Source of the DNA: Perkinsela sp. CCAP 1560/9 | Lineage: Eukaryota; Protista; Euglenozoa: Kinetoplastea | Assembly (NCBI GenBank): GCA_965644495.1 | Contig: CBFFSA010000002.1 | Coordinates: 992,001-1,056,000 of the forward strand | DNA length: 64,000 bases | Direction of reading: 5' to 3' | Shown: one piece after another, positions 1 to 64,000 of the stretch | How positions within the stretch are numbered: the first letter of the stretch is position 1 | How the letters are laid out: the number at the start of each line of letters is the position of its first letter | Notes under the pieces: model-generated | Seen by the model: only the letters and a program-made list of their open reading frames with translations | Told to the model about the DNA's origin: nothing | Database searches by the model: none | Program-made: the position numbers and the translations under genes

Positions 1-1424
1 CGGGACTGTTTGTGCGCGATACAATATTCCTGATGAAGAGTTTCATTGGAATCGTCAGTATTTGTATCCGTTTTGCAAGGTAAAATAATTGCTCCACGTG
101 CGTGGCCTTGGGAACGACCTTTTGAAGTGTTTTCGTGAGCATCGCGAGGAATCTGTTTCTCAAGAAGCTCGCGTGCTGACTCCGACAAACGTTCCGGAAA
201 CTCCACTTTGAACTTCAAAATTAAATCACCTCTCTCGGAGTCAGTGAGTTCTTTGTTACCAGAAATCCTCGAGGAACGATCAGAGTGAACTCCTGTCGAA
301 AGTGCCTGTATATTCCTGTTTTGCATCCGTCTGATTTTAGACTCGCGTTTGGAAGAAGAACCACGCTTCGGCATCCCCTCTCCTGCTATGCGTCGTGACT
401 CCTTTCCATTTAGAATCACATTTTCTGTATCAACGCAAATGGGAGAGCCATCTAAGTGCTTAAACGAAAAGCGGCACCCAAGCAATGCGTGACTTAAGGG
501 AAGTGTTTTTGTGAAATACAAATCCGGTCCAACACGTTGAAAACAAGAATGCGGAAGCACGCGAATAATTATTTTCAGATCTCCGCAAAGCAAGCGAGAC
601 GTAGATAAGATATTCGAAGTGTTGGATGCGTTTACGTCGTAAAACACTCTTTCGTGACCGCGATTTTTGAAAACAAGTTCGTCCCCGTCTTCCACTCCAG
701 GCTCTATCGTAAGAGAAAATGTGGTCTCTTGTAAGATTAAACCCTTTTCACTACAAAAGGTACATGCAACTCGTTTTGCAACTTTACCTTTCGCATGGCA
801 AGAGTCGCATGGAACAAGCCGTGAGTTTCTTGATACTCGATAACCGTTTGTACCAAACGAAACGCCAGAAGAACGTTTTCCACTTCCCCTACAATCGGGA
901 CAAGTCATCGAGCTCTCACCCGTGCCTTGACAATGATGGCAAGGAGCAAATTTTCTTTTTCTTACGGTTTCTGATTGTGCTTGCTTTGGATTCGAGGTGA
1001 AAATTCGACCATTTCCCTTGCAAACATCACATTTAGGAAATACAGAAGAGAAAGAAGAGTGAGGAGCAGAACCTGAGGTTTGCATAGCGTTTAAATTGTT
1101 CCTTTCACCATTTGGATTATCAAGTGAACCACAGCCGAGGCAATGAGAACACTTTTTCTGTCGTTCATAGGAAACGGAGAGCACAGTTCCAGTAAAGCAG
1201 TCCTCTAAACGAATATGAATTTCACGTGAAAGGGTGCTAGGGGGGCTTGAGGATAGCGCGGATTGAGGAAAGAAGGGCCGAAAAGAAGGTGGAATACCAC
1301 TAGATGTCCTCTGGGTCGTGCTGCGGTGATTTGATCGCCTTGCGTTTGTAGAGTTCGTGGGATAAGGAGCAGAAAAAGCGTCGAAGAAGGCAGAGCGAAA
1401 GAGATCGGGAAAAGGAAAATCCAT
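1..1424 (-). CDS. DnaJ/Hsp40-like protein (zinc-finger and C-terminal domains, no visible J domain); runs off window start
   Basis: Manual translation from ATG 1424 (MDFPFPDLF...). It has CxxCxGxG repeats (CSHCLGCG, CDVCKGNG, CHHCQGTG, CPDCRGSG), the motif IRLEDCFTG and C-terminal FKVEFPERLS in the same frame. Not in the ORF track because no stop lies in the window. Confidence 0.8.
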   Translation of the reverse strand, partial: MDFPFPDLFRSAFFDAFSAPYPTNSTNARRSNHRSTTQRTSSGIPPSFRPFFPQSALSSSPPSTLSREIHIRLEDCFTGTVLSVSYERQKKCSHCLGCGSLDNPNGERNNLNAMQTSGSAPHSSFSSVFPKCDVCKGNGRIFTSNPKQAQSETVRKRKFAPCHHCQGTGESSMTCPDCRGSGKRSSGVSFGTNGYRVSRNSRLVPCDSCHAKGKVAKRVACTFCSEKGLILQETTFSLTIEPGVEDGDELVFKNRGHERVFYDVNASNTSNILSTSRLLCGDLKIIIRVLPHSCFQRVGPDLYFTKTLPLSHALLGCRFSFKHLDGSPICVDTENVILNGKESRRIAGEGMPKRGSSSKRESKIRRMQNRNIQALSTGVHSDRSSRISGNKELTDSERGDLILKFKVEFPERLSESARELLEKQIPRDAHENTSKGRSQGHARGAIILPCKTDTNTDDSNETLHQEYCIAHKQS

Positions 1425-1794
1425 AATGCGTTCAGATGGAGTAGGAAGGGATAAAAAATAGAGTCGTACTAGTGATTCGGTTTTTAGAAATCAAAGAAGC
1501 AGACAAAGAAAGATGTTAAAAAGAATCAAAAATATAGGCCCTCTGGAAAGGCAAACAACCCCATATCCATGTACACTCTGTCCGGTGCGAGATGTTTATG
1601 AATGTATCTAAAAAAATTGTAGAGCAAAAAGCATGTAAAAGCTGGAAATTTAATCAAAAAACAAGAAAAGTACACAGTATCCTTCACAATAAGAAAGAAA
1701 TCGATCTGCGTGAACTATTCTATACACAAGAATTCCATTCTGTACACAAGAAGTAAAAGCAAAAAATGTAATTCTGTTCACAAAATATTCCCAG

Positions 1795-2145
1795 TTACTT
1801 CTTCTTTAGGGTCGCAGTGCGCTCCGTTTGTACTGGAGCTCTCTTCAACCGGCCAAACGATTTACCAGTTGCAAGCTGTGAGACTGTTGGTGCATCGACG
1901 TGTAAGTAAGGCTTCGCATGTTGCGAGGTCCCTGCCTTCGCTTTTCCACGATATTGGTGCACTCGGTCGGCCACTGTTTCAACAGCACTCCAAAAGTTGC
2001 TTCCTCGCTGGACTGGTATTTTCCTACCTTTGATCGATTTTTCAACCTTTCGGGCAGCAAAAGTATGTAGGAACGGATGCGAGGTTAAGCAGAATACTCC
2101 AGCAAAAGCAGTGAAGAAATAGAGAAGAAGAAGGGCGAAGTTCAT
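1795..2145 (-). CDS. small hypothetical protein with hydrophobic N-terminus
   Basis: 116-aa ATG ORF on the cluster strand with a signal-peptide-like start; no recognised domain. Confidence 0.35.
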   Translation of the reverse strand: MNFALLLLYFFTAFAGVFCLTSHPFLHTFAARKVEKSIKGRKIPVQRGSNFWSAVETVADRVHQYRGKAKAGTSQHAKPYLHVDAPTVSQLATGKSFGRLKRAPVQTERTATLKKK

Positions 2146-2366
2146 TAGTATTTAAATCAGAAAGAGATTGCGTAAAAGAGATGAATATTTTCGTGCAGAT
2201 ATAGTGCAATTGAGAACAAGAATACAGAAAGCAATGAAGAGAATTATTGCAGTTCAGTAAGCGCATACACAAACACGCACGGATAAAATTTTCATCAATT
2301 TGCCCAATGAAAATATTGCACGAACAACATACGAAATACACCATAAGGAAATAAAAAAACTCGTTC

Positions 2367-3104
2367 CTACAACACCTCATTGACGCGTGTCATAAGCCTA
2401 CGTGTTTTCGCAATGACCTTTGCTGCTGGACTTCCCCGAATCAAATCGACTAACGCATCTTTTGCGAATCGAATGTTTTGCACATGTCCCATCAAGTGCA
2501 AATGGGTGTCTGCAATAACGATACGTGTGCGGGTAATATTTTCCAACGCAAATTTTGTTTTTCCATGACTTCCACTCATACGACCAATACATCGACTTAA
2601 ATTCTCTCCTCGAAGTGTTTTCACATCTTTTACCTCAAACCCATCGAGATAAATATCATCCAGCCGCAGCAACGCTAACGCATCGGCGACCTCAAACCCC
2701 AACACAACGGCTCGCACAAAATCTTCCGCTTTTTGAAGTAACCCGGAGTGATCACATTCCAAAATTTGATTTTCACTCTCTTCTGCCATCGGACCCAAAC
2801 GCAAATCAACGCTTTTGGTTTTTAAGTTCATCCGGACTTCCAGTTTGCATTGGTCCACCAGCGGGGTATAAATTGACATCCACTTGCTTCTAATCGGAGG
2901 AAACCGATGATGGGGAATTTTAATGCTACGAATCGGTCGGCGTGCGGAGAGGGAAGACACGGAGGCCAGAGGAGAGGCGTAGGAGTAGTTTTGTCGTTTT
3001 GCTCGGGTCAGAAATCGGTCGGAGGGGGCAGCGCATAGTTCTTGGGTGGAATTGGTGCGTTTGCGAGGGTGGGTGGGAAGAGACGGTGATGGGGAAGTGC
3101 TCAT
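2367..3104 (-). CDS. PNO1: pre-rRNA processing KH-domain protein PNO1/Dim2
   Basis: Motifs IPHHRFPPIRSKWMSIYTPLV, GFEVADALALLRLDDIY, SRCIGRMSG..GKTKFALEN and LIRGSP. Start set at the first plausible ATG (MSTSP). Confidence 0.93.
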   Translation of the reverse strand: MSTSPSPSLPTHPRKRTNSTQELCAAPSDRFLTRAKRQNYSYASPLASVSSLSARRPIRSIKIPHHRFPPIRSKWMSIYTPLVDQCKLEVRMNLKTKSVDLRLGPMAEESENQILECDHSGLLQKAEDFVRAVVLGFEVADALALLRLDDIYLDGFEVKDVKTLRGENLSRCIGRMSGSHGKTKFALENITRTRIVIADTHLHLMGHVQNIRFAKDALVDLIRGSPAAKVIAKTRRLMTRVNEVL

Positions 3105-3492
3105 TTTGAAAAAAAAAATGAGTGCGAAATACAAGAGAGACTTTTTTTTAAAAATTGTGGAAATAAAGGAAAGAGAGTTAGGACTGCGTAAAAAAATGTT
3201 TTGTAACCGTATGATGTGATGAAAAATGTGGCATAAATGTAGGCCCAATATGCAAATAGATAACGCATTGCCCTGCGCTTATGACTTACATGTTATCGGC
3301 ATGTATTTTAGTGAGAAACATAAAAGCCCAGAAGGTTAGCATGTAACGGGATCAGTATAAAAATACAAAAGGAAGCATCAGTTACAAAGAACGCACATTT
3401 ATGTATTTTAAATACTCAAAATAAGCTACCTTTATGCCTTCCTTTTGTTTTGATTTTTAAAATCCTGTTTTCGTTACTTCGATCATACAGGT

Positions 3493-4005
3493 TTACACCT
3501 TTTCTCCACGCAGCCCATCTTTGAAGTAATAAAACAGCGCTTTCTCGCCTTCCCACTTTGCCAACACGGTGATACCCTCCCCGTCCATACTTTCCCCCAA
3601 AAAGAATTGATATTCATCAAAATTCGCCAAAACCTTTTTCACAAAGGTCTGAGCCCCGGCCTTGAACTTATCCACTCGCTCGGGATTCTTTTCTTGCATT
3701 TTTTCGACCAGTGCCTTCATGTAACCCTTCAAATAGGCCCCATAGCTCTTCTTATCGAAGGGGACCTCCACAAGACGGTTGGTGTGGACAATGTCGACCA
3801 CTTTGGAGCTGTTATCGGAGGTTCCCTCCCCTGTGGCGCCCTCTGCAGCGTCCTCATCGACATTGGCCGAGATTCCGTAGTCTTCGCCCCCGACGCTGAT
3901 GTATTTCCCTTCGACCACGTAGACCACATCGTCCTCCTCCTGCAGCAGACGGTCGTTGTCACAGAGAACTTCGTCTCCTGAGATAATGCATTTGAAGATT
4001 TTCAT
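3493..4005 (-). CDS. TCTP: translationally controlled tumour protein
   Basis: MKIFKCIISGDE, FDKKSY..YLKGYMK, YQFFLGESMD and FKDGL. The segment GGEDYGISANVDEDAAEGATGE resembles trypanosomatid TCTP as recalled. Confidence 0.95.
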   Translation of the reverse strand: MKIFKCIISGDEVLCDNDRLLQEEDDVVYVVEGKYISVGGEDYGISANVDEDAAEGATGEGTSDNSSKVVDIVHTNRLVEVPFDKKSYGAYLKGYMKALVEKMQEKNPERVDKFKAGAQTFVKKVLANFDEYQFFLGESMDGEGITVLAKWEGEKALFYYFKDGLRGEKV

Positions 4006-4205
4006 TTTAGTTTTGTGTGGGTTGGGAGGTGGGAGATAGGAAAAGGAAAAGAGAGTGGATAGGAGAAAGTTGTGAGAAGGAAAAGGTTAAAAAAATAGAA
4101 AAAAGAGAGAAAACATTTATATGGATTACGATATCTTTGTAAGCACATAATTGAGGTTATTCTAAAATTTGGAATCTAAATCGTCGTTCTAAAAGTAATA
4201 TGGCT

Positions 4206-5132
4206 TTATTGTAGATCATATTTTAGGGCAGGTGGGAAGGGAGTTGGCACTATGGAAGAAATTTTGTTTCCCCGAAGATCTAGCGTAACAAAGTGTTCTG
4301 GCACCATTCGGAGGTCAAGGTGCCCGTCAAACTCATTATTCTTCAGTAGAAGATACTTCATTTTCGGCGGAAGCGTATCGAACTGTAATTCTCCACTTAG
4401 TTTATTATCGCATAGATCAAGTCGTTTGAGTGATTTCGGCAGAGCTTTAAGAATCAAGCTCCCACTAAAATTATTATTTGCGAAATACATTGTTTCCAAA
4501 TTCGCAGGTAAGCTTGTCAGATCGAGCTCCCCTGAAAGCAGATTATCTTGAAGGTCTAACACAACTAGATGACGAGGTAGAGATGACAGGGATACAGTTC
4601 CCTTAAAGCAATTTTTCGCCGCTTCAAAAGCAGTTAAATTTGTAGGAAGATGATCCAAGTCAATGTTTCCCGTCATCTTGTTGCCATCCAATACAAAATT
4701 TCTTAGCCGAGGCGGCAAATCAAAAACAGGAAGCTCGCCGGTAATTATGTTCTGCGTTGCCGATCTAAAAAAACTCCCTAAAATCAAAACTTGTACACTC
4801 GATGGAATACGACACCATGATATGGTTCCACGAAGCTTCATAGCGTGCCACTTAATTTTAATGACTTGCAAATTGTGGTCACACTCTATGTCTTTCCAAC
4901 TGCATGCCGGAGTCTCTGTAGTCCATGAGGGATGGTGATTAGAGATGTTATGAAGGACGCGACAGAGATCATATTCCTGCGGAAGGAAAGCCCCACGTAC
5001 CCTAGCCGCCTTAGGTGCACTATCCGCAGCATCTAAGATAAGAGACCTTGTGATAGTAGTCGGAAGAAATAACATAAAGAAACGTGACGAAAGTGAAGAT
5101 TTTCTATAAATAACAGTGTAACCATTGAGCAA
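4206..5132 (-). CDS. leucine-rich repeat protein (dispersed family)
   Basis: W...C.W..I.C N-cap followed by 22-aa LPxxLxxLxLxxNxFxGxL repeats. Confidence 0.88.
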   Translation of the reverse strand: MLNGYTVIYRKSSLSSRFFMLFLPTTITRSLILDAADSAPKAARVRGAFLPQEYDLCRVLHNISNHHPSWTTETPACSWKDIECDHNLQVIKIKWHAMKLRGTISWCRIPSSVQVLILGSFFRSATQNIITGELPVFDLPPRLRNFVLDGNKMTGNIDLDHLPTNLTAFEAAKNCFKGTVSLSSLPRHLVVLDLQDNLLSGELDLTSLPANLETMYFANNNFSGSLILKALPKSLKRLDLCDNKLSGELQFDTLPPKMKYLLLKNNEFDGHLDLRMVPEHFVTLDLRGNKISSIVPTPFPPALKYDLQ

Positions 5133-5455
5133 GAAAAGAGGGTAATAAAATGAGAATTTAGCTTAGGAAAAGAATTTGAGATGGGTAAACAACGTCAAAG
5201 TTTTCTTCTAAGGAATGCTGCTATATTTTTTTCGTTTAGAAGCTTTGATGACCAAATTAAAAAAAGAGAGTTTTGAACGGCGATTTGACCAAACTAATGA
5301 CCTGAAACTCCTCGCGCATGAAGTATACCTGTTGGCTTTGCGAAAATTTTTGCGACCCCTTTGCGAATTCATATCATACTGAGCATGATATAGTAACTAC
5401 CAATTCTACAATAATACAAGAATCCCACGTTTTATACATGTATGTGAAAATTTAA

Positions 5456-7067
5456 TTATCCAAACAAATCATCTAAATTGGTGGCACTCGCCGGAACATT
5501 TTTTACTTTACGAGAAATTGGTGTTATGGACGACGTCATTCCTATACCGCGCTCTTTCTCAAGTCCTTCGTTTTGTTTTTGGAGTGCCGTTTTCATCGGA
5601 TATTTGATCTCCTGACTCGTTTTGGTGCGACCCATATCAAGCATATCAGGTGGGGAGGGCGGACGAGCACCGGTAACTGAACTCTCCTGTAATAATGAAC
5701 TGAGTGCATCCACAGTATTTTCTAAACCACGAGAAGTAGACTTGGATCTCTCAGTGCTTTTTTCCGAAAATAAATCCGAAGTAGGTTTCTTATCCACACC
5801 GGTGGTCGAAATAACCTCTTCGTGGTACGAGTTCGAGATTTCAGAAAAAAGATCATGTATGGCTTGAGCACTTTTTCTAGAATCTGTTTCGTTCGAGGGC
5901 GCACTCGTTGATGACTGAAGCGCAGACTGTATACTCTCTGTCGGCAAAACCCGCAACGTCGGCAAAGCATGAAAACACGGCGCAATCCCTTTCAGCGTGC
6001 GAAACGTTTTATTCAACCCCTCCACACACACATTATACTGACACGCGAGCTCATACACCTTTCTTTTTCGATCCCCCAACACCTCCGGACTCTCCCCCTC
6101 ACCCCCTTCCCTTTTCCCCTCCGCGACACCAAACACCGTTTGAATCAGAAACAGCAACCGATCCGAGACCAGCCCCGTCACCTGACGCGCATCCTGCACC
6201 ACATACCGCCACACCAGCACACTCACCGCGTTATCCAACACCGTCACATCCACCTCCATCCCCACCATCACCTCCAGCTGTCCGAGAAACCTCCGCGTGA
6301 GCTCCACCAGCTCCGGGGCCTCCAGCATCGCGAGCATCTCCCCGTAGTGCGGGCGCTCGAGGCGGCGGTAGGTGTGGGAGAACACCACCGCACTCACCCG
6401 GGGGGCCCCCGCGGGTCGCGGGATGGCACACGCCCGCAGCGCCTCCCGGCTCACCGCGGTGCGCTCCTCGAGGTAGCGGAAGTAGTGTTTCACGAGACGC
6501 TCCATGCGACGGCCGTAGCCGGTGTCGGAGACGTCCTTGGCTTTGGTCGCGTTAAACAGCTGGGGGGTGTGGAGGAGGGCGTCGTGGAGGGGGTCGCTGC
6601 CCTCCTTGAGGAGGCGGTGGAGGACGAGAAGGGTTTTGAGTGTGACGCTCCACTGGTGGGTGTGGAGACGGGACTCGAGGCCGGTGATGATGTGGTGGAG
6701 GGTCGCGGGGGGGAGGGGGGGGGGAGGGGTGCCGGGGGGGGTGGGGGGGGAGGTACTCGGGGTGGTGGTTGTGGTTGCGGCACGGGGAGGGGAGGTACGG
6801 GTAGGGTAGGCTGCGGGGTAGAGAGAGGTGGAGGGTGAGCGGGAGGATTTTGACGGGGATTGACCTTCGAGTTTTCCATGGGAGGCTGCGATGAGTCGTT
6901 TGAGGTGTTTCTCGTTGGGGGGTTTTGATTTTACTGCTGGTGGTTTTCCAGATGGCGCGCTCGATGAGGTCGCGGGTGAGTCGGGTGGCGAGAACGTGGG
7001 CTTTGTTGACAAAGTAGGTTCCCGCACGTTTGAGTTCGATTTTGGTTTCGTTGTCAAGGGTGGTCAT
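5456..7067 (-). CDS. CALM: ANTH-domain clathrin assembly protein (CALM/AP180-like), with an apparent frameshift near 6920
   Basis: The N-terminus ELKRAGTYFVNKA..IERAIWKTTS is in the 7067 frame. PNEKHLKRLI and WSVTLKTLLVLHRLLKEG are in the 7057 frame. The switch falls in the G6/T4 homopolymer at 6917-6926. Confidence 0.8.
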
Positions 7068-7331
7068 GAGGAAAAGGGGGATACAAAGAAAGTTAATAAA
7101 TTGTGAGAAAAGAGCTGAAAAAATAGCGCGTTATTTTGAAGCGAAAGTCGAAAGCTGGGCTTCCTGATAAAGATAAAAACGTACATTCCCACAGAAGACC
7201 AAAATTTGCAACGCAAATAAACGGATAGAAACGTTTTTTTACAGGCAAGCCATGTATGCGGTAAGTATACAGGTTGGACCATATGTACAGTGCCTATGAC
7301 TTTTACTTACATGGCGAACATTCTGTGCATA

Positions 7332-7807
7332 ACCAGGTGAACGGTATATTATTTAAATCATTATTTAAATGTAGTGTTATTTAAATAGTATAGTGTTAAA
7401 GTTTTATTTAAATAATATAGCGTTAACGCTATAATATTTAAATAGGGGAAAAACGCAAGTAAAAACGTGGTCTTTAGAAGTACGTACGGTAGTTTAAGGG
7501 GCTTCTAAGTTGGTATAGAGCACTTATAAAGTTGTAAAAATGATTTTAGCCTACAATTCTAGCTATTACCAAAGAATTCTAGGTATTTCCAAAGGAATTC
7601 CTCAACAAGTAGGCCCGCCATAGTGGGAAAATGAGCTGAATTTTACGATTTAAATAATATAGTGTTATTTAAATAATATAGTGTTATTTAAATAATATAG
7701 TGTTATTTAAATAATATAGTGTTAATTTAAATAATATAGTGTTATTTAAATAATATAGTGTCAATTAAATATTATAGCGTTATTAAATAATATACCGTTC
7801 CCCGGGT
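7332..7807. mobile_element. non-autonomous TIR element (ACC ends, TA flanks) with AT-rich 19-bp tandem repeats
   Basis: TIR ACCAGGTGAACGGTATATTATTTAA vs ACCCGGGGAACGGTATATTATTTAA, with TA on both sides. Internal array of TTATTTAAATAATATAGTG at ~7647-7790. Confidence 0.75.
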
Positions 7808-7864
7808 TAATAAATGCGTAATAATTTTTGTGCCATGAATTTTAGCGAAAATAACATTTGTCTT

Positions 7865-7956
7865 GGGTGCAAAAAAGTGGAATAATAAATGGAAGTTGGA
7901 ATAATAAGTGGAAATTGGAATAATAAAAAAGTGGAATAATAACTGTACAGGGGGTT
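7865..7956. mobile_element. solo right end of the AACCCCCTGTACAG family
   Basis: AAAAAAGTGGAATAATAACTGTACAGGGGGTT|TA matches the right end of element 61061-61704. Confidence 0.75.
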
Positions 7957-7990
7957 TACACATTCTTTTACACAATACCGTTATGCACTG

Positions 7991-8674
7991 TTATGCAATA
8001 TTTTCAATTTTTGTGTTCCGCCAACTTCGGAACTTCAGAAGCGGTGAAAGCTGCGAGACAGACACTTGACCTGTTAGCTCTTCATTGTCATCGAGATGCA
8101 GATGTTTTAACTGGGGAGACAGAAGCTTAAAATGAAAAACGCCAGAAAAAAGATTGTTCGTAAGGTTCAAGAGATACAGAGAAGGTGGTAGCTGCTCGAC
8201 ATTTATCGATCCCTCAAAAAAATTATTGGACAGTCGAAGGGCTTTTAGATTGGAGGGAAGATCAGAAAAAGATACTGTCCCGCATAGATAGTTAGACCAT
8301 AGTGTTAACAAATGAACAGAAGAGGGGACATACGCCCATTGCAGGGTTCCCTTAAGCTTATAATTCCCAAAATTAATTGCGATGACTTCCTGGGAGGAAA
8401 CGTTACATTCCACCCCCTTCCACACGCATGCCTTGTATCGGCTATCCCATGTGGGATCCAACTTCTCTACGTTTTGCAGAAATCGATGGAGGTCAAATTC
8501 TGCGGGGACCGAAGTGCCGCGAACTTTGTTCGGGTATGAGCGAGGTTTTGAATCGGCGGTAGAAAGAGGACACAGAAAGAGAAGAGGCATTAGAAAAAAG
8601 ATGAATCGCCTGATTTGATAAAAAAAGTGTGGTTTTCGAAAAAGTGGGACGCAAAAAAGAAAAAAATGAATCAA
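7991..8674 (-). CDS. leucine-rich repeat protein
   Basis: KVRGTSVPAEF, the WD..YKACVWKGVEC cap and LRR repeats. The true start is probably the internal MPLLF. Confidence 0.85.
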   Translation of the reverse strand: MIHFFLFCVPLFRKPHFFYQIRRFIFFLMPLLFLCPLSTADSKPRSYPNKVRGTSVPAEFDLHRFLQNVEKLDPTWDSRYKACVWKGVECNVSSQEVIAINFGNYKLKGTLQWAYVPSSVHLLTLWSNYLCGTVSFSDLPSNLKALRLSNNFFEGSINVEQLPPSLYLLNLTNNLFSGVFHFKLLSPQLKHLHLDDNEELTGQVSVSQLSPLLKFRSWRNTKIENIA

Positions 8675-8852
8675 CGCTCACAAAAAGGGTTGTGAGCCAA
8701 GAATAGATGCAACCCTAACAAAATTTTTCCCAAGAAAAATACAGAGTCTAATTTAATAATAAAGAGGCTCAAAAAATAGGGATCACATTTTAGTTTACGT
8801 TGACAGCATTTGTTACAATAATAATATACACAAAAAATGTTTACGCACTGTT

Positions 8853-10703
8853 TCATTGTTCCTTTTGCTTTGACTCTTCAATTGCCAAACACCGCCTGTG
8901 CCAATACATGCCCCCAAGGATCAGCCCCAATTGAAGAGCCAAATACAAATACGAGAACACAAAACAGTCCCGTGCAAACCGATCCGGACTGATGTGGTAC
9001 TGCGCTGTTTTCCACATGAACATCAAATTCAACACCAACGAGAAAAGATAGTAAACCAGTGGAAACTGAAGCCGCAGTGCCATGGGTCCTAAAATCACCA
9101 GTGTTTGCAGAATCACAGAGAACACAAACGCGCGGATCGAGGCCCCCTTCACATCCTCCGACGCCCGCATCCGAAACCCCGCATTGGCGTAATCCCGCCT
9201 ACAAAAGTACGAAAGCGCCATAAAATGCGGAATCTGCCACGCATACAAAACCGCCGCAAGCCACAACGACGGCGCCAAGGCCTCCACCATCCACGCCACA
9301 CTCTCCACCCCCCCTAACGGAAAAACCGCTCCCCCCATCACCGGCGGAATCGCCCCCACCACCGCTCCCACCTCCGTATTCCTCACCGAGATGCGTTTTA
9401 ACGGGGTATACACCCCTACGTAGATCCCCCAGTTCACTACCCCCAGCAGCGCACACAGCGGGGCGTACCCCCCGGCCAGCACCCCCGCGCCCACCACCCC
9501 CTCGAGCGCACACATCAGTTTCGCGTGTCCCCTCCTCAACCCCCCCGTGACCAGGGGGCGCTGTCTCGTCCTCTTCATCCTTCGGTCGCACTCGACCTCG
9601 ATGATTTGGTTCGCGCTGTTGGCACTCAGCGACATTAAAGTGGTTCCGATAAATAAATAAAGTAAAGGGGGGCCGGGGGGGAGGGAGAGGACGGAGCCTA
9701 CGAGTGCGGTGAGGGCGACGAAGAGGGTGAGACGGGACTTGCCGAGGGTGAGGGCGTGGGTGAGGGGGGAGGGGGGAGGGGAGGTGGGGGAGGGGAGGGG
9801 CTCGAGGGGACAGGGGGTGGGAGGGGTGGGGGCGTTGTTGTTGTGGTTTGTAGAAATGTGGTTAAATGCGCTGGTTGTGGTGTTTTTGGATGCATCGTTT
9901 GTGGTATTTTTTGATGCATTGGTTGTGGTAATTTTTGCATTGTTTGTGGTATTCTTTGATGCATCGGTTGTGGTATTTTTTGATGCATTGGTTGTTGTAT
10001 TTTTTGATGCATTGTTTGTGGTATTCTTTGATGCATCGGTTGTGGTATTCTTTGATGCATTGGTTGTGGTATTCTTTGATGCATCGGTTGTGGTATTTTT
10101 TGATGCATTGTTTGTGGTATTCTTTGATGCATTGGTTGTGGTATTCTTTGATGCATCGGTTGTGGTATTTTTTGATGCATTGTTTGTGGTATTCTTTGAT
10201 GCATTGTTTGTGGTATTCTTTGATGCATTGTTTGTGGTATTCTTTGATGCATCGGTTGTGGTATTTTTTGATGCATCGGTTGTGGTATTTTCCAAAGAGT
10301 GATTTGGTAATTTGATAGATGCGTTGGCTGGATTATTTTTTATCGTATCCGTTGGATTATATTTCGACCCATGTGTTGTGCTGTTCACCGCTTGAGTAGA
10401 CCAATGATTCGAGCTAGCGGACGGGCTAAAGCCCTGTAATGAGGTGGTAGATTTGTTTGACGAGTGGCTCGAAGACGGTGAAAGTACAGAGAAGGAGGGG
10501 TTCAATGAATGGATGTTACCAGGAGAAGGGTTTCTGACACAATACAGACGAGAAGACAAGAAAGGTGCACAAGAGATGTTAGAGAGTCTGTGAAGAGAGG
10601 ACACAAAAGAGTTTTGTTTTCGAGAACGAGGAAAGAAGACTAGTGGGTAGAACAATTTTAGTCCAGTAGAGCGAAAGTGACGTCCGGACGTGTGACCAAG
10701 CAT
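8853..10703 (-). CDS. COX10: protoheme IX farnesyltransferase (heme O synthase)
   Basis: SANSANQIIEVECDRRMKRTRQRPL, YTPLKR, NTEVGAVVGAIPPVMG, WQIPHFMAL and RRDYANAGF, with a basic/Ser-rich presequence. Confidence 0.93.
   Translation of the reverse strand: MLGHTSGRHFRSTGLKLFYPLVFFPRSRKQNSFVSSLHRLSNISCAPFLSSRLYCVRNPSPGNIHSLNPSFSVLSPSSSHSSNKSTTSLQGFSPSASSNHWSTQAVNSTTHGSKYNPTDTIKNNPANASIKLPNHSLENTTTDASKNTTTDASKNTTNNASKNTTNNASKNTTNNASKNTTTDASKNTTTNASKNTTNNASKNTTTDASKNTTTNASKNTTTDASKNTTNNASKNTTTNASKNTTTDASKNTTNNAKITTTNASKNTTNDASKNTTTSAFNHISTNHNNNAPTPPTPCPLEPLPSPTSPPPSPLTHALTLGKSRLTLFVALTALVGSVLSLPPGPPLLYLFIGTTLMSLSANSANQIIEVECDRRMKRTRQRPLVTGGLRRGHAKLMCALEGVVGAGVLAGGYAPLCALLGVVNWGIYVGVYTPLKRISVRNTEVGAVVGAIPPVMGGAVFPLGGVESVAWMVEALAPSLWLAAVLYAWQIPHFMALSYFCRRDYANAGFRMRASEDVKGASIRAFVFSVILQTLVILGPMALRLQFPLVYYLFSLVLNLMFMWKTAQYHISPDRFARDCFVFSYLYLALQLGLILGGMYWHRRCLAIEESKQKEQ
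9870..10290 (-). repeat. 24-bp coding minisatellite (~17 x NTTxxASK) in COX10
   Basis: Direct inspection of DNA and protein. Confidence 0.95.
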
Positions 10704-10924
10704 TTAACGTATCGGTATTGTCTGTGGTGTCAAAAGTGTACTACAAAGAAAAAATAACAAGATGTTACGAAAGATAGAAAAATGTAGTGATTTCAATAAA
10801 TCCGCCTTGTGAAAATTCGATTTTTGCATCCGTTTTTGCTCAATTTTGTTGCAAATTGCTTCGTTAAGGGAACGAGATCTCTCGTTTGCAACAAAAATGA
10901 GCAAAAACGGATGAAAAAGCATAG

Positions 10925-12705
10925 TAATCGAATCATCTAAGAAATTTTTCTCGCAACTTGAGGTCTTCAAAGGTATATGCGATAAAGAGTTTGTATTCAA
11001 TTCTGACGAATTTTTTGTGTGTTTGGGATTAGGCAGATTTTGAAGCACGTGGTGCTCAGATGGCGAGTTCAAACCCGCTCATCGCAATATTCCCGGCGGC
11101 CTCACTCTGAGAGGCTGGGCTGATAACCGACTAGGCCCAGTACTCGGAGGACCGTCCCGGACACTCCCCTCAGGGAACCAGCTCCCTTACCCGGCTTACA
11201 CCTCTTGGGTGAGCCGTGTTGACGTACAATTCGTCGACGCAGCGTGTTGGCAACAGCACTTTGGTGCCGCCTTGGACAAGCGGAAACTGGTAGAGGACGT
11301 CGGCCTCGGAACCTCCAAATCTGTCTGTGGAGGGTCTGGCTTGCCAGTGACCATCCGGAGCAATCCGGAGTGATTTGGATTTTTTTTTTGGATTAGGCAG
11401 ATCGAACGCTACTTGGACATGGGAGCGCATTGATCGCGGAGAATCGCGTACAATATCTGTTCGTAAAGAAAAACAGGGATTCACTTGCAATGTTTTGTCA
11501 TCTGCGGCAGGAAATGTTAAGATGTTGCAATTCATTTACCAAGGAACAAGTCGTGTATTTGTAAACACAGGCAATGACCCACGCGTTCTTCAATGTGCCA
11601 GAAAAGAATCTCATTTCCAAGATTCTTCAACTTGGTCGACTTTTTTAGCGCGTTTTAAAGAAATACTTTCTTTGGAGCGTGAAGCGCAAAAGAAACCGGA
11701 AGCTCGGGCTCTTCTGATCATTGATGAAGCGACCCAGCATGGTAGTACAGATTCTATCCTTCAGGATGCGTCTTGTGGAGTAGTTTGCGTCCCGAAAAAT
11801 ATGACTCACGTATTTCGGCCAGCGGATCAGTTCATTATTTCTGGGTTAAAAGAGCGTGCTGTGCAACTTTATAACAGTGATATAGCCCGTATTTTTTCGC
11901 GCTCTGAGAACAGCACGGCAGTATCTAATATGGTAAGCACATCCCGCACTCTCTGTCGCGAAAAAAAGGTTTCCTATATCATCCAAGCAATGAATGAAAT
12001 TTCTCCTGCGCAAATTCTTGCCTCTTGGGAAGTTACAGAAAGATACCCAAGGTTTTGTTTGGTGAAGTAAAAACGCGCTCTTCTCGCCTTGATGCGTATA
12101 AAAACTTACAAACTCACTTAGGATCATCAGGGGACAACATATTCGTTGACGCGGATGATCAAGAGCAAACTCCATTGCCTATACCAAACGACGAGATAGC
12201 TACCTCCAATTTACCTAGTGAAAGAAGAAAACGCGGACGCCCTCGGAAAATACTATCGAGTGGGGACCTCGAAATGCAGCGACGCGAAGCCAAAGATATT
12301 GCCAATCTGCGCCACCGCCTACGCGGAATGACACGTAAGCGTAGAGAGCAATATAATTACGCCAAAGAATTGCACATTGCCCCATTGGCATCCTATGGAA
12401 TAGGGCCGCGCAATTGATCAAACTGGATTCGCTCAATATAGTCATGAAAGAAATGATGAGCAATGATTACTTCTTTATTGGTAAACTTTTGAATTTCCAG
12501 AGAGCTTTCATTAGTTATTTTGGGTTTTTTTACGCCGTGTTATGGACATACTGTAATGCTTTTTCTCCTCTCGAAATTTTTCTAGCTCTCTGGCATTTTT
12601 TGTTTCGCCATACAAATATTAGTGGGACAAAAATTAATGTTTTTTTAATTAATATTTGCATGGGTCCAACACTAATTAAAAAAACATTAAATTTTGGCGG
12701 CAGTG
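10925..12705 (+). mobile_element. degenerate pogo-like (DDE_1-type) transposon
   Basis: FNSDE motif at ~11000. ORF 11375-12070 has LLIIDEATQH and THVFRPADQ. The frameshifted tail 12025-12417 has an AT-hook RKRGRPRK. Right end is ...GGCGGCAGTG|TA, with a related end at ~52165. Confidence 0.75.
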
Positions 12706-12725
12706 TATCTTGAAGCTACTAAATA

Positions 12726-13223
12726 CAGGGGGGTGAACGAAAACATGGGGGGGGGCAAAATTATTATACACATTATGTAACTCGGTCAATTTTGGAAAAT
12801 AATAGCGCATTCGAGAGCTCTCACATAGTTACGTGTCACGTGATAATGCGTCTCCCGCATTTTTAATTTTTTTAAAAGACATCGGGGGGCAGTTGTTGCT
12901 ATGGATAATTGTACAATGGGTCGAAAAATTAAAAGGGGAACAATACGATGTATTTTTGAGGACTTTAAAGAGTGTTCCAACGCGCGTGAAAATTGCGTTG
13001 GAGAAAAAAGGTGGAAATTGTGGACACTAACTTTTTTTACCAGAAAAAAAAACTTGCAGTTGCCCTTTTTACGGTATTCAGGAAAATGCGTACACCTGGA
13101 AAATACGTAAAACGTAATATCACATGACACCTAACTCTGTGAGAGATCTCGAATGCGCTATTATTTTCCAAAATTGGCCGAGTTATAAGAATTTTGACCC
13201 CCATATTTTCGTGCACCACTCTG
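12726..13223. mobile_element. Tc1/mariner-like MITE with long imperfect TIRs and TA flanks
   Basis: TA|CAGGGGGGTGAACGAAAACATGGGG ... CCCCATATTTTCGTGCACCACTCTG|TA; inverted homology extends >100 bp. Confidence 0.8.
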
Positions 13224-13225
13224 TA

Positions 13226-13567
13226 CAGTGCGGGATTTTATTACGGGATACATTAATTACTGGACAACTCAATTACGGGACACTTAATTAAGGGGCACTT
13301 GGATGTGGGTTTCGCTTCCACTGCCTGGGGCAAGTGTGTTGGATCGGACTAGGCCGCCGTATTTTCAGCAAAAAAGTTTTACATGCCCAAATAAACGGTG
13401 TATAAAAATAACAAAAAATATGATAACAGAACCTGCAGTACAATCACTCACTACATTTCACAGATCATCTCACAGGACAAAGCTAAGGGACACTTAATTA
13501 CGGGACACTTTTGACCAAAAAGGGGGTGTCCCTTAATTAAGGTGTCTCGTAATAACGTTCCGCACTG
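13226..13567. mobile_element. pogo/Tigger-like MITE with TA flanks
   Basis: TA|CAGTGCGG..TTATTACG ... CGTAATAA..CCGCACTG|TA with internal GGGACACTTAATTA repeats. A copy of the right end is at ~47813-47942. Confidence 0.8.
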
Positions 13568-13708
13568 TACATGAGAGATTTTTTCTTTGTATGGATAACA
13601 GAGATTTAGATTTTAAATGAATACAATCACTTAGTACCAAAGCCAAAACCTGCAGCAGCATTTCAAGCCCCATTTTTCGTCTTGACCTCTTTTTACCCAC
13701 CCTCTTTC

Positions 13709-15562
13709 CTACCCCTCCTTTCGAGCCCTATCCCGCTCATACGCCAGCCCTCGACTTTTCTCCGGCCTTTCGGGAATCCTTTTATCACGAAACGTGCCTT
13801 CAATAAAATAATTCCGAAAGGAAGTGGGGGCCGAGGACTCGGGAGGGGTACGATCATACGTCCACCTCCGTCGCAGCGAGGAGATAAAAACAAACACAAC
13901 CAGACACCCCACCAAAGGGGTGACCATTGTGATGGTCGCCAGGGAGCGCAGAATCAGCCGAGCGGTGGTACGCACCCGGGAGGGGGGAGAGGTGCAGTTC
14001 GCCCCTTTGTACCCCAGCGCACACTCGGAGCAGTTCGGACCTCTCCAGTACCCGAGCGTAGGGTGAAAGTGACAGGGACACGGGTTTGTGTGGTTGGGAC
14101 TCGATAAAGCAGAGGAAGGGGAAGATAAAGAAGAAAAAGATAAAGAAGAAAAAGATAAAGAAGATGGCGTGAAGGGGTGGGAGAGTGGGGGAAGAGGAGA
14201 GGATGTGCTCTGGGGCGATGTGGAAAGAGAGAAAAAAGGGTGAGAGAGGTTGTTGGGGATTTTGTCGATTTTCGTGTTGTTGTTTGAGAACGGTGAGGAG
14301 GAAAATGGGGAAGATACGGGAGAGAAAAGAGTAGTGGTTTTCGTCGATGGATGGGTGAAGAAAGAATCAAAGGAGGGACAACATGCGTGAGGCGACCTTT
14401 GGCATTGAATGGGACATTGAGAACGAATCGTACGAGAGATAGAAATGTCACATAGTGGCGTCTGTTTTGGCGAACCTGTTGCCCAGTCATAGGCGATCAT
14501 AGTTCCATCACAACGTGAGCATGAAAAGTGAAAGGAGGAAGAGGATGAGATGTTGTGTTCCGTTTCGTTTGAAAAGTTGGGTAGAGCAGTGCTGTTTGAA
14601 GTGTGAAGCAAAACAGAAAAACACTGGTCACGTGAGACCCCTTCTTTGGACGTCAAAGTGTCCGTACAGTCCAGTGCGAAATCTTGCATTGCCATGTCAC
14701 AGTTTTCGGGACATTGTAACGTGCGAGAAGTGCAGTAGGGCTCTGTGAAACCGAAACGACTGGAGGGCTCAGGAAGCAAACACATGGCTTGTGGAGAGGA
14801 ACGACCCGAAGGGTTCCTCTCAGGAAAAGGTGCGCGGTGTATCTCACCGGGATGAGACTGATTGAAGATTGTATACAAAGGCTCATGTATTTTTGAGGTA
14901 CTGTTTTCGCCACGTTTCAGAGCACGACCAAGGCTCGTGCTTAGTTCTACACGATGAATCGTAACGCCAAAATCCAATAAACGTGTGCGATTAATCGAAA
15001 GGAATGCGTGAGGTGAGGGATACGATGATTCGGGTGTTGTGGCATTTTTTGAATCGTCTTCTACGTTATTACGTTCTGCAGAAGTCTCATTTTCAGTACT
15101 CGCTTGAGATTCGTTCTTGCGACGAAAAAGGGAAGAAGAAACTGTTTTATTTTCGGAAACAATAAAAGATTGATTGTGTGAATAAATGAAATTGGAATCA
15201 TTTGCCTCTCTTGTACTCGTCGAGTTTAACGTCGCGCCGATCGCTAAAAGTAAATCATCCGAGAGATTGCAGAAACAGTGAAAGGAATCAGGAGTGCAGT
15301 ATACTGCCACGCCACGTACAGAAGGAACCGAAAGTGTGCCTCGAGATAGCTGATGGTGCAAATGAGATGCAGGAGCCAATAAATGACGCTCACAGAAAGC
15401 TAACAAGGCCTTGGGATTGTCGCATCCTGTGGGACATGGGACGTAGGAACGAGCGTGACAAGAGCCAATGGAGCATAAAAGAAGAAGACCAGCTAAAGTC
15501 AGGCGGATGGGCACAATCGAAATACGCAAGAGCATGGCAAACGCGTTCCTTTTATTCTTCAA
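13709..15562 (-). CDS. Cys-rich membrane protein with a laminin-type EGF-like module
   Basis: Signal peptide, then CPC...GYWRGPNCSECALGYKGANC, then a TM helix and a basic tail. Confidence 0.75.
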   Translation of the reverse strand: MKNKRNAFAMLLRISIVPIRLTLAGLLLLCSIGSCHARSYVPCPTGCDNPKALLAFCERHLLAPASHLHHQLSRGTLSVPSVRGVAVYCTPDSFHCFCNLSDDLLLAIGATLNSTSTREANDSNFIYSHNQSFIVSENKTVSSSLFRRKNESQASTENETSAERNNVEDDSKNATTPESSYPSPHAFLSINRTRLLDFGVTIHRVELSTSLGRALKRGENSTSKIHEPLYTIFNQSHPGEIHRAPFPERNPSGRSSPQAMCLLPEPSSRFGFTEPYCTSRTLQCPENCDMAMQDFALDCTDTLTSKEGVSRDQCFSVLLHTSNSTALPNFSNETEHNISSSSSFHFSCSRCDGTMIAYDWATGSPKQTPLCDISISRTIRSQCPIQCQRSPHACCPSFDSFFTHPSTKTTTLFSPVSSPFSSSPFSNNNTKIDKIPNNLSHPFFSLSTSPQSTSSPLPPLSHPFTPSSLSFSSLSFSSLSSPSSALSSPNHTNPCPCHFHPTLGYWRGPNCSECALGYKGANCTSPPSRVRTTARLILRSLATITMVTPLVGCLVVFVFISSLRRRWTYDRTPPESSAPTSFRNYFIEGTFRDKRIPERPEKSRGLAYERDRARKEG

Positions 15563-15809
15563 CGATAGTAATAGTGTGCAATATGTAGCATGTTCCGTGT
15601 TAAAACGTTGAACGAAATACGATATAATCTAGGGGAAAAACTGGACAAGAAATGCTTCATCCGTTATTACTTCATGAAGCAAGGTAGTCGCCCAGAAGTA
15701 AAGACAATAAAATAATGACTGTCAGTTAGAAAACAAAGGCCCCCTATCAACAAAAACATTTTCATAAAAATTGAGCCAATCTTTCGACAAGTTTTTGTTT
15801 CCTGACTCT

Positions 15810-16709
15810 TCATAAGCGGAAGTTAAGCCCAGGACGACAGCTTAGGACATCAGGAACAGAGTCAAATGAATTTGATTGGAGATAAACGGATTCTAAAAAA
15901 GCTGGAAGGCGGTCAAGAGACACGTCACCGCTGAATTTGTTATTGTTAAGTATGAGGAAGTACATATACTGCGGAAGGTGATCTAACAAAAGATTTCCAC
16001 TGAGCGAATTAAAAGAAAGATTGAGACTAGAGAGAGCATCAGGAAGCCCTTGCAGATCGATCGACCCACTGAATTGATTTCGAGCAGCAGCCAAGTTACT
16101 TAAATTTTTACAGGGGAGAGAAACTAGTTTTAAAGATCCTGTAAATAAATTTCGTGAAATATCCAAATTTACGAGCGAAGGTGGAAGCATTTCTAAAGGA
16201 AATGTACCACTTAATAAGTTTTCAGAAATGTCAAGCTCTGTTAAGGACGTGGCTTGGGTTGGCACCTGTACAAAACCAGAAAATTTGTTGCGCTTTACGT
16301 TAAAAATGAGTAACCGAGAAGACAAAAATTCTGTGCGTAAAACATCATCGAATTTATTATGCGACAAAACAAGAAAGCGCACTTGTGAAGGAATCGCGTC
16401 GAGATCTAAAGATCCGGAAAACACATTATTCGAAAGCTCAATGGAATGAATGAAATCAAACGCAGAAAGATAAGACCAATTCAGCGTTCCAAAGCACTCA
16501 AAATTTTTAAAATCAAGACTTTTAAGGTTTTGCTTACCATCACACATGACGCCTCGCCAAGTACACCCTGGTACGGATGTGTCCCAAGTTTTGTCCCCAC
16601 CTGTGACGTTTCTTAAAAACAAGTTGAGCTGAATTTCCAATGGAAAATGCGCTCCGCGTACTCTCCCAGGTTGTATGGCTTGAGGCGGGACTTCCATGTT
16701 TTTGTCCAA
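15810..16709 (-). CDS. leucine-rich repeat protein
   Basis: GRVRGAHFPLE, the WDTSVPGCTWRGVMC cap and ~9-10 LRRs. ATG start is probably MEVPP. Confidence 0.88.
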   Translation of the reverse strand: MDKNMEVPPQAIQPGRVRGAHFPLEIQLNLFLRNVTGGDKTWDTSVPGCTWRGVMCDGKQNLKSLDFKNFECFGTLNWSYLSAFDFIHSIELSNNVFSGSLDLDAIPSQVRFLVLSHNKFDDVLRTEFLSSRLLIFNVKRNKFSGFVQVPTQATSLTELDISENLLSGTFPLEMLPPSLVNLDISRNLFTGSLKLVSLPCKNLSNLAAARNQFSGSIDLQGLPDALSSLNLSFNSLSGNLLLDHLPQYMYFLILNNNKFSGDVSLDRLPAFLESVYLQSNSFDSVPDVLSCRPGLNFRL

Positions 16710-16946
16710 AAAAATTTTGGATCAGTAAAATCCAAAATTGAGATTTAAAAGAAAAAAACTTAAATAATCATGGAAAATTGTTTTGTAGCAAAAAGGTAAA
16801 GGAACTGTCATACACAAGAGCAATGTATACACGAAAGCAAAACACGAAAAGGCTTCAGAGATTTTGATATCATAATGTATAATGAAATCAAAATATTAAC
16901 AAAAGATCATGAAATGCAAAACGGGTTGACCTCTTTTTACATTAAG

Positions 16947-17504
16947 CTACAACTCAAAATCATCGACTTGGCTTTTATACTTCATCACGTGGGAGCGAAT
17001 CTTACTCTTGTCCATCCAGTGAATATGGTCCTCTAACGCTCGAGGAACCAAAAATGCAGGATCCGTAATTTGATGTGTCCCCACACGAATATGCCCTTGT
17101 CGCACAAATTGACTTGCTAGCGCCACTCGAGGCGCAAATTTCATGGCGAGTAAAATGACCGGAAGTCGTCGCTTACAAAACGCAGAAGTGGTGAGATTCT
17201 CCACAACCTCCAAGCTTTGCTGCGAAGGGGTCACGCCCATGTCATACAACTTCCCTAAAAGTTGGTTGGTAATCTCCATACGTATTTTGCTATCAGAAGG
17301 AAGATAGCGTAGGTTGTTGACGAGTGATCGTACCATTCCGGCTAATTTGTTGTACCGTGTGTAGTCTTCACGGTCCTCTAAGGCATATTTTCGAATCACA
17401 AGACTCTCGTGGCTTCGCCTTTCTGATTTGTAGCTTAAAAAATCATGTTTTCTTAGCAGTCGCTGCTCGTGGTGTTTGAGTTTACGGTGAACTGGATTGA
17501 CCAT
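16947..17504 (-). CDS. IMP3: U3 snoRNP protein IMP3
   Basis: RKLKHHEQRLL, REDYTRYNKL, SAFCKRRLP, QGHIRVG, DPAFLV and EDHIHWMD.SKI. Confidence 0.95.
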   Translation of the reverse strand: MVNPVHRKLKHHEQRLLRKHDFLSYKSERRSHESLVIRKYALEDREDYTRYNKLAGMVRSLVNNLRYLPSDSKIRMEITNQLLGKLYDMGVTPSQQSLEVVENLTTSAFCKRRLPVILLAMKFAPRVALASQFVRQGHIRVGTHQITDPAFLVPRALEDHIHWMDKSKIRSHVMKYKSQVDDFEL

Positions 17505-17888
17505 CCGGAATCAAAAAAAATAGTGAAAGAGAAGCTGTAGAAAGTCAAGAACAAAAGGTAGGTATGGAACGATAGATGTAGGAATACGAAAAGACTAGGT
17601 TCAAAATAAGCTTGATTTGAAAATTTACTTCTAAATTTACCCCAAAAGACCAAAGCATTTTCGGACGCAGAAAGTAAAATCTTTAAAAGACAAACCAATT
17701 GTCGTCATACAAAAGCACATTTAATGCGCCGACACAAAAGCGCTTTTCAAATCACAAGAAAAACTTACCGTCCAACCCATTTCATCAAATTCAACCCAAT
17801 CTACGCTTAATATTTCAACCTATGCGTTTTTTCATTCATTTGTTAATTTGTCCGAAAATGAACGTCTTCCTTACCATATCTCCCCTTT

Positions 17889-19331
17889 CTACATCTGTCC
17901 CAACCCCAACTCACTCGCCTCTCTCCCCAAAATCTCCCCATACTGCTGTATGATCGACACCGCCAACAAAATCCCGGTTCCGGATCCAATCGCGCCCAAA
18001 AAATCCGCCAGTACTGTCAGCGCTCCAATGCACATCCCGCCAAACGCCGCTGCTGTGGGAATGTACCGATCCAAATGTACCGCCATCTCCTCCTCATTAC
18101 TTCGAAACCCCTTTAGTGTCATCTCAGCCTGTTTAATCTCCTTGGCCACATCACGCGGGCTGGTCCCACTGACATTAATCCATGCTTTACTAAAAAGCGC
18201 GCAGGTGGTTAACACAAAACTCACATAGACAATCGCGTGAATCGGATCCACAAACATCTCCCCAAACGATTGAGGAGCCGTGATGTAATACGCCACTCCC
18301 CCGACCGGGATACTTTGTCCATAACTCTGCCCGTACTCGAGTTCCTCCCAGCGACCGAGTAAACCGACGAAGAAATTACTTGGAAATCGTTTGTAGAGGA
18401 GCTGGGAGAAGAAATAAAGATTGGAGACCAACGCGGCCTGCAAAATAATCGGCATGTTGCTGGTATAAAAGAGCCGAATCGGGTGGGTGCTCGTGGCGCC
18501 ACGCTGTTTGGTGCTCACAAGCGGGAGATCAACACGGAACCCTTGGAAGAACAACACAATGAGTAAAACTACCGCGGTTGCGAGGAGATTGGTTAAGTTG
18601 GGAAGATGGGGACGATAAAAAGCTTCTTGAAGGGCTCGAAACTTATCCGGACGCACCGCCAACAAATGAAACAGCGCCACAATCGCACCCTCAAACTCCG
18701 TCCCCCGCCCTTGATTAATCGTCGTTGGGCTAAAACTCTTCCACAGCAAGTTTTCACAAATATTACAGCAAATAAACAGCGAGGTTCCACTCCCAATCCC
18801 CCAGCCCTTGTTCAACATATCATCCAGCAGAATACACAGCACCCCCGCCGCCACCAGCTGCACCACAATAAACCCCGCCGTGCCCATCCCCATCTGTTTC
18901 ACCTCCCCATACATCCCGCTGGCGACATAGGCCACCGCCTCCACAAACGTAATCCCGAGCGCCAGCAACTTCTGCACGGCGTTGTACAGCGCCTTCTCCC
19001 CCGCGTCACTCTCCTCCACCGAGAGGATCTTCGCCCCGCTGAGTAATTCCATCACGAGCGAGGAGGTCACCAGCGGGGAGATCCCGAGCTCCATCAGCGT
19101 GCCCCGGTTGGAGGCCAGGATCACACGCATCCAGTAGAACGGGTCGGAGCCCTTCCCGGGGTTGATCCCGTAGAGGGGAATCTGGCAGCACACCAGGAAG
19201 AGCAGGAGGGCGAGGACGGTGTAGAGGAGACGGTCGCGTATGGGGACGGCTCGTTTGGTGGAGGGGGGGTGGGTGACGGAGGGGAGGAGGGGGAGGAAGG
19301 GCCGGGCGAGGTGGATGAATTTGAAGGCCAT
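17889..19331 (-). CDS. SEC61A: protein translocon subunit Sec61 alpha
   Basis: CQIPLYGI, DPFYWMRVILASNRGTLMELGISPLVTS, LFYTSNMPIILQ and GSGTGILLAV. Start set at MAFKF. Confidence 0.97.
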   Translation of the reverse strand: MAFKFIHLARPFLPLLPSVTHPPSTKRAVPIRDRLLYTVLALLLFLVCCQIPLYGINPGKGSDPFYWMRVILASNRGTLMELGISPLVTSSLVMELLSGAKILSVEESDAGEKALYNAVQKLLALGITFVEAVAYVASGMYGEVKQMGMGTAGFIVVQLVAAGVLCILLDDMLNKGWGIGSGTSLFICCNICENLLWKSFSPTTINQGRGTEFEGAIVALFHLLAVRPDKFRALQEAFYRPHLPNLTNLLATAVVLLIVLFFQGFRVDLPLVSTKQRGATSTHPIRLFYTSNMPIILQAALVSNLYFFSQLLYKRFPSNFFVGLLGRWEELEYGQSYGQSIPVGGVAYYITAPQSFGEMFVDPIHAIVYVSFVLTTCALFSKAWINVSGTSPRDVAKEIKQAEMTLKGFRSNEEEMAVHLDRYIPTAAAFGGMCIGALTVLADFLGAIGSGTGILLAVSIIQQYGEILGREASELGLGQM

Positions 19332-19478
19332 GGAGGGAGGGGAGGGGGGAGAAAGTAAAACTGGGGTGGAGAAAGTAAAACGGAGAGGAAAGGTTGGGGG
19401 TGATGCCAAAGAAACGTTGCGGTGGTCGTAAAAAAGAATATTTTTTTAAATCATGACCCGCGATTTGTGTTGGGGTTA

Positions 19479-19903
19479 CCGGTGAAACTTAAATGAAGAA
19501 TAACATGAATTAACGTAATTTCTGACAGGAAAAAAATGTTTACGTTAATTAATGCTACGTTAAATAAAGTTACGTTAATTTATGTTGTTGTGGCGCGATA
19601 GTAAAAAATTTAGTTCCACAAAAAATTTGAGGTTTACTATTCTTAAACCCACAAGATTGAACCAAGTTTGCACACTTTTCCAAAATTCCACCTAAAGCGA
19701 AATACTCCACCGCCTATGGGTGTAGTTTCCAAGGGCAACGGGGCGTATTCTTGAGGCGTAAGGTTGAGGCTGCTAGAAATATAAAAAAAGAAATTATTAA
19801 TTATTTTTCGCCATTTTTTGACCAAAATTAATCAGTGCGTTAATTAGTGCTACGTTAATTAAAAAACCGTACATTTTAATTACGTTAAAAAGTGCATCAC
19901 CGG
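19479..19903. mobile_element. MITE with CCGGTGA ends and TA flanks
   Basis: TA|CCGGTGA ... TCACCGG|TA with internal TTACGTTAATT-like repeats. Confidence 0.6.
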
Positions 19904-20164
19904 TAAGATAGGTGAGAATGTACCAGAATAGGGATTTCTTTTCTTTTGTTTTCGTTTCTCTGTTTCATGCCAAAGAAACGTTACAGTGCTCGTAAAAAAG
20001 AATATTTTTTTAAATAATGACCACCGATTTGTGCTCATTATCTTTTTTATCCGATTTGTGATTTATCCTTTTATCTGATTCGTGGTCATCCCCTGGACCC
20101 CCCATTTTTTTGATTTTTCAGTTTTGGACCACCGGGATCCCTTTGATATTTTTTTCCTCTATTA

Positions 20165-20852
20165 AACCACCGTCCGGGTTATTATACCTAGGAGGTATAA
20201 TAAGTGTCCTAGGAGGTATAATAACTTTTCTTTGAAAAAAGGGTAAAAAGAAATTTCGCGCCGCTTCGCGGCGCGTTCTTTTTCGTATTGCTCACAACAT
20301 GTTATGATCCATTTGCAAGTTTTCCTCTTGCGCCTGTGGACGTCTCGGGGAACGTGTGCGAGTGTGGAGGTAAGTTTGTTTTCTGGGGCTTCAGGGGTAA
20401 AAGAATATGAAACGCCACGAATACATGTATTTTCGTGGTTACTATACCCAAACTGGTCAAAACTCTTGACAACGTTAATCTGATTTCTTGGTAAGCTTCC
20501 ATCAAACGCAACATTGAAATTTACGCGCAGTGAGTGGAAATTGTGAAAAATGCAAGATTTTGTCTACCAAAAAACAAAGTGATCTACGTGCATTCGAAAA
20601 TCCAAACAACGAAGATTCCATGCCTGCGCGTTCACGGGCCCTGTTCGAGAGCTCTCGAATGCGCTATAACTTTCCAAAATGGGCCAAGGTTTACAAATTT
20701 TAGAGCCCTCCAACATCAAAATTTACGGTCCTGTAAGTTCTGCACCTGCCTCTGAAGGTAGGGGGGGGAGGTATAATAAGGACCCCAGGGACACTTATTA
20801 TACCTAGGAGGTACAATAGGTGTCCCTAGGTATAATAACCCGGACGGTGGTT
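20165..20852. mobile_element. non-autonomous AACC-family TIR element (688 bp)
   Basis: Perfect TIR AACCACCGTCCGGGTTATTATACCTAGG with TA on both sides. It serves as the empty-site reference for its disrupted paralogue 45782-52508. Confidence 0.9.
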
Positions 20853-21325
20853 TATATTACTGTGTTCCTCTTTATATTTTCACTGTTTTTGTTCACTTTT
20901 TTTTCAATAATCGAGGGTAGAGCGGTAGCTATACAACCACCGCAAACTATAGCTATTAAATTAACCCACACCCTACCGGAAAGTTTGATTCTTTCTCCGG
21001 GTTTGCTCATTTTTGGGAATTCGAGAGACCTCGTTCCCCTAGCGAAGAGCTTTGCCGCACTTTTCCAGGTTTGATCCCGTATAAGAGAATCTGACAGCAG
21101 ACTAAAAGGAGGAGTAGGGAGATAATGGTGTAAAATATACTCTGTTTTGGGTACGGTTCGTTTGGTGTAGGGCTCGGTTACACAGGGGAAGAGAGAGGAA
21201 GGGTTAAGCGAGGCGGATGAATTTAAAGGACCTGGGGAGAGAGGGGGTGAGTGTGTGATGCTGGGATGGAGATAGAGAAGTTGAGATGGGAGTAGGAAGA
21301 AAAAGAGGGAAAAAATCCAATGCAA
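20852..21325 (-). CDS. hypothetical protein; 3' end abuts a TE
   Basis: 157-aa ORF with a non-ATG start on the cluster strand; no domain recognised. Confidence 0.3.
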   Translation of the reverse strand: MHWIFSLFFFLLPSQLLYLHPSITHSPPLSPGPLNSSASLNPSSLFPCVTEPYTKRTVPKTEYILHHYLPTPPFSLLSDSLIRDQTWKSAAKLFARGTRSLEFPKMSKPGERIKLSGRVWVNLIAIVCGGCIATALPSIIEKKVNKNSENIKRNTVI

Positions 21326-21618
21326 GGATGAAAATGAGTAGGAAATTTAACTTTTAAAAGAAATGCACGAAAAAGATTCAAAAGTATTCATAAAAGTCAA
21401 ATTTTTTTGAGTCTTGAGTGCCATCAAAGCACTTAGAAAAGAAAAAACAAAAAAAAAATGTATTTTCATACTTCATATGAAAAACGCTGGCAAACGAACG
21501 ATGTCCAAAGAGAATCTTATCTATTAGATACTTGATACTCCACGAACGAACGTTACGATACTACTCTCCCGAATGGTTTTCTCTTTGCGCCCACGCCTTC
21601 CCCCCACTGCTCTTCCAC

Positions 21619-23712
21619 TCACGGCTTTATGCGATTCATCAACCTCGGAAACATGCACGCCTCGCGCACATGATCCAGATTACAAATCCACGCCAGAAAC
21701 CGCTCCAACCCGAGCCCAAATCCCCCATGCGGGACACTGCCATATTTTCGTAAATCCGTGTACCAATAATATGGACTGGGGTCTAATTTTTCTCTTCCGT
21801 AACCCGCCATGAGCTCCTCATAGCGCCAGGTACGCATAGAGCCTCCAATAATCTCGCCGACCCCGGGGACGAGCACATCCACACTTTCTGTAAGTTTCGG
21901 AGATTTCTCATCTCGTGCCATATAAAAACTTTTCATTTCGGCTGGAAAATGCGTGAGCAAGACCGGCTGTCCGATGAGCGCGACCAACGCTCTCTCTGGG
22001 GCATCCGTAATATCTTCCCCGAATACAAAAGGTTTGTTCGTTTCCGGGTTCTCAATCCCATGCTGGTTGCACAGTTCAATCGCTTTTGCGTAGGGAATAC
22101 GTAAAAAAGGTAACGCCGGGACGAATTTCCATGAATTTGGGTCTTGCGGATCGGCATCCAGGTCCTTTAAACCTCCAGGATTACATAGCGCGAGATAACG
22201 GCCACAGTTTTGAATAATTTCCTTTAAAACCTCAACAAGCAAATTCTCCAGGTGACACTGCAACTCCTCAAAGGTCAGATTTCCATATTCCGCCTCGATA
22301 TGGGTAAACTCACTTAAATGTCGTCGAGTTTTACTTTTTTCTGCACGATAGGAGGGGAGGATACAATAACAATCCCCGATGGAGCTCAAAACGGTTTCTA
22401 AATACAATTGGCTGCTTTGCGTTAAAAACGCACTCTCCCCATAATAATCCGATAACGAAAAAAGCGTAGCCCCGCCCTCACATTGGGTTTGGACCAATGT
22501 CGGAGGGGTCACCTCGAGAACGCCTTTTTTAGCGAAATGAGTTCGAAAACTTTGGAGTGCCGCAGCGCGCACGCGCATAACGGCACTTGTTTTTGTGCTT
22601 CTTAACATGAGATGCCTTTGGTCGAGCTGCACATCCACCGCGCTATCCTCCCGAACTACATTTTCAATATCCCCATGAGAGGGCCCAATGAGCGCCCATT
22701 TTTTTACTTGGAGCTCGAGAGCAGGAAGGAGGGCGTGTTCCGGGGTATGCACGCTCCCTCGAGCCTTGGGTTCGTTTTGGAGAGATCCGTAAACCACAAT
22801 CGAACTCTCACGATGAAGATGGGGAAGAGCTTCAGGGATCACGACCTGAATATACCCGGTGGTGTCACGTAACATGATAAAGGTTAAATGGGCTTGTCGA
22901 CGAATACGGTGAATCCAGCCGCGAAGGAGAATGGGGTTGTTGGTTTCAGAAACTGTGGAAATGGTGAAAAGAGGTGCCAGGGAGAGGAGGGAAGGGAGAT
23001 CGAGTTGTAAAGCTGAGGTTGAAGGGGAAGGAGAGATGTTTTCAGAAGGAGATGTTTCGGGGATTGTTTCGGAGATATTCGACTCTTTTGAGGTTGTTTT
23101 GATTTTCTTATCCGTTTGTTTTGCTGCGGCTTTCGCCTTTTCACTTTTAAAAGCGGGATGGCTACGAAAGGGTTCAATTGAAAGCTGTTGTTGAATTTCC
23201 TGAAGCAGAGCAGAGGGCTCTGCCCATTTGACCAAACTCAGCTTCGGATCTCGACGAATGGCTTGAAGTACGCGACCTACGGAGTACGCGGCAGATTTTG
23301 AATCGTTTGAGATCTCTAAAAGTTTCGCACCTACTTGTTGTTGAATTTGCTCAGGTGAGGGTTCTTTTCCAAGTCCAGATTCTTCTTCAAAGCGGGACAC
23401 GTTGATATCTTCTTCAGGCTGCAAAGAGCTCAAATAGCGTACGGCGGCATCTATTTGTGTTGAAGTGTGCAGCTTTCCATTTAAAATATAGGGAGAAAGA
23501 AAGTTTCGAAAAGTATCAGAGGCTAGCTGGGGGTAGACATGGTACAGAGCCATTCTTGCCTTGCGTGGGGCGCTAAAAGCGTCGTGTTTTTGAAAGAACT
23601 GAAGAATGGGTTGGGCTTTTTCTGACGAACGGGAAAGATCGGAGGCGTTCTTATAGTCCAGACCTATTTCTTGAAGCTGAGAGAGAAGGGCCTCGTCTGA
23701 AGAAGATGTCAT
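21619..23712 (-). CDS. AsnRS: asparaginyl-tRNA synthetase with a GlnRS-like N-terminal extension
   Basis: GWIHRIRRQ, LRDTTGYIQ, PPTLVQTQCEGGATLF, LTQSSQLYLE, YRAEKSKTRRHLSEF and PHGGFGLGLER. Confidence 0.95.
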   Translation of the reverse strand: MTSSSDEALLSQLQEIGLDYKNASDLSRSSEKAQPILQFFQKHDAFSAPRKARMALYHVYPQLASDTFRNFLSPYILNGKLHTSTQIDAAVRYLSSLQPEEDINVSRFEEESGLGKEPSPEQIQQQVGAKLLEISNDSKSAAYSVGRVLQAIRRDPKLSLVKWAEPSALLQEIQQQLSIEPFRSHPAFKSEKAKAAAKQTDKKIKTTSKESNISETIPETSPSENISPSPSTSALQLDLPSLLSLAPLFTISTVSETNNPILLRGWIHRIRRQAHLTFIMLRDTTGYIQVVIPEALPHLHRESSIVVYGSLQNEPKARGSVHTPEHALLPALELQVKKWALIGPSHGDIENVVREDSAVDVQLDQRHLMLRSTKTSAVMRVRAAALQSFRTHFAKKGVLEVTPPTLVQTQCEGGATLFSLSDYYGESAFLTQSSQLYLETVLSSIGDCYCILPSYRAEKSKTRRHLSEFTHIEAEYGNLTFEELQCHLENLLVEVLKEIIQNCGRYLALCNPGGLKDLDADPQDPNSWKFVPALPFLRIPYAKAIELCNQHGIENPETNKPFVFGEDITDAPERALVALIGQPVLLTHFPAEMKSFYMARDEKSPKLTESVDVLVPGVGEIIGGSMRTWRYEELMAGYGREKLDPSPYYWYTDLRKYGSVPHGGFGLGLERFLAWICNLDHVREACMFPRLMNRIKP

Positions 23713-24121
23713 ATTGAAGTGATGGGTTAGAATAATTGTGTAAAAATACGTACAAATAAAAAATGATTATGGTAAAAGGTGTAAGGTGTAGTAAGGACGA
23801 AATGGAATTAAAAACAAAACAGAACTGCGGAACTCCTGGCCATAATAATTGAAAGAAAGCAAAGCAAACACTTAGAAGATTGTTGTTGGACAGTTCAGAT
23901 AAAAAAGCTGAAATTAAGATGTGAACAAAACCTTTGGTAACTTCTAAAACGAACGAATGTATTATAATGTGAACTGTGTCTTTTCCAATGGATAGTGAGA
24001 TGCATATATCACGAATTACTCATTTATTTGATACGTCAAAATGTTACATCAACATTACAACATTGACAATATTTCATTACAACAATATTTCATTGACGAA
24101 CCATTTCATACGAAAAATTAT

Positions 24122-25510
24122 TTACTCCGCAAAAGAGTACTGACACGATGGCATCTCACTCTTATCAAAAGGTTGCAGCGTCACACGACCTGCCGTCACG
24201 TCATCCATCCAGCTTGAAAGCGAAGATTCCGAAATCTCACCTTCATAGCTAGCAAAACTCTGTTTCTCCGCGTTGAACGCCACTACAGAATCCATTTTCA
24301 CACCCAAAAACCGCATCAGCTCCTCATTATCCTCTGCTGAAACCCAACCTGCCTTTCGCAACTGTACGCCTTCCTCCTTTGCCTCACCACCTACGTATCG
24401 GGACAAGAAAAAGTGCAAAATTTTATGGTTCATATTTTCATTCAGTGCTGTTGCGTTAAAGAACCCGACAAGCGAGAGACCAGACGTTGTAGTCTCCACA
24501 AACTCACTTCGAAATACGCGATCGCCGGTAATATTAACGAAAGGCTTTGCGGCGCGGGCCTTCATCGCTTCCATGACTTTGGCCCACTCCTGCCAGCGCC
24601 ACGACTCGGCCTCTTTTTCATCTCGAGCATAGGGCTCTAAAAATGCACTAATGTCCTGCATATTATACGCCCCATTATAGAGATGCGCGTGTTTAATATG
24701 TTTCTTCTTCTCTCCTTCCACTAACACAAACAGCGTTGTTTTTAACGGGGTCGTTTCCTCCGTCGCAAGCTCCCCATGTCGATGGGCTAACTCCACCCCT
24801 AACGGACTTGTCAAATTCACTTCCGCAAAATCCAAACGATGATGAAACCGCACACTCAGACCTTTATACAAATCCGTCGTCTCATTCCTCCCCGTCAACA
24901 ACACCACTTTCCGGACCTTTCCATTTTCCACGTTTTCCACAAAACTTTCATACTCCCCCAGCGTCTTCGGTTTCCCCACATACGCCGTGGTCAACGCGGA
25001 AAGCACAGCCTTTCGAATCTCCCCTCCCCCAAGCCTTCCCTGATATTTCGCCAACCCCTTCCGTCCCGCAAAGGCGGCTAATCTCCCATCCGTGCCGTTC
25101 TTCTTCCCCTCCACATAGGGGCCCAGTGTGCGCACCGAGGGAATAGTCTCAATCCCCCAGGCATTGACCAAAAACGTGTTTTCCCGGTTCGCTACGTTTA
25201 CGGCAGCGGCCGTAGCAAACCCGGCCATCTCCGCTGCCACAGACTCCCACAAGGGAATCAACGGCGCGCTGTGGATCTCGCGGTCGTCGTAGAATAAAAC
25301 CACAAAGGTCTCGCGGAGAGAGTGGGCGAGTCGGGTGTAGTCGGCGATGCCGTGGATGTCGAGAACGGCGCTGGAGGCGTTGGAGGCAAAAGAGAGGGCT
25401 TTGGCTTTTTTGGCTTTTTTCGTTTTTTGGGGGGGAGGGGGGGATTGGAGGGTGGGAGGGGAGAGGGAGAGGAGGAGAAAAGGGAGGAGGGAGAGGAGAG
25501 AGGGGGGCAT
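24122..25510 (-). CDS. secretory-pathway protein with multiple thioredoxin folds, no CxxC
   Basis: Signal peptide; FVVLFYD...LIPLWESVA..., WGIETIPSV and LYKGLSVRFHHRLDFAEV match PDI/ERdj-like non-catalytic thioredoxin patterns. Confidence 0.65.
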   Translation of the reverse strand: MPPSLLSLLPFLLLSLSPPTLQSPPPPQKTKKAKKAKALSFASNASSAVLDIHGIADYTRLAHSLRETFVVLFYDDREIHSAPLIPLWESVAAEMAGFATAAAVNVANRENTFLVNAWGIETIPSVRTLGPYVEGKKNGTDGRLAAFAGRKGLAKYQGRLGGGEIRKAVLSALTTAYVGKPKTLGEYESFVENVENGKVRKVVLLTGRNETTDLYKGLSVRFHHRLDFAEVNLTSPLGVELAHRHGELATEETTPLKTTLFVLVEGEKKKHIKHAHLYNGAYNMQDISAFLEPYARDEKEAESWRWQEWAKVMEAMKARAAKPFVNITGDRVFRSEFVETTTSGLSLVGFFNATALNENMNHKILHFFLSRYVGGEAKEEGVQLRKAGWVSAEDNEELMRFLGVKMDSVVAFNAEKQSFASYEGEISESSLSSWMDDVTAGRVTLQPFDKSEMPSCQYSFAE

Positions 25511-25799
25511 GGTGGGGAGGGGGGTTTAAAAAGGAGATGAAAAGACAAGGGGGGTTTGGAGGAGACGGAAGTTGGGAAATGGGAAGAAAGTTGGTTTTTT
25601 CATCATAAATTTAAACCAATGTCCAGCTTACCATACCTCCCGGTATACTGTGACCCCCCTTTAATAGAGACCACCCCTCAGACCCTCCTTTAATAAAGAC
25701 AAAATTGGGGGAAGAATTTGTTTGTGGGGGGGGCCGCGAAAGTGGAGAAGAAACTTTGGATTGTCTCATAAAAAGGGAAGGAAAATACTTCCTATTACG

Positions 25800-26335
25800 T
25801 GGCGCGGTCTCCACCAAGTCGTCCACTCCACCGATGAACGCGTGACCGAACAGGACGGAGTACTACATGCGGGATCCCGAATGGGAGACCGCCGCTAGGC
25901 TCCGGTACATGGTGGTCCCCACATCCGAACCTGAGATCCAATGTGTGTGTGGCGCCGTCCTCAAAAACGAGGATTTCTGCGTCCATGCCATGGATTGCAA
26001 AAAGGTTCGTGGCAAGACACAGGCCTCTCGCCATAAGGGGGTTAAGGAAACCTTCAGGAACCTACTGATTCAGTATGGGTTCACCCCGGACCTATAGTCG
26101 AACCGAGGTTCGACAACGGGCGAGGACCGGACATCTGTTTCCTTTTGGGGAGGAAACTGGTCCTAGTGGACGTGACTGTGGTAAACCCACTGACCCCGTC
26201 CTACGTGGATAAGGAGGCAGCTGAGCCCTCCTTCACCGTGAGGCAGGGCGAACGCCTCAAAAGGCGCACTCACGAGGAAAAAGGCGGGGGCCAGGGAGAT
26301 GGATTTCTTCCCTTTGGCCTTCACCACTTACCAAA
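25800..26335 (+). pseudogene. C-terminal fragment of a CRE/SLACS-like non-LTR retrotransposon (zinc knuckle and restriction-like endonuclease)
   Basis: Across frameshifts: CVCG....HAMDC, SRHKGV, EPRF..GRGPD, LVDVTVVNP, GERLK and FFPLAF. Confidence 0.8.
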
Positions 26336-26359
26336 ACCCAATTAGCGCACGCCCCAAGA

Positions 26360-26649
26360 CCAACCCATTAGCGCACGCCCCTCCGGTACCAATTTTGTAC
26401 CGCGGCATGCGCTATCTGGGCGTTCCACTTCTGAATGGCTACCCCGATGGCAAACTGGCTGAGGCAACCATTATTGTCCCCGGCCCCGAGACCCTCCAGT
26501 CTAAACCTGGTAGCTCGGAAGGCCACCGGGGACAATAATGGTTGCCTTAGCCATTTTGCCATCGGGGTAGCCATTCAGAAGTGGAACGCCCAGATAGCGC
26601 ATGCCGCGGTACAAAATTGGTACCGGAGGGGCGTGCGCTAATGGGTTGG
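26360..26649. repeat. foldback: 124-bp inverted arms with a 42-bp spacer
   Basis: 26360-26483 is the reverse complement of 26526-26649 with 2 mismatches seen. A partial extra copy of the end is at ~26335-26355. Confidence 0.95.
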
Positions 26650-27691
26650 GGAGATACAGTGTTATATTTAATTGCGGTATTATTTAATTACACTTTTAAG
26701 GTTATTTTTGGCTAAAATTAATCTTAATTAAATTAACCGTAATATAATCCACTCGTAAATTAATAATTCTTGAACACACTTTTTGAGTAACTTTTAAGCG
26801 CCCAAGCCACTGGATTCGTCTGTGATCATTTTATAAAGGTTTGTGTTTCGTATGAAAGTGAGGTCGATAGTGATAGACATGAAAAAGAAGTATTTTTTCT
26901 CGGGGCTAAAAATAATCTTAATTAAAAATAACCGTAATATAATCCACTCGTATTAACTGTCACTGTAACTAAAAAAAATTAAAGAAACAGTAATTTTTGT
27001 GCCATGAATTTTAGCGATAATAATTTTTGGCTTAGGTGTAAAATGTTTTGGAAGGCAGAGTGCGGAATTTCAACCGCAGCTCTCGAACGTCCGTTGTTCC
27101 TTAATAGGATTGTACGAGGCACGTGTCCCACGCCACCTAGAAAGGAGAAATAAAACGAACTGACCATTAAATATGCAAAGGCTTCTGAAACTGAGGCGCC
27201 GCGAAGCGACGCCGATTTTTTTTTCGTGTTTCGGACTCTCATTTCATCTCCCCCCTTTAATAGAGACAAAAAACGAAATTGCGTCTACATTAAAGGGGGG
27301 GTCACAATATTACAAGGGTATGGGTATATTAAAAGTCAAGTTTTGGATCCAAAAGCGCAAAAGAGGTTCTTTATTTTTTGTAAATTCTTTATTTTTTTTG
27401 TAAATGCTCTTTTCGTCAGACTTTTTCTGAGAGTTTTGACATTTGTGTCGGAGGGGGGATATTAAACCAGAGTGGACACCGCAATATACCCCCCGGTATA
27501 TTACGGAGGTATACACACGGGGGCATATTACGGTAGGTATGGTAAACTAGACTGGTTTATTGCGGGGGTTGTTTACAACCTTCGCCTCTCCCTTCTTTAT
27601 GGTGTCCGGGGTAGGGTGGATAGAGGAGGGTGAGAAAAGGGGGACCAGCCCCCCTATCCTCGATTTGGACACAAATTACTCTGCTCAAAAA

Positions 27692-27739
27692 CGCAGGTCC
27701 CAGGATTCGAACCCAGGTAGTCCATTTGGTAGGACCTGC
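27692..27739 (-). ncRNA. truncated tRNA-like element (acceptor stem and T arm, no anticodon arm) followed by T5
   Basis: GCAGGTC/GACCTGC 7-bp stem, GGTTCGAATCC B box, discriminator G, then TTTTT. Confidence 0.5.
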
Positions 27740-28125
27740 CGTTCATAATCTGGTGTTAGCATGTTCGGCTCCCGGTGGTTACATTTTCAGCCATACGCGG
27801 CGTCGTTAGTGGGAAGCAATTTGCGAAGCTCCATTTACCAACAAACCACCGCTTTTTGACGAAGCAACTATTATTGGTTATAGTGGATCAAGTGTTTATG
27901 TTGTTTATGTAATCTATGAACTCTATTCTATGAACTCTACGCTATCCTCTATAGCAAAAAATATTCAAATCGCCTTTTTAATAAATGTATGTGCGTAACT
28001 GGAAATCAATGTGCAATAAGTTTATCGTTTGCCACATGAAATATTTGCAAACGCAACGACGACCGAAAGCCCCTTTATAAGAATTTGCAAAACAGACCAT
28101 ATAAAAATTTTAGCTGCGATTTCGT

Positions 28126-29112
28126 CTAATTTTCGGACCCCTCCACTGCGCCATCCTCTAATCCATCATCCAACGCGCAGACATGAATTTCCTCAATCTT
28201 CCGTTCCATCTCATCAAACAACCTCTCCTCTGCCTCATGCATGTTTTCATCAATCTGCTTCACCAGTGCAATATGATTTTGATAGTCAATCTGAGGGCAG
28301 AGTTCTTTTATAGTCTCAAGCGCAACGTGTCGATGCTGTGAAATCTTTTCCTTCGCATGTCCCATTATAATTTTCATTTTCCGAGCAATTGATTCTCTAC
28401 GTGTTTTCGTCAATCTAGGAAGATGAAACCTCATTTTATTATCCTCTGTCTTTGTTGGATTTAACTCGGCATCAAATTTGGAGGCTTTGATTAACACAGC
28501 ACTGAGAATATTCGGAAGCGAAGGGGAGAAGATCAGCTCATGCGGGGAAGGGCGAAGAAAACTCCCACACTGCGACAACGGCCGTGCTTTTCCTAAAACC
28601 TCAATTTTAAGTTTTTCTAACGCTCCTGGCATATTGGTGAGCGTCATGGCGGCCTCCTCACTTTGGGAGAATACGTGGTCGACAATGGCACTGAGCTCCT
28701 CTTTCATTTCCTCGGAGCAATAGCGCTGGGCGTCGTCTTGTTGCTCCTCTTTGGTGCGTCTCTCCTCTTTGGTGTTTCGAATATGACGTTGTCGGCGCTC
28801 CCCAAAGGATATGGGACGCTCGGAGATGTTCTTTCGTCCATACCCGTGCAAGTGAAAGCGAGAGGGATGAAACGCGCCCTGGTGATCGCCTAGGGAGGAA
28901 AAGGAAGAAAAGATAATCGTGTTTTTTTCACAAGAAAAAATTGTGGGAGCAGAGATCTGGGTACTGCATGGGCGTGTGGTGTGCGCGTAAATATTCCCAA
29001 AGACTGCAGCTTTAGTTTTGGGAAGGACGGAAAGTTGAGCTCGCGTAGAATGGCATGATTGGGTTGTGAAACACTTTTTTGTGAGCCCGTTGTATACAGA
29101 TATTGTGTACAT
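28126..29112 (-). CDS. mitochondrial ribosome recycling factor-like protein
   Basis: GALEKLKIEV, PLSQCG, ELNPT, HLPRLTKTRRESI..KEKISQHRH and a C-terminal helix. The true start is uncertain. Confidence 0.75.
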   Translation of the reverse strand: MYTISVYNGLTKKCFTTQSCHSTRAQLSVLPKTKAAVFGNIYAHTTRPCSTQISAPTIFSCEKNTIIFSSFSSLGDHQGAFHPSRFHLHGYGRKNISERPISFGERRQRHIRNTKEERRTKEEQQDDAQRYCSEEMKEELSAIVDHVFSQSEEAAMTLTNMPGALEKLKIEVLGKARPLSQCGSFLRPSPHELIFSPSLPNILSAVLIKASKFDAELNPTKTEDNKMRFHLPRLTKTRRESIARKMKIIMGHAKEKISQHRHVALETIKELCPQIDYQNHIALVKQIDENMHEAEERLFDEMERKIEEIHVCALDDGLEDGAVEGSEN

Positions 29113-29244
29113 GAAGTTTATAAGGAGAAATGAAATAGAAAGTAAATTATTTTTTTAATAGAAAGTAAATAAAAATCACTTTTGATGGAAAAATAATCAG
29201 AAATGTAAGCAGGGGTCTCAAAATATATTATAAACATTTATATA

Positions 29245-30006
29245 CAGGGGGGGCCACGAAAACTGACATTTTAGCGTCCTGAGGCCGTTTGAGCTGATTT
29301 TTGTTGCAAACGAGAGATCTCGTTCTGAATATCGTGTCTACGCTATTTAAAATACAAAAACGTTCGCCGGAAAACGTTTCCAATGAGTTACAAAAGTGAA
29401 ATTTTAAAGATTTTACAAATTGAAAAACGGGTCTAAAATTCGTAATTTTTACGTACCACGGCCGAAAAAGTATCCAGAAAGTAGGTCTTAATAGCCAGTA
29501 TTCCCACCTCCACGCCTGCGTAGTATAGCGAGGCGCGTGGGAAGACTCTTTAGCGTGTTCACAGAAGCCTCGTGACATTTATTCAACAAATATTCCTTGG
29601 CCGTTGGAATAGAAGCTTTGTACTGAGAGAGAGAGCTCTCTGAACAGTTCATCATACGTACCGTATCCGGAATAGTTGTCCCATAGTGTTTTCGTGTGCG
29701 CAGACAATGCGCACAGGATATGAAAACTGTTCGGGTGATAGCTGGCGACGGTTTAGTCTATTCCGTTTACCCATAGTAAGTAAAAAGAAGAAAAAATAGA
29801 CTTTTTTACGTTATTCGGTACTTTTTGCAAAATATTTTGCCCAAAATTTCAGTATTTTGTAATATTGTTTTTCGATTAGCAGAAACGGGCTCCAAATAGC
29901 GTAGACACGATATTCAGAACGAGATCTCTCGTTTGCAACAAAAATCAGCTCAAATGGCCTCAGGACGCTAAAATGTGGACCTTGTCAGTTTTCGTGGCCC
30001 CCCCTG
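29245..30006. mobile_element. Tc1/mariner-like MITE with ~105-bp TIRs, nested in the hAT-like element
   Basis: TA|CAGGGGGGGCCACGAAAACTGACA ... TGTCAGTTTTCGTGGCCCCCCCTG|TA. Confidence 0.92.
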
Positions 30007-30431
30007 TATATTTATAGTATTTGAAAAAAAATTATAGTACTATATAGTACTATATAGTATTATAAATCCATAAAAATCTGTAACAGGAAAAAATGCTCAA
30101 AAACGTTTTGATGCTCTCTTTTAGTACGAATGGCACCAAGTACAAAGTCAGTTTATGACAGGCTTAGTCAAGTTCCTTATGTTTCGCGGCAGGAAACATA
30201 TTTTTCAATTTTTTGTGATTGTGCTTCTTCCGCCAAAGGAAGAAAAGAAGTTACAAGGACTCTCTTTTGAGGGAAAAAATCATCCAAACCCGCCAAAAAT
30301 TCTTCAAAAAATTATAGATTTTTATACATAATATTTGAAAAATTATAATCTAGGTATAAAGGGGTGAGGTCTAAAAATCTACAAAATCTATAATTATAGT
30401 ACTATATAGTATTTGAAAAATTATAATACTA

Positions 30432-30786
30432 CTCCTCCTCTCATTAATTTCTATAAATATAAATTATAACAAAAAAGAAGATTTATATTTATAGTTATAG
30501 AAATTAATGAGAATGGTTAGGCGAAAAGTCCTGATAAATGATCCTGCCTGGTGGAAAAACGCTATTTTTCTGCGATAAGCTATCGCGGAACGTGAGATCC
30601 AAGGCCTTTGTCGGAAGTAAGGGTCAAATTTTTCTGCGGTGTTCTCCCTCTATCCTAGCTTTTCCTGTTTGTTTTCTTCAAAAACATAATGTTTTGAAAA
30701 TCTATAAATTTTTTCTGAAAAATTTATTAGGAAATTCTGAAAAATTTATTAGGAATGGCATTTATAGAAATTAATGAGAAGAGGAG
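30432..30786. mobile_element. Stowaway-like MITE (CTCCTC ends), nested
   Basis: TA|CTCCTCCTCTCATTAATTTCTATAAAT ... ATTTATAGAAATTAATGAGAAGAGGAG|TA. Confidence 0.88.
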
Positions 30787-30844
30787 TATATAGTACTATA
30801 ATTATAGATTTTGTAGATTTTCAGACCCCTGAATGTAAGTGTTG

Positions 30845-31667
30845 TTGCCCATTTAGTTCTTACGTTTTTCTTATAAAAAATGAATCCAGCTAAGTCAAAA
30901 ATTTCCAGCGCATTTTTCAACGTCTTGGCGTCCGAGGAAAGTGGGATAATTATGTAATCCCCACAATTTACGAAAGAAAGGAACGGATAAATCTGCATGA
31001 TAGGCTGAAAGTCCCTTTACTTAAGAGCCCACCGATTCTTTCCACCGATTCCTTATTCCTTCTTGCAACATAGTGTTGCAGATAATGTAGAAAGTTCAAT
31101 GGTGCCCTCAAAGAAATTGTAGCCAGCATAAATAACAGATATATTTGGGGGCAGTTGAGTTAGATCGATGGAACCTTTCAGTCGATTGATCGTGGGAATA
31201 AGATGGCGCATCACATCAGGAAGTGTTGTGAAATCAAATATTCCTTGATGGTCATAATGTCCAACATTAAAATGTACTAATAGGCAGTGAGATCAGCGGA
31301 AGATAGTGTTCCTGTTAGCCGTCCTTTATCTGGATAGCACTGTGCGTCAATCTCTACAATCTGAGGAAGTAAATTTCCATGTAATGTTTCCGGAGAGATC
31401 AAAATCACACCACTGGAGGTTTGTGACTTGCGACTCCTCGTTGCACTTCACTCCTTCTCAAGAACATGCGGATGACTGATTCCATGAGGAAGGGATGTGG
31501 TTGACATATTGCACTAGCCGACGCATCATGTCGACGTGAGACATGGTCACTGAGATAACTTTGCTCCCAAATTTTCGTCGCTTTTGAGGAGGTTGCTGTG
31601 GAGACTCATCCGCTGCATCAAAGGAGTAGGCTAACAACGTGCATTCACATCGCAAGCCGCGAATCAT
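30845..31667 (-). pseudogene. LRR-family pseudogene
   Basis: SSWNQSSACS*EGVKC cap with the Trp codon changed to a stop, followed by frameshifted LRR remnants. Confidence 0.7.
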
Positions 31668-32254
31668 AAGATTTATTGTAAAATACGGAGAAACTAACTA
31701 AACCCTCGTCCGGGTTAATGTACTCCCCCATAACTAGCTACAGGTACAAACCATGTCCTGGTTAATCTACTCCCCCGGTACCATAACTAGCTACAGGTAC
31801 AAAACGTGGGTCCAGGCACAACAAAAATTATGAAAAACAACATTTTTTTAATGTGGTAGCTATACAACCACCGCAATAATTTTTTGTGATTCCTTTTTTC
31901 ACTTTTGAAGATTGAATCTTTCTTTTTCATTTTTGAAAATTATGAATCTAGCAAAGAAAAATGTCATTTGATAATTTTAGACGTGCATATTCCCATCCTT
32001 ATAGAGTTCGCTAAAAACATTAAAAATGAAAATGAAAAATAGAAACGCAAGAAAAATAAAAAAAATAAGATGATGCAAGTGAAAAAGGGTGAAAGTGAAA
32101 AAAATGTGGCGCTGAGCTAGATGCCGTTATTTTATTGCGAGCTATGAAACTATTTGCGCAAAGAGCAAGTAAAAATAAACAAGGCGAAATTGCTATTTTG
32201 AAACTCCTCTTTATCCAAAAAAATGCTGTATAGAATTACGAAAACTGTATAAAA

Positions 32255-34228
32255 TTACGGTATTACAGGAGAGGGCGGAATAAAAATTTGCCTCATCCGT
32301 CCAAATGCAATAAGAGAGGCCACAGGAGATTCCAGAACGCGCATACGACGAGGAGAGCTGCTATAGACCATTCGCGTAGCCTTTGACTGCGTAGAGGGCT
32401 CGTCGTTGGGTGCCACACGTTTCTTAGGAGTTACCGAAAAAGAGGGAACGGAAGAAACTTTGTTCGACAAGGCAGAAGATGAAGGAGGCGACGGGGATAA
32501 GTTCGTTTGCGTTTTCGCCTCTTTTGATGCAAACCGCTTGATGTCAGGACGATGAGGAGTTGAGGGAAAATGTGCGGATTTGTGACCAGAAAGTTTTGTA
32601 TTCGAATCTTGTGAAATACTCTCCTTAGAAAGGTTACCTTTATCATCAGAAATAGGTGAAGAGCCAGTTACATTACTGATCGAGGAGGAAGAGATTGTGG
32701 ATAGTTTTGTGGAGTCTTGACTTGATTGAGAAGAGGAAAGAATTTCACACTTTCCGCTTTTAGATTGATTCACAGGGCTATACGGCGGTGCTGTTGGGTT
32801 GAGAATAGACGTATCGATACTTTGATGAGTAATATGTTTCCCCTTTGCACGTTGCGCAGAATTCGAAGAGTTGCAGAGATTGAGTTCGGACCTCATTTCT
32901 TTTTTCGGGGTGGAAGAATATGGAGTTGCATGTATCTGCGGCTGTGAATGTGAGATGTTAAAAGCAGATCCCGCATTTGATTCAAAATTACTTCGAGCAT
33001 GAAAACTCGGAGCGATTGGTGTCGCTACGAACCCAGGATAAGAAACCAATGGCATAGGAGAGGGCTGTACAAGAGGCTGCATCGCGTTCAATCCGTCTTG
33101 ACAAGCAATACTATGAGGTATTGGAGTTTGACTTTCAAAAATAGGAGGTACTCCAATGGGCGAGTTGACCCAATAGACAGGAGGTAGAGAAATCAAAGGA
33201 GTAGTATTTGGACTCAACGAGACTATTGTCCCCATGGGCGCGACGCAAGACAAAGAGCCCAAGGGGGAAGATGTCTTTACACCCAATACAGGGGATATGA
33301 AATTCGGATCAATAAAAGGCACTTGTTGCATTCCAGTAGTGTTGCGGCATGTCAATTCCGTAGGATGGTTCAACGATAAGCCTTTCGCAGTATTTCCAAG
33401 TTGGGATTCATCCAAAAGGAGCGAAGCGTTCGGCGCAGAAACGCCAAACGGGACAGCATTCGCATTGGACAAATATGCCCCTCGTTGGTTTCGATCGGGA
33501 CGACTCATTTCCACAACCATCGCGCCTCGAGGAAGCGGAAGTGCGGGCAAAAATGTCGATCGCTCGGAACGTACGAAATGCGTCAATTTTTCATGCTGCT
33601 CAGCATTTCGCGCAATCCACACCCCACAAACATCAAACAACACTTTGCGATGCAAATGAGAGATCACACGAACCCCTTCACTCTCTGTGGACACGAAACA
33701 AAACATAAACGGTGCGGAGGGTTGAGAACGCATGGTTTGTATTTGCAACGGGTCACATTGGGACAACGTCCACAGAACCCAGCGAAGAACCACAGGGCTG
33801 ACATACGGAGCGGTTTGCCCGATAAAAAGACGAAAAGAGGAAGACAGAGAACACTCTTGGGGACCATCGGATTGAGATTTGGATTTCCAGAGCTCGAGAT
33901 CCGCAGGAGTGAAGGAAAAGGAAGCCGGAGTGGATTCGGAGGCATTCGTCTCGTCGGAAGACAACTCAGAAGAAGACAACACTATATTTTCTTGTGAAAT
34001 ATTTGTTTCAGTACATATCGATTTTTTTGATGGAAGTGACGGGCTTGTGTTGTCTTGTTTTTGGTTGGTGAACGACCGTTGCGCTGGAATCTCCTCTCGC
34101 TTGAGTTTCTTTATGATATCGAAGCATTGAGCGCGGTAGGACTGGGAGAGGAGATTGGAGGGGATGGGGACGTAGTCACATTTCCCGTGGAGGTGGTAGA
34201 GTTGAATGGCATCACGTGTAGCGCCCAT
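32255..34228 (-). CDS. hypothetical protein with an RRM-like LFIGQ...HRKVLFD..GVW.A...LP..MVVE domain and a low-complexity tail
   Basis: 657-aa ORF; the motif set resembles a kinetoplastid-expanded hypothetical family as recalled. Confidence 0.7.
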   Translation of the reverse strand: MGATRDAIQLYHLHGKCDYVPIPSNLLSQSYRAQCFDIIKKLKREEIPAQRSFTNQKQDNTSPSLPSKKSICTETNISQENIVLSSSELSSDETNASESTPASFSFTPADLELWKSKSQSDGPQECSLSSSFRLFIGQTAPYVSPVVLRWVLWTLSQCDPLQIQTMRSQPSAPFMFCFVSTESEGVRVISHLHRKVLFDVCGVWIARNAEQHEKLTHFVRSERSTFLPALPLPRGAMVVEMSRPDRNQRGAYLSNANAVPFGVSAPNASLLLDESQLGNTAKGLSLNHPTELTCRNTTGMQQVPFIDPNFISPVLGVKTSSPLGSLSCVAPMGTIVSLSPNTTPLISLPPVYWVNSPIGVPPIFESQTPIPHSIACQDGLNAMQPLVQPSPMPLVSYPGFVATPIAPSFHARSNFESNAGSAFNISHSQPQIHATPYSSTPKKEMRSELNLCNSSNSAQRAKGKHITHQSIDTSILNPTAPPYSPVNQSKSGKCEILSSSQSSQDSTKLSTISSSSISNVTGSSPISDDKGNLSKESISQDSNTKLSGHKSAHFPSTPHRPDIKRFASKEAKTQTNLSPSPPSSSALSNKVSSVPSFSVTPKKRVAPNDEPSTQSKATRMVYSSSPRRMRVLESPVASLIAFGRMRQIFIPPSPVIP

Positions 34229-34547
34229 GAGGAGATAGAGTCTAAGTCTATAATCTAGAAAAAAAGATAATAAGGAAATAGAAGGATAGTCGAATACAAA
34301 GTAGGAAGAACATGTTTGGTGGGTGTAACAGATTTTGCATTGGTCTTGTGAAGGTTGTAAAAATTTCCAATTTCTTTCCTCAACTTAGATTTTGAAGCAA
34401 AACCAAAACTACAAAATGAAGAAACAATACTAGCCATGTACCATTTCATCGAAGGGACAGAAGTTCTAGAGATCATGATTACCAAGTCAAAGAAACTTCA
34501 CCCGCATGCTTATTGCCGCCTATAAACACACCGTAACAAAGTCATAC

Positions 34548-37186
34548 TCAAAAAAACGTCACCTTCCCTGTCACCCCTTCCTCCTCCGTAAATCGATTCT
34601 TTCTCCCTTGTTCATCCTCTACCCGATCCACATCCATTTCCGCCGGACGAAACACCTCCCCAAAGAGCGCATTCCGGTGCACCGTCCCATACCCCTTTTC
34701 CCCCTCTCCTGCCGCCGCAAGCACCGAAAAGCTTTCCCCCTCCGGATTCACCTCCCCCTCCTGATCTCTCCACTCCTCCGGATGATGAAACCCGTAACTC
34801 TCCCAGGCCTCCACGACCCTCCGCTTTTCCTCCTCGATCGCTCTATTCCGTTTCACCCTTGCCGCGGGTCGTCCCGGGGCGGTACGCAGAAAATGGGCCA
34901 ATTTCCGTGTCTCCCGTGTCCTCCCGGCGGCCAGCACCATTTGCGTCACACTCACCGGGGGGGCATACTCGTACTGCGCCCCCTCCTCATCGCTGTACTC
35001 GAGCTCCGCCTCGGAGTTCGCATCCTCCACCATCTCCCCCTCCTCGCAAAACAAGAAGCCGGGATACTCATTTCGAGGGCGAATCCGCGGATCCGCAGGT
35101 CGGGGAGGGGGAGGGAACGGTTTCTTGCGTTTCGTACACACCGCACCGCACAGGTCGTTCATCTCCCCGAGCTCGATCCAAGGCACCGGCAGCCTTGACA
35201 GATTCGCCCCGAGGGTTTGGAAAAACGAGACAACCCCGCGCTCCTCCCATCGAAAAGGGACAATGTCTTGAACGTAGTTTACCCCCCGAGCGGAACACCA
35301 TTGGTTGCGGATCGCCATAATCCCACGAAGCACCACGAGACGAAATTGTGAACTGCTGGCGTAGCGAAAACGGGGAACTTCCGAGGCCCCCTCGAGCGCC
35401 AAGGCAAAGGTTTCCAGATCGCTGTCCTCGAGGGGTTGTGGTTTCCCCCCGTGGTACTTTTGTGCGATCTCGGTGGCCGTTTTGGCCAGAAACATAATGG
35501 GGGTTTTCTCCTCCCCCTCGGCACCTTTCATGAGTTGAATTCCACAGCAGAGACGACTGTTACGGTGTCGGGGGAGGGTGTAGCCGTTAAGGGGGAGATC
35601 ACACTCGGGACAACGCATGTGGACATAGGTGGCCTCGAGGCCTGGGGAGGGGAGAGCATCCCCTCGCACACGAACCACAAGCACCGTGATCTTTTTCTCG
35701 GAGAGAACCCCCCCGGCTGGGGATTTCTCCACGAGTAGCGGTTTGGAGGTGAGCGCCGCGTCCTCGGGTCGGTTTCCTATTTCGGCTGTTTCAAGAGGTC
35801 GAAGTTCGGGACGAATCCAAAATGTAGCGCTGTGAATTTCTAGAAATTGTCGTAAATCGCCAATACTCTCCCGGAGATCTTTGGTGAGCGCCACACGACG
35901 CTCCATGCGGGAGAGTTCAATCGCCCCTCCACATTGTCGAATCGCATCACGCAGAAATTTCACCCCGAGCGGGTAGTTTCCGATTTGTACCCCTAAAGGG
36001 TCTCGAGGGTATTCCGTGGGTAACGTAAGGTCAGTGAAATCGAGCAGGGTCGAGTGCATACGGGTAGAAACCACAGGTTGTTTATTGCCCTCATCTTCTC
36101 GATCCTCCAGCGTGTCCTCTTCCTGCTCCGATGCACTCGCAAATTCCGATGCCAGATCCGAATCCCTTAGCCTTGACATAAATTCATCTTTTTCTTCTGT
36201 CGTTCTTTCGCCCTGACTTATCCTCTTTTTTTCCTTTTCCTCACGCTGTCGTTGAAAGATCGCTTTTAATTTTGTTTTTAAACTTTCACGTGTGGTAGCG
36301 GCATGATCCTCCGGGGGCGGGACCAAATGCCCCGGGGGGCCTCGAACCCCGGCACGGGGAGAACCACCGGAACCTCCAGAGGCGCCGGGGGGGCTAGGCT
36401 CCCCAAGGCGCGCACGGATAACAAACTCTCCGAGCTTCGCACGGAAAGTTTGTGATCTGATAAATTTAACGTTTGTTTCGTCTCGAGGGCATTGGTTCTG
36501 TTTTTTTCATCGATTTCGTTTTCTACGAAAGAGATAGTGGAAGTCGATGATGATGAAGTTGTAAATTTCGGGGCACGTTGCTGGGTATACATGCCAAGGG
36601 CTTGGGGGTGGGGTAGAGGGGTGGGGATAGGGGGAGGAAGAGCGAGCTCTCCCCCTTTTTCCGTAGGAGAATCCTCGGGAAGGGAAGGAAAGGCCAGCGA
36701 TTTGGAGAGCTCGCGTTTGGTACGCACGGTTTCCGGATTTGTTGTTTTTTCACGAATTTGTTCAATCCAGGGTGAAGGTAGAAAAGTACCTAAACTTTGT
36801 AATAGGGCGTGAGATTGGGAAAGAAGAGAAGGGGTGTGGATGTCCTCAGTGTCTTGTTTTTCAGGTTTTTCGAGAGAATGAGATGTGAACCATGGCATGT
36901 ATTCTATGGCAAGGGTTACGAATTCTTCTTCGGGGATGATCTCGCTCCAGTGTTCTGGGTCTTCTTTTAGTAAACGGTCCAAAACAAACCAGGGCACGAG
37001 CTGTGCGCACCCCTCTCTTTGCCGCATGAGATTTTTTAAAGTGTCCCACAGCGTGGAGGTGTTGGCACCGGATTCGGACTCGTCGTCCTCTGCACATAAA
37101 ACAGCGAGTTGTCGGGATAAGGAATCAATAACGGAACGATTCAGTGAGGTGAGATTCCATAACTCCTCACAAAGGTCATCAAACAT
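34548..37186 (-). CDS. large hypothetical protein with a C2HC zinc finger, split by a 1-nt frameshift near 36335
   Basis: ORFs 36278-37186 and 34548-36326 overlap. One extra C in the C6 run gives continuous PGFEAPPGHLVPPPEDH. Zinc finger is CPEC..PRH...LC. Confidence 0.7.
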
Positions 37187-37390
37187 GTCGGGTGAAAATA
37201 GAAGGTAGAAGAAAGTGAAAATGACTTTAATCCGTCGCCATGCTTGGTTTATGAGGGGATAGATAAGAAAACAGTAAAGTGTTTGAGAAAAAATATATCA
37301 AACAAGAATAGAATGGTTTACTACATTAAAGAATTTACACAATTCATAATTAGAACAGAAGAAATACATAGTGAAACGAAACTTTGCAAA

Positions 37391-37873
37391 TTACTCTTTG
37401 CTTACATCAGAAATTTCATCAGACTGAGTGTGAGTGTCCCCAAGTTCTAACGTTTCCATAGGAGACGTGGGCGGAGTAGCATCTGAAGAGTCGGTGTTTG
37501 GCTTCGCATTTGTTGGAAGAGAACAAAAATTTAAGAATTGTTTTCGACCGTGAGGATGCAGAGTTTCCGAGAATCGACGATCGTATCGAACCAGCACGGT
37601 TTCGACCTCATTTCTTCCCGAAACATGTTCGTCACTATTTGATTTCAAAGATGATGAACCAATAGATAGACTTATCGCGGGTTTGCGGACTTCACCCATA
37701 CGATAAGATGCATTAGAGCTAAAGGATTTCGAATGGGTGGTGGAGGAAGAACCTTCCTGCTGTTCCTCATGCTGCAGTGCAGCAGGACCACGCTTCGCGG
37801 CCTCCCGAAGTCTACGTAAACGATCAGCTTCCTCTTTCCGCTTCATAAATTTCATGGAACGAAGATAGTCCAT
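37391..37873 (-). CDS. MPP6-like exosome cofactor
   Basis: LRSMKFMKRKEE and GRKQFLNF resemble the MPP6 MKFM.R and GR.SF..F motifs. Confidence 0.5.
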   Translation of the reverse strand: MDYLRSMKFMKRKEEADRLRRLREAAKRGPAALQHEEQQEGSSSTTHSKSFSSNASYRMGEVRKPAISLSIGSSSLKSNSDEHVSGRNEVETVLVRYDRRFSETLHPHGRKQFLNFCSLPTNAKPNTDSSDATPPTSPMETLELGDTHTQSDEISDVSKE

Positions 37874-38063
37874 GTCTTCTCTCCGTGTGTAAATTAAGAA
37901 TGAAGAAAATGTATTAATTTTATCAAAAAAGAAAGTTAACCCTGTCACCTACAAATATTGACGAAAAATAGACCATTATCTCATATTTCATACCTATTCA
38001 ATACAGAAATATGGAATTCCGCACCAAAATACACTTTTTCCCCTTCTCTTCTATTCCCTCTCT

Positions 38064-39326
38064 CTACCAATCCGCCGCCTCCCAACTCTGAGTGACCTCC
38101 TCTGTTTGTTTTTCCGCATAAGCCACCTCTCGCTCCCTCTTACGTCGGAGCCGGGCTCTCCACCCTCCCCGGCTCACGCGATGTTTCGGGGGCTCTGGTC
38201 GAGGGAGAGCTCTCTCCTCCTCTTCCTCCTTTGTGTATCTTCGAAGCTCTGTCGCGCAGAGCTCACGGCGAAGTTGTTTGCCGTATGCTCCTAAAGAGGA
38301 AACTTTTTGTTTACTCTTTTCCGCAGGTAAACTTTCTTGTGGCACAGAAAGATTCAAAACACTTTTTTCGGTTTCACTTTCAGATGTAAAATCCGTTTCT
38401 GTGTTTTCGTTTTCAGAGATATTCGAAACGTTTCTATTTTTTGTACCGTTTGTGCTTTCCAAACTTTGTTGGTCGGGTTGAACCGTACGAAAAGCATCAC
38501 ATCGTGCAGCCAACACCACTTTGTTGGCTAAGTGCCGAAGAACACTTTGGTACTCACTGGGGTCTGGAAATTGCTTCCGTACCCATGAAACATGAGAAAG
38601 AACCGTAGGCGTTCTTACCCCATTTAATTTTCCTGCTTGTAAATTTGTGATCGATGGGACCGAAGTCTTGAGTGCACGAATTTGAGACCCTGTCATACGT
38701 GCAAGCTCAGATAGACCTCCCGTGAGTCCAAGGAGTAATCCGGTGACCTGCTTGCCACAAAGAGAAGAGAGATTGGGGGCAATATGAGCCGCTTGTAGTC
38801 GGAACTGAGACAGTAATTTTTGGTAGATTTCAAAGAGCTGATCATAAACGGACAGAAAGGGTAAGATCTCGGTTTTCCATAAAGAAGCAACCGACTCGAA
38901 AGCTACGGGAGAATTTTGTGAAGTATTTGTTTGCAATTTTGTGCTTTCACTCCATGTGGTTGCGTCGCCTTCATTTGTTTCTTTTGTAGGAATGCACACA
39001 ATTACGGCATTGACTGTGTGTCTTGATAAATCACTGCTTAATAGATTTTGTGCGGAAAGTTCGGGTCCTAGAGCCTTTAGTACCTCGATATAAGATTTTT
39101 CGTCTGGACAGTTGGAAGCAAGATGCGGGATAATTGTTTGATAGAGTGCGATTAGATGTTCGTAAACACGATGCTGTTCTTGACGTACGCGAAAAATTTG
39201 TGAAGCAAGAAGTTGAGAGTCGGTAGATTTCAAACTAGAAGATTTAGAAGGGATGTAAATTTTTCGTATCTCCTCAAGGCAAGCAGTCGCGGAGCGTAGT
39301 AGACTCTGCGTTTTGTCTGTGTTCAT
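38064..39326 (-). CDS. PRP31: divergent PRP31-like Nop-domain splicing factor
   Basis: IAPNLSSLCG..TGLLLGLTGGLSELA, LANKVVLAARCD and ALPRPE..RGGWRAR. Confidence 0.75.
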   Translation of the reverse strand: MNTDKTQSLLRSATACLEEIRKIYIPSKSSSLKSTDSQLLASQIFRVRQEQHRVYEHLIALYQTIIPHLASNCPDEKSYIEVLKALGPELSAQNLLSSDLSRHTVNAVIVCIPTKETNEGDATTWSESTKLQTNTSQNSPVAFESVASLWKTEILPFLSVYDQLFEIYQKLLSQFRLQAAHIAPNLSSLCGKQVTGLLLGLTGGLSELARMTGSQIRALKTSVPSITNLQAGKLNGVRTPTVLSHVSWVRKQFPDPSEYQSVLRHLANKVVLAARCDAFRTVQPDQQSLESTNGTKNRNVSNISENENTETDFTSESETEKSVLNLSVPQESLPAEKSKQKVSSLGAYGKQLRRELCATELRRYTKEEEEERALPRPEPPKHRVSRGGWRARLRRKREREVAYAEKQTEEVTQSWEAADW

Positions 39327-39944
39327 TTAAAAAAAAGAAATACTAAATTCATTTATTAATTTAATAGTGAAGTTCAACAGCTCCACGTTTTTAATTCTGT
39401 TGTTTTAGAACTAATGTCCCCCTTGCGTCAAAGCAATCAAGGTAGATCTTGTGGCACTTCAGGAAGATGAGGAAAGCACGTAAATGCACCTTCGCATAAT
39501 CTAGAATTATGAACGAAGGCAAGGGTTTATGCACACAAAGCCAGCACTTTAAACAAAAAAGAGAATGTGCGTATCGTGTAATCCTTGATTCCATGTAGAG
39601 GTGATATTTTATATCAAGGTAATGTATACATAACATATGTAAAAATATCTAAAATAAAGAGTAGGATTCAGGCAAGATAAAAGAAGGCTGAGTTGTTTAA
39701 GGCCGAGTTACACTACTTGAACCAAATTTACTTTGAAGACGAAAACCGCACAGCACACAAGTGTAGACAAAAAAATATGATATGCACATGAATATGATAT
39801 GGCTATGATTGGATAGTGCGAATTAGAAAATGAATAAACAGGGCGAATATAAAAATTAAATATCTAAAGAAAGATCGGCAAGAAAAAGCACTCTGAATTG
39901 ACTATGGAATAATGGGCAAGAAAATAAGGATACTGAAATGCCGG

Positions 39945-41102
39945 TCACTTTTCTATGGATGGCGGAAAACACAGTGCCAGTCTACGAATATGATTTTGAG
40001 GAAGAATTTTGGTTTCTTCATGAAGCTTAAAAAGAGGACTCAAGTATCCTGTAAAAAAATTATTCGAGATGTCCACTTTTGTCCCATCACCATAGGCAAG
40101 CAAGCTGACGTGTCCATGCATTCGATTTTCACTCATATCTAACGTAGAGAGGGAAGACAGCGTTGTAGGAAGCGAGGGCTCTCCGCTAAAGCGGTTGCTA
40201 CTCAAATTCAGGTATCGTAAAGACGAGGGCAAATTTCGTAAGTTTAAAGGACCATAAAAATGATTATTACTGATGTCCAGCTTCTCAATTATCGGGGGAA
40301 GAGTAGCAAATTGTGAATTGGGAGAAGTTGAGATGGCAAAGCAACACTCGTGGGTCTTGTTGAAAGCAATATTCGAACTCAAATTTGAGAAATCCAGTGG
40401 ACCCGTAAAATGATTAGACGACAGAATTACAGTAGCAAGACAAGAAGGAAGGCGATCCAACTCAATCGAACCATCGAATTCGTTTTGGCTTAAATCCAAA
40501 AATTCAAGACATTGGGGAAGAAGCGTCATGTCCACAGAGCGAACAAACCTATTGTTTGACAAATTTAATGAAATCAGCGAGCTTGGAAGTTCTGAAAAAA
40601 TTACTGATCCGCTAAACCTATTGTTGCTGAGATCTGCATGTTGTAGCTTAGGGGCGTGGGAGAGGAACTCTACACTTCCACAAAAGGAATTACTTGAGAC
40701 ATTGAATCTCGTCAGGAGGGATGCGTTATAAAGCCGAATGGCGCCATTGAAATTGTTATCTGCAAGGGAAATGGTTTGCACTGTTGGCGGCAATTTTCCC
40801 CATTGAGGGGTACCAGAGACAATACTCTCGTACGATTGAGAAAATGTACGATATCCTGGACGAGCTGAATCCCAAAACAATTCAACGTGTTCTGTGTAAG
40901 TATCTATCACAGTTCTTGTTGTGTTCTGAAAATACGAATAACAGCAACTAAATTTTCCAGTACCGAAATTACCTTTAACACACAGGTCGGTAGTAAATTC
41001 TCTAATCGATGCTTCAAGACGCTGACGAATGTGTGTCTCCACGTCGGATGTGTACGTCACACCAGTACAGAGAGCAATGATAATAAATACGAGAGAACGC
41101 AT
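39945..41102 (-). CDS. secreted leucine-rich repeat protein
   Basis: Signal peptide and multiple LSxNxFxG repeats. Confidence 0.88.
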   Translation of the reverse strand: MRSLVFIIIALCTGVTYTSDVETHIRQRLEASIREFTTDLCVKGNFGTGKFSCCYSYFQNTTRTVIDTYTEHVELFWDSARPGYRTFSQSYESIVSGTPQWGKLPPTVQTISLADNNFNGAIRLYNASLLTRFNVSSNSFCGSVEFLSHAPKLQHADLSNNRFSGSVIFSELPSSLISLNLSNNRFVRSVDMTLLPQCLEFLDLSQNEFDGSIELDRLPSCLATVILSSNHFTGPLDFSNLSSNIAFNKTHECCFAISTSPNSQFATLPPIIEKLDISNNHFYGPLNLRNLPSSLRYLNLSSNRFSGEPSLPTTLSSLSTLDMSENRMHGHVSLLAYGDGTKVDISNNFFTGYLSPLFKLHEETKILPQNHIRRLALCFPPSIEK

Positions 41103-41406
41103 GAAAATGTATGAAAAGGAAATGTAAAGAAAACGAACAATTGCACGGGTTTCTAGTAGTAAAAATTTAAATAAAAAAGAATTACCATCGCTAATGATAA
41201 TTAGAAGCGTACCCCCGTTATGCTGCGTAGGAATAGTTTGTTACAAAAAGCATCACATTGTGCAGCCAAGTACACGAATTAGAAATTCATATTGTAAATA
41301 AACCAAAGGAAAAGTTTGTATGGGGCAAGACTAGAAAAGAGAAAAAATACATTTTAGGCAAAGTAGAATCTAATACAAGTAGAATATCAACAGCAGAAAT
41401 CTAATA

Positions 41407-41713
41407 CTGTGCCCCCCCCTTTATACTTCGCCCATTTCGAGCAGTAACGAAGTATAAATGGGGGGGCCTGAATTTTTTCTCCGCTGTAAAAAAGAGCCGC
41501 GCCGCTTCGCGGCGCGGCTCATCCAGTTTTTCTGTCTTTCCTTTTATATCACCTTCCATTCCTAGAAGGGGAGACTTAGAGCGTTCTTGCATTTTTTTTA
41601 AAAAATTGAAAAAATACGGAAAAAAAAGACATCCCCCCTTCGGGGGGGGGCACACAGAAAACAAAGTATAAAGGAGGGGTCTGACCAGCGAAGTATAAAG
41701 TGGGGGGTCACAG
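41407..41713. mobile_element. CTGTG-family MITE with TA flanks
   Basis: TA|CTGTGCCCCCCCCTTTATACTTCGC ... GCGAAGTATAAAGTGGGGGGTCACAG|TA, with a 12-bp-stem hairpin at 41494-41520. Confidence 0.88.
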
Positions 41714-42281
41714 TATGAGAGAAATGGAAGCTACATTCCGCCTTGTACTGCTTAAAACTTTTAGTATAATTTTTTTGATGGACCTAAAGAGGGCAAGAAA
41801 GAAGTGCTTCTTAACATCAGTGTACAGTTTTCGTCAATTGTACTGGAGAGTATGCTGTAGGTCTGTGTAAGTTCGTGTTGGTCCGTGACGAGCTGTGTAG
41901 GTACGTGTAGGTTCGTGGTAATCCGTGTAGATTCGTGTAGGCTCGTGTAGGTCTTTTTGAGATTTTTTGAGATGGTTCAATGGCTCGGCCGCTAGGATGA
42001 TTGCATGTAGGTGAGGGGCTGCGGATGACGTAAAGCGCTGTTTCACGCTGTTTCGCGGCGTTTCAACACTAGGTAAGTCAAAAAGGAAATAGTAGCTATT
42101 TTTTATTTGAAATAACCTATGAATGAAAGCAGAGTAGGCACTCGAGGGGGGCAAAGTTCGGGAGTATGCCGCGATGATCTCCATGCATAAAAAAGATTAA
42201 GATATTAATGTACTATACATTTCAAAACTGATCTTCAGCACTCATTCGCAAATATTAAAAAAGTTGAACACATTTCAAATA

Positions 42282-42369
42282 CTGTGACCCCCTTTAACGT
42301 AGAATAATACGTTTTGTCTCTATGATAGGGGGGTTTGGGGGGGAGGTGTATATTAAAGGCGGGTTACAG
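42282..42369. mobile_element. 88-bp CTGTG-family mini-element
   Basis: TA|CTGTGACCCCCTTTAA ... TTAAAGGCGGGTTACAG|TA. Confidence 0.65.
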
Positions 42370-42434
42370 TACTGTACTTAGTGCTGATCTTTACACTTTC
42401 GCACTTCGTATTCCCTTTTTCGCCCCATAGCGTT

Positions 42435-43064
42435 TTACTCGAGCTCGGGAAATCGAATGACCCTGCCCGATAGGCCCTTTGCAGGGCTCTCCACTTGGTC
42501 ACTTTCCACTTGGCTGCTTTCAGCGCTTGCTTCGAGGGAAGTGGAAGCTTTCATCCTTTTTTGGCGCCATGCTGCGCAAGCGCGAGACCGTTGTCCCGTG
42601 ATCGAGCGCCACAAGCTCTCGACAAAGTCTCCCACCTCGCCTTTTCGTCGCGGAGCATATAATGGTTGCTCCTCAAGGTAGCTTTCCATGTCTTGGGTAA
42701 CCTCACCCAGAAAGTACAGTTCACGTGGACGCACATCGAGTAGGAGATGTTCTCGGTGCTGTACCAGAAGAAGAACTGTGCGACGAAGGATAGAGGAGCC
42801 AACAGGAACATTACCAATGCTCCTCTTTCCCACAGAAAAACATTCCAGGGCCCTGTTTACCCGTTCCATGATGCTTGTCACCTTCTCACCAAGCTCTTCA
42901 GGAGAAATCAGGAGGACTGGCTTATCAAGCACAGTTACGCGTTTCGTGAAAACCTTTTTCGTCGAGCTAACGACGAGCTCAATGATATCATCTTCTGCCA
43001 CCTCGTCGTCTTCAAATTCACGAAGGATCCTTTTCTTTAAAGATTTGTCGTCCTCTGCGTCCAT
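42435..43064 (-). CDS. transposon accessory ORF, unknown function
   Basis: 209-aa ATG ORF directly downstream of the transposase, inside the same TIRs. Confidence 0.6.
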   Translation of the reverse strand: MDAEDDKSLKKRILREFEDDEVAEDDIIELVVSSTKKVFTKRVTVLDKPVLLISPEELGEKVTSIMERVNRALECFSVGKRSIGNVPVGSSILRRTVLLLVQHREHLLLDVRPRELYFLGEVTQDMESYLEEQPLYAPRRKGEVGDFVESLWRSITGQRSRACAAWRQKRMKASTSLEASAESSQVESDQVESPAKGLSGRVIRFPELE

Positions 43065-43130
43065 ATTCTACAGAAGGAATATTATACTAAAAAGAATGCT
43101 AAAAAATGTGAAAAATAAAAATTTTCGTGT

Positions 43131-43251
43131 CGACATCTATTCGTATGGTGTAGTAAGCTGTAGTTATTTTATTCGTGCCGACATCTATTCGTATGGTGTA
43201 GTAAGCTGTAGTTATTTTATTCGTAGCGACATCTATTCGTATGGTGTAGTT
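43131..43251. repeat. 48-bp tandem repeat (~2.5 copies)
   Basis: GACATCTATTCGTATGGTGTAGT starts at 43132, 43180 and 43228. Confidence 0.9.
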
Positions 43252-43281
43252 ATCTTATTAAACTTAAATACGATCATATTT

Positions 43282-44388
43282 CTATTCAGACAACTCCTTC
43301 TTCTTCTTACCTTTACCTGGCTTCTTTGGGTTATACGGCACATGATGAATGTGCTCCTTAAGAAAATCACGGCGCGTTCCTATCGGCTCCACGACACCAC
43401 ACCCCCGACTGCACCAGCACTCGGATGGCTCATCTAACACTTGCAATGACTTAACAACAGTGTTATCTACATCATATTGAGGGCCAGATGCTAGTATTCC
43501 ATAGATCACTACTGAAACAATCTGCACTGCATTTCTAACCCATCCGATATCATGATCGGTCCCATGAAAACATCGAAATTTATCAAAAAAAGAAAAACAT
43601 CTTTCTATGCGGGAGCGCACCAGAGACAATCGTGCGTTCACTTGTTTTTCTTCTTCTGTGAGTTTTTTCTTATTGTACTCTTTATATGGCACGAAACAAT
43701 GATTGCAACCTATATACCCAAGATCTCCAAGAAACATTTCGTCTTTGTGATGACTGAAAAGTGAAGTCTTGTCAGTTGTAGTAGTACTGTAAATTTTCGC
43801 ATCATGGATAGTTCCATTCACAGGTCCTCGAAAAAAGAAAGGAACTCCGGCCAACGTCATCCAAAATTCTACTTTAAAACAATGCTCATGATGCTTTCCA
43901 GGGTAAGTTGCGTCTTTTTGCACGTACTCACCACGCGTGCTGTCCCAAACAGTGTGCTTCTTGCGCGCTCGGCAAGGAATCGTGGTGACATCTACGATAC
44001 ATGTCACATCCGAAAGCCACGGTATACCATGCTGAAATCGCAAGTTTGGGTTCACCAGGTGCGGGGAGGAAAGTAACTTTGCTGTGCGCGAGAAATCTTC
44101 ACGCAAGGCGCGGATAGAAACTGGCGGATCATTCGGGCTCGTCCAAAGCCCCTGGAGGTCATGCAATTGTTCCCATGTGCAGTTTAAAGCGCACATGCAT
44201 AGGGAAGATTTTAGACGCCGCATGTCTTTTTCCCCTATAACGGCGCCGTGAACCCGCTGTAGCTCGGAATACACTTGATTAACCTGTTCATGGCTTATTC
44301 CGTACATTAAAAGGCTCAAGAAAGGTATATTGATACGAAGATTTTCACAAATAAGCCAAATATTATTGTGGTTATAAGCTTTGCACAT
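43282..44388 (-). CDS. intact PIF/Harbinger/IS5-like DDE transposase (DDE_Tnp_4 type)
   Basis: CIVDVT, YPGKHHEHCFK, GPVNGTIHD, FLGDLGY, VPYK and LTEEEKQVNARLSLVRSRIERCF. Confidence 0.9.
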   Translation of the reverse strand: MCKAYNHNNIWLICENLRINIPFLSLLMYGISHEQVNQVYSELQRVHGAVIGEKDMRRLKSSLCMCALNCTWEQLHDLQGLWTSPNDPPVSIRALREDFSRTAKLLSSPHLVNPNLRFQHGIPWLSDVTCIVDVTTIPCRARKKHTVWDSTRGEYVQKDATYPGKHHEHCFKVEFWMTLAGVPFFFRGPVNGTIHDAKIYSTTTTDKTSLFSHHKDEMFLGDLGYIGCNHCFVPYKEYNKKKLTEEEKQVNARLSLVRSRIERCFSFFDKFRCFHGTDHDIGWVRNAVQIVSVVIYGILASGPQYDVDNTVVKSLQVLDEPSECWCSRGCGVVEPIGTRRDFLKEHIHHVPYNPKKPGKGKKKKELSE

Positions 44389-45819
44389 GATATGCCATCA
44401 TACACGTTAACACAGAGCATAAGGGAACATAACGGACATTATTAAGTGCATGTTATGAGCTTGTACATGAATTTTCAGACTTTTCATCACCTGCGCAAGA
44501 CTGGAAAACAAACCGCTGTTTCGCGGTGTTTCGGAATAATAACCCGCAGCCCCTCAGGTAAAGTAGACCGAATTAAACCACTGTCCGGGTTAATATTCCT
44601 GGTAGGAATATTAAGAGGGTATAGGAATATAACGAGGTATAGGAATATAAAAAAATTAGCAGAAAAGGACCAAAAATTCTTTCGCGCCGCTTCGCGGCGC
44701 GATCTTTGCTCTTGTGCTCGTTCGAGTCTTGTGTGTGCTTGGAGCTTGATATTTTGATGAAAAAAACATAAACCACATACCCCATTTAACATACCCCCCG
44801 GTATGTTATCAAGGTATAGGTATGTTAAATAGACTGGTAATGAAATAGGAAAGAGAAGAAAATCACTTTCACAGTTAGACAACTGAAGGAATAAACCCGT
44901 TTAGGCACAATACTAATAATCCTTATGATGGTAATGATCGTTCCTACACGAAAATATTGGATTTAGCGCTCTCAGAGCAAAAGTACGCAAAAACGCCCCC
45001 ATTTTTACCTAAAAATAGGTGATTTTTGGTTCAAATCCTTCCCTTTTTTCGGCTTTCGTAACCAATTTTTCTTTTTTAGGCTCTTCGCAGGGCCTAAGTT
45101 TAGTTTTAGTTTCGCAGGGGTAGTTTTCAACGCGAAGCTCGCAGCATGAGTGACTTCTAAGTTGAAAACAACCACCGTGTTTACCGAAGAGCCTAAAAAA
45201 GAAAAATATTAAAAATGAACTAAAGTAAAACTACTAGAAATAGGAAAAAAAGTGGTTCTGTGTAAGTCTGTGTGAATTCGCGTAGATCCGTGTAGGTTCG
45301 TGTAGGTTTTTTTGGAACCCCAACCTAGCCCATCTGCAGACTCTCCACTGAGTTGTTGAATTTCCAACAAAAAACAGCAAAAGAAAAAAATACTATTTAA
45401 AGAGTGACAAGCGAAAAAATAGTGATATAGGAAAAAAATATCCACTAAAATCTTCACTCAAAAAACACTGCACTCAAAAAAGAACTTATTGGTCTTGTTT
45501 CGCAGATATACAAAATGAATTATCATCTCACCTATAGATTTCTGTAGTAGATTTTGGAAAATATTTTTTTACTTTTTTTTGAGTCAAATTGTTTTTTTGG
45601 CCATCCTAAAATTTTGGAAAATTTTGACCTTGTCGAACCCCTCCTGCGCGTACCAGGGGGTACCCCCAGGTGGGGGGTGGAAAATCATCGTCGCGGCCTA
45701 CTCTACCACTTCCCCGCGCTCGATTTGTTTTGAATTTTTTGAATTTTGTTTTCAGTTTTGGACCACCGGGGCCCCCTTTTAAACCACCGTCCGGGTTATT
45801 ATGCCTAGGAGGTATAATA

Positions 45820-46465
45820 CAGTGCACACAATTATTAGTGTAACATTAATTCGTAAAACAAAAAATAGTAAATTTTTAATTAGTAAAACATTTTACGAAA
45901 TTCAGGTTTTACACCTTACTTTCTTTTTTTCGGAATTCTATTTTTTTTACGAAAAGTTTTCAGATTACTATGTCGCACGACATCGGAGAAATGATATTGC
46001 TCAGCAAACTGATAAGTGCTTCGTCTAACATGACGCCCCCCAGAACTTCCTTAACAGATGAGCAAAAGAATTGGTTATTCGAACACACTCGTGGTGTTTT
46101 TCGGGGCGAAGATGTTCGACGAAAGTTTGAGCTGAAATTTCATCGAAGTCAATCCCTTTTTGGGGGATTTTCCTTGTAATACGCTTCACTGAAGCCTGAC
46201 ACACTCAGCATGATGAAGCATGGTCGGGACCTCCTCGCAGTCTGCCTTAGCATTACCATTTTGCAGATGGTACTAACGCCGACCTTAGAGGAGACAGCCC
46301 ACTCAAACGACAGAAATACCGTTTCTGTAAAAATTGATTTTATCAAGTTGGCAATTTTTTTGGGGGCAGTGCAAAAATTAGTAAAACAAAAATTAGTGAA
46401 TTTTTAATTAGTAAAACTTTTTTATTATTTTACAATAAAAGTTTTACTAAGTTTTGCGAGCACTG
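45820..46465 (+). mobile_element. internally deleted pogo-like element with a TA TSD
   Basis: CAGTG...CACTG ends; empty site GGTATAA-TA-AGTGT at ~20201. The ORF remnant RTSLTDEQKNWL is like a CENP-B/pogo N-terminal HTH. Confidence 0.85.
46215..46284 (+). ncRNA. HDV-like ribozyme candidate (partly degenerate)
   Basis: P1 GAAGCA/TGCCTT, P2 GGTCGG/CCGACC, L3 TCCTCGC, P4 TACCAT/ATGGTA and J4/2 CTAA; AG replaces GG. Confidence 0.65.
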
Positions 46466-46728
46466 TAAGTGTCCCTAGGTATAATAAGTATCCCTAGGTA
46501 TAATAACTTTGCTTTGCAAAAAGGGTAAAAAAAATTTCGCGCCGCTTCGCGGCGCGTTCTTTTTCGTATTGCGCACAACATGCGATGATCCATTTGCAAG
46601 TTTCACTATTGGACCCTCTGCAAGTCCGCCTTTTTAGAAGTTTCTATGGGTAACACTGGGTAGCACTGGTTGTACTGGGTAAAATATTTTACAAAAAAAT
46701 CTTTCTTAAATCAATAATTTTGAAATTA

Positions 46729-47078
46729 AACCCTGTTCCGGGCTATTTTACCTAGAGCTACTTATTGTGCAGGGGGGGGCACAATAAGTGGAAACGACCA
46801 CCGTTATTGTGCCCCCCCAACAAAATATGGCGCCGCGAAGCGGCGCCGCATTTTTTTGCGGGTTCTTTATTCCCATTTTCTCGAGATTAGCGGTGTTTGT
46901 TCAACAACGCACTCGTTAAATAGAACTAATTCTGCATATGAACATGTTTGTCCGTAAAAAAGGCGCCGCGAAGCGGCGCCAAATTCTTTTTACCCTTTTT
47001 TTGTTTTTTCCAATATTTAGTTATTGTGCCTAGAGCCAGTTATTGTGCAGGGGGGGCACAATAACCCGGAAGAGGGTT
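46729..47078. mobile_element. AACC-family MITE, TA TSD shown by an empty site
   Basis: GAAAT-TA|AACCCT...AGGGTT|TA-GTACTC vs empty GAAAT-TA-GTACTC at 63160-63172; contains two GAA hairpins. Confidence 0.9.
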
Positions 47079-47145
47079 TAGTACTCTTTGAGACTACGTT
47101 TCTGAATACAAAAGAGAAAATAATTTACCAAGCAAACTCTGTATT

Positions 47146-48159
47146 ATGATTTCCTCCTCTGTAGCTGTGTCTGGGCAAGATTCTCTTCCGCAGCTGTATT
47201 GTACGGAATGCGAAAAGAAAACGTTTTTTTTCGGTGTTGGCGCCTAGGCGCTGTCTCGTGTGTCAAGCACCAGAAGACGCAGCATCTACCATTGTGGATG
47301 TGGAGACATACCTGCGCTGTAGTTACAAAAACGTGCCCGTTACCGCCAACATATGTCCCGTAAGTACCGCTCCTAAAAATATTGAGGAGATATCTCGTGC
47401 ATTCAAGGAAACGCTGAGTGCCGTGGGTATCAATGTGGAAAGCGCACAACAGGTTTGCTGCACATACAGCAAATACTGGTTGTGCATGAAACAGCTGACT
47501 TCCGATGATGTCGCCCAAATTCTTTGGCAAGTAGCTACATGCAAAAAAATGGGGCCGCAAGATGCCTATATGCGTGCATCACGTTTCCTCGCGCTTTATC
47601 ATTTCAAGACAGCTCTTCATCCTGATGATGAGCGCCCCATGTCTCTCCTCATTAAGAACATGTAGCGAGCTCTGGATGAACAAGGAAAGTCTGCCTTATC
47701 GGCAGAGCGTGTAGAATTTGCGAGGGTCCTCCGAGAGAAGGTTCATCAGATAGACAAAAAAGTAAAGATTAAGATTCCATGTCTCGGTCGCGTCAAAGGC
47801 TTGGAACCTTTAGTACAATCACTCACTACATTCCACGGATCATCTCACAGGTCAAAGCTAAGGGACACTTAATTACGGGACACTTTTGACCAAAAAGGGG
47901 GTGTCCCTTAATTAAGGTGTCTCGTAATAAAGTTCCGCAATGTATGTCTCCACAAGAGACCCTAGACGTTCTCTTACGAAATGGTGCAGCTTTTATACCG
48001 GAATGTTATGTGATGAAGGTGAAACGAAGTAGCGGATCCCAAGCAGAGGTTGAAGTTTTGGAAGTGGATGATATTCCTGAAGAACGTACAAGCAAGCATG
48101 CAAAGATTGTTGCTAATACCAAGGTACGTGGTACGCTAGAATTAAGCCTACGTAAGTAG
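47146..48159 (+). pseudogene. disrupted Cys-rich accessory gene of the Harbinger-like element
   Basis: Near-identical to 63230-63720 (CTEC...CLVC); frameshift, stop codon and a MITE fragment are present. Confidence 0.6.
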
Positions 48160-48199
48160 GCTGGAGAATGCCAAGTGTAAGTAAGAAAGTAGGTAAATA

Positions 48200-49458
48200 C
48201 TGTGCCCCCCACTTATTTGTCACAGCTCCATCCCTCCCACTTATTTGTCCTTTTCGACGAAGCCTAGTTTTTTTTAATGGAGCATGACAGGCTAGTCGTT
48301 CTTCCTCATGTTATACTCTAATGTTTTACTTGACTGGTGAATAAGTCCGAACCATCAAAGTTAAATATCCGTTTGTATTTACTACTCTAAGTCTTTCACC
48401 CCATAACATAGTAGCTGAACACGTTTTTCAACAATTTTAGAACAACATTCTCCCAACGGTTCTCCCCCACAACTCTCCTCAACTATGCCTCATCCTACCG
48501 ACGGTTCTCCCCCACAAACCCCCTCAACCCTGCGGTGTCGTCCTCGTCGCCTTGAAGCTTGGGTGACCATACGCCCCCCTGCCCCACGAGTCGGCGCTCT
48601 CTCAAATTGTGTCAATATGACAAACGAAACCATCACTACATCAACTCTCGAAAATCGTCGTATCTAAGTATTCTGTGGTTTTACTTGGTGACTCGCAAAC
48701 CCTCGCTAGGTATTTCAAATTTACCAAACTAAATTTATCTCACGTCATATGATATGGAAACAATAATTTGCTTAGTGTTTTTTACCATATGCTTTAGTTT
48801 CTAGTTACACTGTTTCGGAAATGAATAAGAAGGCACTACGTCTCGTCTGAGTCAAATTAGTCAACAATACTTTACTGTAATTAGTAACAAGTTTGCGTCG
48901 ACAAGATTGTACTGCAAACGCATTTACACCCCGCATTCCATCCCTTATCACATCCCACATCCTCCTCGACCAGCAATTGCTCGACCAGAAATTTCTTAAC
49001 ATAACGTCACTTGTTACATACTCACTTGTATAGCGAGTACATACCTGCTGGAAGCGAGTACAGCGAGTACGGTACTCCGAGTAATTACTCGCTGTACTTA
49101 CTCCGGTGAGTGCACGAGTACCGTACTCGCTTCATGTATGATACTACTACCATAACCTTTTTTCTCTATCGCAGAGTTTTGACTCTCTATAGAGTTTTGA
49201 CTATTGCAAAATTAAAGTGGGCTTGCTTCTGGGCGCAACCCAAAATGGGGAAGTAAGGTCGGGACCTCCTCGTAGTCTTCCCTGGCACTGCTATCTTACT
49301 GATGGTACTAACGCTGACCGAAGAACATTCGTAAGAAGATATTTTTGAAGTATACACGAACTGTAACCCCCCCCCACTTAATTGTCATAGCTCCACCCCC
49401 CCTACTTATTTGTCCTTTTTTCGAAAAAGGGGTGACAAATAAGTGGAGGGGGGCACAG
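48200..49458. mobile_element. CTGTG-family element with TA flanks
   Basis: TA|CTGTGCCCCCCACTTATTTGTCAC ... GTGACAAATAAGTGGAGGGGGGCACAG|TA. Confidence 0.85.
49247..49319 (+). ncRNA. HDV-like self-cleaving ribozyme candidate (best-preserved copy)
   Basis: P1 GGGGAAG/CTTCCCT with G1.U wobble, P2 GGTCGG/CTGACC, L3 TCCTCGT, GG for P1.1, P4 TGCTATC/GATGGTA, candidate catalytic C49308 followed by TAA. Confidence 0.8.
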
Positions 49459-49601
49459 TACGTTCCTATTCTTGTAAGTGTGTAACTTACAATGATCTTT
49501 TGGGGGCGTGAGATCGATATATTAAGGTAGTATAAACTCCGAATTAATATTTTAAATTTTTTTGCCCAATATTTGCCATATTTCCTTTTTATAAATTTAA
49601 T

Positions 49602-50644
49602 TTGGTGCTTTACATGCCATCAAAGGAAAGCGAGCTCACGGACAACGGACTTACATTGGCCGTGTTCCAATATCTTGTTCAGGAATATGGACTCGAGCGA
49701 GAGGTTATCGATGCAGCTTTTAGTTGGCTCTGCAGTGGCGGACGATGGTCACTTGTGGCGAAACGCATGGACAAGAGAGGATGGAGTTTACGGTCATATC
49801 AGGATAAGATTCCCGCTTTTTTTAAACAAATGTTTGATTCTCTTTCTTCGGAATGGCTAACCAATCCTCCGGAAGAAATGATAAATGACAATAACAATAC
49901 TACATCTGGATTTTGGCCTGACGATGTTAAGATATGTATGGACACGGTACCTATTTCGGTTGATGCGCGCCCGCATTGCTACAATCCCAAATATGCGGAG
50001 CACGTTATAAAGGCTATGGTGGGATGCACCATGACAGGATACATATGTTTTTTGGGTAGGCAATTGTATACAGGAGCTTCTTCAGATTCAGTCATTCAAG
50101 ATTGTGGTATCTTGCACTTTCTACAAAATTGGAACGTGCTGATGGTGGGTTTTTCGAATGCAGAAGCGTGATAGTTCCGTTCAGCAAACATGAAATATGG
50201 CCACGAGATCTGTCCGATCATCCTTCCGAAATTGAATTAAAAAGAGCTGATGACAAACTTTCCTATAATGAATCACTCGTTCATTTTAGGGCTAGAATTG
50301 AGCATGTGTTTAGTCGTTCGTGTATGGGAAGGTGGCTTGCTTTCAAAAATTGGACCAAGCTATCGGACTCTCTTCTGTACTATTCTTTTGCATGTTGTGC
50401 GATAGTTCATGGATTTTTTTTTCGTCACAGTTGGTCCGGAAAGTATGCCTCTATGTCAGAAGATAAAAAGGAGGCCATTAAAAGAAAAATTGCTTTACAT
50501 AAAGCCCAATCTTCAAGATATCCCAAACCTGGCTGTCGCGCATCCCAAAAGAGGGGACGTAATAGCCCGCCAGAAAATAGACTTGTACAAACCCAGATTG
50601 AGGACTACATTGTCAATTTAGCCACGGATATCGATGAACGCTAA
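49602..50644 (+). pseudogene. frameshifted PIF/Harbinger-like DDE transposase
   Basis: ICMDTVPI, YNPKYAEHVIK and YTGASSD in one frame; ADGGF, VIVPF and YNESLVHFRARIEHVF in the next. The shift is near 50135. Confidence 0.85.
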
Positions 50645-50996
50645 ACCTTTTTCGTTTGATTGCTCACTTACACTTTTGACTATCTCAAAAAAGACCTATA
50701 CCGGTCCCACTATTTTCGACCGCCTGGCACCAACCTCCAGGTTGGCCACCCCCGCCATTGCAGAGGGGGTGGCCGGGGGGGTCACCACGAGTGACCTTGC
50801 AAAAGACTTCTGTGGGTAACACTGGGTAGCACAGGTTGCACTGGGTAACACAGAGCACACAAGATCACACTGGGTAACTGCAGAATCTCCATTGCGCCTG
50901 GGAAAACGTGCGCGAGTATGGGGGAGTTTATTTTCTGGGGCTTTCAGGGGTAAAAGAACATGAAATGACATGAATACATATATTTCGTGGTTACTA

Positions 50997-51614
50997 CAGT
51001 GATCGTCACCAATCTGAGAGCCACGAAAATGAGAATGACCCTCTCAAGAATGACAAATTATCGTGTCAACGTTCAACTCAAAAAGGGCCTTGAAAATGAG
51101 GATGAGAATGGATCAAAAGGGACCCTGTTGTGCAATCTGGGCAAAAATTTGTAAACCACAGTCCGGTTTATTATACCTAGGGACACCTATTGTACCCGCC
51201 GGAAGACCAAAATGAACACGACCGACACTCTCCTGAAATTAATGAGGCCGATGGACTCATGATGGTGTTCCTTGAGGCGTTTGATCGTGTCATAGAGCGT
51301 GCTCCACATGAGACAGCATTGCATGGAAATAATCCGAAACCTCGTACTCAACCCGTTGTTCAAAATAGAGTATGGCGAAATTTGCGTGCGAGACGACTTT
51401 GCTCGGGGTGTACCAGATTTGTGTTCGGTGGTGGCGAAGTATTGGCTGTGTTCTGCAAGGGGAGGATGCCGTAACCTGGATGAGATCACATGGCCTGTTT
51501 GAAAATGCCGCGTGAAAATGCCGCGAAAATGAGAATAGTCGCGAAAATGAGAATGAGAATAAAAAAATCCTGTCAATGTTCAATTACGGATTCTGAGAAT
51601 AGTGACGACCAATG
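50997..51614. mobile_element. pogo-like MITE with a TA TSD
   Basis: CAGTGATCGTCAC ... GTGACGACCAATG; empty site GGTTAC-TA-TACCC at ~20443; AAAATGAGAAT repeats. Confidence 0.82.
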
Positions 51615-51877
51615 TATACCCCAACAGGTCAAAATTCTTGACAATGTCAATCTGATTTCTTGGTAAGTTTTCCTCATCAAACGCAACATTGAAATTTACG
51701 CGCAGTGAGGGGAAAAAATTGTGTTGCTTCGTAGTCGACAACAAAGAGCATGCACCAGCATGCTTTTACGTGTCCAGGCGAAGAATTAACCCTTTCGGAG
51801 TGCTAGGGTTTAATTAACCCTTTCGGGGTGTTAATGTATATTAGGGCGATCGTTCGTAATTCCGTCTTTGTGGCATA

Positions 51878-52163
51878 CACCCCCGCAAAAAGTATTGTTC
51901 ACAAAAATGGTCGACACAAAAAGTATTGTATTTATTAGTATCGACCATTTTTTTGAGTTTTGACCTGAATTTTAGTTGTTGTTTTCGAATTTTCAGGAAA
52001 TTAGCATAATGAGTTCTGATGTACGCGGCCACTTGATCATCTCGAGGGAAGCTGAATGATTTCTCTCCTATTTTTATGCTTCACTATACGTTTACACAGA
52101 TCCGATATGATAATGTCCAGCGTTTTGGAGGCCAGTGGCAACTAGTGGAAGTCGACAAAAAGT
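51878..52163. mobile_element. truncated inverted copy of the CACCCCCGC element
   Basis: Reverse complement of 59645-59877 joined to 60775-60830. Confidence 0.8.
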
Positions 52164-52372
52164 ACACTGCCGACTAATATTATTGAGTTTTTAATTATTG
52201 GCGAAGCTCTGCAACTTTTAATTAAAAAACCAATAATGTTTGTGCCAATAATTTTCGTAGAAATTTGTACATATCGACAAACAATAGAAGTTGTTAGTAG
52301 AGGGGCCGAAAACCCCAAAATTAGGTCAAAATGGTTTTTTTTGCTCCCAAAAAGATTCAAGAATTTTTACGG

Positions 52373-52484
52373 GGAAGAAAGTTGCTTATCACCAAATAAT
52401 TATTATCCTTAGGAAGTACAAGTGTCCAAGGAAGAAAGTTGCTTATCACCAAATAATTATTATCCTTAGGAAGTACAAGTGTCC
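52373..52484. repeat. 57-bp-period tandem duplication
   Basis: GGAAGAAAGTTGCTTATCACC... starts at 52373 and 52430. Confidence 0.9.
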
Positions 52485-53412
52485 CTAGGTATAACCCGGA
52501 CGGTGGTTTGCATCTCTCTAATCTTGTCAAATGCGTTGCGAAGGGCAGGTTATTAAGTGGTCATTAAATGATGGGATGCGGGTGTGATCTCGCATGATCT
52601 CACGACCGGGTGTTGACATAAAGCCAATCTCGATCCTCCTGCGTCAAATCCTCTCACAAAATTTGAATTTTTGTGTAAAATCTATGGCACTCTTCTCTAA
52701 AACGTGGTTGCCAAGATCAGACCTCATGAGAAATTCAAAAATTGACCAAAAAAATATAAAAATGTTTCTCGCCAAAAATTGACAACTTTTAATTAAAAAA
52801 ACAAAATTTTTTGTGCCATGAATTTTAGCGATAATAATTTTTGGCTTGGGTGTATAATATACACCCAAAAATATAAAGTTTTATAGGTGTTTGGTACCGA
52901 GATGGATTTACTTATAAAAATATTTATATAAATTATGATCATTAGTTCTACTTTTTCTTATGCGCTTTCATGGGGTGTTTGTATGAATAGGTGACCGAAT
53001 TTGATATGTAAAGCCACATGCATTTGACCACATTGATGAATTTGATAAAAAAAGAGGACCGAAACAAAGAGCCGAAAAAGAAGTTTCTAAAACTATTAGA
53101 CTGCTTAATGTCTAAAAAAGAAAATTCCAAATATGCATTTGATACGCGAATCAGAATAAGAAATACGCGGCGCGCAGCGCCGCGAGCTCCGTTTTTTACC
53201 CTGCTCTTTTAGCGTTTTTCAGGCGTTTCAAAGTTTTATATAAATTTATATAAAACCATGAATCATTTTGGGCTCGAACTTATAAAGAATTATGAAAGGA
53301 GGAGTATTCAAAATAGAATTATAACAAAAGAAATCCCCAGTAAAAAAGCGCACCCCCGGTATGCCACGTACACTGGATCGGCGTAGAATGGATGTTACAC
53401 GCCAAAAACGAT

Positions 53413-55068
53413 TTATGAAGCAAAAGAATCCAAAATTCTTCTTACTTCACGAACTGTATCTGCAATGGCATGTACCACTTTCGTAGTAGTATCCCAATCC
53501 ATACATGCATCTGTAATACTAACACCCTCTTTCAGAAGATTGTCAGAGGGTTTCAACGACCAAAGATGATTTGTTGTGTCAGGGTAGTACTTAGAAATAA
53601 TTTTCTGAGGACATGTAAACAAAAAGGATTGCCTTCCGGATTTATGATACGACTCTAACATAAGACCAAGAAGAGGATACGTAGAAGTCGAAGTATTTGA
53701 TGTGGAACACGTAACTGAGTGTTCTAACATTTCTTGACAGACTTTCTCACAAACCCCAACCTGCTGTGTCCAGTCCCCACTCGAATTTCCGTGACTACAA
53801 TCTACCACTATGTCCCGTGTCAAATCTAGCACCGTTGGAGAAATACTCTCTCTTGTGTGCATTGCGGACTTTGAACATATCTGCAATTCCGAGAGTTTGC
53901 GATGAACCATCCAAATGGTGTCGTTATCAAAATTCGTTTGATTAAAGCGTCCAAGTTCTCTTGAGCTTCCTCCGACCATACTCTGAGTCTGTATACCAAA
54001 AGCATCCTCTTCAGATCCCACCCGCGCATTTCTTTCCCCTTGTTTTACATCCTCCACCTTCACTACCCCTTTATCCCCTGATCCATAACCCACCGAGGCC
54101 CCTCGCAAAACCACATGCGCATTTTCATTTCCCTCACTTCTCAGCACCCCCACCTTCCCCCCCTCCCCGGTACCGAAATACACCTGAGGGCAGCGCGCGA
54201 CCTGGACCCCCCCCACCGCCGCCTCCCACCGCCCATCCACGGTGTTCTTCAACCCCACCGGGAGCCCCAACCCACTCGCGAGCTCCCGATGGATTTGCGA
54301 CTCCGTACTTCGCGCCCCGATCGCGCCGTAGCTCATGAGGTCGGCAAAGTAGGGCGCGGTGAACGGGTCGACGAACTCCATCGCGAGCGGAAGCCCGAGA
54401 TCGAGCAGCCGCAGACACAGTTGCCGCGCCCCCACCAGCCCGGACCCCATCGCGCACCTCCCATCGAGCGAGGGGTCGGAGACGAACCCCTTCCACGCCA
54501 TCCCCCCGGTGCGGGGCTTGAAGAAGTAGCACCGCATCAGGAGAAGGAGCTCGGGGGCGAGTTGGGATCGAAGAGAGGCGAGTTGGGTGCCGTAGGTGAG
54601 GGCCTCGGGGAGGTTGTGAATGCTGCAGGGACCGAGGAGGAGGAGGAGGCGGTAGGGGGGAGGGGGAGGGAGGGGAGGGGAGGGGTTGGGTGGGGAAGGG
54701 TGAGGCCTGGGTAAAGTAGGGTCATGACGTTGTAGGCCATTGGTATGTTTTTGTAAAGTAGGGTCATGACTTTGTAAGCCATTGGTATGTTTTTGTAAAG
54801 TAGGGTCGTGACTTTGTAAGCCATTGTCATGACTTTGTAAAGCATTGCCATGTCTTTGTAAGCCATTGTCATGCTTTTGTAAATCATTGTCATGCCTTTG
54901 TAAATCATTGCCATGCCTTTGTAAATTGTTTTCATGCCTTTGTACACCATTTTCTCGCATCATGTGGTGAATTTCAGCTCGCGTGCGGAGGACAAGAGAG
55001 CGTTGGGCTTCGGAGAGGGGGTATGTCGCGCGAAAGGTTTCCGGGGAGGGGAGGGGAATGTGTTTCAT
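53413..55068 (-). CDS. class I (AroF/G/H-type) DAHP synthase with insertions
   Basis: GPCSIH, R.Y..KPRT, WKG..DP.LDG, AIGARSTESQIHRELASGL, PVGLKN, GN..AH.VLRG, DCSHGNS, GLMLES and SITDAC. Confidence 0.92.
   Translation of the reverse strand: MKHIPLPSPETFRATYPLSEAQRSLVLRTRAEIHHMMRENGVQRHENNLQRHGNDLQRHDNDLQKHDNGLQRHGNALQSHDNGLQSHDPTLQKHTNGLQSHDPTLQKHTNGLQRHDPTLPRPHPSPPNPSPPLPPPPPYRLLLLLGPCSIHNLPEALTYGTQLASLRSQLAPELLLLMRCYFFKPRTGGMAWKGFVSDPSLDGRCAMGSGLVGARQLCLRLLDLGLPLAMEFVDPFTAPYFADLMSYGAIGARSTESQIHRELASGLGLPVGLKNTVDGRWEAAVGGVQVARCPQVYFGTGEGGKVGVLRSEGNENAHVVLRGASVGYGSGDKGVVKVEDVKQGERNARVGSEEDAFGIQTQSMVGGSSRELGRFNQTNFDNDTIWMVHRKLSELQICSKSAMHTRESISPTVLDLTRDIVVDCSHGNSSGDWTQQVGVCEKVCQEMLEHSVTCSTSNTSTSTYPLLGLMLESYHKSGRQSFLFTCPQKIISKYYPDTTNHLWSLKPSDNLLKEGVSITDACMDWDTTTKVVHAIADTVREVRRILDSFAS
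54722..54950 (-). repeat. 21-bp coding repeat (~11 x HxNxLQx) in DAHP synthase
   Basis: Direct inspection. Confidence 0.9.
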
Positions 55069-55828
55069 GGGAAAGAATGATGTTCAAGTCATCAGGAGGT
55101 AAAAACCATGCGTTGTTGATGCGAGAAAACAAGATTTCGGGAAAATAGCACGTGGTATTATTAACGAGGGTATTACAAAGGGGGGATCCATGTATTATTC
55201 ACAAACATTTCGTCGGTTGTTGTGAATACCGTAGACTCCCCAGCATGGCACCCCCCATCAAAAGATTTAGCCCTTTTTGGGATGACCCCCAGTAAGAGAA
55301 ATTTGGCTCGGGAGCCCCACAGGAGGCGTATAGAGAGTAGGTGGTGGGTCCACACATCGGGGCCCTCGAGGGTAACCAAATATGCGTTTTAACGCGTTTT
55401 TAGAACAAATACAATATTAGTCGCTTCGTTAAACGCGGTGGTTGTTTTCAACTGAAGTGAAGTGAGAAGGCACCATTGCTGCGCGGTTCGCGTTGAAAAT
55501 TACGGTGAAAGGGAACCGCTTTCCGCTATTTTTTTTGAAAAAGAGTCATAATTATTTTAAAGAGTGTTTTTGAGTCATTTTGAGGCAAATACATCACTTT
55601 ATCTGATGCTTTTCCACTTTTTGGGCTACTTTGGACATGAATTGTCGGCAGTGTACTGATTTTTCTTGCACCGACAACTGGTCATACACAGTTTTGACAA
55701 CGGCAAGCGAAAGGTACATTATTCAATGACTAGAGAGAAGCATGGTCGTGAGAATCCAGAATTTAATGTAACATGGCAAACCGCGACGACTGAGCACGAC
55801 CCTCTTATTCACCTCGTTAAACTCAGTA

Positions 55829-56869
55829 AACGGGGGTCCGGTTTAGCACAGGTATGGCACAGGTATGGTAGCCGGTCACAGGTATGGTAACCCGGGGTGC
55901 GGATTAATATCCAAACACGGATTTGGATATTAAAGTGCTATTTGGATATTAAAGTGCAAAAAATTCTATTTGGATATTAAAGCGCAAGCATTTTAATATC
56001 CAAATGAAGTATGGCGGGGCTCCGGTTGGTGGGGAAGGTGCTGATTGGTAGAGCTGCGAAGGAGACGTAGTGTAAGATGCAGTGTTAGAATACACGTGGA
56101 AAATCACTTTTCTAGAACCTAGGCTAAAGTGGACATGCTCCCTAGGACTCCTTGCAGCTTCCCACGCGAGGAAGTCGTCGTCGCCGGCGGTATACAGGTA
56201 TATCAGGCTCCAAACTCTCAAAAAACGGTCTAGACTAGAAGATTGCTATGATCACCCTGGTGGGGAGGGGGTGGGGGAAGGGGGTTTATACGTCTTCGTA
56301 AACTGTTTTTTCGAAAACTCACCTGAAACGATATCTGGCATGAAGTCGGGCCACATATCGGGTGACAAATCTTCAGAATGGCGCTTCAAGCATTCGGATG
56401 CGACAGTTTCCATGGTGTGATTTTGAAGTAAAAAAACCTATTTGGATATTAAAGTTCTATTTGGATATTAAAGTGCTTATTTGGATATTAAAGTGCCTAT
56501 TTATATATTAAAGTGCCTATTTGGATTTTAAAGTGCTATTTGGATATTAAAGCGCATTTGGATATTAAACCGCACCACGGGTTGAGTTGTTTGGCTAAAT
56601 TTGTAAAAAAGTGATTACCAGGAAAATATGCTAATATTACCACTTGTAAAAGTCATAGAATTCAAAAAAAATGCGATAAATAGTAAAGAAAACAAACGAA
56701 TAATGCTCTGTAGGGTTATGATTTACGTGGGCCACCTCGAACAAGAAGTCGACATCACATGTTGTCTGCCTGAAAAACCAGGAGGGGGTATGCTATCGAC
56801 ACTGGGTCACGATACCATACCCCCTCGGTATGTTACCAGGTCACAGGTATGCTAAACCGGACCCCCGTC
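55829..56869. mobile_element. AAC-type TIR element with TA flanks
   Basis: TA|AACGGGGGTCCGGTTTAGCA ... TGCTAAACCGGACCCCCGTC|TA. Confidence 0.82.
55890..56582. mobile_element. ACC-type TIR element with TTTGGATATTAAAGTGC arrays
   Basis: ACCCGGGGTGCGGATTAATATCCAAA ... TTTGGATATTAAACCGCACCACGGGT. Confidence 0.8.
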
Positions 56870-57209
56870 TAGTAGTTTTCAAAGCGAATCGCGCAGCAGT
56901 GGTGTCTTCTAATTTGAGAAGAACCACCGAGTTTAACGAAGCGCCTAATATTATATTCGTTCTTATATTTGTTAAAACGCTTATTTCGGTTACCACCAAG
57001 GCCCCTGAATACTTTTGGTTAAGGCATTTATAGAAACTAATGAAGGGGGGAGTATTATTTTTACTTAATTCACGTCATTGCGCTACAAAGAACAGGAGAC
57101 CCTGGAGATAATTTTCCATCGTGACAAAGGGTCATTTGCAGACTCTCCATCGTTGAGAAAAAGCTTCTGTAAACATTTTAGTAAAATGGTTAGTATCTTG
57201 TTCTCTTGC

Positions 57210-58160
57210 CTACATTAACGCACAACTCGAGTCATCCTCGCCTACTCCTCGAAACCATGATGGTAGCTTTCCGGAGGGCAAATGGCCCTCAATCCGGTTT
57301 CCCTGCATAGACATCCCGGTGATCTGTGAGCCTACCGGAGGGGCCTCCCTCCACAAGGCGTGGGATTGAATCTCTCCCAGATCCGCCACCCCGGAAAAGT
57401 GATTATGTGATAAATCCAACGTGTGGAGAGCAGGCGGGAGGCGACGCAGCACAACGTGCCCCGTTAACCCGTTGTGGGAAAGACTCAGAGAGAGTAACGA
57501 CGGGGGGAGGGCTGTGAGGTCCACGTCCCCATCGAACGCATTATGGGAAAGGTCCAACAACGCTAATCGAGAAGGGAGGCACCGAAGTTCGAGATTTTCC
57601 GAAAAGCGGTTGTGGGGTAAGGAGAGACACTCAAGCACGGGGCTTAGTTCGTGGAGAGAGAGAGGACCGGAGAACTGGTTGTGACCTAGTTTTAACTCTC
57701 GAAGAGAAGATGGGAGAGCACTGAGGTCAAGGTTCCCGGACATTGCGTTGCTCATTGCACATAACACACGGAGAGATGAGGGGAGGGCGTGTAAGGGGAG
57801 AGTTCCGGTCAGGGCATCACAGTCGCTGATCTCGACGTACGTAATGGTACAGGGAAGAAACTCCCAGTTGAGAGGCCCGTATAAGTTAGAGGCTCGAGAA
57901 AACAGGTTGAGTTCTATAACGCGGCCCATCGAATCGCAAAATACACCTTCCCAATTGCATGGTGCACGCGACTCTATGGAAGAAGATTCGCTATTGCTTA
58001 GCGCCCAGCTCTGTGGACGAGTGGATAGACTGTCCGTAAAACGAAGTAGGAGCTCTTCGGGAGGAATAAGCACAGAGCGAGCCTTACCAAGACGAGAGGC
58101 AGAGGCGGATGTGTCGGAAAAGTACGCCGTATGGTGGAGGAAAAGGCAGAAAATGTTCAT
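57210..58160 (-). CDS. leucine-rich repeat protein
   Basis: GKARSVLIPPE, the PCNWEGVFC cap and LPSSL repeats. Confidence 0.88.
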   Translation of the reverse strand: MNIFCLFLHHTAYFSDTSASASRLGKARSVLIPPEELLLRFTDSLSTRPQSWALSNSESSSIESRAPCNWEGVFCDSMGRVIELNLFSRASNLYGPLNWEFLPCTITYVEISDCDALTGTLPLHALPSSLRVLCAMSNAMSGNLDLSALPSSLRELKLGHNQFSGPLSLHELSPVLECLSLPHNRFSENLELRCLPSRLALLDLSHNAFDGDVDLTALPPSLLSLSLSHNGLTGHVVLRRLPPALHTLDLSHNHFSGVADLGEIQSHALWREAPPVGSQITGMSMQGNRIEGHLPSGKLPSWFRGVGEDDSSCALM

Positions 58161-58494
58161 CTAGTGAGGAAATAATAAATTTTGAAAATTGACGGAATAC
58201 GGTGTTCCATGCTTGTAGAGAATATTGTTTCTTATTTACTTGTGCACAGAAATAACGCTTTCTGCGCATTTCTTTAGAATTGGAGATTATTTACAACTTC
58301 TGAAATTGTTTAACTTCGACATAGCCGTCCTTGTACTACACGTACATACGACGGACGCTCGTTAAATAATGGATTATGACGTTACAAACCCTGTATTTTA
58401 GGGAAGAGCGCACCAATTTTGTCGCAAAAGAATGAAAAACGCAGTGGGAATGCAAATACATGCGAAAAAAGACACATGTACCAGAAAAAGTCGT

Positions 58495-59340
58495 TCACTC
58501 GTTACGCACCGACGTTTCCTTTATAAGTGTGTTGTGAAACTCGAATTCGATAAGAGAAGGCATCAACGCCCCATCAAAGTTCCCGACAAGATCTTTGTTA
58601 TTTGAGACACTCAAGTCTATCAGCGTGTTCGATAATGAGTAAAAACCCGCTATGCTTTCCAGGCGATTCATGCTCAGATCAAGTGACACAAGAGATGAAG
58701 GAAGGTAACCTAAGTCTATATCACCCGAAAAAGCATTTTCTCTTAGGATGAGCTCTGTCACTGACTGTGGCAAGGAGGTCAGATTAAGTGACCCAAAAAG
58801 CCTATTTCTATCAACTGCAAACACGCTTATGCTTTTGGGAAGAGCACTCAAGTTCAGAGTACCATGGAAAGAGTTTGTCCACAAGTAGACTTCACTCAGA
58901 GTATCCGGCATACCCTCCACATCTAGTGGACCGCTGAGCATGTTTGATCCCAAATGCAGATGTGTAAGTTTATCAGGGAGGCAACTAAAAGGCACCTCAC
59001 CTGTCAAAAGATTTTTGTATATAATCAGACGAGTCACCGATTGAGGTAAATGTTTCCAATTTGGAGTTCCTTGAAGGAGACGTCGCTTCCACTCAATGTG
59101 TGTGACATCATAGGGCCTAGTTTTATTTTTACACCGAATTCCAGACCATTCGCAAGCCGGAATCTTTGTAGTCCAAGTAGAGTGGGTATCCTTTAAGCCC
59201 TCTAAAAATTGAGAGAGTTGAAATTCCGGAGGCAGGGATGCTCCCCGAACTTTTCCGCTACGAGTTCTGTAGCCTTCAGTAGCAGAACCAGGTGCATTTG
59301 CGTCACTTGAATGCGTTTGCCTAGTTTGGTTTTCGGACAT
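58495..59340 (-). CDS. leucine-rich repeat protein
   Basis: GKVRGASLPPEF, the WTTKIPACEWSGIRC cap and LRRs. Confidence 0.88.
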   Translation of the reverse strand: MSENQTRQTHSSDANAPGSATEGYRTRSGKVRGASLPPEFQLSQFLEGLKDTHSTWTTKIPACEWSGIRCKNKTRPYDVTHIEWKRRLLQGTPNWKHLPQSVTRLIIYKNLLTGEVPFSCLPDKLTHLHLGSNMLSGPLDVEGMPDTLSEVYLWTNSFHGTLNLSALPKSISVFAVDRNRLFGSLNLTSLPQSVTELILRENAFSGDIDLGYLPSSLVSLDLSMNRLESIAGFYSLSNTLIDLSVSNNKDLVGNFDGALMPSLIEFEFHNTLIKETSVRNE

Positions 59341-59571
59341 GTGCTATGAAATAGATTTTGAAGCAGATATTGTGCGAGTACCGTAACAATCGTAAAAAGG
59401 GGCGTCTTCTCATGTCAAACGATACACGAAAAAATGCTAAACCACCGTCCAGGTTATTACTCCCCCTCCGATTAAATTTGATAATGATAACTGATAAATC
59501 GGTTAAAGTAAAGGAAAATTCGCCTTTTTTGAAAAAAGTGGTACGTCGGTAGAGCAAATCAAGAATGCTTA

Positions 59572-60830
59572 CACCCCCGCTAAAAAAGTTTTGTAATTTA
59601 TTAGTATCGACCTCGAATTTTTGGTCGATACTAATAAATACAATACTTTTTGTCGATTTCCACGAGTTGCCACTGGCCTCCAAAAAGTTGGACATTATCA
59701 TATCGGACCTGTGTAAACGTATAGTGAAGCATAAAAATAGGAGAGAAATCATTCAGCTTCCCTCGAGATGATCAAGTGGCCGCGTACATCAGAACTCATT
59801 ATGCTAATTTCCTGTAATTTCGAAAAAGAAACAACTAAAATTCAGGTCAAAACTCAAAAAAATGGTCGATACTAATACTGTGCCCCCCCCCCACGTACAG
59901 CATGTATAGTGCCGCTGTTTTCGACCAAACGGCATTATAAGTGGGGGGGAGTAGTATGTTTCAGGTCGAGAGTGAAAAAATTTCCACCCACAAAAAAAAA
60001 AGCGCGCCGCTTCGCGGCGCAATTCTTTCTATCATGTGTTACCATTAATTTCTTGGAGCAATTTAAGGTGCACTTTCCATAAAATTGCCTTTCGCTCTTT
60101 GTTAAAGCTTCTCTGGCGCTTTCTTCCTTTGAGACCGCGATTGATGCATGATCGATAAATTGTATCGAGCGGTGCCTCTTTTTATTAAAAAGAGGCACCG
60201 TTGCTTCGGACAGTTCCTAAATTGATCCGATACGTTTCGCTCAGCCGTTTTGTTTCCAATTCGCTTAGACACACATTCAACTTATCTTGCATAGTCAAGC
60301 ACACTCTAGAGGTCCTAGGTGTGCTGATGGGAAGAGAATCAAATGTGTTGGGGGGAGGACGGGTGGCCAACAGGGACCTATTCTCGGCACTGGTGGAATA
60401 ACCGTAAACCAGCGTTCCAAGGACCTGAAATCGCCGATCCACAAGAGTGCGCTTTGTCTGGCGCCTCGTTTTCGTGAGAATCAACAGTCATTAAATGGAT
60501 GAAGGGAACTACGCCGCGTACACTATACGCAGTCCAATGCCCTGCATGGAAGGGCCACGAGTGTGCGCTTTGTCCGGCGCCTCATTTTCGTGAGAACCAG
60601 CAGTCACTAAATGGATGAAGGGAACTAATAATAATGTCTCAATGATTTCCACAAATGAAAATATTAGAAATTTACACCAGATTTACTCTACCTTTTTGGT
60701 CAAAAAAAATTGGTCGATTTTTTTCGGGCATTTTTTTTCAAAACGGTACTATAAGTGGGGGGGGGGGCACAGTAAATACAATACTTTTTGTGTCGACCAT
60801 TTTTGTGAACAATACTTTTTGGCGGGGGTG
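59572..60830. mobile_element. CACCCCCGC-TIR element with TA flanks
   Basis: TA|CACCCCCGCTAAAAAAG ... CTTTTTGGCGGGGGTG|TA. Confidence 0.82.
59878..60772. mobile_element. CTGTG-family element, TA TSD shown by an empty site
   Basis: GATACTAA-TA|CTGTG...CACAG|TA-AATACAAT vs the empty inverted site at ~51926-51943. Confidence 0.88.
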
Positions 60831-61060
60831 TATATTGTTTTCGTAAGTAAAAAATCGTCACGATTTTGCACTTTTATTACTTACTCGACTTTCTTTCTTG
60901 GACTCTTAGATATGAACACAATCACAAAAGTCATTCCCATTCCCGACGGAGACAATGGTGGGCTTAGTGGAGTCATAAGGAAATAAAGAGCTTAATTTTT
61001 ACAGAACATACAGTGTATGCAGTACTGAGTTATACAATGAGATGGTACAAGTGGTATGTA

Positions 61061-61704
61061 AACCCCCTGTACAGTTATTATTCCACTTTTTTTAGTGGAA
61101 TAGTTTTAGTAGTTTTCGGTCGGCATGGGTACCATCAACAACAAGGAAGTGCCAGGGAAGACAGCGTGGAGGTCCCAACCTTGATTCCCCAGTTTGAGGG
61201 TGTCAAAAACTTTCTACGAAAATTGCATTTACAGAAACGGTTCCTGTATCGTTTGAGTAGTTTTCCACTCTTCTCTGCCAGTATACGCAGCGATTATGAC
61301 AAGAGCACATTATAAATTTGCTCTTCTACTCAAGATAGTTCGACGATACGTTATAAAAGTCGAAAGAGGCCAAGATCATATTGTTACTATTTTCCTCTTC
61401 AAATTCTTCGTCTTCTTTCTTTTGTTCTCCATGCACCCGTTGTGCGGAACAGTTTCAATATCAACACCCTTTTCACTTGAACAAGAACATTCGACGTCAT
61501 CGTCACTCAATTCAACTATTCCCATTCCGTGTCCTCGACGTTCGCCTCGACAACCTCCGAAGCATAAATAGAGAAAATTCTTCGAATATCCAAGGACAGC
61601 GTTGAGTGGGGACTCCATTTTGAATGTTGGAATAATAAAAAAAGTGGGATAATAAGTGGAAATTGGAATACTAAAAAAGTGGAATAATAACTGTACAGGG
61701 GGTT
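61061..61704. mobile_element. AACC-family element with perfect ~32-bp TIRs and TA flanks
   Basis: AACCCCCTGTACAGTTATTATTCCACTTTTTT at both ends. Confidence 0.92.
61118..61190 (-). ncRNA. HDV-like ribozyme candidate (degenerate P4 and J4/2)
   Basis: Reverse complement reads GGGGAA TCAA GGTTGG GAC CTCCACGCT GTC TTCCCT GG CAC ... GATGGTA CCCA TGCCGACC. Confidence 0.6.
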
Positions 61705-61777
61705 TAAGAAGTTTCTTTTATTGAGGACTAAGAAGAAAATAATAAAGATTATAAACAACACAATTTGCAACACAATT

Positions 61778-62791
61778 TCATACGATTGTTTCAGGACCAA
61801 TGCTAAGGGATTCGATAACAGAAAAATAGAATCTCTGGCTTCGTCGCATAAACAATTCAATCAGGTTGTCCTTATCTGTAGGTTCGCTTAACTTAAAAGT
61901 AGGTTTAAATTTTCTTTCTCTACTGCCCTCTAATAATGCATCAACTGTTGGTGCACTTCGACAGAAATCATATTGCGAGGTAATATTTGTGAAGCACACT
62001 TCCTGCTGAAACTCAATAAAAAGATTTGCCTCATTCACCCAGGAAAAGGTTGTACTATCCAAAGTTTCGACTTCTACAGACTTCGTTGAATTGGAAGGCG
62101 AAAGGGCACATGAGTCTTTATCCTGTGCACTGGTAGAGATACAAGAGGGCTTTACCGCGCTAGCATCCACCTTTTCTACGAACTTTGTTGACACCAAACA
62201 CAAACTTTCCTTTGTGTTTCGTACTGCATGCAGTCGCCCATTGTATTGGGCTAAACTGTATGGTAGACTCGTGTGTATCAGCAAAAATTTTGGTCTCGAA
62301 CCCTCATAGGAGGAAAGCAAGGGAAGAACGGAATCCGTGCAAACGAGACACTTCACTTTTTGGGAGAAAAACGCGTTAATGTTTCGGGATAGCTTTTCCT
62401 TTGGCAAGTCAAAGTGACCTAATGTGTGTGTACGCCTCGATGGTGCGCTTTCGTCCTTATCCCTCGGTTCTCCATTTCGGTTTGCCCACTTAACATGTGA
62501 TCGACGCATGCATAAAGTGCGTAGCTGGCGACCGATGGCTTCACACTCCAAAGAGGTTCTACAAAATAGAAGAAGACTTTCGCCAAGCGACTGTGCTTGT
62601 ACGATGTGAAGCAAAAGTTTTAGACGGACGCATTTTATTCCATAGGAGTCTAGCTCCCGCCCACGTAAGCTCCCATGACGGAACGCATCGATGTGGCAGG
62701 CATCGATGTCGGGTGAGTAATTTAAAGGAGACCACCAGTCTACTGTGTATGGGGCATACGGATCTATCTCAATGAATGTGTGAAGTGTCAT
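61778..62791 (-). CDS. degenerate DEAD-box helicase C-terminal (RecA2) domain, DDX1-like
   Basis: LLFCRTSLECE, F..QKVKCLVCTD and TSLP..LAQY.GRL; motifs V and VI are eroded. Confidence 0.55.
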   Translation of the reverse strand: MTLHTFIEIDPYAPYTVDWWSPLNYSPDIDACHIDAFRHGSLRGRELDSYGIKCVRLKLLLHIVQAQSLGESLLLFCRTSLECEAIGRQLRTLCMRRSHVKWANRNGEPRDKDESAPSRRTHTLGHFDLPKEKLSRNINAFFSQKVKCLVCTDSVLPLLSSYEGSRPKFLLIHTSLPYSLAQYNGRLHAVRNTKESLCLVSTKFVEKVDASAVKPSCISTSAQDKDSCALSPSNSTKSVEVETLDSTTFSWVNEANLFIEFQQEVCFTNITSQYDFCRSAPTVDALLEGSRERKFKPTFKLSEPTDKDNLIELFMRRSQRFYFSVIESLSIGPETIV

Positions 62792-62989
62792 TGCGCTACA
62801 GGATAATATTCAAATGAATCATGTAAACAGAACGTTTCAGTGGTGCAAATCGGCATGCGGTGCTTCATACCAGTAAGTGTGAAACCGTAATGGATAGTAT
62901 TTTATGTGAAAAGAATAAAGAACAAAAAAATGAATTTTTAGATTCCACGTGACCCTTTCGATACTGCGATTTTGCTACGATCAATAATA

Positions 62990-63930
62990 GAGGGGCTGCG
63001 AGTGAAACCTCGTCGAACTTCGTGAAACTTCGGAACCTCGATGAAACCCTCGGTGAAACCTCGCCATAGGACCTTCTGCAAGTCCGCCTTTTTAGAAGTT
63101 TCTATGGGTAACACTGGGTAGCACAGGTTGCACCGGGTAAATTATTAATCAATATTTTTGAAATTAGTACTCTTTGAGATTTCTGAATGCAAAAGAATAA
63201 AAAATAATTTTTCAATCAAACTCCTTAACATGATTTCCTCCTGTATGGCTATGTCTGGGCAAGATTCTCTTCCGCAGCTTTACTGTACGGAATGTGGAAA
63301 GAAAACGTTTTTTTCGGTGTTGGCTCCTAGGCGTTGTCTCGTGTGTCAAGCAACAGAAGACGCAGCATCTACCATTGTGGATGTGGAGACATACCTGCGC
63401 TGTAGTTACAAAAACGTGCCCGTCACCGCCAACATACATGTATGTCCCGTAAGTACCGCTCCGAAAAATATTGAAGAGATATCCCGCGCATTCAAGGAAA
63501 CGCTGAGTGCCGTGGGTGTCAATGTGGAAAGCGCACAACGGGTTTGCTGCACATACAGCAAATACTGGTTGTGCATGAAACAGCTGACTTCCGATGATGT
63601 AGCTCGGATTCTTTGGCAAGTAGCTACGTACCGCGGGATGCCTGCATTCGCGCATCACGTTTCGTCGCGCTTTATCATTTCAAAACGGCTCTTCATCCTG
63701 ACGACTACCTCAAAAAATACCTAGATCGAGCCCACTATTTTCGACTATTGGCGCCAACCTCCAGGTACTGTCTTCATCCCCGCCACTGCAGAGGTGGTGG
63801 TCGAGAGGCCACCACCAGTGACCTTGCAAAAGTCTTCTCTGGGTAACACTGGGTAGCACAGGTTGCACTGGGTAGCACAGCGTACACAAGATCACACTGG
63901 GTAACTGCAGAATCTCCATAGCAGCCCCGC
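62990..63930. mobile_element. mini GAG-TIR element with a 4-bp TSD (AATA), split by a nested element
   Basis: AATA|GAGGGGCTGC ... GCAGCCCCGC|AATA with TGAAACCTCG-like 10-bp repeats. Confidence 0.75.
63069..63917 (+). mobile_element. deletion derivative of the 46611-50890 Harbinger-like element, TSD ATA
   Basis: ATA|GGACCTTCTGCAAGT ... ACTGCAGAATCTCC|ATA; retains the 5' part of the Cys-rich ORF. Confidence 0.9.
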
Positions 63931-64000
63931 AATAGAAAACGGCCATTGCTTGGAATTAAAACGATCAAGAAAATATGAATTCTCAACTAGTTAAAGGTGT

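Follow-up and report, generated by a model that had tools for sequence, protein, structure and literature searches.

HDV-like ribozymes and mobile elements

In the mobile DNA of eukaryotes, self-cleaving ribozymes have been described in elements with an RNA stage of movement, such as R2, L1Tc, Penelope-like elements and retrozymes, and in these elements cutting of the transcript belongs to the life cycle. In bacteria, IStrons are group I introns fused to an IS200/IS605 transposon. Among kinetoplastids, the HDV-like ribozyme L1TcRz (Pr77) is the hallmark of the L1Tc, NARTc, ingi and SIDER retroposons and frees the element RNA from co-transcripts (PMC8190864), and SIDER2 of Leishmania carries a hallmark related to the L1Tc ribozyme (PMC5509151, PMC8190864). 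R2 and other non-LTR elements have 5' ribozymes of the same fold class that cleave themselves from read-through co-transcripts (PMC3774820, PMC3414825). Retrozymes and tandem hammerhead repeats are small, non-autonomous self-cleaving units that occur in tandem and whose unit-length RNAs can circularise (PMC4918200; bioRxiv 10.64898/2026.07.22.740005).

The window analysed here is a stretch of 64,000 nucleotides of Perkinsela sp. CCAP 1560/9 (contig CBFFSA010000002.1, positions 992,001 to 1,056,000). Its ribozyme-bearing elements resemble the L1TcRz retroposons in being kinetoplastid mobile elements with an HDV-like ribozyme, a comparison of architecture. L1TcRz forms the first 77 nt of its retroposon, whereas most copies described here lie within DNA elements bounded by terminal inverted repeats (TIRs), close to the 3' end and after the transposase frame; the SINE-like family G, with the ribozyme at base 1, is the one family built like the L1TcRz elements. 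In R2 the ribozyme processes the 5' end of an element copied through RNA, whereas the present carriers move as DNA. Since DNA transposons need no RNA intermediate, a conserved ribozyme in them raises a new question of use. Dimers and permuted modules (see below) are reminiscent of retrozymes and tandem hammerhead repeats, but retrozymes are hammerheads mobilised by retroelements, while the motif here is of the HDV type, sits in TIR elements and is known from DNA sequence. IStrons provide the parallel of a DNA transposon with a catalytic RNA acting on read-through transcripts (an action predicted here), but they self-splice and rejoin the host RNA, whereas an HDV-like ribozyme only cuts. Our literature search found no paper linking HDV-like ribozymes to TIR elements; by this search, DNA transposons are a home not previously described for them.

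Ribozyme copies and their carriers in the window

The features of the three loci are as follows.

45820..46465, + strand: family H non-autonomous pogo-like element, 646 bp, ends CAGTGC...GCACTG, TA on both sides
45970..46179, + strand: 69-codon frame, first 62 residues matching the N-termini of DDE_1 frames
46166..46211, + strand: leader of copy 1, common to other family H copies, hairpins GCUUC/GAAGC and CUGA/UCAG
46212..46284, + strand: ribozyme copy 1 (family H), degraded (P1 5/7, P3 2/3, P1.1 1/2)
46285..46335, + strand: block right after copy 1, with homologues in the far-upstream leader of copy 3 and of family B
48200..49458, + strand: family A non-autonomous element, 1259 bp, ends CTGTGCCCC...GGGGCACAG, subterminal repeats, TA on both sides
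49227..49246, + strand: leader of copy 2, short, hairpin UGGG/CCCA
49247..49319, + strand: ribozyme copy 2 (family A), helices intact save one P3 mismatch
61061..61704, − strand: third element, 644 bp, near-perfect 34–36-bp TIR (AACCCCCTGTACAG...), TA on both sides
61118..61190, − strand: ribozyme copy 3 (P1 6/7, P3 2/3, P4 4/7)
61191..61290, − strand: leader of copy 3, ~100 nt, common to families B, C and L074/L075

A preliminary description had claimed three homologous segments in carriers with unrelated ends, each directed toward the nearest terminus and ending 181, 139 and 57 nt from it. These points are borne out: the segments are ~75–80% identical across ~90 nt, all three carriers are TA-flanked TIR elements, and the orientation and distances are as given, the start of copy 1 being corrected from 46215 to 46212. 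The HDV fold had been attributed to all three copies, and the fit to it holds; copy 2 is nearly intact, its one P3 mismatch being an A at 49274 where the other copies have G, and the C after its P4 is at 49308. Copies 1 and 3 are degraded, the latter retaining P2, P1.1 and the C after P4.

The 45820–46465 element had been called pogo-like with a transposase-like remnant, and the genome agrees with this. Residues 1–62 of its 69-codon frame share 85–90% identity with frames of 668 and 714 amino acids, which contain DDE_1 and are located at C2:877017 and C15:170043. A pyrimidine tract and an AG precede the 69-codon frame. Pfam returned nothing for this frame, and its nature is known from the genome matches alone. 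DNA contigs from three runs join 45817 to 46466, representing the site without the element; their joints omit the element plus one TA. Two more full copies of family A and deletion derivatives of it lie elsewhere in the genome, whereas the third element is the sole full copy of its kind and its other matches are end fragments. No autonomous partner turned up for either family A or the third element. An 80-codon frame in the third element was considered as a transposase and rejected, as it gave only weak matches to short frames.

Fold and conservation of the ribozyme family

The three window segments are homologous copies of a motif whose predicted pairing matches the HDV double pseudoknot. In this motif, P1 is GGGGAAG/CUUCCCU with a G.U pair at the predicted cut site, P2 is GGUCGG/CYGACC and P3 is ACC/GGU (3 bp). 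L3 is UCCUCGU, the same as in HDV; it is C-rich and supplies P1.1 (CC/GG). P4 has 7 bp and is followed immediately by a C and then N-R-A. The helix order P1-P2-P3-P3'-P1'-P1.1-P4-P4'-P2' is satisfied, with 25 pairs in five helices. Self-cleavage is predicted just 5' of the first base (G1).

A covariance model was trained on 32 ribozyme copies. It scores the window segments at 106, 80 and 76 bits, gives no other match in the window and returns at least 137 matches in the 21-Mb genome. Within the 32-copy alignment, pairing is seen in 95% of the pair cells, compared with 26–53% when the partners are slid, and the A three positions beyond the C after P4 is invariant. The cut-site G.U is present in 26 of 28 distinct alignment rows, and the C after P4 is kept in 59 of 65 copies inspected. 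Covariation statistics are weak because the sequences in the alignment are too similar, but among intact family representatives about nine in ten independent stem changes preserve pairing. Most of the variation lies in J1/2, L4 and J4/2. Under strict criteria of intactness, 20 of the 65 copies qualify (32 when a single P1.1 pair is allowed); families E and H retain just one P1.1 pair. Examples of intact copies are the family A copy at C15:175450 and copies of families B, D and G. In families A, D and E the core diverges less than the flanks; in H the difference is marginal.

Rfam searches of the whole window and of 17.5 kb, at E values up to 10, returned no ribozyme family. For a 106-nt intact copy, HDV_ribozyme (RF00094) was the top match in the same register at 20.5 bits (E 0.25), below its gathering score of 50, and drz-agam-1 (RF01787) followed at 12.7 bits against a gathering score of 37; these were the sole ribozyme families returned, and no Rfam model attains its gathering score on the ribozyme copies. 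Rfam models are narrow and leave out the pseudoknot. The motif has the helix order of the HDV ribozyme and an almost identical L3 (UCCUCGY), and this ribozyme is its best Rfam match; it differs in P4 and J1/2 and resides in a genome rather than a virus. When single copies were folded by minimum free energy, z-scores were near zero, as expected from a method that cannot draw pseudoknots. When metagenomes were scanned with a 19-base pattern from the core, 49 contigs matched; none was recognised by the covariance model, and the matches are therefore attributed to chance.

It is highly improbable that the conserved 73 nt are no ribozyme but act as a signal in the DNA or resemble one by chance. The Rfam scores below gathering and the purely sequence-based evidence could be read in this way, but the five helices, the L3 sequence, the cut-site G.U and the C after P4 are all present, pairing is preserved through stem changes, and retroposed copies begin at the predicted cut site.

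Placement, spread and possible use of the module

Across the genome, at least ten TIR families with different ends and TA flanks carry the ribozyme; TIRs with TA flanks were found for all three window elements and for families C, D, E, F and H. Most of the copies found sit in TIR elements and are not free-standing. Their placement is consistent genome-wide, with the ribozyme directed toward the nearer terminus in 10 of 10 families. In the pogo-like lineages J, B, E and C3:106161, it lies 3' of a DDE_1 frame and in the same orientation, and all six DDE_1 matches near a ribozyme have it downstream and co-oriented. DDE_1 is present in the autonomous J element, in B and in the two long family H frames. 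The ribozyme is not a universal part of pogo-like transposons, and its regular presence in TIR transposons is not supported, since only 6 of 59 DDE_1 matches have one nearby (an uncertain count, based on 150 scored candidates).

We consider it about an even chance (probability roughly 0.5) that these copies form one family of HDV-like ribozyme modules in TIR elements, which arose in the 3' untranslated region of pogo-like genes and cuts read-through RNA. The modules would belong to Tc1/mariner/pogo-type TIR elements that duplicate TA, and would travel with them as DNA. Their most likely source is the 3' untranslated region of transposase genes of the pogo-like kind, from which they would have been inherited by deletion derivatives and captured by derivatives of other families. 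The elements would mostly be transcribed by read-through along long gene arrays of one strand, and the element RNA would cut itself just 5' of G1. The upstream product would contain the left end, any transposase frame and the leader hairpins, terminating in a 2',3'-cyclic phosphate, and the cut would remove the ribozyme, the right inverted repeat and the downstream host RNA. The element may thereby gain a context-independent 3' end and a separation of its two inverted repeats in RNA. Such a role in forming transcript 3' ends or cutting read-through RNA goes beyond what is observed directly, namely the motif with its fit to the fold, the number of copies, the carriers and the placement; the earlier interpretation, taken as a whole, is partly supported. 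The short derivatives encode nothing, and 3'-end formation therefore cannot explain why they keep the motif. We also count against the proposal the Rfam scores below gathering, the high similarity of the copies, the 53 of 59 DDE_1 matches with no ribozyme match close by, the degraded ribozyme in two identical autonomous J elements, the autonomous H elements lacking the motif, the antisense window copies and the decayed copies.

The organization of the module bears on how it spread. The conserved unit comprises the 73-nt ribozyme and a structured leader of 20–100 nt, whose hairpin covaries between families (UGGG/CCCA, CUGA/UCAG, UUGA/UCAA). Homology between families is limited to about −90..+75 around G1, while within-family identity is 92–100%. 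The module occupies the same internal position in every copy of each carrier family and was therefore present before the carrier multiplied. It is circularly permuted between families, as judged from the match of the 46285..46335 block to the upstream leader of copy 3 and family B. The exchange of modules between families suggested earlier is supported by this permutation, by families B and C, which have an internal segment in common but different ends, and by family H, in which the autonomous relatives of the 45820–46465 element lack the motif and at least 12 short derivatives have it. Head-to-tail ribozyme dimers occur with periods of 109 and 134 nt. Family G (contig C20) has the ribozyme at its first base and a 3' poly-A, and two SINE-like retroposed copies start exactly at G1, right after a poly-A run. 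The 5'-ribozyme retroposon layout occurs in family G only, the window copies being internal and without a tail.

The existence of this SINE-like form raises the question of whether the segments entered unrelated TIR elements as separate SINEs, each bringing a target duplication and a tail. This reading is very unlikely and was rejected: neither a poly-A nor a target duplication of its own flanks the module in the three window elements or the other carrier families, and the internal position is fixed in all copies of each carrier family.

A less probable reading than the proposed one is that the module is an RNA-mobile retrozyme- or SINE-like unit of ribozyme plus spacer, which would cleave itself, perhaps become circular and return to DNA by copying, and which TIR elements passively captured as gap-repair filler or by insertion. 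It would then be of no use to the DNA transposon, and its conservation would reflect recent capture from an active source. The permutation, the dimers, the form running from G1 to poly-A, the distribution within family H, the single-copy third window element with relatives that are end fragments, and the degraded J ribozyme all agree with this. Random capture, however, would not give the uniform orientation toward the nearer end or the consistent downstream, co-oriented position relative to DDE_1, and the carriers have the module without poly-A or duplication, most of the copies found being in TIR elements. More speculatively, the unit could be an HDV-type counterpart of retrozymes, a 110–175-nt RNA that is self-excised from multimeric or read-through transcripts, circularised and recopied to DNA and that rides transposons; we regard this as rather doubtful. 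If true, one small element would spread both via RNA and via DNA transposition, and the transposase message of the pogo-like hosts would gain a 3' end that is capped by a hairpin and needs no poly-A, in an organism with trans-splicing.

The gene context was also considered. The genes surrounding the window copies are all on the minus strand, and two of the three copies are antisense to them; a rough count of 23 loci gave 14 sense and 9 antisense to neighbouring genes. Many copies are intergenic within same-strand gene arrays, which together with the core diverging less than the flanks within families and the precedent of SIDER2 in Leishmania (PMC5509151, PMC8190864) would fit a host role, in which short ribozyme-bearing elements in untranslated regions tune mRNA stability or processing in a genome presumed to lack gene-by-gene transcription control. 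This is unlikely, because copies occur in both orientations relative to genes, many are decayed, and the high within-family identity indicates young insertions rather than old conserved sites.

For the proposed module of TIR elements, candidate uses include message ends made without host signals and avoidance of inverted-repeat hairpin RNA, and the module may also be a second parasite on the first. The genome offers more than 100 natural variants that could be assayed for cleavage. It is also a record of a rich set of pogo/Tc1-like elements in a kinetoplastid-type genome, DNA transposons having first been reported from kinetoplastids only in 2021 (PMC8101967).

Fold and copies of the ribozyme

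The preliminary description, which was made from sequence alone, had recognized three homologous segments with the HDV fold in the window. This was borne out by an alignment of 32 copies, on which all five helices can be placed. The window copies and their carriers are as follows.

46212-46284 (+), ribozyme in the element at 45820-46465 (family H)
49247-49319 (+), ribozyme in the element at 48200-49458 (family A)
61118-61190 (-), ribozyme in the element at 61061-61704 (third element)

The alignment comprises these copies and 29 from the rest of the genome. P1 (7 bp) begins with a G.U pair, P2 has 6 bp, P3 (3 bp) closes an L3 loop (UCCUCGU) matching that of HDV, P1.1 consists of two pairs, and P4 (7 bp) is immediately followed by C and then N-R-A. 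Chance resemblance was rejected since the five helices can be drawn and standard pairs fill 95% of the pair cells, compared with 26–53% after the 3' partner strands are shifted by one to three columns in the same alignment. With copies that are 80–100% alike, formal covariation is weak. Among intact family representatives, approximately nine of ten independent stem changes preserve pairing (G-C to G.U, G.U to A-U, and one full C-G to U-A change in P4), and variation is mostly located in J1/2, L4, and J4/2. Rfam gave no match at the gathering score; in a search with one intact copy of 106 nt, HDV_ribozyme ranked first among the 4227 families, its register agreeing with the one assigned here, and drz-agam-1 was also listed, both far below threshold. 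Judging from these comparisons, the motif very probably belongs to the HDV-like ribozyme family.

As the preliminary description had proposed, a covariance model was built and the 21-Mb assembly was scanned, giving at least 137 places (E up to 0.01), a lower bound; 150 candidates were scored by the model. Among 65 distinct copies read with their flanks, 20 are intact by a strict test, a number that rises to 32 when a single P1.1 pair is accepted. The copy at 49247-49319 is intact except for one P3 mismatch, where most other copies have G. In the copy at 46212-46284, two pairs of P1 and one each of P3 and P1.1 are missing; the copy at 61118-61190 lacks one pair each in P1 and P3 as well as most of P4.

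Carrier elements

Many TA-flanked families with terminal inverted repeats (TIRs) contain a conserved HDV-type motif as part of the element, and where a transposase frame is present the motif lies behind it. Whole elements align within families, their ends being inverted repeats with TA flanks. Between families, similarity is limited to roughly -90 to +75 around the predicted cut site, and the flanks beyond are unalignable.

Ends of the ribozyme-bearing element families.
Family A (window 48200-49458): left end CTGTGCCCC
Family D (related to A): left end CTGTCCCCC
Family E and its relative L014: left end CTCCCTCTCTC
Family H (window 45820-46465): left end CAGTGC
Third window element (61061-61704): left end AACCCCCTGTACAG
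Family C: left end CCGTCACCC
Family F: left end ACCCGGGG
Family B: ends are 91-bp repeats
Family J: autonomous; two copies, identical over 2 kb

The ribozyme is directed toward the nearer end in all ten families, and the distances of 181, 139, and 57 nt to that end originally reported for the window copies are correct. A nested SINE insertion was rejected, as the module (ribozyme and structured leader) has no tail or target duplication of its own inside these elements; the module is in all probability an integral part of its carriers. Element-free forms were found in DNA contigs: 45817 is joined to 46466 in three runs, with the element and one TA skipped, and 48195 to 49457 in one run (X2). 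These joints may represent paralogous copies of a host repeat instead of alleles. The X2 joint is one letter off a clean single-TA site lacking the 1259-bp element, and may reflect a footprint left by excision, a difference between strains, or a paralogous site.

Families B and C have approximately 430 nt around the ribozyme in common (-348 to +78, 80% identity; L010, L012, L013, and L019) but unrelated terminal repeats, and thus look like chimeric elements. The 45-53 kb part of the window is a repeat-rich gap between minus-strand genes. Between its first two ribozyme-bearing elements, there is a cluster of short nested repeats organized around a GC-rich palindrome, GGCGCCGCGAAGCGGCGCC (46518-47000). 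A solo right-end fragment of the 61061-61704 element type, with GTGGAATAATAA subterminal repeats, is located at 7878-7956.

In the literature examined, HDV-like ribozymes are found only in retroelements, and hammerheads in retrozymes; we therefore consider the carrier type to be new, the ribozyme class being already known. Kinetoplastid DNA transposons were first reported in 2021, with Merlin only (PMC8101967).

Module organization and the retroposon form

The conserved part of the module begins upstream of the cut site. A small leader hairpin ends 3–4 nt before the first ribozyme base (G1) and covaries between families (CUGA/UCAG, UUGA/UCAA, UGGG/CCCA, and UUGG/CCGA); a second lies at about -35 to -20, and the long form has a third block in addition. 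The block following the family H ribozyme (including 46285-46335) is homologous to one located 95-50 nt upstream of the ribozyme in the third window element, L075, and family B; the families thus differ by a circular permutation of the module. Contig C9 has head-to-tail ribozyme dimers whose periods are 109 and 134 nt (L083:1980-2190 and L083:4373-4580, likewise in L084). Their second units are partly deleted, and the entire 5.6-kb region is duplicated 55 kb away.

Contig C20 carries two SINE-like units (148.3-150.6 kb; L023:1180-1800 and L048:1180-1800), in which the ribozyme is followed by a G/A-rich tail of ~100 nt, also present at the 3' end of a LINE-like neighbour, and by poly-A. The units, which are stacked with 5'-truncated LINE-like tails, both start exactly at G1, immediately behind a poly-A run. 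This is the boundary expected from self-cleavage before reverse transcription and, as read from the sequence, the sole, indirect sign of in vivo cleavage here. The L1Tc and R2 ribozymes appear to share the working principle of the motif, and the SINE-like family is constructed exactly in their arrangement, defined by a retroposon whose first base is that of the ribozyme; the three window copies lack this feature.

In the strongest rival explanation, deletion derivatives would have passively captured the module, itself an RNA-mobile unit of the retrozyme or SINE kind. The permutation, the dimers, the SINE form, and the distribution within family H described below all favor such capture, while the consistent direction of the ribozymes and their position behind transposase frames argue against it.

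Transposase genes and predicted role of self-cleavage

Family J has an open frame of 691/707 aa with a DDE_1 domain that ends 41 nt before the ribozyme, which is degraded in both copies; the element terminus is 45 nt past it. In family B, a DDE_1 frame lies upstream on the same strand, and a long variant of family E has the C-terminal third of a transposase resembling that of J, with its end 183 nt upstream. At least 6 of the 59 DDE_1 matches in the genome have a ribozyme match no more than 1.2 kb away, in each case downstream and co-oriented. These six belong to three lineages (B, J, and one on contig C3), and family E brings the number to four. The transposase-like remnant noted in 45820-46465 was confirmed: the 69-codon frame has no Pfam match of its own, and its first 62 residues match the beginnings of DDE_1-containing frames of 668 and 714 aa at 85–90% identity. 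Autonomous family H elements resemble the short element only in its last 129 nt, and only ~80 nt separate their frame end from that piece, so that they lack the module; it is present in at least 12 short H elements. Given these elements, the degraded J ribozymes, and the few linked DDE_1 matches, the module is frequent and consistently placed, yet neither universal nor required for transposition.

Transcribed element RNA would cut itself 5' of G1, freeing an upstream RNA with its end behind the leader hairpins and separating off the ribozyme, the right inverted repeat, and downstream host RNA. With 3'-end formation dependent on the trans-splicing signal of the next gene, a transposase gene might thereby gain a message end independent of the insertion site. 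Any TIR element might gain by keeping its two inverted repeats off one RNA. We assign the whole chain a probability of about 0.5, and regard any specific benefit to the element as doubtful. A host-level role of the SIDER2 kind is possible but unsupported: the insertions look young, and ribozymes point either way with respect to genes, a rough count of 23 loci giving 14 in sense and 9 in antisense direction. In the window, where the genes all lie on the minus strand, two of the three ribozymes are antisense to them.

A pogo-type DDE_1 transposase fragment lies in a 231-aa open frame at 11636-12028 (+), with surrounding genes on the opposite strand. An array of twelve 1692-bp units in head-to-tail order is located approximately 355-373 kb ahead of the window (G000:C2:619576-638259). 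In each unit, a weak ribozyme match (40.6 bits) overlaps a stretch with 25% identity to the N-terminal part of a pogo transposase. Several open frames near ribozyme loci start with a common motif, RRGKV..A.LPQE (L026:15-935, L075:2-868, L069:2558-3451, L076:2836-3669, and others). Those tested encode LRR/FNIP-repeat proteins, suggesting that the frames form a multicopy gene family whose leader is conserved.
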